A stretch of DNA of 64,000 bases, taken from the NCBI RefSeq assembly GCF_009914755.1, contig NC_060926.1. One strand, 5' to 3'. Below the pieces are notes generated by a model. That model did not search any database. It saw only the letters and a program-made list of their open reading frames with translations, and had not been told where the DNA came from. Source of the DNA: the human T2T-CHM13v2.0 reference genome, Homo sapiens. Shown one piece after another: positions 1 through 64,000 of the stretch (its first letter is position 1; each line of letters begins with the position of its first letter). The position numbers were made by a program, and so were the translations under genes.

Positions 1-138
1 CATGGAATGTTCTTCCATTTCTTTGTGTCCTCTTTTATTTTGTTGAACAGTGGTTTGTAGTTCTCCTTGAAGAGGTCTTCGCATCCTTTGTAAGTTGGAT
101 TCCTAGGTGTTTTATTCTCTTTGTAGTAATTGTGAATG
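1..138 (-). mobile_element. L1 ORF2 fragment (5'-truncated end of an L1 extending left of the window)
   Basis: Closely resembles the L1 segment at ~9116-9254 (catggaatg...ttctccttgaagaggtc...gtaattgtgaatg). It abuts sequence paralogous to ~52442. Confidence 0.8.
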
Positions 139-1814
139 CCATCTAGTCATTTTAAAAAGAAATTCTTGGCATGTCATTCCATCACCGAATACTTAATTAA
201 ATATAAAAAATAAGAAACATTTGTTACATAGCCACAATATCATTATCATATCTATGACAGTAAAAATTTTTTAATATTATCTCATTTCCAGTTCATAATT
301 AAATTTCCCCCATTTTCTTGAACAACATCTTTCCATGTAGATCAATGGAATAGAATGGAGAATTCAGAAATAAACCCATACGTTCTTGGCCAATTGACAA
401 GATGTCAAATTTTGATAAGGGTGTCAAGATCATTCAAATGGGAAAGAATAGTCTCTTCAACAGAAGACCCACCCTGGGGTCCTTAATCTCCAGCATCAGA
501 CTCCAAGACCATTTGCAGAGATCATCCAGACAGCTCCCATCATGCCTCTGATGAATCCTTCACCATGTGCATCCACAGGGGTCCTGCAAATATTTTCTCA
601 CAGTCCGTTGAGTGACTTTTCTTACAAATACTTTATTTTAGAATAAATAGAGGTTTATAGCAAGGTTGCAACAAATAGTTCAGAGAATTCTTATCTACCC
701 TGTACCCGGTTTCCCCCATTGTTAAATGTTATGTTTCTATGGCACATCCATCACAACTCATTCACCAATATGACACATTATGATGAGCTAAAGTCTGTTT
801 CCTTCAGATTTCATTGATTTTTACTTAATATCCCTGTTCTTTTATGGGATCCCATTGATACCACCTGAAATGTAGTCATCATGTCTCCTTAGTCTCCTCC
901 AGCCTGTGACAGTTTCTCAGACTTTCCTTGTTTTTGGTGACTTGGGCAGTTTTGAGCAGTCCTGGTCAGGTGTCCTGTAGAATGTTCCTCTAGAATGTCA
1001 GTGTGTGTTTGCCTGACATTTTTATCATGGTTAAACTGGGGTTATAGGTTTTTAGTAGGAAGATGCGGAGGTCTTTTCTTGTTTTCTTGCATGTGAATAT
1101 TCAACTGTAGAAAAGAGTGGCCTTTCCTCCAATGCACTTCTTGTACCTTTGTAAAAACTTGGCTGTTCATACATCTGTGCATGTATTTCTAGACTTTGTA
1201 TTCTGCTCCATTGAAATATTTGTGAAATATTTGATTACTATAGCTGTGTAATAATCTTGAAATGAGGTAGTGTTACCTATTTTTTTCAAATTGTTTTTGC
1301 TATTGTAGGTCTGCTACATTACCACATGGATTTTAGAATAAGTTTGTTAGTTTGATTTTGATTGGGATTGTATTGAATTTATAGATCAACTGGGGAGAAA
1401 CAACATCTTAGCAATTTTGAATTTTCCAATTCATTAACATATCTATGTTAAGTGCCTCATCAGTGTTCTGTAGTTTTCAGTGTACAGTCTTTCATAATTT
1501 TTGTCAGATATATTCCTAAGTATTTCATGTTTTTGATGCTATTTAAGTGATATTTTTATTCCAATTTTTAATTGTTCATTGCTAGTATAGTTGACCCCTG
1601 AACAATGTGGGAATGAAGGGGACCAACCCGTGTGAAGTAGAAAATCCACACAGATCTTTTGATTCTCGAAAAACATAACTACTAACAACCATTTACCAAA
1701 AGCCTTACCAATAGTATAAACAGTCAATTAACACATATTTTGGATGTTATTAGTATTATATCCTGTATTATTACAATAAAGCAAACTAGAGAAAGGAAAA
1801 TGTTATTTAAAAAC

Positions 1815-2581
1815 ATAACATATGAAAAAATGCCCAACATCACTAATCATCAGAGAAATGAAAGTCAAAACCACAATGAGATATCATCTCACACCAGTTA
1901 GAATGGCTGTTATTAAAAAGTCAAGAAACAATAGATGCTTGTGAAGCTGCTGAGAAAAAGGACCACTTGTACACTGTTGGTGGTGGGAACGCAAATTAGA
2001 TCATCCCCTGTGGGAAGTAGTTTGGAGATTTGACAAAGAAGTTAAAACAGAACTGTCATTCGACCCAGCAATCTCATTACATTACTGGATATATATATTA
2101 AAAAAATCATTTTACCAAGAAACACATGCACTGGTATGTTCATTGCAGCTCTATTCAGAATAGAAAAGGCATGAAATCAACCTAGGTGCCTGTCAATAGT
2201 GGATTGGATGAAGAAAATGTGGTACATATACACCATGGAATATGCAGTCATAAAAAAAGAATGAAATCATGTCCTTTGTAACAACATGGATGCAGCTGGA
2301 GGTCATTATCCTAAGGGAATATATACAGGCACAGAACACCAAATACCATGTGTTCTCACTTAGAAGTGGGAGCTAAATAGTGGGTACTCATGGGCATAAA
2401 GATGGCAACAATAGACACTATGGACTACTAAAGGGGAGAGGAAGGGATGCAGGAGTTGAAAAACTATTGGGTAATATGCTCAGTACTTGGGTGATGGGAG
2501 CAATCATGCCCCAAACATCAGCATCACACAATATACTCAGGTAACCTGCACATGTACTCCTGAATCTAAAATAAAAGTTGA
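1815..2581 (+). mobile_element. L1 3' fragment (L1PB-like) nested in Tigger2
   Basis: L1 ORF2 C-terminus and 3'UTR motifs (aaaaccacaatgagatatcatctcacacc; ggatgcagctggaggtcattatcc; cctgaatctaaaataaaagttg). Confidence 0.8.
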
Positions 2582-4248
2582 GTATGTATAAGAGGAAGTC
2601 ATTCATCATAAAGGTCTCCATCCTCATCATCTTCCATTGAGTGAGCTGTGGAGGAGGAGGAGTAGATGTTGGTCTTACTGTCTTAGGGTGGCAGAAGCAG
2701 AAGAGGTAGAGGAGGTGGAAGTGGAGGCAGGAGAGGCAGGTGCACTTGGTGTAAATTTATGGAAATACATCATAATTACTGTCTGTTTTTTTCTCTTTGA
2801 TGTATTTAAAAATGCTTTTATACAGTACTAATCCTTCTTCCCCATTTGCTTTAGTTTCAGTGCCTATAAGGGTTCATGTTGTAATAGAAGTCAATAGCAG
2901 TCTTAAATAACTGGAAGCCTTTCCATGAGGCTTGTATTGTGTAAGGCCATTTTTTTTTTCTGGCACTGCTTCTTCTACATCTTCTTTCTCATCAAGTAGT
3001 GAATGGAAAGCACTAATCTCTATCAGGTCATCTATTAATTCCTCGAGTGTGGTGTCTATTGACTCTTGAATTTCTCCAAGATTCATATTTTGAAACACTT
3101 TATCCCCCACCTTATGTTGCTGTATCCATAATCCCTTTCATGACTTCCTTGATTGGCTCTGTCTTAAATCCTGTGAAGTCATTCGCAACATCTGGTCACA
3201 GTTTTCTCCAGAAGAAATGAATTGTTTGGGGCTTGGTGGCTTTCACAGCTCTGTCTATAACAACAATGGCATCTTCAATGGTGTAATCCTTCTGGACTTT
3301 CATGACATTCTCTATCCAGATTCTCTTTCCTAGTATTGACAATCTTTTCCATAGAAAACTGTGTGTAATGAGTTCTAAAGTTCCTTATGACCCCTGATTG
3401 AGAGACTGAATTAGAGATGTTGGGTTTGGAAGCAGGTAGACCACTTTGACACCTTCAGTGTTGAACTCATGGATTCTGGGTGGCTAGCATTGTCCAATAT
3501 CAAAAGAATTTTAAAAGACAGTCCCTTACTGGCAATGCATTTTCTGCCTTCAGGGACAAAGCGTTGATGGAACCAATCCAGAAAAAGTGTTCTTGTTGTC
3601 TAGGCCTTCTTGTTGTACAACCAAAAAACTGTCAGTGGGTGTTGATCTTGTCCCCTCAAGGCTTAAGGTTTGGCAGTTCTACACATGAGGTCAGTCCTGA
3701 GTGTAAACTTGACTGCATTTACACAAAACAGTAGAGTTAGCCTATCCCTTCCTGCCTTGCATTCTGGTGCTTGGTTTACTTCCTTGCTAATAAATGTCTT
3801 TTGTGTCATCTTGTTTTTGTTTTTGTTTTTTTCCAGAATAGGGCACTGTCATCTGTATTAAAACCCTGTTCAGGCAGATATGCTTTCCCCTCAATAATTA
3901 TCTTCATGGCATCTGGGAACTCATTTGTCTCCTTTTGCTTGGCAGAGGCTGCTTCTCCTGTTATCTTGACAATTTTAAAGCTGAACCCCTTTCTAAAACT
4001 AGCAAACCATCCTTTGCTGCCATTAAATTTTCCAGTTTTAGATTCTTCACCTCTCTTTTGCTTTAAGTTGTCATATAATGACTTTGCATTTTCTCAAATC
4101 ACATTGGCATCTATAAATACGCCTTTCTTATAGCAATGCTACACCCACGTTAAAGCTGCATTTTCAATATGAGACAAAAACGTATTTCAGAAAAAAATGC
4201 AAGGTTTGGCTCCTGCTGGCATAGCTGCAGCAATGTCTTCATGAATCT

Positions 4249-4345
4249 CCCTTCCTTCCTTCCTTTCTTCCTTCCTTCCTTCCTTCCTTCCTTCCTTCCT
4301 TCCTTCCTTCCTTCCTTCCTTCCTTCCTTCTTTCTTTCTTTCTTT
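4249..4345 (+). repeat. (CTTC)n/(CTTT)n microsatellite
   Basis: Visible tandem ccttccttcctt run. It explains the spurious KEGRKEGR and LPSF ORFs. Confidence 0.95.
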
Positions 4346-5081
4346 TCCACTGGTCCTTATCTAGCTTCATTTATTTTGAAATGGCAGGCATTCACCACGG
4401 TAGAGCTCAGCCTATGGTCCCAATCAAGCAATTCGACTTTTTTGGTTATGTCATGATTTCTTTTTGCTTCTTGGGAGTAATTCCAGCATCATTAGGGGCA
4501 CTCTGTAGTCCCATGACTGTATTCAAGATTTACAATATTGCACCAAACATGATGAAAAATACAGTAGAGCCATGAGAGATCACTTTTTACTCTGACATGC
4601 AATTTATTGGAGAGATGAAATGCTCAAACAGAGAGTATAAGTGTTATATCACATGCACTTAAGCCACACTTCAGCTCACTGGAATAGCAACAGGAGGTAG
4701 CTACAAAATTATTACAGTAGTGTAGTATATACTATAGGTAATTTTATGCAGTTAAGATTTAATGCTGCCTCTATATGTTTGTATTTCTTTCCTGTGCTAA
4801 TGATGCAATGTACACTTTGGAAATGTTTGTGTGTGGTTTAATAAATTTTTTATTGATTTGTGCATATTTTAAAGTAATAAATAATAACATGGTATCTGCA
4901 CATGGTTTCTGCAGTCATGGCATAGCTTTAAAAATTTTTAGATATTTCTAGTTTATGTGGTTTATATATATATTTTTTCAAACTTAGAAATTTCTTAAAA
5001 TTTTTGCAATATATTTATTTTTAAAAATCTGCATATAAGTGGATCCACACAGCTCAAAACCCTACTGTTCAATGTCAACTG

Positions 5082-6820
5082 TATATAGAAAGAAGATTAG
5101 TTTTTAAGTATTGTATCTTGCAACCATGCTAAACTTACGTATTTGTTCTAGGAGATTTTTGTAGTTTGTTATTATTCCTACATAGATAAACTTATTGTCT
5201 GTGAATGAGACCTTTTTTATTTTTTCTTTACAATCTGGACACTTTTTACTTCTATTTCCTCCCTGACTGCACTGGCTGGAACCTGAAGAACAATGTTGAG
5301 TAGAAGTGGGGAGGGCCCCTGTCCTCGGCATGTGTTTGCCTTGAGGAGTGGAGCATTCAGTCTTTCACCATCAAGGATGATATTAACTGTGGGTGCCTCC
5401 AAGATGTCCTTCATTAGTTTAAGATACTTCCCTTTATTTTCCGAGTTTTTTGAGAATTTTTTATCACAAATCGATTTTGGATTTTTGTCAAACACTTTTT
5501 CCATACCTATTGAGATAATTATATGCTTATACTTTTTTAGTTTATTTATATGGTATGTTACTTTAATTGATTTATAAAATTATTTATTTAATCATTAATT
5601 GTGGTGAAAACACATAGCATAAAATATATCATCTTCATCACTTTAGGTGCACAGTTCAGTATTGAGTACGTTCACATTGCTGTGCAACCAACACCACCAT
5701 TCATCTCTAGAACTCGCTTCATCTTCCCAAACTGAAACTTTGGACCCATTAAAAAAGAATACTCCATTCCCCCCTCCTCTCAGCCCTTGCCAACCAGCAT
5801 TCCACTCTTTTATTCTACGTATCTGACTATTTTAGATACTTCATATAAGTAGAATCATACAGCATTTGTCATTTTGTGATTAGCTTAGTTCACTCTGCAC
5901 AATGCCCTTAAGTTTCATTCATGTTAGCATATGTCAGAATTTTCTTCCTTTCTAAGGGTGAATAATATTTCATGCTGTATACATACACCACATTTTTGCT
6001 TGGGTTGTTTCCACTTCTTGTCTGTTGTGAGTTATGCTGCTATGAACATGGTGGCACAACCTTGATTAATTTTCTAATGTCAAACCAGCCTTGCATTCCT
6101 AGGATAAACCCCACTTGGTTATGGTGTCTAATCTTTTTGTGTAGTACCTATTTTAAAATATTACAGACTTTGACTTGCCAATATTTTGTTTAAAATTTTT
6201 GCATCTAAGCTCATGAGGGTCTGTAATTTTCCTATCTTTTAATGTCTTTTTCTGGTTTTGGTACTGTGATAATGCTGGTCTCATAAAATGAATTAGGAAA
6301 TCCCCTAGGCTTCAGTTTTTGGGACTAGTTTGTGAATAATTGGTATTATTTATTCTTCAATGTTTGCTGGATTCATCAGTGTTGTCATCTGAGCTTCACT
6401 TTGTTTTGTGTGGGAAGGTTTGAATTACAAATACAAATTCAATTTAAAAGATACAGGTTACTTCTATTGGGGTTATGCATTTATTCTTGTGACAAGTCTG
6501 GCAGTTTGTGTCTTTAACAAAATGTGTCCATTCTATCTAAGTTGTAGACTTTTTTTTGGCATAAACTTGTTCATGTTATTCTCTTAACATTTTAACATCT
6601 GTAGAATCTATGGTGATACCACCTCTCTCATTCCTAATATTGATAATTTCTTTCTTCTCTCTTTTTTTTTCAGATCAAGGTGGCTAGAGCTTTACCAAAT
6701 TAATTGATCTCAACAAACCAGCTTTGGTTTCATTAATTTTCTCAACAAACCAGCTTTGGTTTCATTAATTTTGCCTGTTTTTTAAATGCATTTTCCATTT
6801 CATTGATTTCTGTTCTGAAG
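5082..6820 (-). mobile_element. Old L1M ORF2 remnant with a nested L1MB-like 3' end (~5580-6060)
   Basis: Minus-strand ORF 5217-5504 (PTVNIILDGERLNAPLL...QGPSPLLLNIVLQV) resembles L1 reverse transcriptase. Paralogous copies are at ~23925-24545 and ~39105-39800. Confidence 0.7.
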
Positions 6821-7136
6821 TAAGCCTCCAGGGGAGGTAGATCACTGACCATCATGTTTATTTTTCAAGGACAGTCATCTGCAAGTGCCCCAGTCACCAA
6901 AAGAAAAGGTGACTAAGCAAATGTCTAGTACCAGTTAGGGTGTCCCGAAAGGAGCCATCTTGTGCTCCTACAAGGATTATACCCCGAGGTTGTCTGCAGA
7001 ATCTCTCACTAAATGTTCCTTAAGGTGTTGCCTGACACACACTGCTTAGCTCATCCATGAAGGTATCAAGAAAACCTGCAGAATATAATTCTGTCCAGTG
7101 CAACAAATATTCTGGTTGATTTTCTTTGTGCAGGGC

Positions 7137-12277
<5,141 letters not shown>

Positions 12278-13171
12278 AAGGCAAAGCATGGCTACTGTGA
12301 AAGAAGGGTAAAAACACAGAGATGGCATCACCTCTGACTTCCAGGAGTCCTCAGCAGACTGAGGGAGACAAGTACATATTTTCCTGAAAGAGGTCACTGG
12401 AGTGATGGTGTGTTTAGAATATAGAAGTAGAGCAGTCACAGAGAGGCAGCCCAGCAGAGTGTTCGCACAAGGACTGGGCCAGCAACTCCCCACTGCATGC
12501 AACGTATCTGAGGAAAGTCATTAAAATAGGTGATGGTCACTTTCCATCAAGTCCCTGGTATGGTCCATGGAGGCAGGGTTGTCAATCTCATTTTGGCATT
12601 TCAGAGGCCTCTCAGGGTTTGGATATGGAAGAAGACAACCAGCAATGATTATGCATTGCAGAGATGCAGGTGAGCCCCAGTTTCTTGCCAGTTGGGAGGT
12701 CAGTGCTAAGAGCCTTGCTGTCTTTCCCTGGAACATGAGATGCCAATTTCTTTCTGGACAGAGAGTATTTGGTTGGCTAAAGTCAAAATCTAAATTTTGC
12801 TTTGGGATAAATTCCAAAAATATTAGCATTATTCAAATTTACTTTCACTTTATCTTTCCGAATCTTCAAGGTCCAAAAGCATTGCTGAATAATTCTGTTT
12901 CTAAACTCACTTGCAGCGTGCTCTCCCTCCAAGGCGAAGACCATAATCTACTCTTGTCTGGAAATCATACAAGTAGGTATCTCAGCAAATGATACTCGTG
13001 TGTTATCGTTCTTATGAGTAAATCATTGGCAGTGAGTGTGATTTTTTTTTTTTTTATGAAAGGATAAATACACGCCCTCTATTGGGGTCAGGTTTTGTGC
13101 CTGTACTTCTTCCGCCTACTGTATCATAGCAGCTTAGAATCCCAGCTGCTGGCTCGGGCTGCAGTTCTCTC
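12278..13171 (+). promoter_or_regulatory. UGT1A10: UGT1A10 proximal promoter
   Basis: Paralogous to the 1A9 and 1A7 promoters. Contains HNF1-like GTAAATCATTGGC (13018-13030), a T14 tract (13042-13055), XRE core CACGC (13071-13075, -101) and Sp1-like tccgcc (~13111-13116). No canonical TATA box. Confidence 0.8.
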
Positions 13172-14026
13172 ATGGCTCGCGCAGGGTGGACCAGCCCCGT
13201 TCCTTTATGTGTGTGTCTACTGCTGACCTGTGGCTTTGCCGAGGCAGGGAAGCTGCTGGTAGTGCCCATGGATGGGAGTCACTGGTTCACCATGCAGTCG
13301 GTGGTGGAGAAACTTATCCTCAGGGGGCATGAGGTGGTTGTAGTCATGCCAGAGGTGAGTTGGCAACTGGAAAGATCACTGAATTGCACAGTGAAGACTT
13401 ACTCAACCTCGTACACTCTGGAAGATCAGAACCGGGAATTCATGGTTTTCGCCCATGCTCAATGGAAAGCACAGGCACAAAGTATATTTTCTCTATTAAT
13501 GAGTTCATCCAGTGGTTTTCTTGACTTATTTTTTTCGCATTGCAGGAGTTTGTTTAATGACCGAAAATTAGTAGAATACTTAAAGGAGAGTTCTTTTGAT
13601 GCAGTGTTTCTGGATCCTTTTGATACCTGTGGCTTAATTGTTGCTAAATATTTCTCCCTCCCCTCTGTGGTCTTCACCAGGGGAATATTTTGCCACCATC
13701 TTGAAGAAGGTGCACAGTGCCCTGCTCCTCTTTCCTATGTCCCCAATGATCTCTTAGGGTTCTCAGATGCCATGACTTTCAAGGAGAGAGTATGGAACCA
13801 CATCGTGCACTTGGAGGACCATTTATTTTGCCAGTATCTTTTTAGAAATGCCCTAGAAATAGCCTCTGAAATTCTCCAAACCCCTGTCACGGCATATGAT
13901 CTCTACAGTCACACATCAATTTGGTTGTTGCGAACGGACTTTGTTTTGGACTATCCCAAACCCGTGATGCCCAACATGATCTTCATTGGTGGTATCAACT
14001 GTCATCAGGGAAAGCCATTGCCTATG
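13172..14026 (+). CDS. UGT1A10: UDP-glucuronosyltransferase 1A10, variable exon 1 (signal peptide + aglycone-binding domain, 285 codons)
   Basis: [15 protein letters not shown]... with catalytic DGSHW (H37), F90-M-V-F93, QLERSL and PNDLLG. It ends GKPLPM, followed by the GTAAGT donor at 14027. Confidence 0.96.
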
Positions 14027-17000
14027 GTAAGTCACCTCTCCTTTAGCACATTAAGAATAATCTGGCTTTGGAAATTAAAAAAGGATTCCTTACTGAACTG
14101 TGATTTGACATTTTCGTTTGTTGCATTTCAAATTTCTTTCCAGTTTAACAAATTATTTTGTGCGAATTCATGTACTCATCAATTATCAAATTTTATAAAA
14201 CTGCCCTTCTTGAAAGTATATGTAATAATTTAAAAATTATAGATCATATTCAGGCTACATTTTAAAATACGATGTTTAGAAAAGTACCAAAAACCACAGC
14301 AAGAAATGAAACTTCCGTTTTTTGTTAATTCTATGTGACCCCGTAGTTGAAATGCTCTTAAGTTTTGTGTACATTCTTTTCATTGAAAAAAAGTATTTTA
14401 GGCATATGCAATATCTCATGTAAGTTCCCATACCTATTTAGTAAAAATAAAATCTAGTATTGGGCTGAACATATTCTTCTTTATCTTGCATTTTTCACTT
14501 GCCAATAAATTATGGGTACCTTTATAGAGCAATACAGACAGATTTGACAAGTTCTTTTAATAATTGCATAAAATTCTTTACTTTGGATACAATGTAGTTT
14601 TTTAACCAATTAATATTGATATATATATAGCCATTTTCCACTCTTTCCTTTTGTGAATAAGGCTGTGTAAACACTCTTCAATACTTTCCTTGCGTGAATA
14701 TATTTCTATATTCTTGCTTTTATCTTAGTAGACTAGAGTCCTACACGTAGGGTTACAGGGTTTTCCTGAATTGAGAAGACTGGCATCTTTTTGCTATTAA
14801 GTCTTCCTGTTCAGGAACATATATGTCTCACTATTTATTCAGATCTTGTTTTATATACATAAATAAAAATTTTCACTATATAAGCATTTTATGTTTGTTT
14901 TTAACATTTATTCCTTGGCATTTTATTACTTTAGAAACTATTTTGTACAGGGCAATGTTTCCATTTCTACATTTAACTGATTACTGGTAATTAAAATTTT
15001 GGTTTTTGCATATGTATCTTGTATCCAGCCACATCACTAACTTTTCTTATTATTTTGTAGTATGCATTAGATGTACAATATACAATACCATCTGCAAGTA
15101 ATTCCCTTGTCTGATATTTGTACTGCTTCTTTTGCTTTGCTGGAGCATATACTTCCAAAATATTATTGAGTAATATTGTTAGAGTAGCCAGTTTAAATAG
15201 GGATTCGGTTGCTTGTGACTGAAAAATCCTTGAAAAATACCAGAATAAGATTCTTGGCAAACGCATAGTTGCTAAATCCAGATGAAACACCTGGTGTCTC
15301 ATCTCATTATATTATTTTATTAGGGGTGGAGTACACATTTTTATGTATTGTTCTGGTTTCTTACAAGATTCAGTAGACTTTGTAACACAGTTATATCTGT
15401 CATTGGCAGATGGTTGGTGAAAGAGTGACCGTTCAGCCATCTCATAGGAAAGTGAAATAATGCTCTTTCTAAAAAGCAGGAAGACTACAGTTGTAGGCCT
15501 TTCAAAATTAGGCATGACTTTCAGCTCATGGCAAGACCAGGCGAGGAGATGCAAGTTGCAGGACTCTAAGAGGTTGGACTTATCAAAGCACTTTTCTCCT
15601 CGTTATCCTCCATTAATTACAGTACCAAGCACCACCCATGTGTTGCCTACACCCCACAGCCTTCGGCCGAGTTGAGGATCTGCCACTTCCTGAACCCACG
15701 CTGAGTTTATTGTGGCTCACAGGGTCACCTAGAGGCCTTTAAAGATATAAAAACCTATATATGATTTTATATCACCTGTGATAGAGGGATATCTATAAAA
15801 AATGAAACATTAAACTATATATGGTTTCATTTATTTTGATTGTAAATATCTTTTATGAGATATGAAATAAATGTGTTTCTATATCTATTAAAGAATATAC
15901 ACATGTATGAAAGTTTTTATAGTTTGCAGAGGGTTATGTATATTAATGTATATTTTTATGATTATACCTGTAAAGGCAGCAGAATTCTCACAGAGGAATT
16001 CGATCTCAAAGAGGGCTTTCTGTCAAAGAGCCTTGGATATGGCCCAACCACAAAAGTAAAAGTAAATTGTCATCAAAAGAACGATGAACACTGCATATTG
16101 CTCTTTCCTTGTTTCAGATGCCAGGATGTGTCTGGGAAAAGCATGCAGTTGGTTACATCTTGCTGGGAAACAGGATTCAGAGTCTGAGTCTCATCTGTCT
16201 GATGAGAAGGAAGCATTACTTGATGATAGAGTATGTGTTTGCACATGTATGTGTTTGTGTATGTGCAGGTGTGTTTGCGTGCAGTGTCCCAGACCCTGCA
16301 CAGGGGATTTCTTGAAGATCTCCTGTAACAAAATCTTCTTGAGTCTATCCAGGAGAATTACAGCCAGGGATGTAATTAAATACTTTAACAATGATGGCAG
16401 ATGGCCCCATCTCCAATTTCAACATGGGATTTGGAGGGGACAAACTTTTAAACTATATCAATTGGTATGGTCATTCTTTTACATTTCAGTATTCTAATGT
16501 GTGTGTGTTGATTAGTGATGTGTAAATAATTCAGCAGAACATTGAAATAGTTTTAATGAGAAAAAGAGGAAGTCACTCCTAGTCTCTTTGAATTTTTGGT
16601 GAGTTCCAACAGAATTGATGACTGGTTTTAGGGGAAAAGAATTCAGGCTTCATCTATACCATCCATGGTAGGTGCAGCTCTGCAGACCTGGGGATAGGAT
16701 GTGGTTACAGAGCAAGAAAAGATCTGTGCTTTCCCCATTGCTCTAAGATTCTGGCTATAGTCCAAGATCCAAATTCAAAGTTAACTTTTGGTTGACAAGA
16801 CTAAGGCCTCCCACTAAAATTGTTTACTTCAAGTATTTATTTTCAAAGTTTTCAAACATACAAAATGAAAAGACTATAGTGTAATGTGCACCTGTATATC
16901 AATCCTTAGGCTAAATAATTTTCAGTGTTTTGCTGTATTAATTCATCTATCCCCTTATTCTGACCTTTTAAAGAAACTTTTTGGCTGTCATTTTTTTAGT

Positions 17001-17295
17001 GGAAATTCTTGGCTTGTCATTCCATCATTGAATATTTTATTAAATATAAAAAATAAGTAAAATTTGTTACACGGCCACAATATCGTTATCACACCTAACA
17101 CAATAATAATACTTTAATATTATCTCATTTCTAGCCCATAATTAATTTACCTCCAATTGCCTCATACAACATCTTTTTATGTTGATCTATGGAACAGAGA
17201 ATTCAGAAATAAACCCATACATCCTTGGTCAATTGAGTAAGTTCCAAATTTTATGAGGGTGTCAAGACCATTCAAATGGGAGAGAACAGTCTCTT
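14027..17295 (+). repeat. Duplicated intronic block, paralogous to 49439-52760, 59442-62710 and (interrupted) 25675-29385
   Basis: Colinear similarity. The same spurious ORF (MRRKHYLM...CVCVCAGVF) recurs downstream of each exon. Confidence 0.9.
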
Positions 17296-17299
17296 TTTT

Positions 17300-17935
17300 A
17301 GGCTGCAAATGCTGTTCTTCCATAGTCCAACAGTGACCCTCCCCAATTTAGGGGCCAACCCAGGGATCTAGGTCCATGTAACCTCCTGATAGGCCAACAA
17401 TCTTAGGTAGGGCCAACTCTATACCCTTGGTCAGTAGGAAGCAGTTGGAAGATGAGACCTTCACTCACATGCCAAAGATTTGTCATTGTTGCTATGTCAG
17501 GGGGGAAATGTGGAGCCCTAATTAGGGAAAAAGAGCTAGGCTGGCAGGACCAGGGGAAAGCAAAAAAGAAAAAGCAGATGAACTATAAGTCTCCCTTTCT
17601 TCATGGTCTAGGACACATAGCCCTCCTGCAAAAATAACATAATCTTCCTGCACCCAGCGATCACCAGACCCTCAGCTGATAGAAAAATGCAAGTTATCTC
17701 ACTGCAACCTTGGCATTATCAATACTGCATCTAGCTCTCTGCAGCACAAGCACCATCCTATAAAATCCTCAGCAAGCCTTTGTCTCCTTGCAGCCAGCTC
17801 TTCTCTTGCTGACTATCTTGCAACATATTTTCCTACTTTCTCTAATAAATCTGCCTTTCTTTACCTACAAGTATCTTGGTAAATTCTTTTTACCTCCCAT
17901 GCCACACCAGTCTCAGAGAGTTGCCACCCATGACA
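17300..17935 (+). mobile_element. ERV1 3' remnant: short internal piece, polypurine tract and LTR (17509-17935; MER48-like)
   Basis: aggggggaaa PPT directly before a TG...CA-bounded 427-bp unit, with tataaaa (~17759) and aataaa (~17844). Confidence 0.7.
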
Positions 17936-20900
17936 GTTACCATAAGGCTTGCAAATACTATCTTATAAACCTTATTTTAACCTGATAACAACTTAACACT
18001 ATTTGCATAAACAAACACACAGCAAGAAGAAAACTAATAGAAACTAGTCTTAACTTTGCTCCCTACTTTTTAACTCTTTGTGATTTTCATTTATATCTTG
18101 TTGTACTGCCTATATCTTAAAAAGTTGTTTAGTTATTATTTTTGATTTGTTCATTGTTTAGTCTTTATATGTAGGATAACAGTAGTTTGCACACACAGTT
18201 ACAATGTTATAATATTCTGTGTATTTCTGTGTACTTACTATTACCAGTGAGTTTTGTACCTTCAGATGATTTCTTCTTGCTCATGAGCTTCCTTTTCTTT
18301 CTGATTGAAGTACTCCCTGTAGCATTTCTTGTAGGATCGGTCTGGAATTGATAAAATTCCTCAACTTTTGTCTTGGAAAGTCTTTATTTCTCCTTCCTGT
18401 TTGAAGGATATTTTCACCAGATATACTATTCTGGGGTAAAAGGTTTTTTTTTCTTCAGCACTTTAAATATGTCATGCCACTCTCTCCTGGCCTGTAAGGG
18501 TTCCACTGAAAAGGCTGCTGCCAGATGTATTGGAACTCCATTGTTTGTTATTTATCTCTTCTCTTGCTGCTTTTAGAATCTTTTCTTTATCCTTGACCTT
18601 TGGGAGTTTGATTATTAAATGCCTTGAGGTAGTTTTCTTTGGGTTAAATGTGCTTGGTGTTCTCTAGCCTTCTCATACTTGAATATAGGTATCTTTCTCT
18701 AGGTTTGGAAAGTTTTCTGTTATTATCCCTTTGAATAAACTTTCTACTCCTATCTCTTTCTCTACCTCCACTTTATGGGCAATAACTATTAGATTTGCCC
18801 CTTTGAGGCTATTTTCTAGATCCTATAAGCATGCTTCATTGTTGTTTATTCTTTTTTCTTTTGTCTCCTCTGACCATGTATTTTCAAATGGCCTGTCTTC
18901 AAGCTCAGTAATTATTTCTTGTGTTTGGTCCATTCTGCTATTAAAGGACTTTGATGCATTCTTCATTATGCCAATTGCATTTTTCAGCTCCAGAATTTCT
19001 GCTTGATTCTTTCTAATGATTTCAATCTCTTTGTTAAATTTATATGCTGGAATTCTGAATTCCTCCTCTGTGTTATTTGGAATTTCTTTGAGTTTCCTCA
19101 ACACAGCTATTTTGAATTCTCTGTCTGAAAGGTCGCTTATATCTGTTTCTCCAGCGTTAGTCCCTGGCACCTTATTTAATTCATTTGATGAGGTCATGGT
19201 TTTCCTGAATGGCGTTGATGCTAGCAGACATTCTTCAGTGTCTGGGCATTGAAGAGTTAGGTGTTTATTGTAGTCTTCATTGTCTGGGCTTATTTGTAGC
19301 CGTCCTTCTTGGAAAGGCTTTCCAGATATTTGAAAGGACTTAGGTGTTGTAATCTAAGCTGTTTCTGCTTTAGGGGGCACCCCAAGCCTAGTAACGCTGT
19401 GGTTCTTGCAGACTTGTAGATGTATTGCCTTGATGGTCTTGGACAAGATCCAAGATACTTCTCTGGATTCCAGCACATACTCTTGCTTTCTTCCCTTACT
19501 TCCTCCCAAAAATACAGAGTCTCTCTCTCTCTCTCACTCTCTCTCTCTCTCTCTGTCTCTCTCTCTGTTCTGAGCCACCTCAAGCTGGGGGTGGAGTGAC
19601 ACAAGCATCCTTGTGGCCATCACCACTATGACTGTGCTGGATCAGACCTGAAACCAGCACAGCTCTGGGTCTCACCCAAGGCCTGCTGTAACCACCTCCT
19701 GGCTACTGCCTATGTTTGCTCAACGCCCTTGGGCTTTACAATCAGCAGGTGATACAGCCAGCCAGACCTGCATCCCTCCCTTCAGAATGGCAAGGTCCCC
19801 CAGGCCCTGGGTGGGTCCAGAAGTGCCATCTAGGAGTCAGGGACTAGAGTCAAAAACCTTAGCATTCCACCTGGTATTTTATTGTATTGCAGCTGAGCTG
19901 GCACTCAAACCACAAGATGCAGTCCTTCCCATTCTTCCCTCTTATTTGCAAAGACAGAGGAGCCTCACCTTGTAGCCACTGCCACCCCTGGCCATGGACA
20001 GTACTGCCAGACTTCTGCTGGTGTTCCCTTAAGGCCCAAGGTCTTAAGTCAACTTGTGGTGAATGCTGCCTGGCCTGAGACTTGCCCTTCAAGGCAGTGG
20101 GCTCCCCTCTATCCCAGGGGAGCTCCAGAAATGCTGTCCGAGTCAAGTCCTGGAATCAGGGACCCCAAAAGCCCTCTTGATGCTCTATCCCCCTGCAGCA
20201 GTGTTGGTACCTAAGTTATAAGGCAAAGTCCCCTTTACCTTTCCTTGTGCTTTCCTCAAGCAGAATGAGTTTTGCTCCATAGCCATCACAGCTGAGAATG
20301 TGCTGAATCTCACCTAGAGCCAGTAAGTCTCAGAGGCTCACCAAGGCCCTTGACGTAGTACGAGGTTTCACTGCTGGTATTCAGGTTCCAAGGTCTCTTC
20401 AGTTAGCAGGCGATGAACGCTGGCAGGACTGGGCCCTTTCTTTTAAGGCAGCAGGTTCCCTTCTAGCCCAGGGTGTGTTCAGAAATGTCATCTGGAAGCT
20501 AGGGCCTGGCACAGGGGCCTCATGATTCTGACCAGTGCCCTATCCTGCTGTGGCTGAGCTGGTCTCCTAAATGCAAGACAAAGTCCTCCCCACTTTTCCC
20601 TCTCCTCTCCTCAAGTAGAAGGAAAGGGTCTCTTTTGGAGCCGCAAGCTGTGCATCCTGGGATTAGGGGAGGAGTGATGTCGGTACTCCCTTGGCTGCTT
20701 CAGCTAGTGTTTCAGTATGTCATACTCCCCTTTACCCAGTTCACTGTCTCTGGGCCTAGTACAGCCCTAGAACTCACCTAAGAGTTGCAATCTTTATGGA
20801 CTAGACTGCCTTTCAAGTTTACTTGAGGCCAAGACCATTTTGGCCCTCGGTGGTGAGGTCTGTGGGCATTCAAGTTCAGACCTCTGAGATCAGCAATTTC

Positions 20901-21552
20901 CCTCAGCCTAGGGCTGGTTTAAATGCTCCCTCAATGCTGGGCACGGTGGCTCATGCCTGTAATCCCAGCACTTAGGGAGGCTGAGGTGGGTGGATCACTT
21001 GAGGCCAGGAGTTTGAGACCAGCCTGGCCAACATGGCGAAACCCAATCTGTACTGAAAATACAAAAATTAGCCAGGTGTGGTGGTGCATGCCGGTAATCC
21101 CAGCTACTCAGGAAGCAGAGATTCGCTTGAACCTCGGAGGCAGAGGCTGCAGTGAGCCAAGATCATACCACTGCACTCCAGCCTAGATGACAGAGTGAGA
21201 CTCCATCTCAAAAAATAAGAATAAATAAATAAATAAATAAATAAACGCTCTCTCAGTGGGTGGGTGTCAGCTGAGTTTGGTCTGGGTTTCCTTTCTGCTC
21301 TAACAGAATAGCACTGATTTCAGTGCCTCCCAATTGTCTCCCACCAGGGCTCAGGGATTCTCTTTATGCCACACCGCCACTGTGGGTTCAGGGGGTTGGG
21401 TGACATAGGAGATGCAGAACTTTTTTTTTTCTATTTCTTCAGTGTCTCTGAGTTATATAAAATGAAAACCAGGTACTATGAGTGCTCACCTGAGTTTTGG
21501 TTCTTATGAAGGTGGTTTTTCCTGTGTAGATAGTTGCTAACTTGGTGTCTTC
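17936..21552 (-). mobile_element. Old L1 (L1PB/L1MA-type) 5'UTR + ORF1 region
   Basis: ORF 18823-19197 (DLSDREFKIAVLRKLKEI...IRKNQAEILELKN) is L1 ORF1p coiled-coil-like. A (CT)n tract lies at ~19520-19566. Confidence 0.8.
20936..21245 (+). mobile_element. Alu (AluS)
   Basis: Dimeric Alu with an (AAAT)n tail. TSD aaatgctccctcaat / aaacgctctctcagt. Confidence 0.95.
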
Positions 21553-21840
21553 TCTGTCCAGATTCTTTTCCAGTATTGACAATCCTTTACATAGAAAACT
21601 GTGTGTAATGAGTTCTAAAGGTTCTTATGACCCCTGATTGAGAAGCTGAATTAGAGATATTGGGTTTGGGAGCAGGTAGACCACTTTGACACCTTTAGGG
21701 TTCTGGGTGGCTAGGGACATTGTCCAATATCAAAAGAACTTTAAAAAACAATCCCTTACTGGCAATGCATTTTCTGCCTTCAGGGACAAAGCATCGATGA
21801 AAGCAATCCAGAAAAATTGTTCTTGTTGACTAGGCTTCTT
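21553..21840 (-). mobile_element. Tigger2 internal fragment
   Basis: Paralogous to ~3311-3611. Confidence 0.8.
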
Positions 21841-23924
21841 GAGAGACTTATTCACTATCAAGAGAACAGCATGGGAAAGACCTGCCCCCATGATTCAATT
21901 TTCCCACCAGGATCCTCCCACAACAGTGGGAATTGTGGGAGTTACAATTCAAGATGAGATTTAGGTGGGGACACAGCCAAACCATATGATTCCACCCTGG
22001 TCCCTCCCAAATCTCATGTCCTCACATTTCAAAACCAATCATGCCCTCCCAACAGTCCCGCAAAGTCTCAGCATTAACTCAAAAGTCCACAGTTCAACGT
22101 CTCATCTGAGACAAGGCAAGTCCCTTCCACCTATGGGCCTGTAAAATCAAAAGCAAGTTAGTTACTTCCTAGACACAATGAGGGTACAGGTATTGGGTAA
22201 ATACACCATTCCAACTGGGAAAAATTGGCCAATAAGGGGGCTACAGGCCCCATGCATGTCAGAAATCCGGCAGGGCAGTCAAATCTTAAAGCTCCAAAAT
22301 GATCTCCTTTGACTCCATGTCTCACATCCAGGTCTTGCTGATGTAAGAGGTGAGTTCCCATGGTCTTAGGCAGCTCCACCCCTGTGGCTTTGCAGGGTAC
22401 AGCCTCCCTTCCAGCTGCTTTCACAGAGTGGCATTGAGTGTCTGTGGCTTTTCCAGGTGCACAGTGCAAACTATTGGTGGACCTACCATTCTGAGGTGGA
22501 GGGATGGTGGCCCTCTTCTCACAGTTCCACTAGGCAGTCCCCCAGTTGTTGCTCTGTTTGGGGGCTTCAACCCCAAATTTCCCTTCTGCACTGTTCTAGC
22601 AGAGGTTCTCTGTGAGGGTCCTGCCCCTGCAGCAAACTTCTTTCTGGACATCCAGGCATATCCATACAGCCTCTGAAATCTAGGCAGAGGTTCCCAAACC
22701 TCAATTCTTGACTTCTGTGCACCCACAGTCTCAACCCCACATGGAAGCTGCCAAGGCTCGGCACTTGCACCTTCTGAAGCCATGGTGTGAGCTGTACTTT
22801 GGCTCCTTTTGGACACAGCTGGAGCAGTTGGGATGCAAGACACCAAGTCCCTAGGCTGCACACAGCAGGGGGCCCTGGGCCTGTCACACAAAACCATTGT
22901 TTCCTCCTAGGCCTCCAGGCCTGTGATGGGAGGGACTGCTGTGAAGACCTCTGACATGCCCTGGAGACATTTTCCCCATGGTTTTGGGGATTAACATTCG
23001 GCTCCTCATTACTTATGGAAATTTCTGCAGCCGGCTTAAATTTCTCCTCAGAAAATGGGATTTTCTTTTCTATCACATTTTCAGGCTGCAAATTTTCCAA
23101 ACCTTTATGCTCTGTTTCCCTTTTAAAACTGAATGCCTTTAACAGCACCCAAATCACCTCTTGAATGCTTTGCTTTTTAAAAATTTCTCACACCAGTTAC
23201 CCTAAATCATCTTTCTAAGGTTCAAAGTTCCACAAATCACTAGGTCAGGGGCAAAATGCTGCCAGTCTCTTTGCTAAAACATAACAAGAGTCACCTTTCC
23301 TCCAGTTCCCAACGAGTTCCTCATCTCCATTTGAAACCACCTCAGTCTGGACTTTATTGTCCATATTGCTATCAGCATTTTGGGCAAAGCTATTCAACAA
23401 ATCTCTAGGGAGTTCCAAACTTTCCTACATTTTCCTGTCTTCTTCTGAGCCCTCCAAACTTTGCCAACCTCTGCCTGTTACCCAGTTCTAAAGTCCCTTC
23501 CACGTTTTCAGGTATCTTTTCAGTAGCAATCCACTCTACTGGTACCAATTGACTGTATTAGTCTGTTTTCATGCTGCTGATAAAGACATGCCTGAGACTA
23601 AGGAATTTACAAAAGACAGAGGTTTAATTGACTTAGAGTTCCACATGGCTGGGGAGGCCTCACAATCATGGCAAAAGTCAAGAAGGAGAAAGTCACATCC
23701 TCCATGGATGGCAGCAGGCAAAGAAAGAGAGCTTGTGCAGGAAAACTTCCATTTTTAAAACCACCAGATCTCGTGAGACTTACTTACTACTATGAGAACA
23801 TCACGGGAAACACCCAGCCCCATGATTCAATTATCTCCCTCCAGGTTCCTTCCATGACACGTGGAAATTGTGGGAGTTCCAATTCAAGATGAGCTTTGGG
23901 TGGGGACACAGCCAAACCATATCA
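21841..23924 (-). mobile_element. THE1 (MaLR) element: complete LTR 23554-23924, internal region, truncated second LTR 21841-~21990
   Basis: LTR tgtattagtctgttttcatgctgctgataaagac...gggacacagccaaaccatatca. The internal boundary is ctactggtaccaatt. Confidence 0.88.
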
Positions 23925-24575
23925 TTATTGAATTTGATTTGCTGAAATATTGTTTTACATTTTCGTATCTAAGGTCATGAGGATCTGTAGTTTTTGTATC
24001 TTGTCACATCTTTATCTGGTTTTGGTATTGTGGTAATGTTGGTCTCACAGAATGAATTAGGGCATTTCACATCCTTCTGTTTTCCGGACTAGATTGTGAG
24101 AAATTGGTATTATTTCTTCCTTCAGTGTTTGGTAGAATTTATCAGTGAAGTCATCAGAACTTTACCGTTTTGTTTGTGGGAACATTTGAAGTCAAAATTC
24201 AATTTGAATTTAAAAGGTACAGATTATGTCATTTGTGTTATTAATTTCTTCTTGTGTAAAGTCTGACAGCTTGTGTCTTTTAAGAAATTTGTCCATTCCA
24301 TCTAAGTTGTAGATTTTATTGGCATGAAGTTGTTCATGTTTCTTATTGTTTTAATACCTGTAGAATTTATGGTGATACTACTGCTCTCATTCCTGATATT
24401 GGTAATTTATATCTTCTGTCTTTTTTCCTAATCAGTCTGGGTAGAGATTTATCAAGTTAATTGATTTGCCCCAAAAGCTAGCTTTGGTGTCATTGGTTTT
24501 CTCCATTGTTTTTCTATTTCCTATTTCATTGATTTCTACACTGAAGTTAGCCTCCAGGGAAGGTAGATCACTCAC

Positions 24576-25716
<1,141 letters not shown>

Positions 25717-26319
25717 TGAATATTTAAAAAGATTCCTTACGGAACTGGGATTTGACATTTGTGTTTGTTGCATCTAAAATTTCTTTTCTGTGTAAAAAAT
25801 TATTTTGTGCCATCCACGTGTTTGTTGGTTAGCAACTTTTATATAATGGCCTCGTTAATATGTATGTGTATACGATTGGTTAATTGCTCATAATTTCCAC
25901 TGCATTTTTAAAATTTTGAAACAGAGTATTGCTATGGTGCCCTGGCTAGACTCAAACTCCTGGGCTCAAGTGATCCTCCTATCTAAGCCTTCCAAGCAAT
26001 TATGACTTTTTTAGTATTTTTGGAAAAGTATTTAAAAGCACAATAAGAAATGAAAATTTCATTTTTAACTAACCTGTACTACCTGCTGCAGTAAAATGTT
26101 CTTTGCAGTTTTGTATGCATGTGTTTCCATCTGTTGAAATTATATATAAGCATATATGTAAATATTTATACTTATTTTATGAAAATCAAATCAACTATCA
26201 GGCTGGACATGTTGTTCTTTACTATGCGTTTTTACTTGCCAGTAAACCAGAGACATCTTCACAGATTTGACATGTTCTTTTAATAATTGCATAAAAGTCT
26301 TTACTTTGGATGCAACATA

Positions 26320-27538
26320 GACACAAGCTTTCCCAGGTGTTTTTCTGCTAAAGATTTGGCTAACTTCTTCAAAACAACAATGATAAGCAGATGTTATCTT
26401 TCTTTGACCCTGAAGAAAGTATAAAGCAGAATGCCCTTAGCCACCCAAAAAACTGTTACCATGATGTTTGGTCTTGTCCAGTCTGCTTTTGATTTGACTG
26501 GATCACTTTCATCTCTTGGTAGCCATTGCTTTGCTTGTGCTTTGTCTTCATTATCATACTGGTAAATCTATGTTTCATCTTCTGTTACAATCTTTGAAGA
26601 GATACTTCAAGGTTTTTTGTTTGTTTGTTTGTTTTGAGACAGAGTTTCACTCTTGTTGTCGAGGCTGGGGTGCAATGGTGCGATCTTGGCTCACCACAAC
26701 CTCTGCCTCCTGGGTTCAAGCGATTCACCTGCCTCAGCCTCCTGAGTAGCTGGGATTATAGGCACATGCCACCACACCCAGCTAATTTTGTAATTTTAGT
26801 AGAGGCAGGGTTTCTCCATGTTGGTCAGGCTGGTCTCGAACTCCTGACCTCAGGTGATCTGCCTGCCTCGGCCTCCCAAAGTGCTGGGATTACAGGTGTG
26901 AGCCACCGTACCTGGCCAAGGTCTGGATCCCACTTGTTTATAATTTCCATTGAAGGGTTTGTTCTTGTCTGCAGCTGATCTGGCTGCAATGATTTTGGCA
27001 CCCAACAAGTAGAAAATTTGTTCAACTGAAATTTTTGTCAGAATTGTGTAAACTGTCCTGACTGAGATATCTATTGTGTTGGCTATTGTTTCTGCTGTTA
27101 ATTGTCAGTCTTCTTCAGTTAGAGCATGAGCAAGATGAATTGTTTCCTTGCAAATTGGTATGGATGGTCTGCTGGTGTAGGCTTTATTTGCAACCTTGTC
27201 CTGTCCCTTCTTAAAAGGAATTACTCATTTGTAAACTGCAAATTTCTTTTGACCATTTTTCCCATTAACTTTTTTTTAAAGCATCAGTGATTTCACCATT
27301 CTTCCACTCATATCTCAGCATAAATTTTATGCTATTGCTTCAATTGCTGCAGAATTCATGTTGTTTTGATGGGGGCTTTTTTCCAACTGATGTCCTATCC
27401 TTCTTAGTGCCTCAAACTAGATCCTATTCAGACATGTTTTAACAAGTTAGTAAAAGTTTGTTTGGCACAAAGAAATTTGAAATCCATGCTTAAGTTTTTC
27501 ATAATATGAATTTTCATGAATTGTTTGATGATCCCTCA
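26320..27538 (-). mobile_element. HSMAR2 mariner transposon, one end deleted, interrupted by an Alu
   Basis: The right end ttttcatgaattgtttgatgatccctca and the adjacent tagtgcctcaaactagatcctattcagacatg match the reverse complement of the HSMAR2 5' end as recalled. It is absent from the paralogous introns. Confidence 0.72.
26613..26917 (-). mobile_element. Alu (AluSp/Sq-like)
   Basis: Antisense dimeric Alu (gagtttcactcttgttg; tttctccatgttggtcagg). Confidence 0.93.
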
Positions 27539-29734
27539 TCTATTACTTTTTTAGCAATGGACCATGCAATTTTGGCTATGTTCTGGCTTCTTACAAGGTT
27601 CAGTAGACTTTGTAACACAGTTGTATGTCTCACACATCGGCAGCTGTTTGGTAAAGGATTGACTTTTAGCCAACTCATGGGAAAATGAAATAATGTAAAA
27701 AACAGGAAGACTACAGTTTTAGACCTTTCAAGTGAGGCATGGCTTTCAGCTCTTGGCAAGAACAGGCGAGGAGATGCAAGCCTCTACAAGGCTAGACTTT
27801 TCAAAGTGCTTCTCTCCCCTTTACCCTCCTTCAGTTACAGCACCAAGCACCACCCAGGTATTACCTGCAGCCTCACCCTCTACCCAGTTGTGGGATCCTG
27901 CCACTTCCTGAACCCACACTGAGTTCCTTGTGGCTCACAGGGTCACCCAGAGGGCTTCCGAGATACGGAAAGCTATGTGTGATTTTATATCACCTATCAT
28001 GTTAAGATATGTATAAAATAGGAAACATATTGGCCATATATCATTTTATATATTTTTGGTTTTACATGTCTAAAAAATACATGTTTTTTTGTATGTATTA
28101 AAGGATAGGTATGTATAAGAGGTTTTATAGAAGTGGAAAGTTATATTTTTTGCATATCTTTATGAATTATAATAAAGGAAGGAAAATTCTCAAAGAGGAA
28201 TTCAGATATCAAAGAGTGCCCTTTGACAAAGAGCCTTGGTTACAACATACCTACAAAAGTGAACTGTCATTGAAAGACCTATGGACACTGGATTTCTCTT
28301 TCCTTATTTAGAAGGGCAGGCTGTGTCTTGGAAAAGCATACAGTTTGTTGTATCTTGCTGGACAACAGGAGTCATAGTCTGAAGTGTCTGATGAGAAGGA
28401 AGCATCACTTGATGGAGTGTGCATCTGTGCCTGTGTGTGTCCACGCGTGTTTGTGTGTGTGCATGCACACATGTGTCAGCATGCAGTGTCTCAGATCCTA
28501 CATAGGGGTTTTTCCTGAAGGTCTCCAGTAGCAAAAACTCATTGAGTCTATCCAGGGGAATTACATCCAATGCTGTAATTAAATACTTTAACAAAGATAG
28601 CAGATCATCATTCAAGAGAACATCAAGATAGTTTTAATTAAGAAAAAAAAAAGGAATCACTGCCAGGCTTTTTTAGTTTTTGGTGAGTTCCAGCAGAATT
28701 GATGACTAGGTCCAGTAGGAAGGAATTCAGGATTACTCTTTACCATCCAGGGTGAGTGTAGCTCTGGAGAACTGGGGATGGGAGGTGACTGCACAGCAAG
28801 AAAAGATCTGGGCTTCCCCCATTGCTCTAAGATCTGGTTCCATTGTGAGATTCAAATTAAGAGTAAGCTGTTAATGGGCAAGTCCAAGGCCTCTCACCAG
28901 GATTATTTATTTCAACTTTTTTTTGTCAAAGTTTTCAAATGTATAGCAAGGAGAGACTACAGTGTAATGAGCACCCATATATCCATCTTTGTGTTACATA
29001 ATTTTCAATATTTTATTATACTGATTCATGTATCTGCTCTTTTGTTCTTTTTTTAAAAATAAATTTTGGCTATAATTTTTTAATGGAAATGCTGGAGATA
29101 TCATTCTATCCCCAAATACTTCACTAAATGTAAGAAATAAGGAAAAAAGGAAAATTTGTTACATAGCCACAATATCATTATCATTCCTCACAAAATCAAT
29201 AACTCTTTAATATTGTCTCACTCATAATGCATAATGAAATTTCCCCTAATTGTCTCAAAAATGTCTTGTACATGCAGATCAGTAGAACGGAGTTGAGAAT
29301 CCAGATATAAACCCATACATCCTTGGCCAATTGATTTTTACTGTGGTGCCAAGACTGTTCAAATGGGAAAGAATAATCTCTTCAACAGAGGTCGCTGAGA
29401 CAGCTGCATATCCACATGCAAAAGAATGAAGATGCACCCTTATATGCAAAAACTAACTTGAAATGGATCAAATAGCTAAATAGAAAAGCTAGAAGTGTAA
29501 AAGTTTAGAAGGAAACATTTGGGGAAGTATTTATGACCCAGATTTGGAAATGGTTTCTGTGATGTGACACACACATTGTTGTGTATGAGAAACAACAACA
29601 ACAAAAAACACAGACATCAAAATAAAACACTTTTGTGTGTCAAGGACACTATCGAGAGAGTGAAAAGTGAACCCACATGGCCTCTCTAAGATGTGCAAGT
29701 AAACATGTACGTGCCTGACATGGAGGCTCCTGGG

Positions 29735-31036
<1,302 letters not shown>

Positions 31037-31450
31037 TATAGCATCTTGTTTCTTAGCATAACCTGTACTAATCGTAGATATATCTCTGTACTCCAGCAGA
31101 GCATCATAAAATTAAGTAGTTTACAGCAGAGAGTCTCAACCTATCAGTGATTAAGGAATAGAAAAAAACGTTTTCTGCAGTTGATTATATATTCATAATT
31201 GTTTGTAATATATAACAAAAATGAAAAGCTAGAAAGTGAAATGAAATAAACCACAGCCCTATAAAATGCAAAACTACTGATGATTGCTTGGCGACATAGC
31301 AACACCAATTGCTACAGGAATTTCTAAGCATTTCCTGCAGGGTCTGCACCCATGCTGAGGTGGTTAGGTAACACAACGAGCTGCAAACCACATCTTGAAC
31401 AGACTGTTTTAGACCCAGTCCAGTGGCTCTATGTGAGTAGTGTTTAATCA

Positions 31451-31774
<324 letters not shown>

Positions 31775-31946
31775 CTAAAGAAAGAAAGAAAGAAAAAGTG
31801 AACAGAATACTTTCTGTTTTGTTAATGTGCTAATTACATGGTCACAAACAGTGACTAATTTGTGATCACCAGGGCAAAGTCTATTATCAGCTACCTGTTT
31901 TCCTTGTAACCTTGTGTTTTGGGAACCTAGCAACTCTACTCCCCAC

Positions 31947-32056
31947 TAAGTGACAACCCATGCAGGTTTGCCCAGATTATTCCCAGTTTAACACTGGAAG
32001 TCTCACGTCCTGGGAGACTCTTCATTCCCCAAGGAGCAGGGACAGCAGGTCACTGT
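31947..32056. mobile_element. MER81-like hAT MITE
   Basis: ~110 bp with degenerate gtgac...gtcac termini and an internal ggtttgccc...cccagttttaacactggaagtc. Confidence 0.5.
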
Positions 32057-32561
32057 CACTGGAGCACTGGAAGCTGGCCACATCATTAGCAGATTCAGAA
32101 GGGGCACGACTTAAGGAGGCTCATGCTTCTCTTGTCTTCTGCCTTAGGCTGTCATTTCCAATGGGTGACAAGTTCCTTCCATGCAGAAGCCAGGCCAGGA
32201 GATAAAGTCATCTTGTCCTAGAAAAACTGTTAGAAAGAAGGGAAACTGTCTAGTGTGTTTCGCCAAAAGAGTTTCACAGACTCTTCTCTTGTAGGGGATA
32301 TGGGGGTGGGTGATCACTGTCCTGGTCTCCCTGAAGCAAGGACGCCTCTCTGGCCTCAGGGTGCCTGTCAGGCAAGTCTCTCCTGTCCCTGGAGGTTCAC
32401 AGAGCAGCATCCCTGCAAGAGCAATGCTAAGTGGGGTTGGCTTTGAGCCCCAGCCATTCTCTTAACAATTCTTTTAGTTAAGTATCAGTTCCCCCATCCC
32501 CTCACTCCAGCATTTTTTGCCTCTTGCTATGATCAGTTTTCTCACTTTCACTTTTACACCT

Positions 32562-33494
32562 CTGATCACTGAAAAATTACAGAATTATAAGTTTGGAAAA
32601 GGAGTCTATATTTCTTGGAAAAGGTTACAACCTTCAAGGTGGCCATCTAGCTGGCTGGGAAGCATGACCTCTGGCAAATACCAGAGACAGGCCCTTGAAA
32701 GGAGAAGGGATGGGGTAGGAGCTTTATGCTGAACAAACAGGGTAAACATACATATTCACCAGGTTACAGAAGGAGCTATGAATATTTATGAAGGCCATCC
32801 TGACTCATGCGTATTGAACACACATGCATGTTACATATGACCCGTGTTCACCCTGGGGTGGAGACATCATATTTAAATGGATTACAATTAGGCCCTATAC
32901 ATCAAAAGGTCTCTTCAGGGCACAAAGGCACTCAAATTCACAGTCTCCGTAAACTGGCCAGAACCAGTCTGTGATCACCAGTCACTGGTCTTCTTACCAG
33001 GAGAAAGTTACTGAAATCAGCCTCTTGTCCAATGAAAGCAGTATTTGTGGCTTATGGAACAAGGAATGGACGTCAGTTAGTCAGTGTCCGGTGGAGGTGC
33101 ACTTGTTTAACATTGTTTTTCTCTAGACCTGTGCTTATTTAGCTGCTAGAGAAAAAGAAAAACTCTGTGGCAGTTGGAACATAGTTTATTCTTTAAGTGT
33201 AGGCGCCCATGACTCAACTCTTGCCTGGCGTGGTTTGAGGTCTTGTGTGTAGTTTTGTATCTGATTGCCACAAAAAGTCCACTGAGTCCATCTCATCTCT
33301 ATTTTAACACTAAAGTGGGTCAGTTGTGTTTAAACCACAAAAGGGAGGGAGTGTGACGAGGCGTGTCCAGCCTTCTGTCCCGTCGTGGCTGTGACTCAGT
33401 TTTGAAGGTTTCTTTGGGGTCCCGCTGGCCAGGAGGGTTTGATTCACTTGTTGTGGGAGACGGGCGGCACTTAGTATTTTCTTTTCAGTTTACA
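32562..33494 (-). mobile_element. ERV1 (MER4-group) solo LTR, subfamily uncertain
   Basis: Bounded by TG...CA. The reverse complement starts TGTAAACTGAAAAGAAAATACTAAG, typical of MER34/MER39-type LTRs. Confidence 0.55.
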
Positions 33495-33899
33495 CGTTCC
33501 TGGGCATCCCTATTAAGATGTGCAGATAAACACGCACATGCTTCATGTGGCATCTCCCTTAGTTAAACATCTTTTTTTTTTTTCCTTTCCTGTGAGTCTT
33601 CCTGAAACAGGTGAGCCCAGGTGGAGCCTCCGCCTGCGTTAGGACCTAACCTTTCTACGTCTTTATGAAATCCCTGGTGTCAGTTACTGCTGCTTCCCCT
33701 CACCAGCTTCTTTCCTTTGGTCTACCCTAAGAATGTGATACCCAACACAATACACCGTCTCTTTGGCCCACTCAAGACATTCTGGTGATGCCCTGTGGCC
33801 TGCTGGCCCCCACTAGCTATCAAGGTCCCCCATCATCTCACCTTTCCTGGCTCATGGGCTTTATTTTATGCCACTCTTCATGCTCAGAAGCACCTGGCG

Positions 33900-34313
33900 G
33901 TTTAGTTTTTTTGTGTTGCTCTAAAGGAATACCTGGGGCTGGGTAATGTATAAGGAAGAGATAATATCTGGCCCTCAGTTCTGCAGGCTGTATAAGAATC
34001 ATGGTACCAACATCTGTTTCTGGCAAAAGACTTGGGCTACTTCCACTCATGGCAGAAGGTGAATGTGGAAGGTGCTGATCACAAGGTGAGAAAGAAGCAA
34101 GAGAAAAAGGAGGGGTTGCCAGGATCTTTTTAACAATCAGTTCTTGCAGGAGCAATAGGACAGGAACTCACCCATTATCGGGAAAAACATACTAGGTCAT
34201 TTGTGAGAGATCCATCCCTGTAACCCAGATACCTCCCACTAAGCCCCACCTCCAACATTAGGGATTAAATTTCAACACTTGACTTGAGGGAGTCAGATAT
34301 CTAAACTATATCA
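33900..34313 (-). mobile_element. MST LTR (paralog of 42593-43003)
   Basis: ggctgggtaatgtataagg...ctaaactatatca. Shares its right flank with the 42593-43003 copy. Confidence 0.75.
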
Positions 34314-34667
34314 TTTGATATGGTCAGTCTTTTTGATTGCAGCTATTCTAATGGGTATGTAAATTAAATTGCAATTTTAATTTGATTTTCCTATTTAAAT
34401 ATGATGTTGAGCATCTTTACGTGTGACTGTTTGCCATCTGTATATGTTCTTTGGTAAATGTTCAGGTCTATGCCACTTTTTAAGAAATTGGGTTTTCTCT
34501 TCATTATTGAGGTTTAAAAGTTATTTATATATTCTGGATATTTATACTTTATCAGTTTCTGGGCTTTTTTCCATGAAACTTTTTATTTTAGAAGAAATTT
34601 AGATTTATGCAAGGTTGCAAGAACTAGCACAGAGAATTTTCATATCCTGTGCCTAGTTTCCTCCTCT

Positions 34668-34962
<295 letters not shown>

Positions 34963-35865
34963 CCTCCCCTATGGTTAAATGTTACGTTACTATAGCATAT
35001 TATCACAACTCATTAACCAACATTTGATACATTATGATGAACTAAAGTCTGTGTTCTCTGCAGATGTCATTAATTTTTACCTAATGTCCTTTTTCATTTC
35101 TAGGATCCCATCCTGGATACCAAATGACATTTAGCCCATCACGCCCCCTTCATCTCCTGTACCGTGTGACAGTTTTTCAGACTTTCCTTGTTTTCGATGA
35201 CTTTGACAGTTTTGAGCAGTTCTGGTCGGATGTTCTGTAGAATGTTTCTCAGTCTTGGTTTGTCTGATGTTTTGATCATGGTTAGACTGGGGTTATAGGT
35301 TTTAGGAAGTAAGACCACAAAGGTAATGTCTTTTCTTGCTTTCTTGACTATGGATAGCCAACTCTTGAAAAGAGTAGTCTTTTCTCCACTGAATTGTCTT
35401 TGCACTTTTGTAAAAACTTGGTTGTTCATACTGCTAAACATCTATTTCTGGACTTTCTACTCTGTTCCATTGATCCAGTTGTGAAATATGTGATAATTAT
35501 AGCTTTGTAATGTCTTGAAATGAGTAGTATTAGCTCTCTAATTTTTTTCAAAGTTGTTTTTGCTATTGTAGGTTTTCTACATTTCTGTATGAATTTTAGA
35601 ATCAGTTTGCCAATTTGCACAAAAAAAAGCCTGTTGGGATTTTGGTTGAAATCATATTTAAGTTACAGTTCAACTGGGGAGAAACAGCATCCTAACAATT
35701 TTGAGTTTTCCAATTCTTGAACATATCTCTATATTCAGATCTCTCCTCAGTGTTTTAGTTTTCAGTGTAGTCTTTCACATCTTTGATCAGATTTATCCCT
35801 AAGTATTTCATGTTTTTGATGTTAAGTGGTATTTTCATTCAATTTGCAATTGTTCATTGCTAGTA

Positions 35866-38272
35866 CAGTTGACCCTTGAACAATGTGGAGATTAGGGATA
35901 CCAACCTCGCAGGTATTCTAAAATCCACATATCATTTTGACCCCCATAACTTAACTATTAATAGCCTACTGTATAGCAGAAGCCTTACCAATAACGTAAA
36001 TAGCCAATGAACACATATTTGATATGCTTTATGTGTTATATACTGTATTATTGTAATAAAGTCAGCTAGATAAAAGAAAATGTTATTAAGAAAATTTTAA
36101 GGTTTGAGAAAAAATTTTAGGGTTGAGAAAAAATGTATTAAGTATTCATTAAGTGGGAGTGGATCATCATAAAGATCTTCCTTTTGATTGTCCTCCACTG
36201 AGTAGGCTGAGGAGGAAGAGGAGGGGTTGGTCTTGCTTTTTCAGGGATGGCAGATGAGGAAGAGGTGGAGGAGGTGGAAAGGGAGGCAGGAGAGGCAGGC
36301 GCACTCGATTTAACTTAATGGAAATACATCATAATTACTGTCTGACATTTTTGCTCTTTCAGTTCTTTAAAAATGCTTGATATAGTATGAATTCTTCTTC
36401 ACCATTTGCTTTAGTTTCAGTGCCCATATCATAGAAGGGTACAATTTGCAAAAGAAGTCAAAAGCAGTCTTCAATAATCGGAATCCTTCTGCGAGATTGT
36501 CTAATGTCAATTTATTTTCTGACACTGCTTCTTCTGTATCTTCTTCCTCATTGTCTGGTACTGATTCAAAAGCACTCATCTCATCAAGTCATCTTCTGTT
36601 AATTCCTCAGGTGTGGTGTCTATTAGCTTTTAAGTATCTCCAAGATCTCTGTCTTCAAACTCTTTATGCCCACCTTGTTTTTCTTGCCTGCCATATCCAC
36701 AATTTCTTTCATGAGTCCCTTGATTGGCTCTGTTTTAAGTCCTGTGAAGTCACGCACAACATCTGGACACAGTTTTCTGCAGCGATAATGTATTGTTTAG
36801 GGCTTGATGGCTTTCACAGCTTTTTCTATACAACAAGGACATCTTCCACAGTGTAATCCTTCTAGATTTTCATGATGTTCGCCCCGCTGACATTCTCTTC
36901 CATAGTGTTGACAATCCTTTCCATAGAAAACCATGTGTAATGAGCCTTAAAGTGCCTTGTAACCCCTTGTTCTAATGGCTGAATTAGAGATGATGTTTGA
37001 GGACATGGAGACCACTTTGGCTCCTTTTGTGTTGAATTCATGGGGTTCTGGATGGCTAGAGGCATTGTCCAATATCAAAAGTAATTTAAAAGACAGTCCT
37101 TTAGTGGCAAGGTATTTCTGATTTCAGAGACAAAGCGTTGGTTTTCATGGAACCAGTTTGGAAAAAGTGTTTCTGTTGTACTGGCCTTCTTGTTCTACAA
37201 CAAAAAGACTGGGAGCTGGCGTTTATTTTTTCCCTTAAAGGCTCAAGGATTAGCAGCTTTATAGATAAGGTTATTCTTAATCATAAATTGGACTGTATTT
37301 GCATAAGACGACAGAGTTAGTCTATCTCTTCCTGGCTTAAATCCTCGTGCCCGCTTCTCTTCCTTACTTATAAATGTCTTTTGTGGCATTTTTTTTCTCT
37401 AGAATAGGGCACTTTTGCATGAATTAAAAACTGGCTCAGGCAGATATTCATTCTCCTCAATGCTTCTCTTCATGGGGTCTGGGAAGTCACCTGCTACCTC
37501 TTGTTTGGCAGAAGTTGCTTCTGTTATCTTGAGATTTTTAAAGTCAAACCTCTTTCTAAAACTAGCAAACCATCCTTTGCTGCCATTAAATTCTCCAGCT
37601 TTATATCCTTCAGTTTTATTTAGCTTTATGTTGTCATATAATGACTTTGTTTTTCTCAGGTCATATTAGAGTATATAGGTATGCCTTTCTTATAACCATC
37701 CTACACCCACATAAAAGCTGCATTTTTTATAATAAAATTTTATGTAGATAATCATGATACAGAATTACTCTTTGACAAATTATCTATGGATGTAATGACT
37801 CTAGTTTCAGACTTTTTTTTTTCTGAAATATGTGAGCGTTCCCCAACAGTCTGGTCTATTTTCCTACCTTAATTTTCTACTTTTGGTCTTGAATTTGTTG
37901 ATAGGGCACAGAGGACTTCCCATGAGGCTGTAAAGAACTTATTTCTCTGTGTGGGCTGTGCACACCATGGTGCTGTCATTACCATTACCACCAGGAGACT
38001 CCTTAAACACTTAGGATATATGATAGTTTTCACTTGGTTAAAAAATCTGCCAGTTTCTCAGTAAGACCTTTCTCACTATTAATCTTTAACCCACAGATGG
38101 AATCCTAGTTCTTTTTATCCATTAACTCTTTGAATATCCTTCTTTCTACCTTGGCAGTGGAGTCCATTGAGATTGAAAAGCTGCATTTTTAATATGAGAT
38201 AAAAAGATATTTTGGAAAAAGTGCAAGGTTTGAAGCCTGCTGGCATCACTGCAGTGAAGACTTACTGAATTT

Positions 38273-38328
<56 letters not shown>

Positions 38329-39102
38329 TTTAAACAAAGGTCCTTATCTGGATTCTTTTTTTTTTTTTTAATGATCGCCAACCACAGCTGCAGTCCTCAA
38401 CCTATGGTACATATCAAGCAATTCAACTTTTCTTGTAATATCATGAATTTCTCTGCTTCATGGGAGCACTTGAGGCATCACTAGCGACACTTTGTATGGG
38501 TCCTATGGTATTATTTAGAGTTTCTGATATGCACCAAACATGACAAACAATGCATGAGAACTGTGAGATCAGTGTTTACTGTGATACACAATTTACTGGA
38601 GGGATGAACTGTACACATGGAGATGATCAGCCTCACACGGCGTACTGAGTGGATACTTGCAACACTTGAACTCCCTGCAATAGCAACAGGGGGTGGCTAT
38701 GAAATTATCACAATAGTACAGTAGGCACAGTTAACTCTATGCAGTTATGACTTAATGCTGCAAACTTACCTTTGTTACTTTTCTCTTGACTACAAATGGT
38801 GTCATGTATAGTCTGTAAGTGTTTGTGTGCATAAGTTTTGATAAATTTTAACTATTTAAAATAGATTTGTGTCTATAATATGGTAGTAAATGATAAAATA
38901 GACTCGTTGCTATATATATTTTAGGCATTCCTGACATACTCAAGTTTTTCTTAATTTTTTCACTATTGTAGGCTATGTGGCTTATCTGCAAGTTTTTCAA
39001 TTTGTTGCAAATCTCCATAACATTTTCTAATATATTTATTGCAACAAATCTGCCCATAAATGGACCAACACCGTTGAAACTCTTAATGTTCATGAGTAAC
39101 CA
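35866..39102 (-). mobile_element. Tigger2 copy, near full length, with a 448-bp insertion and a (TTTC)n tract at ~38270-38330
   Basis: ta|cagttgacccttgaacaa TIR in the same L1M flank as the copy at 1588. ORFs 36862-37065 (SSLIQPLEQGV..HFKAHY) and 36367-36579 resemble pogo DDE transposase. Confidence 0.82.
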
Positions 39103-39807
39103 TTTATATAAATGAAATTAACTTTTACTTATTGTATCCTGCAACCATGCTAAACTTACTTATTTGTTCTTGGAGGTTGTTGTAGAGTTTGTTGGAATTT
39201 CCCCATAGATGATCATGTTGACTGTGAATGAGATCCTTTTACTTTTCAGATCTGGATATTTTAAATTTCTTTTTCTTGTTTGACTGCATTGAATAGAACA
39301 ATGTTGAATGGAAGTAGTAATTAGCCCCCATTCTTGGCATGTGTCTGATCTGAGGAGTGGAGCATTCAGTCTTTCACCATTAAGGATGATGTTAGCTGTG
39401 GGTTTTTCCAAGATGCCCTTCATTAGCTTTGGAAACTTCTCTTCTTTTCCTAGTTTGCTGAGAGTTTTTTTTTTTTTTTGTCAGATATGAATTTTGGACT
39501 CTGTCAAACACTTTTTCTGTAACTATTAAGATTGCTACATGGTTATACAGTTTTAGTTTATTTATATGGTATGTTACTTAGATTTATTTTTAAAGCTTAT
39601 TTATTTTATCATTAATTATGGTGAAATACACATAGCATAAACCTTGTCATCTTCACCACTTTAGGTGCACAGTTCAGTATCCAGTGTATTCACATTGCTG
39701 TGCAACCAACACCACCATTCATCTGCAGAACTCTCTTCATCTTCCCAAACTGAAGCTTGGGACCCATTAAACAATAATTGCCCATTCCCCTCTCCTCCAA
39801 GCCCTGG

Positions 39808-40494
39808 TGTAACCGCCCGGGGGATTCACCTTGCCTGCTGCCTAGACAGAGTCAATATAACAAGACAGGGGAATTGCAATAGAGAAAGAGTAATTAATGC
39901 AGAACTAGCCGTGTGGTAGACCGGAGTTTTATTATTACTCAAATCAGTCTCCCCAAGCAATTTGGGGAACAGTTTTTAAGGAATACTTGGTGGGTTGGGG
40001 GAATCCAGTAATCCAGGAGTGCTGATTGGTCAGGGATGAAATCTTAGGCAGTTGAAGCTGTCTTCTTGCACTGAATCAGTTCCTGGGTGGGGGCCACAAG
40101 AGCAGATGAGCCAGTTTATTGATCTGGGTGGTGCCAGCTGATCCATCAAGGACAGGGTCTGCAAAATGTCTCAAGCACTGATCTTAGGAGTGGTTTAGGG
40201 AGGGTCAGAATCTCGTAACCTCCATCTGCATGAATCCTAAACCATAATTTCTAATCTTGTGGCTAATGCTAGTCCTACAAAGGGAATCTAGTCCCCTGGC
40301 AAGAAGGAGGTCTGCTTTGAGAAAGGGCTGTTATTGTCTTTGTTTTAAACAACTATAAAATAAGTTTCTCCCAAAGTTGGTTCAGTCTATGTCCAGGAAT
40401 GAACAAGGACAGCTTGGAGGTTAGAAGCAAGATGGAGTCAGTTAAGTTAGATCTTTTTCACTGTCTCAGGCATAATTTTGCAAAGGCGGTTTCA
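39808..40494 (-). mobile_element. LTR8-like solo LTR (ERV1)
   Basis: 687 bp, TG...CA. The reverse complement begins TGAAACCGCCTTTGCAAAATTATG. It interrupts an L1MB-like segment paralogous to ~5790. Confidence 0.8.
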
Positions 40495-40570
40495 TTTGCA
40501 ACCACCATTCCTCTTTTTGATTCTATGAATTTCTCTATTTTAGATACCTCATACAAGTAGAATGATATAA

Positions 40571-41448
40571 CTTCCAACTTTAAGTCATTTCTTTGTCCTT
40601 GCATCTAAGTGTAGGTAGTTACAAGCAGCCAGGCCACATCTGGAATACTTTACTGCTTAGAAATTTCTTCTGCCAGATACCCTAGGTCATCACTCTCAAG
40701 TTTAAAGTTCCACAGATTCCTAGAGCATGGACTCAATGCAGCCAAGTTCTTTGTTAAGGCATAGCAAGGGTGACCTTTGCTCACGTTCCAAATAACTTCC
40801 TCATTTTCACATGAGACCTCATTAGCCTGGCCCTCACTGCTGATTTTTCTATCAGTATTTTGGTCACAAGCATTTAACCAGTCTCTAAGAAGGTCCAAGC
40901 TTTCCTTCATCTTCCTGTCTTCTTCTGAGCCCTCCAAACTCTTCAAACGTCTGCCTGCTACCAAGTTCCAAAGTTGCTTCCAAATTTTCAGTATCTTTAT
41001 AGCAACATCTCAGTACCAATTTTCTATTAGTACTATTTTCTGTTGGTACCAATTTTCTACCCTTCATTACGTTGCCATAAAGGAATGCCTGAGACTGGGT
41101 AATTTATAAATAAAAGAGGTTTAATTGGCTCAAGATTTTGCAGGCTGTACAAGCATGGCGCTGCCATCTGTTCATATTCTGGGGAAGCCTCAGGGAGTGT
41201 TTACTCATGGTAGAAGATGAAGCAGGAGCATGTCACATGACAAAAGCAGGATCAAGAGAGAGTTGGTGGGGGAGGTCCACACACTTGACCATATCTTGTG
41301 AATACTCACTGACTATTGCAAGGACAACACAAAGCCATGAGGGATCCACCCCCATGATCCAAACACCTCCCACCAGGCCCCACCTCCAACATTGGGTATC
41401 ATATTTCAACATGAGATTTGGGTGGGGACAAATATCCAAGCTATAACA
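40571..41448 (-). mobile_element. MST element: 5' LTR plus ~0.5 kb internal sequence, remainder deleted
   Basis: Internal ORF-like SLEGSEEDRKM, boundary ggtaccaattttct, and LTR end ggggacaaatatccaagctataaca. Confidence 0.8.
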
Positions 41449-42017
41449 CTGAACTGTGATTTGACATTTTCATTTGTCTCATTTGGAATTTTTTTCCAGT
41501 TTCATGAATCCTTTTGTGCCACTTCATGGACCTCTCAGTTAACAAATTTTATAATTGTAGATCATATCCAAGTTGCATTTAAAGATACTCTTTTTGGGAA
41601 AATACCAAAAACCACAGTGAGAAATGAAACTTCCCTTTTTTGCCAATTCTATAGAAAATGCTCTTAGTAGTTTTGTGTGCATCATTTTCATTTTTTGAAA
41701 TTATTTTATGCATATGCAGATATCTAATGCATATTCTCACACCTATTTTGTTAAAATGTAGTACCAGGCTGGACATATTGTTCTTTACTTTGCATTTTTC
41801 ATTTGCCAATAAATTATAGACATCTTTAGAGGCCAATACAGACTGATTTGACAAGTTCTTTCAGTAATGACATGAAAGTCTTTACTTTGGATTTAATGTA
41901 GTTTTTTCAACCAATTAATATTGATATAGATTTAGGCATTTTCCAAATTTGTCTTTTTGCACATTAGTATGTAAACACTCTTTAATACTTTCTTTACATT
42001 ACTATATTTCCATATTC
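41449..42017 (+). pseudogene. Orphan UGT1A intron-1 proximal segment with no exon (remnant of a deleted cassette)
   Basis: Aligns to ~14093-14713, ~49505-50128 and ~59505-60128, beginning ~66 nt after where the donor would be. Confidence 0.8.
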
Positions 42018-42592
42018 GTAGCCTCTGATGAATTCTTCATCATGTGCATCCCCAGCAGCTTTACTTCTCTCATTGAACCCTGACTGCTATAGAATGGAAG
42101 TAGTGGCTGTGGCAAAGTAGTGCCTTGTACACTTTTTGACTTGAAATACAGGAGGCAGAAGCAATAGGAATGAGGGTAGAGGCTAGACCATAGCTCTACT
42201 GGAGTTTCTGCAGGAAAGGCAAGGTAGGGCAGGAGAAACAGTTTAGCATTGGTTGGTTTGAATAATTTCAGTGGGCTCTGAGGTCTAAGGGCAGGCCCTT
42301 TGCTATCTGTAATAATTGGCTGACCCAGGGAGGTGCACTGCATCCCTACCAGATAGGGATTTTTAAGATGCAAAAATATAATAATATACAGAAAATTTAA
42401 AAATACACACAATACAGGAAGTATTTTATTCTTATGGATAAATACCCAACAGTGGAGTAGTTGTGATCTATGGTAGGTGTATGGTTACCTTTTTAAGAAT
42501 TTGCCAGACAATATTTACAAGCGGCCAGACCAAGGTGCCCTCCCACCACCTGCATATGAGAGGTCCAGCTGTTCATACTCACCAACACTGGA

Positions 42593-43003
42593 TGTCTTAG
42601 TCCGTTTGCATTGCGATAAAGGAATACCTGAGGTTGGTTAATTTATAAAGAAAACATGTTTATTTGGCTGGTGGTTCATTCAGGCGATACAAGAAGCATG
42701 GCACCAGCATCCGCATCTGGCGAGAGACTCAGGCTACTTCCACTCATGGCAGAAGGTGAGGGTGGAGGGTGCTGATCACATGGCTAGAGAGAAGCAAGAG
42801 AAAAAGGAGGCAGGTGCCAGGCTTTTTTTTAATAATCAGTTCTTGCTGAAACTAATAGATGGGAAGTTCACTCATTACTGGGAGGGGGCACTAGGTCATT
42901 CATCAGGGATCCACTCAAACACCTCCTGCTAAGCCCCACTTTCAACATTAGAGATCAAATTTCAACACTTGATTTGGGAGGGACAGATAATTCAGCTATA
43001 TCA
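42593..43003 (-). mobile_element. MST LTR
   Basis: tgtcttagtccgtttgcattgcgataaaggaatacctgagg...cagctatatca. Confidence 0.78.
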
Positions 43004-43265
43004 TTTGATATGCTCAATCTTTTTCATTGCAGCTATTTTAACGGGATGTGGATTAAACCTCAGTTTTAGTTTGATTACCCTAATCATTAGTTATCTTGAA
43101 CGTCTTTACATGTGCCTGTTTGCCATCTGTGTACCTTCTTGGGTTATTCTCTGTTCAAATCTTTGCTCATTAAAAAACATTTTTTAAAATTGAATTTTAA
43201 AGATTATTTATATTCTGGATATTTATCCTTTACCAGTCTGTAGATGTTTTTTTTAAAGTAAACTC

Positions 43266-44592
<1,327 letters not shown>

Positions 44593-44706
44593 TTTTATTT
44601 TACAATAAATTTAGATTTAAAGCAAGGGTGCAAAAAATTGCACTAAGAATTCCCATATATCTTTTGCCAGTTTCCCCTATTGCTAAATGTTAGTTTACTG
44701 TGCACA

Positions 44707-45364
44707 TTTTTTTTTTATTATACTTTAAGTTCTAGGGTACATGTGCACAACATGCAGGTTTGTTACATATGTATACATGTGCCGTGTTGGTTTGCTGCAC
44801 CCATTAACTCGTCATTTACATTAGGTATTTTTCCTAATGCTATCCCTCCCCCATACCCCCACCTCTCGACAGGCCCCGGTGTGCGATATTCCCCGCCCTG
44901 TGTCCAAGTGTTCTCATTGTTTAAATCCCACCTATGAGTGAGAACATGCAATGTTTGGTTTTCCGTCCTTGCGATAGTTTGCTCAGAATGATGGTTTCCA
45001 GCTTCATCCATGTCGCTACAAAGGACATGAACTCATCCTTTTTTATGGCTGCATAGTATTCCATGGTGTATATGTGCCACATTTTCTTAATCCAGTCTAC
45101 CACTGATGGACATTTGGGTTGCTTCCAAGTCTTTGCTTTTGTGAATAGTGCCCCAATAAACATACGTGTGCATGTGTCTTTATAGTACCATGATTTATAA
45201 TCCTTTGGATACATACCCAGTAATGGGATGGCTGGGTCAAATGGTATTTCTAGTTCTAGATCCTTGAGGAATTGCCACACTGTCTTCCACAATGGTTGAA
45301 CTAGTTTACACTCCCACCAACAGGGTAAAAGCGTTCCTATTTCTCCACATCTTCTCTAGCACCT
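44707..45364 (-). mobile_element. L1PA 3' fragment
   Basis: Poly(T) tail and ORF2 C-terminal ORF 44921-45292. TSD ctgtgcacattt / ctatgtacattt. Confidence 0.92.
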
Positions 45365-46249
45365 ATGTACATTTATCACAACTCATTAATCAACACTGAC
45401 ACATTATGTTGAACCAAAGTCTATGTTTTCTTTAGATGTCATTAATTTTTACCTAATGTCCTTGTTCTTTTCTGGGATCCCATCCAGGATACCGCATGAC
45501 ATTTACTCATCACATTTGTTTCATCTCCTCTAGCCTGTGACAGTTTTTCAGAGTTTCCTTGGTTTTGATTACTTTGTCAGTTTTGAGCAATTCTGGTGAG
45601 GTATTCTGTAGAATGTTCCTCAGTTTGAGTTTGTCTGATGTTTTGATTATGGTAACACAGGGGTTATAGGTTTTTAGGAGGAAGACCACAAGGTAATGTG
45701 TTTTCCCGCTTTCTTGCGAATGGATACCCAACTGTTGAAGAGTCATCTTTTCCCCACAGAATTGCCTGTGCACCTTTGAAAAAACTTGGTTGCTCATACT
45801 TCTATTTCTGGGTATTCTATTCTGTTCCAATGATCTTTTTGTGAAATATTTGATTACTATAGATTTGTAATAAGTCTTGAAATTAGGTAATAATTGCTCT
45901 CCATTTTTTTTTTCTATTTTTTAAAAGTTATTTTTGCTATTGTAGGTCTTTTACATTTCCCTATGAATTTTAGAATCAGTTTGCCAATTTGTACAAAAAG
46001 ATAGCCTGCTGGAATTTAGATTGGGGTTGTATTAAATTTATAGATCAACTAAGGAAAAATAACATTTTAACAATTTTGAGTTTTCTGATTCATGAACATA
46101 TCTATTTATTCAGGTCTCTCACCAATGTTTTGTTGTTTTCAGTGTACAATCTTTCACATCTTTTGTCAGATTTATCTGTTAGTATTTTTTATTTTTGATG
46201 CTATTTAGGTGCTGTTTTCATTCCAATTTTCAATTGTTCATTGCTAGTA

Positions 46250-47658
<1,409 letters not shown>

Positions 47659-47737
47659 CCAAACATACAAACATACAAACTATGTCAAAGGCATAGCATG
47701 GGTACTGTGAAAGGAGGGTGAAAACACAAAGTTGACA

Positions 47738-47750
47738 TCACCTCTGACCT
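47738..47750 (-). promoter_or_regulatory. UGT1A9: DR1 nuclear-receptor element (PPRE-like) upstream of UGT1A9
   Basis: TCACCT-C-TGACCT equals AGGTCA-G-AGGTGA on the minus strand. UGT1A9 is a known PPAR target. Confidence 0.6.
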
Positions 47751-48210
47751 CAAGGAGTGCTCAGCAGACTGAGAGAGACAAGTACATATTTTCCTGAAGG
47801 AGGGCACTGGAGTGATGGCGTGTTTAGAATGTGCAAGTTGAGCGGTCACTGAGAGGCAGCTCAGCAGAGTGCTCTCGCAAGGATTGGGCGGGCAACTTCC
47901 CACTGCGTGCGATGTATCTTAGGAAAGCCATTTAAAATAGGAGACGGTTACTTTCCATCAAGTCCCTGGTATGGTCCATGGAAGCAGGGTTGTCAGTCTC
48001 ATTTCAGCATTTTAGAGGCTTCTCAGGGTTTGGAAATGGAAGAAGAGAAGCAGCAATATGTATGCATTGCAGAGACACAGGCGAGCCCCAATTTAGGAGG
48101 TTAGGAGGTCAGTGCTAAGGGCCTTGTTTTCTTTGCTTAGAGCATGAGTTGCCATCTTCTCTGGACAGAGAGTATTTGGTTGCCTAAAGGTAAAATCTAA
48201 ATTTTGCTCT

Positions 48211-49594
<1,384 letters not shown>

Positions 49595-52500
49595 TAGCAA
49601 ATTTTATAAAACTGCCCTTCTTGAAGATATGTATTTATAACTTATAAAATTGTGGAACATATTCAGCCTACATTTTTAAGTACCATGTTTAGAAAAGTAC
49701 CAAAAACCACAGTAAGAAATGAAACTTCCCTTTTTTGTTAATTCTATATGCCCGCCCCAGAGGAAATGGTCTTAGTTTTGTGAACATTCTTTTAATGTTT
49801 TTAAAAAAGTACTTTAGGTATATACAATATCTAATGTAAATTCTCACACCTATTTTGTTAAAATAAAATCTAGTATTGGGCTGGACATATTCTTCTTTTC
49901 TTTGCATTTTTCACTTGCCAATAAATTATAAATACCTTTATAGACCAATACAGACAGATTTGACAAGTTCTATTAATAATTGCATAAAATACTTTACTTT
50001 GGATGCAATGTAGTTTTTAACCAATTAATATTGATATAGATTTAGGCATTTTGCATTTTTTGTCTTTATGAATAGGGCCGTGTAAACACTCTTTAATACT
50101 TTCCTTACATGAATATATTTCCATATTCTTGCTTTTATCTTAGTTGACTAGAGCCCTACATGTAGGGTTACAGGATTTCCATGAATTGAGAAGGATTGGC
50201 ATTTTTTTGCTATTGTGTCTTCCTGTTCAGGAATATGTATGTCTCACTATTTATTCAGATCTTGTTTTATATACATAAATAAAATTTTTCACTATATAAG
50301 CATTTTCTGTTTCTTATTAACATTTATTCCTCAGCATTTCATTATTTTTGAAACTATTGGGTACAGGACAATTTTTCCATTTCTACATGTAACTGACTAT
50401 GGGTAATTAAGGTTTTGTTTTTTGCATATGTATCTTGTATCCAGCCACATTACTAACTTATCTTATTATTTTGTAGTATACAGTAGATGTACAATATACA
50501 ATGTCAACTGCAAAGAATTCCCTTCTCTGATATTTATACCACTTATTTTGCTTTGCTGGAGCTTATACTTCCAAAGCACTATTGAGTAATATTGTGAGAG
50601 TAGCCAGTTTAAATTTTAAATAGGGATTCAATCACTTGTGATTGAAAAGTCCATGACAAATACCAGAATAACATTCTTAGCAAATGTGTAGTTGGCTGAA
50701 TCCAGATTAAACACCTAATGTCTAATCTCAGTATATTATTTTGGAGGGATGGAGTATACAATTTATCTATTGTTCTGGCTCCTTACAAGGTTCAGTAGAC
50801 TTGGTAACACAGTCATATTCTCTCACATATTGGCAGATGTTTGGTGAAAGAGTGACTGTTCAGCCAACTCATGGGAAAGTGAAATAATGCTCTTTCTAAA
50901 AAGCAGGAGGACTACAGTTGTAGGCCTTTCAAAATTAGGCATGACTTTCGGATCTTCACAAGACTAGGCTAGGAGATGCAAATGGCAGAAATCTAAGAGG
51001 TTAGACTTGTCTAAGCACTTTTCTCCCCTTTACCCTCCATAAATTATAGTATCCTCCATTAATTGTAGTAACAGGCACCACTTATGTGTTGCCTGCACCC
51101 CACAACCTTTGGCTGAGGGTAAGGCCCTGCCACTTCCTGAACCCACACTGAATTTATTGTGCCTCACAGCGTCACCCAGAGGCCTTTAGAGATATAAAAA
51201 CCTATATATGATTTTATATCACCTATGATAGAGGGTTATCTATAAAATATGAAACATCAAACTATATATGGTTTCATTTATTTTGATTATAAATATCTTT
51301 TATGAGATATGAAATAAATGTGTTTATGTGTCTATTAAAGAATATGGATGTATGAAAGTTTTTATACTTGTGGAAGATTACATATATTAATGTATGTATT
51401 TATGACTATACGTGTAAAGCCAGCGGAGTTCTCACAGAGGAATTCAGAACTCAAAGAAGGCTTTCCGGCAAAGAGCCTTGGATATGGCCCAACCACAGAA
51501 GTAAATTGTCATTGACAGAAGGATGGACACTTCATATTGCTCCTTCCTTGTTTCAGATGCCAGGATGTGTCTGGGAAAAGCATGCAGTTGGTTACATCTT
51601 GCTGGGAAACAGGATTCAGAGTCTGTGTCTTATCTGTCTGATGAGAAGGAAGCATTACTTGATGATGGAGTATGTGTTTGCACATGTATGTGTTTGTGTA
51701 TGTGCAGGTGTGTTTGTGTGCAGTGTCCCAGACCCTGCATAGGGGATTTTCTTGAAGGTCTCCTGTAACAAAATCTCCTTGAGGCTATCCAGGGGAATTA
51801 CATCCAGGGATGTAATTAAATACTTTAACAAGGATGGCAGATGGCCCCGTCTTCAATGTCAGGGATCAAATTTCAACGTGAGATTTGGAGGGGACAAACT
51901 TCTAAACTATATCATTCCGTGTGGTCATTCTTTTACATTCCAGCGTTCTAATGTGTGTGTGTTGATTAATGATGTGTAAATAATTCAGCAGAACATTGAA
52001 ATAGTTTTAATGGCAAAAAGAGGAGGTCCCTAGTCTTTTTGAATTTTTGATGAGTTCCAACAGAATTAATGACTGGTTTTAGGTGAAAAGAATTCAGGCT
52101 TTGTCTATACCATCCATGGCAGGTGCGGCTCTGGGGGTGGGATATGGTTACAGATAAATAAGAGATCTGTGCTTCCCCCCTTGCTGTAAGATTCTGGCTA
52201 TAGTCCAAGATCCAAATTCAAAGTTAGCTTTTGGTGGACAAGACTAAGGCCTCCCACTAAAATTATTTACTTCAAGTTTTTATTTTCAAAGTTTTCAAAC
52301 ATACACAATGGAGAGACTCAGTGTAATGAGCACCCACTTATCCATTCTTAGGTTAAATAATTTTCACTATTTTGCTCTACTAATTCATCTATCCCTTTAT
52401 TCTATCTTTTTAAAGAAAACTTTTAAAAATAAATTTGTATGTTTTTAAAAAGAAATTCTTGGCATGTCATTCCATCACTGAACAATTCATTTAATATAAA

Positions 52501-53978
52501 AAATAAGAAAAATTTGTTACATAGCCACAATATCATTATCATATCTAAGACAATAAAAATTCTTTAATATTATCTCATTTACAGTCCATAATAAAATTTC
52601 CCCGGATTGTCTCACACAACATCTTTCCATACAGATCAATGGAATAGAATGGAGAATTCAGAAATAAACCCATACATATACATCCTTGGCCAATTGACTA
52701 GGTGCCAAAGTTTGACAAGTGTGTCAAGATCATTCAAATGGGAAAGAATAGTCTTTTCAACAGAAGACCCACCCTGGGGTCCTTGAGCTCCAGCGTCAGA
52801 CTCCAAAACCATTTGTGGAAATCATCCAGCCACCTCCCACCATGCCTCTGATGAATCCTTCACCGATGGATTCATCAGAAGCATGGTTGATGATGAATTC
52901 ACTGATGAATCACCCCTGTGTGCATCCACAGGGGTCCTGCAAATATTTTCTCACAGTCTGTTGAGTGACTTTTCTTACAAATACTTCATTGTAGAATAAA
53001 TATAGGATTATAGCAAGGTTACAACAAATAGTTTAGAGAATTTTCATCTACCCTGTGTCCAGTTTCCACCATTGTTAAATCTCATGTTTCTATGGCACAT
53101 CCATCACAACTCATTCACCAATATTGACGCATAATGATGAGCTAAAAGCTAAAGTCTGTTTCCTTCAGATTTCATTAATTTTTACTTAATTTCCCTGTTC
53201 TTTTATGGGATCCCAGTGATACCACCTGAAATGTAGTCATCATGTCTCCTTTGTCTCCTCCAGCCTGTGACGGTTTCTCAGACTCTCCTTGTTTTTAGTG
53301 ACTTGGGCAGTTTCGAGCAGTCCTAGTCAGGTGTCCTGTAGAATGTTCCTCTAGAATGTCAGTGTGTGTTTTGCCTGATGTTTTCATCGTGGTAAAACTG
53401 GGTTTATAGACTTTTGGTAGGAAGACACAGAGGTCTTTTCTTGTTTTCTTGCGTGTGAATATTCAACTGTAGAAAAACAGAACCTTTTCTCCACTGCATT
53501 GCCTTTGTACCTTTGTAAAAACTTGGTTGTTCATACATCTGTGCACGTATTTCTAGACTTTGTATTCTGTTCTGTTGATCTATTTGTGAAATATTTGATT
53601 ACTATAGCTGTGTAATAATCTATAAATGAGGTAGTGTTACCTCTAATTTTTTTTTTCAAATTGCTTTTGCTATTGGAGGTCTTTTGCATTACCATATGCA
53701 TTTTAAAATAAGTTCATTAATGTGTGCAAAAATCCTGCTAGGATTTTGATTGGGATTGTATTTTATTTATAGATCAACTGGGGAGAAACAACATCTTAGC
53801 AATTTTGAGTTTTCCAATTCATTAACATATCTTTTTATTTAGGTCCGTCATCAGTGCTCTGTAGTTTTCAATGTACAGTCTTTCACATCCTTTGTCAGAT
53901 ATATCCCTAAGTATATCATGTTTTTGATGCTATTTAAGTGGTATTTTTAATCCAGTTTTCAAGTGTTCATTGCTAGTA

Positions 53979-56900
53979 TAGTTGACCCCTGAACAATGTG
54001 GGAATGAAGGGGACCAACCCGTGTGTAGTAGAAAATCCGCATAGAACTTTTGATTCTCCAAAAACTTAACTACTAATAGCCAACTGTTTACCAAAAGCCT
54101 TGCCAATACCATAAACAGTCAATTAACACATAGTTTGTATGTTATTAGTATTATATCCTGTATTATGACAATGCAGCTAGCTAGAGAAAAGAAAATGTTA
54201 TTAAAAAACGTAACATATGAAAAAATGCTCAACATCACTAGTTACCAGAAAAATGAAGATGAAAACCACAATAAGATATCATCTCACACCAGTTAGAATG
54301 GCTGTTATTAAAAAGTCAAGAAATAATAGATGCTGGTGAGGCTGCTGAGAAAAGGGAACACTTGTACCCTCTTGGTGGGAATGCAAATTAGTTCATCCCC
54401 TGTGGGAAGTAGTTTGGAGATTTTGCAAAGAACTTAAAACAGAACTGTCATTCGACCCAGCAATCCCATTACTAGATATATGTAAAAAAAATCGTTTTAC
54501 CAAGAAACACATGCACTGGTATGTTCATTGCAGCTCTATTCAGAATAGAAAAGACATGAAATCAACCTAGGTGCCCGTCAACAGTGGCTTAGATGAAGAA
54601 AATGTGGAACACATACTCCATGGAATATGCAGCCATAAAAAAAGAATGAAATCATGTCCTTTGTAACAACATGGATGCAGCTGGAGGTCATTACCCTAAG
54701 GGAATATATACAGGCACAGAACACCAAATACCATTGTTTTCACTTAGAAATGGGAGCTAAATAGTGGGTACTTTTGGGCATAAAGATGGCAACAATAGAC
54801 ACTATGGACTCCTAAAAGGGAGAGGAAAGGCTGCAAGAGTTGAAAAACTATTGGGTACTATGCTCAGTACTTGGGTGATGGGAGCAATCATGCCCCAAAC
54901 ATCAGCATCACACAATATACTCAGGTAACCTGCACATGTACTCCTGAATCTAAAATAAAAGTTGAGTATGTATAAGAGGAAGTCATTCATCATAAAGGTC
55001 TCCATCCTCATCATCTTCCATTGAGTGGGCTGTGGAGGAGGAGGAGTAGATGTTGATTTTGCTGTCTCAGGGTGGCAGAGGCAGAAGAGGTAGAGGAGGT
55101 GGAAGTGGAGGCAGGAGAGGCAGGTGCACTTGGTGTAACCTTATGGAAATACATCATAATTACTGTCTGTTTTTTTCTCTTTGATGTATTTAAAAATGCT
55201 TTTATACAGTACTAATCCTTCTTCCCCATTTGCTTTAGTTTCAGTGCCCATAAGGGTTCATGTCTTAATAGAAGTCAATAGCAGTCTTAAATAATTGGAA
55301 GCATTTCTATGAGGCTTGTATTGTGTAAGGCCAATTTTTTTTCTGGCACTGCTTCTTCTACATCTTCTTTCTCATCAAGTACTGATTGGAAAGCACTCAT
55401 CTCTATCAGGTCATCTATTGATTCCCTGAGTGTGGCATCTATTGGCTCTTGAATTTCTCCAAGAGTCATATTTTGAAATACCTTATCCCCAACATTTTGT
55501 TGCTGTATCCATAATCCCTTCATGACTTCCTTGATTGGCTCTGTCATAAATCCTGTGAAGTCATGTGCAACATCTGGTCACAGTTTTCTCCAGAAGAAAT
55601 GTACTGTTTGGGGCTTGGTGGCTTTCAAAGCTCTTTCTATAATAACAGTGGCATCTTCAGTGGTGTAATCCTTCTGGACTTTCATGACATTCTCTATCCA
55701 GATTCTCTTCCATAGTATTGACAACCTTTTCCATAGAAAACTGTGTGTAATGAGTTCTAAATTTCCTTAAGACACCTGATTGAGAGACTGAATTAGAGAT
55801 GTTGGGTTTGGAAGCACGTAGACCATTTTGACACCTTCAGTGTTGAACTTGTGGGTTCTGGGTGGCTAGGGAATGGTCCAATATCGAAAGAACTTTAAAA
55901 GACAGTCCCTTGCTGGCAATGCATTTTCTGCCTTCACGGACAAAGCCTTGATGGAACCAATCCAGAAAACGCGTTCTTATTGTTGAGTCCTTCTTTTTGT
56001 ACAACAATAAAACTGTCAGTGAGTGTTGATCTTTTCCTTTCAAGGCTTGAGGTTTGGCAGTTCTACTGATGAGGGCAGTCCTGACTGTAAACTTGACTGC
56101 ATTTACACAAAACAGTAGAGTTAGCCTATCCCTTCCTGCCTTACATTCTGGTGCTTGGTTTTCTTCCTTGCCAATAAATGTCTTTTGTGTCATCTTTTTT
56201 TTTGTTTGTTTGTTTTTGTTTTTTCCAGAATAGGGCACTGTCATCTGTATTAAAACCCTGTTCAGGCAGATATCCTTTGTCCTCAATGCTTTTCTTCATG
56301 GCATCTGGGAACTCATCTGCCTCCTTTTGCTTGGCAGAGGCTGGTTCTCCTGTTATCTGGACAATTTTAAAGCCAAACCTCTTTGTAAAACTAGCAAACC
56401 ATCCTTTGTTGCCATTAAATTCTCCAGTTTTAGATTCTTCACCTCTCTTTTGCTTTAAGTTGTCATAAAATGACTTTAATTTTTCTCAAATCACATTGGC
56501 ATCTATAAATAAGCCTTTCTTATAGCAATCCTACACCCACATTAAAGTTGCATTTTCAATATGAGACAAAAATGTATTTCACAAAAAGATGCGAGGTTTG
56601 GCTCCTGCTGGCATAGCTGCAGCAATGTCTTCATGAATCTTTTCTTCTCTTTTCTTTCTTTCTCTCTCTCTCTTTTTTCTTTTTCTCTTTCTTTCTTTTG
56701 CAATGGTCCTTATCTATCTTCATTGATTTTGAAATGGCAGGCAATCATAGCGGCAGAGCTCAATCTACGGTACCTATCAAGTAATTCAAGTTTTTTTGGT
56801 AATGTCATGATTTTTCTTTGCTTCTTGGGAGTACTTGCAGCATCATTAGTTGCACTTTATAGTCCCATGGTGGTATTCAAGGTTTAAAAAATTACACTAA

Positions 56901-57085
56901 ACATGATGAAAAATACAGTAGAACCATAAGAGATCATTTTTTACTCTGACATGCAATTTACTAGAGAGAAGAAACGCGCAGAGGGTATAAACGTCATATC
57001 ACATGCATTTAGGCCACACTTTAGCTCCCTGCAATAGCAACAGGAGGTAGCAACAAAATTATTATAGTAGTGTAGTATGTACTAG
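53979..57085 (-). mobile_element. Tigger2 copy with nested L1PB-like fragment (~54208-54963, +), one end deleted
   Basis: Paralog of 1588-4740. ORF 55837-56286 (KAGRDRLTLLFCVNA) is pogo-transposase-like. Confidence 0.82.
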
Positions 57086-57718
57086 AGGAAAGTGACTAAG
57101 CAAATGTCTAGTACCAGTTAGGGTGTCCTGGAAGGAACCATCTTGTGCTTCTACAAGAATTATGCCCTGAGGTTGGCTGTTGAATCCCTCACGAAATGCT
57201 CCTCAGTGTGTTGCCTAACACACACTGCTGAGCTCACCCATTAAAATCTGCATGATGGAATTCAGCCCAATGCAATGAGAATTCCCATGGACTTCCTCTG
57301 TGCAAGGCAAAGCATGGGTGCTGTGGAAGGAGGATGAAAACAGGTAGAAGATGTAATCTCATCCTCAAGGGGTGCTCGGTAGAATGGAGGAAACAATACA
57401 TAGATTCCTGAAGATGAGCACCAAAGTGATTGGGGTGGGCCCATAGCAAAGGCCTGCAGCTCTGTTCAGAATGCAGAAGCAGAGTGGGCAGAGAGAGACA
57501 GCTCATTAGAGTGCTTGGGCAAGCATAGGGACGGCGACTCACCACTGCAGACAATGTATCTGAGGAAAGCCATTTAAAATAGGTGACAGTCACATTCCAT
57601 CAAATTTCTGGAAGGGTCCATGGAGGCAGGGTTGTCAATCTCATTACAGCATTTCAGAGGCCTCAGAAGATTTGGAAATGAAAAAAGACAAGCAGCACTT
57701 GTGGCTCACCTGTGTCAC

Positions 57719-57791
57719 AATTGTGGCTCACCTGTGTCTCTGCAATGCGCAAGTGAGCTGTGTATTGCAGAGACACAGGTGAGCCGCAATT
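57719..57791 (+). repeat. 33-bp inverted repeat (hairpin) with 7-nt loop
   Basis: aattgtggctcacctgtgtctctgcaatgcgca-agtgagc-tgtgtattgcagagacacaggtgagccgcaatt gives 30 Watson-Crick and 3 G-T pairs. Confidence 0.93.
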
Positions 57792-57900
57792 TCCTCCCAG
57801 TTAGGAGGTCAACGCTAAGACCCTTGCTCTCTTTCCGTCGAACATGAGATGCCAATTTCTTTCTGGGCAGAGGACAAAATAAAAATTGTCTATAAACTTT

Positions 57901-58203
57901 GGCCAGGTGTAGTGGCTCACGCCTGTAATCCCAGCATTTTGGGAGGCCGAGATGGGCAGATTGCCTGAGCTCAGGAGTTCGAGACCAGCCTGGGCAACAT
58001 GGTGAAACCCCGTCTCCACTAAAATACAAAAAGTTAGCTGGGCATGGCAGCGTGCGCCTGTAATCCCAGCTACTGAGGCTGAGGCAGGAGAATCGTTTGA
58101 ACCCAGGAAGTGGAGGTTGCAGTGAGCCTAGATCTTACCACTGCACTCCAGCCTGGATGACACAGTGAGACTCCATCTCAAAAAAAAAAAAAAAAAAAAA
58201 AAA
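57901..58203 (+). mobile_element. Alu (AluS) in the UGT1A7 promoter
   Basis: Dimeric Alu with a long pure A tail, absent from the 1A9 and 1A10 promoters. Confidence 0.95.
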
Positions 58204-59648
<1,445 letters not shown>

Positions 59649-61844
59649 TAATTGTAGATCATATCTAGGCTGCAATCTAAATGCTATTTTTGGAAAAATA
59701 CAAAAAAACCACAGTAAGAAATGAAACTTCCCTTTTTTTGCTAATTCTACACTACCCCCAGAGGAAAATATTCTTAGCAGTTTTGTGTGAATTGTTTTCA
59801 ATTTTTTTGAAATTATACTATGTATATGCATATATTTAGGGTAAATTGTCACTTCTATTTTATCAATATAAAATCTACTATCATGCTGGCTATGTTTTTT
59901 TATGTTAGATTTTTCTCTTGTCAATAAGTTAAAGATATCTTTACAGGTCAATGCATACAGATTTGACATGTTCTTTTAATAATTGCATGGTAGTCTTTAC
60001 TTTGGATGCAATGTAGTTTTCCAACCAATTAAGATTGATAGAGATTTAAGTGTTTTCCACTTTTGGGGTTTATGAGCAATAATAAGAATTCTTGTATACT
60101 TTCTTTACATTATATATATTTTCATATTTTTGCTTTTATCTCAGTAGGGTATCATCCTATGAGTATGGTTGCTTGGTTTTCACTAAATGAGTGAGATTGG
60201 CCTTCTTTTGCTATTACATCTTCCTACTCAAGAATATGAATCCCTCATTATTTATTCGGATTCTGTTTTATTTCCATAAATAAAATTTTGCACTTTATAA
60301 AAGTATTTCATCTTTCTTATTAACCTTTATTCCTCTGCATTTCATTATTTTTGAAACCATTATGTGCAAGGCAATTTTCCCATTTCTCTTTTGAATTCAC
60401 TATGCATAATTAATGTACTGCTTTGAGTTTTACACATTTATCTTGTATGTAGTCATATTACTAAACTCTCGTATTAGTATGTAAGGTGTATTAAGTATGC
60501 AATATCATCTGCAAATTATTCCCTCCCCTGGTATTTATACCTCTTATTTTGGCGGAGCATATAGTTCCAAAATATTATTAATATTGTTGGTCTAGCCAGC
60601 TTAAATTAGGATTTGGTCACTTGCAATTGAAAAAGTCGTGACAAATACAAGAGTAAGATTCTTGGCAAATGCATAGTTGCTAAATCCAGGTGAAACACCT
60701 GGTGTCTGATCTAAGTATATTATTTTGTTAGGGATGGAGTATACATTTTTATCTATTGTTCTGGCTTCTTACAAAGTTCAGTAGACTTTGTAACACAGTC
60801 ACATTCTCTCTCATATTGGCAGATGTTTGGTGAAAGAGTGACTGTTCAACCAACTCATGGGAAAATGCAACCAAGCGCTTTCTAAAAATCAGGGAGACTA
60901 CAGTTGTAGGCCTTTCAAATGAAACATGACTTTCAGCTCTTGGCAAGACCAGGCGAGGAGATGCAAGTTGTAGGACGCTAAGAGGATAGACTTGTCAAAG
61001 TGTCTCTCCCCTGTTTACCCTCCATCAATTACAGCACCAGCCATCACTCAGGTATTGCCTGCAGCCTCACCCTCTAGCCAAGTGTGTGGCCTGCCACTTT
61101 CTGAACCCATGCTGAGTTTGTTGTGGCTCAAAGGGTCACCCAAAGGGATTTAGAGATGTAGAAATTATATATGATTCTATACCACCTATAATGGTATATG
61201 ATAGAGAGATCTATAAAATATGAAACATTGAGCCATATATAGTTTTACATATTTTGGTTATTTGTATATCTTCAGTGGTGTATAAAATATATGCATTTAT
61301 ATGCCTTTAAGGAATATACATATGATAGGATTTATAGATGTGGAAGGTTATGTATTAATGTATATATTTATAAATAGAAAATAAATATAATTATCAAAGA
61401 AGAATTCAGATCATAAAGAGTGCCCTTTGGCAAAGAGCCCTGGATATGGCTCAACCACAAAAGTAAATTGTCATAGAAAAATTTATGGACACTGTATAGT
61501 GTTCCTTTCTTGTTTCATATGGGCAGGGTGTGTCTTGGAAAAGTATACAGTTTTTTGTACCTTGTTAGACAACAGGATTCATAGTCTGCATTTCATCTGT
61601 CTGATGAAAAGAAAGCATTGCTTGATGATGCAGTGTGTGTGTATGTGGTGTTTGTGCACGTATGTGTCTGTATGTGCAGGTGTGTTTGTGTGCAATGTCT
61701 TAAGCTCTGCACAGGAGATTTTTTTTCTGAAAGGTTTCCTATAACAAAATCTTATTGAGTCTATCCAGGTGAATTACATCCAGGGATGTAATTAAATACT
61801 TTAACAAGGATGGTAGATCATCATTCAGGAGAACATTAAAACGG

Positions 61845-61981
61845 TTTTGTTTTGTATTTTTAATAGAGACGGGGTTTCACCATGTTGGCCAGGCTGGTCT
61901 CTGACTCCTGACCTCAAGTGATCCGCCCGCCTCCGCCTTTCAAAGTGTTGAGATTACAGGTGTGAACCACCACACCCGGAC
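61845..61981 (-). mobile_element. Alu left-monomer fragment
   Basis: tagagacggggtttcaccatgttggccagg...ccaccacacccgg with TSD-like ttaaaacggtttt / ttaaagtggtttt. Confidence 0.85.
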
Positions 61982-64000
61982 TTAAAGTGGTTTTAATGAG
62001 AAAAAAAGAAAATCACTTCCACTTTTCTTGACTTGTTGGTGAATTACAGCAGAATTGATGGTTGAATCCAGTTATAAAGAATTCGAGCTGAATCTACACC
62101 ATCTAGGGCCAGTGCAGCTCTGGAGAACTGGGACTGGGATGTGGTTACAGCAAGAAAAGATCTATGCTTTCCCCATTGCTCTCGCATTCTGTTTTTGATC
62201 CAAATTCAAATTTACCTGTTACTGGGCAAGCCCAAGGCCTCCCTCCAAGATTATTTATTTCAACTTTTTATCATCAAAGTTTTCGAACATATACCAAGGA
62301 GAGGCTATGGCATAATGTGTACCCATATAGCCATTCTTAAGTTAAATAATTTTCAATATCTTGCTGTACTGCTTCGTCTTTCTCCATTTTTTCTTCCATT
62401 TTAAAGAAAAATTTTGACTTTTTGTTTTAAAGAAAATCTTGGCATGTTGTCTCATCACGAAATACTTCACTAAATATAAAAAATAAGGAAAATTTGTTTC
62501 ATAGACACAATACCTAAGACAATCAATAATTCTTTAATATTATCTCATTTTCAATCCATCATTAAATTTATCCTGATTGTCTCAAAAAAGTCTTTTATAT
62601 GTAGATCAATGGAATAGAATTTAAAGTCCAGAAATAATCCTGTACATCCTTTGCCTTGATTTTCATCATGGTGCCAAGAGCATTGAAATGGCAAAGAATA
62701 GTGTCTTCAGCAGAGGGTTCTGGGACAACTGCATATCCAAGTCCAAGAGAATGAAGTTGCACCCTTACCTTGTATCATATATAAAAATTAACTTGAAATG
62801 GATCAAAGACCTAAATAGAAAATCTAAAACTGTAAAACTCTTAGAAGAAAAAATTAGAAAAATATTTGTGACCTTGGATTTGGAAATGGTTTCTGAGATT
62901 TTTTTTTTTCTTGTACCAAAAGTACAAGAAACTAAAACAAGAAAAACAAGAGATAAATCTGACTTTATCAAAATGTTTTTATACAAAAGCTTTTGTATAT
63001 CAAAGGATACTATCAAGAGAATGAAAAGACAACTCGTGTGGGCGCCCTTATTAAGGTGTGCAGATAAACACACGCATGCTTGACATGGAGGCTCTCCCAT
63101 GAAACATCCTATTTTTTCCTTTCCTATGAAACTTTCTGAACAGGTGAGCCCAGGTGGAGCCTCCACCTGCGTTAGAACCTAACCTTTCCGTGGCTTTCTG
63201 AAATCCCTGGTTTCAGAAGTTAGTGTGGATTACTGCTGCTTTCTTTGACTGTCTCTCTCTCTCCTTCAATCTATCTTGATAATGTGATATCAAACATGAT
63301 ACACTACCTCTTTGGCCCACTCAGGATATTCTGGTGGTGCCCTCTGGCCTGCACCCTCCCACCGGCTATGAAGGTCAACCTCTTGCCTTCCCTAGCCTCA
63401 CTGGCTTTATTTTATGCAACACTCCAACTCTCCTCTTTCCACCTCCCCTGTTACTTTTCCCTACCTATTTTATTCCTCTTTTCTATCTCCTTCCCCACCT
63501 ATGTCTTTCCTTTCTGTCACTTTTTCTGCATGATTCCTGCCCCAGAGGGGTCAACAAGAAAGGGCATCCCACTGGCTGACTCATGCAGGGAAGCTGTCAG
63601 TAATTAATTAGCAAGGCAGGGAAGTTGTACCCCAAGTCTTGGTTTCAACACTAGAGGACTTTAGGAGGTGGTTCAATGTAGTGTTTGAGCACGCGGACCC
63701 TGGAGTCCTCCAAGCCTGATTTCATAAGTACTTCAGCTGTGACACTTGCGTAAACTTGGGTAAAAACTCAGCGTTATCTAGATTAAATATGATAATACAT
63801 GCAGATGACTGGCATGTGGATATGAATCAGCAATACCCGTAATTGGGTGGGTGATATGCATTTTCCAGCACAATTATCTCCAACCTCCACAAGATTAATG
63901 ATCTTAACCATGCATTCAGACTCTCTTCAGAACAACATGGTGAGATATCAATGTTGTCTTCTTGATGCAAGTTTCCCTTGAATGATTTAAACTTCAGATG

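What the first reader, a model, noticed from the sequence alone, without database searches (positions are those of the whole stretch)
57699..57791. UGT1A7-specific 33-bp hairpin made by inverted duplication, fully pairable as + strand RNA
Seen: arm 57719-57751 pairs with 57759-57791 around a 7-nt loop. All three non-Watson-Crick positions are G-U on the + strand, so the 73-nt stem has no bulge. An extra direct copy (ttgtggctcacctgtgtc, 57699-57716) precedes it. The 1A9 (~48061-48093) and 1A10 (~12651-12683) promoters have only the right arm. Inference: a replication template-switch origin. It lies in the intron of upstream-promoter (1A8/1A10/1A9) pre-mRNAs and has pre-miRNA dimensions. It could be a Drosha or ADAR substrate, or a cruciform ~800 bp upstream of the 1A7 ATG. 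It also triples a CACCTG E-box.
Basis: partly seen in the sequence, partly recalled or inferred. Interest (0 to 1): 0.7.

Follow-up and report, generated by a model that had tools for sequence, protein, structure and literature searches.

The report
Inverted-duplication hairpin upstream of UGT1A7
A real and very stable 73-base hairpin about 800 bases upstream of the human UGT1A7 first exon arose when neighbouring sequence was copied backwards, a common replication error, and nothing found here shows that it has a function.

Summary
Arms 57719-57751 and 57759-57791 pair over 33 positions: 30 Watson-Crick pairs plus 3 G.U on the + strand (A.C on the - strand). The loop is 7 nt. The RNA fold gives -75.2 kcal/mol, z = -11.2, and 0 of 200 shuffles fold as well.

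Five paralogous upstream regions (UGT1A9, 1A10, 1A8, 1A11P, 1A12P) carry only the right arm. All five lack the same 56 nt. Of the 50 copied bases, 46 are the reverse complement of the right arm. Removing one 22-nt tandem unit restores the ancestral junction, with an AAT microhomology.

The best reading is therefore a template-switch inverted duplication (four-point type 1-4-3-2), then a 22-nt tandem duplication, then about five point changes.

No evidence of function was found. Rfam has no family at its gathering score, the RefSeq table lists no MIR gene, and nothing is in print. The loop is shorter than pri-miRNAs prefer. The "all G.U" pattern has a neutral probability of 0.03-0.06.

Published work counts 6,054 such miRNA-sized template-switch hairpins in human genic regions, and 0.9% of them are annotated miRNAs. 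A second hairpin of the same kind lies 5 kb away in this window.

This is an ordinary new member of a known kind. Whether it has any function remains untested.

The parts
57697..57718 (+). First 22-nt tandem unit.
   Evidence: It differs from unit 57719-57740 at 2 of 22 positions (repeat family D1). Conceptually removing it restores the paralog-type junction ...GCAGC|AAT.... It is absent from all 5 paralogs.
57719..57751 (+). Left arm: the new, inverted copy of the right arm. It holds CACCTG at 57729-57734.
   Evidence: 30 of 33 positions equal the reverse complement of 57759-57791. It is absent from 1A9, 1A10, 1A8, 1A11P and 1A12P. BLAST of the 1A9 upstream region skips 57698-57760.
57752..57758 (+). 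7-nt loop (AGTGAGC).
   Evidence: 57752-57755 has no counterpart in the paralogs and is not explained by copying. 57756-57758 aligns with paralog sequence.
57759..57791 (+). Right arm: ancestral sequence present upstream of all six first exons compared. It holds CAGGTG at 57776-57781.
   Evidence: Aligned in all 6 sequences. Per-position table. The genome search finds the 1A12P copy of this arm only.
57793..57808 (+). Small 5-bp flanking stem directly 3' of the hairpin.
   Evidence: Present in the minimum-energy and centroid folds. Its significance was not tested.
57870..58215 (+). Context: a 1A7-specific Alu between the hairpin and the 1A7 promoter.
   Evidence: Metazoa_SRP-like match at 57902-58018. 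Present only in 1A7 in alignment A3. Skipped by BLAST between 57872 and 58208. Masked in the hub's list.
58550..59441 (+). Context: UGT1A7 first exon.
   Evidence: The hub's RefSeq table. It aligns with the 1A9 and 1A10 first exons.

Best explanation
The hairpin is the scar of a short-range template switch during DNA synthesis.

Step 1. On the UGT1A7 lineage, a nascent + strand ending in ...GCAGCAAT left its template. It re-annealed through AAT/ATT microhomology at 57789-57791 and copied about 33 nt of the + strand backwards, from 57791 to 57759. It then returned to its template. In the four-point model of Loytynoja and Goldman this is order 1-4-3-2, the type that creates an inverted repeat.

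Step 2. A 22-nt tandem duplication later copied the junction and the outer part of the new arm (57697-57718 from 57719-57740).

Step 3. About five point substitutions followed: three between the arms and two between the tandem units.

Today the 73-nt stem-loop is transcribed passively, inside intron 1 of UGT1A8, 1A10 and 1A9 pre-mRNAs. It most likely has no dedicated function. It is one of thousands of such hairpins in human genes.

Shown here: the anatomy, the absence from 5 paralogs, the reverse-complement identity, the restored junction and the arm differences. Inferred: the switch mechanism, the order of events, the age and the neutrality.
For: Anatomy and significance.

Insertion relative to the paralogs: 56 alignment columns (57700-57755) are present only in 1A7 and absent in 5 of 5 paralogs. 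BLAST with the 1A9 region independently skips 57698-57760.

Reverse-complement origin: 46 of 50 copied positions match the reverse complement of the right arm (16 of 17 plus 30 of 33). Only 6 nt (AC and AGTG) are unexplained.

Junction: removing one 22-nt unit gives ...GCAGC|AATTG..., the GCAGCAAT seen in 1A9. 1A10 reads CCAGCAAT.

The copy is of 1A7-type sequence. At 57760 both arms share G, whereas 4 of 5 paralogs have A. At 57786 neither arm has the C of 4 of 5 paralogs.

Polarised changes: 57763 C>T in the right arm and 57749 A>G in the left arm. In each case the unchanged arm matches 5 of 5 paralogs.

Age: arm divergence is 3 of 33 and tandem-unit divergence 2 of 22, against 18-22% between 1A7 and its paralogs over 213-221 shared sites. 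P(5 or fewer differences of 55) is 0.02-0.07 if the repeat were as old as the paralog split. P(3 or more arm differences) is 0.001-0.016 if it were younger than 6.5 My, using assumed rates of 0.5-1.2e-9 per site per year.

Not a repeat family: the whole-genome search finds only this locus and the right arm upstream of 1A12P.

Known kind: the four-point model passages in PMC5453318 give type 1-4-3-2 as 31% of events. PMC10710096 section 9 reports 6,054 miRNA-sized template-switch hairpins in genic regions of the human lineage, of which 57 (0.9%) are annotated miRNAs.

A second paralog-specific inverted duplication lies at 52865-52917 in the same window.

No sign of function: Rfam's best hairpin match is mir-942 at 33.9 bits, against a gathering score of 100. 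The neutral chance of three pairing-preserving changes on the + strand is 0.03-0.06.
Against: A single template switch does not explain everything. A second event (the tandem duplication) and 6 unexplained nt are needed, so the event history is a reconstruction.

The insertion is polarised with human paralogs, not with orthologues from other primates. The paralog tree is poorly resolved (1 of 5 inner branches well supported). A tree with 1A7 outside all the others is not rejected (p-AU 0.11).

All three arm differences keep RNA pairing on the transcribed + strand. That has a nominal neutral probability of only 3-6%, so weak purifying selection on the RNA stem cannot be excluded.

Neutrality is an argument from absence. 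No small-RNA, editing, chromatin or population data could be consulted. The 33-bp stem does fit the recalled 11 + 22 bp Drosha/DGCR8 measuring rule.
Confidence: 0.7

Rival explanations
1. The hairpin is an unannotated, primate-specific intronic pri-miRNA, or a Dicer or ADAR substrate. It would be released or edited from the long intron 1 of UGT1A9 (liver, kidney) and UGT1A8/10 (gut) transcripts.
For: [quoted passage not shown] The 33-bp uninterrupted stem is very stable as + strand RNA. All three arm differences are G.U on that strand. According to PMC10710096, template-switch hairpins in sense-strand introns are a documented source of new primate miRNAs: 81 of 99 intragenic cases are sense-intronic. 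UGT1A9 is stably expressed in liver and kidney (PMC8147421 passage).
Against: Only 0.9% (57 of 6,054) of such hairpins are annotated miRNAs. This one has no MIR gene in the RefSeq table and no Rfam family at gathering score. The loop is 7 nt, against a preference for 10 nt or more. By recalled motif rules, the basal UG is absent at -14/-13 and CNNC lies at +11/+12 rather than +16 to +18. No paper was found. The G.U pattern has a neutral probability of 0.03-0.06 for the + strand and 0.06-0.12 for either strand. The + strand also carries a G+T excess of 53.2%, consistent with a recalled transcription-linked bias towards exactly C>T and A>G changes.
Confidence: 0.06
2. The insertion changed UGT1A7 transcription. 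It turned one CAGGTG into three CACCTG/CAGGTG boxes within 75 bp, about 800 bp upstream. This could be a binding cluster for E-box factors such as ZEB, Snail or E-protein bHLH factors (recalled specificities), or it could form a cruciform. Either could contribute to 1A7's distinct tissue pattern.
For: Three boxes lie at 57707, 57729 and 57776, against one in 1A10 and none in 1A9. Only 2 places in the 64-kb window reach 3 boxes in 100 bp, and there are 52 boxes in all. The element sits in the conserved upstream block shared by the paralogs. Inverted-repeat expansions by template switching at yeast promoters changed GRE2 expression (PMC13100816, abstract only). The DNA stem is stable as a single strand.
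Against: The triplication is an automatic by-product of the duplications, so it is not independent evidence. RefSeq lists no functional element here (hub). A 1A7-specific Alu now separates the element from the promoter. No paper links an E-box or inverted repeat to UGT1A7. No binding, chromatin or reporter data could be consulted.
Confidence: 0.08
3. The inverted repeat is older than the split of the UGT1A7-13 first-exon family. It would have been lost once, by deletion of one arm, in the ancestor of the other paralogs. It is then retained in 1A7 rather than gained there.
For: A tree in which all the other paralogs form one clade excluding 1A7 is not rejected (p-AU 0.11, log-likelihood only 1.45 lower). 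The tree has 1 well-supported inner branch of 5, and its outgroup branch is very long. Palindrome arms are known to be deletion-prone (recalled).
Against: The arms and tandem units differ at 5 of 55 positions. About 10-12 differences are expected at the 18-22% paralog divergence, giving P = 0.02-0.07. The best tree does not place 1A7 outermost: it groups with 1A12P/1A13P at 65/62 support, and 1A12P lacks the insertion. The left arm carries the 1A7-type state at 57760.
Confidence: 0.1
4. The hairpin is a palindromic transposable element (MITE-like) or a chance inverted repeat.
For: Many human hairpins and some miRNAs derive from palindromic DNA-transposon remnants (recalled). An Alu lies 80 nt away.
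Against: The right arm is ancestral, single-copy paralog sequence, and the left arm is its copy. The whole-genome search gives no other copies apart from this locus and the 1A12P right arm, although the tool calls its counts lower bounds. The stretch is not masked as a repeat (hub). 0 of 200 shuffles fold as well. 0 of 100 shuffled windows match a 25-nt arm segment (57767-57791) even once.
Confidence: 0.01

Closest known systems
Short-range template-switch mutations, four-point model, type 1-4-3-2 (Loytynoja and Goldman 2017, PMC5453318; passages read)
   Same: A stretch of new sequence is the reverse complement of directly adjacent sequence. The ancestral state (here, the paralogs) shows no pre-existing repeat. 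The result is an inverted repeat able to form a hairpin. There is microhomology at the jump.
   Different: The copied fragment (33 nt) needs a further 22-nt tandem duplication and 6 unexplained nt. The event is old (3 arm differences). It was polarised with paralogs, not with sister species as in the published scans. It was not found in the readable supplements of three such scans. That negative is weak: the look-ups used 'UGT1A' and coordinate prefixes recalled from memory, and some files were not searched.
Template-switch-generated primate miRNA genes and the 6,054 miRNA-sized template-switch hairpins in human genic regions (Monttinen, Frilander and Loytynoja 2023, PMC10710096; abstract, sections 9 and 15, passages and supplements searched)
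   Same: Sense-strand intronic location, near-perfect stem made in one step, and a size near that of a pri-miRNA stem.
   Different: No miRNA annotation, no Rfam family and no expression evidence. The 7-nt loop is below the stated preference of 10 nt or more. It belongs with the 99% of such hairpins that are not known genes.
Inverted-repeat expansion by template switching at yeast promoters (GRE2 case; PMC13100816, abstract only)
   Same: A template-switch-type inverted repeat created upstream of a gene, multiplying a potential transcription-factor site.
   Different: The yeast cases lie within confirmed factor-binding sites, and one was tested by genome editing. Here no binding or expression effect is known, and the element is about 800 bp from the start with an Alu in between.
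Quasi-palindrome correction (Ripley model, as described in PMC5453318 and PMC10710096)
   Same: Strand switching within or between strands at inverted repeats.
   Different: The classic model perfects an existing near-palindrome. Here the paralogs show no pre-existing left arm, so the repeat was created de novo.

Membership tests
Template-switch (four-point model) inverted duplication | The new sequence is the reverse complement of nearby sequence on the same chromosome | tested here: met
   46 of 50 copied positions match the reverse complement of 57759-57791. Arms are 91% complementary.
Template-switch (four-point model) inverted duplication | The repeat is absent in the ancestral or outgroup state | tested here: inconclusive
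   It is absent from 5 of 5 human paralogs. No orthologous primate sequence was available. The paralog tree does not fix the polarity (p-AU 0.11). Arm divergence below paralog divergence favours a later gain (P 0.02-0.07).
Template-switch (four-point model) inverted duplication | One switch-and-return event explains the whole mutation cluster | tested here: not met
   An additional 22-nt tandem duplication and 6 unexplained nt (AC, AGTG) are needed. The core 33-nt copy fits order 1-4-3-2 (for the definition).
Template-switch (four-point model) inverted duplication | Microhomology at the switch point (usual, but not required by the model) | tested here: met
   With one tandem unit removed, the junction reads ...GCAGC|AATTG.... 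AAT is shared between the ancestral upstream sequence and the reverse complement of the right-arm end.
Canonical pri-miRNA / miRNA gene | Stem of about 35 bp | tested here: met
   33 consecutive pairs including 3 G.U. The preference is quoted from the PMC10710096 introduction.
Canonical pri-miRNA / miRNA gene | Unstructured apical loop of 10 nt or more | tested here: not met
   The loop is 7 nt. Two G.U pairs next to the loop could let it breathe.
Canonical pri-miRNA / miRNA gene | Basal UG and downstream CNNC at their usual offsets (rules recalled, not read here) | tested here: not met
   CA lies at -14/-13. In the flank counted from the assumed 3' cut, CNNC starts at +2 (inside the stem), +11 and +12, not at +16 to +18. 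The result depends on where the basal junction is assumed to be.
Canonical pri-miRNA / miRNA gene | Match to a curated miRNA family or annotation | tested here: not met
   The best Rfam hairpin matches are mir-942 at 33.9 bits (gathering score 100) and mir-3660 at 29.7 (gathering score 70), both on the - strand. The hub's RefSeq table has no MIR gene. miRBase and MirGeneDB were not available.
Canonical pri-miRNA / miRNA gene | ~22-nt reads with defined ends and 2-nt 3' overhangs | not testable with these tools
   No small-RNA data were available.
ADAR (A-to-I editing) substrate | Double-stranded RNA of a few tens of bp within a transcribed region | tested here: met
   A 33-bp stem on the sense strand of intron 1 of UGT1A8/10/9 (hub spans). 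The length requirement is recalled.
ADAR (A-to-I editing) substrate | Observed A-to-G mismatches between RNA and DNA | not testable with these tools
   No RNA-seq data or editing catalogue were available.
Cruciform-forming inverted repeat | Long arms with a short spacer | tested here: met
   33-nt arms, 7-nt spacer and 3 mismatches. Single-stranded DNA fold -39.7 kcal/mol, z = -9.66.
Cruciform-forming inverted repeat | Extrusion in supercoiled DNA or in vivo | not testable with these tools
   This needs nuclease or chemical probing.
Palindromic transposon (MITE-like) | Many dispersed copies in the genome | tested here: not met
   The genome search found this locus on both strands plus the right arm upstream of 1A12P only. 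The tool notes that its counts are lower bounds.
E-box factor binding cluster | CACCTG/CAGGTG motifs present | tested here: met
   Three lie within 75 bp at 57707, 57729 and 57776.
E-box factor binding cluster | Factor occupancy or a regulatory effect | not testable with these tools
   No ChIP or reporter data were available. Literature searches found nothing on this site.

The most novel reading that the evidence does not exclude
The hairpin is a young, unannotated, primate-specific small-RNA gene made in one step by template switching. It would be processed from the roughly 100-kb intron 1 of UGT1A9, 1A8 and 1A10 transcripts in liver, kidney and gut. Its RNA stem would be kept pairable by selection, with all three arm changes being G.U on the sense strand. 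Detoxification-gene transcription would then be coupled to a new regulatory RNA.
Probability: 0.04. Interest if true: 0.5.

Novelty: new member of a known kind. Interest (0 to 1): 0.2.

Why it matters
The locus is a clean, datable example of how replication template switching makes a complete RNA-foldable hairpin in one step inside a transcribed gene. Unusually, it can be polarised by five in-genome paralogs rather than by other species. The UGT1A7-13 first-exon array therefore offers a natural before-and-after series.

If the hairpin proved to be processed, edited or bound, it would be a lineage-specific regulatory addition to a pharmacogenetically important locus. The present evidence points instead to one more of the thousands of inert template-switch hairpins.

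There is also a practical point. The perfect stem and the tandem copy can disturb short-read mapping, PCR and variant calling in the UGT1A7 upstream region.

Tried and rejected
Rfam. An E-value scan of 57400-58100 gave only generic hairpin matches far below gathering scores, plus Alu/SRP matches.

Transposon or repeat-family origin. Rejected by the genome search and by the paralog alignment.

Earlier findings of this scan.

Literature.
- 'UGT1A7' + promoter + 'inverted repeat': 0 papers.
- 'UGT1A7' + promoter + 'E-box': 4 papers, none about this site judging by title and abstract.
- 'UGT1A7' + luciferase + upstream + HNF4: 4 papers. Only the review PMC8147421 was looked at. By term search, its main text has no occurrence of 'intron', 'hairpin', 'host gene' or 'E-box'.
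- A 19-nt stretch of the right arm as text: 0 papers.
- 'UGT1A' + 'intron 1' + 'novel miRNA': 1 irrelevant paper.

Supplement look-ups. I searched for 'UGT1A' in PMC10710096 (3 files). I searched for 'UGT1A' plus coordinate prefixes recalled from memory for other assemblies in PMC7954356 (6 files), PMC5453318 (8 files, 1 not searched) and PMC9435742 (22 files, 11 not searched). All gave 0 occurrences. These are weak negatives: the prefixes are recalled, and the list of 6,054 hairpins is not among the files held.

Rooting the paralog tree to polarise the indel. The tree is unresolved, the outgroup branch is very long, and the AU test gives p = 0.11. 1A13P could not be used for the upstream comparison because it has no homologous upstream segment.

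Explaining the loop by re-copying of ancestral sequence. No clean solution was found, so 4-6 nt are left unexplained.

Full report
**1. The observation**

The repeat finder reports arms 57719-57751 and 57759-57791, each 33 nt, 91% complementary, with 7 nt between them. It also reports a direct-repeat family in which 57696-57716 and 57718-57738 are 95% identical.

A position-by-position check gives 30 Watson-Crick pairs of 33. The other three (57724/57786, 57747/57763, 57749/57761) are G.U on the + strand and A.C on the - strand.

Fold results:
- + strand RNA, 113 nt: -75.2 kcal/mol, 32 of the 33 pairs in the minimum-energy structure, z = -11.16, 0 of 200 shuffles as stable.
- - strand RNA: -60.9 kcal/mol, z = -8.15, with internal loops at the A.C positions.
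- Single-stranded DNA: -39.7 kcal/mol, z = -9.66.
- The stem survives in a 401-nt context, in both the minimum-energy and centroid structures.

It is the longest of six close inverted repeats of 20 nt or more in the 64-kb window.

**2. Origin**

I aligned the region with the homologous upstream blocks of UGT1A9 and UGT1A10 from the window, and of UGT1A8, UGT1A11P and UGT1A12P fetched from the same chromosome. All five paralogs carry the right arm. All five lack the same 56 alignment columns, 57700-57755 in 1A7. A BLAST of the 1A9 upstream-plus-exon segment independently aligns 57608-57697 and 57761-57872 and skips what lies between.

Of the 56 extra bases, 50 are copies. 57700-57716 matches the reverse complement of 57772-57788 at 16 of 17 positions. 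57719-57751 matches the reverse complement of 57759-57791 at 30 of 33. Only AC (57717-57718) and AGTG (57752-57755) are unexplained.

The two left-hand copies form a 22-nt tandem repeat, 57697-57718 and 57719-57740, with 2 differences of 22. If one unit is conceptually removed, the junction reads ...GCAGC|AATTG.... This recovers the GCAGCAAT seen in 1A9 (1A10 reads CCAGCAAT). It also shows that the inverted copy begins at an AAT shared with the reverse complement of the right-arm end.

This is the pattern of a short-range template switch. In the four-point model, the nascent strand leaves at point 1, copies fragment 2 to 3 in reverse complement and returns at point 4. [quoted passage not shown] A second, simpler event (tandem duplication) and later point changes complete the structure.

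The element is not a transposon. The whole-genome search returns only this locus on both strands and the right arm upstream of 1A12P.

**3. Direction and age of the changes**

The paralogs polarise two of the three arm differences:
- At 57761/57749 the right arm keeps the T of 5 of 5 paralogs, so the left arm changed (A>G on the + strand).
- At 57763/57747 the left arm keeps the state of 5 of 5 paralogs, so the right arm changed (C>T on the + strand).
- At 57786/57724 both left-hand copies agree with each other and with 1A11P. The right arm has G and four paralogs have C, so this difference stays ambiguous.

At 57760 both arms share G where 4 of 5 paralogs have A. The copy was therefore made from 1A7-type sequence.

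Arm divergence (3 of 33) and tandem-unit divergence (2 of 22) are about half the 18-22% divergence between the 1A7 block and its paralogs. If the repeat were as old as the paralog split, 5 or fewer differences in 55 sites would have P = 0.02-0.07. If it were younger than the human-chimpanzee split, 3 or more arm differences would have P = 0.001-0.016, using assumed rates of 0.5-1.2e-9 per site per year. So the event is probably tens of millions of years old and shared with other primates. This is an inference that only orthologous sequences can test.

The polarity "gain in 1A7" is not proven by the paralog tree. With the proximal promoter plus exon 1 of seven paralogs and 1A6 as a very distant outgroup, only 1 of 5 inner branches is well supported. 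1A7 groups weakly with 1A12P/1A13P (65/62). A tree with 1A7 outside all the others is not rejected (p-AU 0.11).

**4. Is there evidence of function?**

None was found, though most direct tests were out of reach.

- RNA families. No Rfam family reaches its gathering score. The best hairpin matches are generic ones on the - strand: mir-942 at 33.9 bits against 100, and mir-3660 at 29.7 against 70. The RefSeq table supplied with the finding lists no MIR gene or functional element.
- Dimensions. The 33-bp stem is close to the 35 bp preferred for pri-miRNAs. The 7-nt loop is below the preferred 10 nt or more (PMC10710096 introduction).
- Motifs. By rules I recall but did not read here, a basal UG is missing and CNNC lies at +11/+12 rather than +16 to +18 from the presumed cut.
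- The G.U pattern. In a neutral simulation of three substitutions on a perfect 33-bp stem, all pairs stay intact on the + strand in 3.2-5.9% of trials and on either strand in 6.5-11.9%. All three changes are of the C>T or A>G type on the + strand. That strand has a G+T excess of 53.2% and a T-over-A skew of 0.107 across the window. This agrees with a transcription-linked mutational asymmetry that I recall from the literature. Such a bias would raise the neutral expectation further.
- Base rate. PMC10710096 (section 9) counts 53,666 putative template-switch events in human genic regions since the primate ancestor. Of these, 6,054 made miRNA-sized hairpins, and only 57 (0.9%) of those are annotated miRNAs.
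- A local control. The same window holds a second hairpin of the same kind. At 52865-52917 a 53-nt segment is absent from the paralogous stretch near 539-564. It begins with a 23-nt reverse-complement copy of the 23 nt before it.

**5. The promoter reading**

The duplications turned one CAGGTG into three CACCTG/CAGGTG boxes, at 57707, 57729 and 57776. The matching stretch has one box in 1A10 and none in 1A9. Only two places in the window reach three boxes in 100 bp, out of 52 boxes in all.

This is automatic, given the copying. The element is 795 nt from the annotated 1A7 start, but about 335-345 nt of that distance is a 1A7-specific Alu. A yeast study shows that inverted-repeat expansion at promoters can change expression (PMC13100816, abstract), so the idea is legitimate. 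No paper or annotation connects this site with UGT1A7 regulation.

**6. What is known, and novelty**

The class is established: template-switch hairpins, some of which become primate miRNAs (PMC5453318, PMC10710096). I found no description of this particular hairpin. Five full-text searches found nothing on this site: two returned no papers, and nine papers from the other three were irrelevant by title and abstract (one review term-searched). Four supplement look-ups also found nothing. The supplement look-ups are weak negatives, as explained under Tried and rejected.

I file it as a new member of a known kind. Its membership of "template-switch inverted duplication" rests on reverse-complement identity and absence from the paralogs. 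The strict single-event criterion is not met, and the outgroup criterion was tested only with paralogs.

**7. Verdict**

- Observation: confirmed.
- Origin by inverted duplication: about 0.9.
- Specifically gained on the 1A7 lineage after the paralog split: about 0.85.
- No dedicated function: about 0.8.
- The combined best explanation: 0.7.
- The boldest surviving reading, a young unannotated small-RNA gene riding in UGT1A intron 1: about 0.04.
- Interest: low, 0.2. The locus is a neat, paralog-polarised textbook example rather than a surprise.

Noticed in passing
window 52839-52917 (paralogous stretch at about 539-564): A second template-switch-like hairpin. Arms 52839-52861 and 52865-52887 are 23 nt, 91% complementary, with a 3-nt loop; RNA fold -32.4 kcal/mol. 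The right arm opens a 53-nt segment (52865-52917) that is absent from the paralogous copy near window 539. That copy has only the left arm, with 1 mismatch.
   Followed up: partly
window 57870-58215: An Alu with a poly-A tail of about 24 nt is present upstream of UGT1A7 only. It is absent from 1A9 and 1A10. It roughly doubles the distance between the conserved upstream block and the 1A7 start. Its 5' end contains GTGGCTCAC...CCTGT, which resembles the hairpin's left arm by chance and could confuse short-read mapping.
   Followed up: partly
window 12550-12770 and L004:410-640: The UGT1A10 and UGT1A8 upstream blocks differ at only 12 of 221 sites (5.4%), against 15-22% for the other paralog pairs. 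This points to a much more recent duplication or to gene conversion between them.
   Followed up: no
window 24576-25674: UGT1A13P has exon-1 homology only (24576-25089 and 25414-25674, interrupted by a masked repeat) and no homologous upstream block. In the tree it is the close sister of UGT1A12P (support 100/100).
   Followed up: partly
whole window: The + (sense) strand has T over A by a skew of 0.107 and G+T = 53.2%, with GC skew near zero. This is consistent with long-term transcription of the UGT1A complex locus from this strand.
   Followed up: no
window 63141-63240: This is the only other place in the window with three CACCTG/CAGGTG boxes within 100 bp.
   Followed up: no
window 1083-1114 and 53442-53479: Two overlapping-arm palindromes share nearly the same sequence. 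They are probably copies of one paralogous or repeated segment.
   Followed up: no
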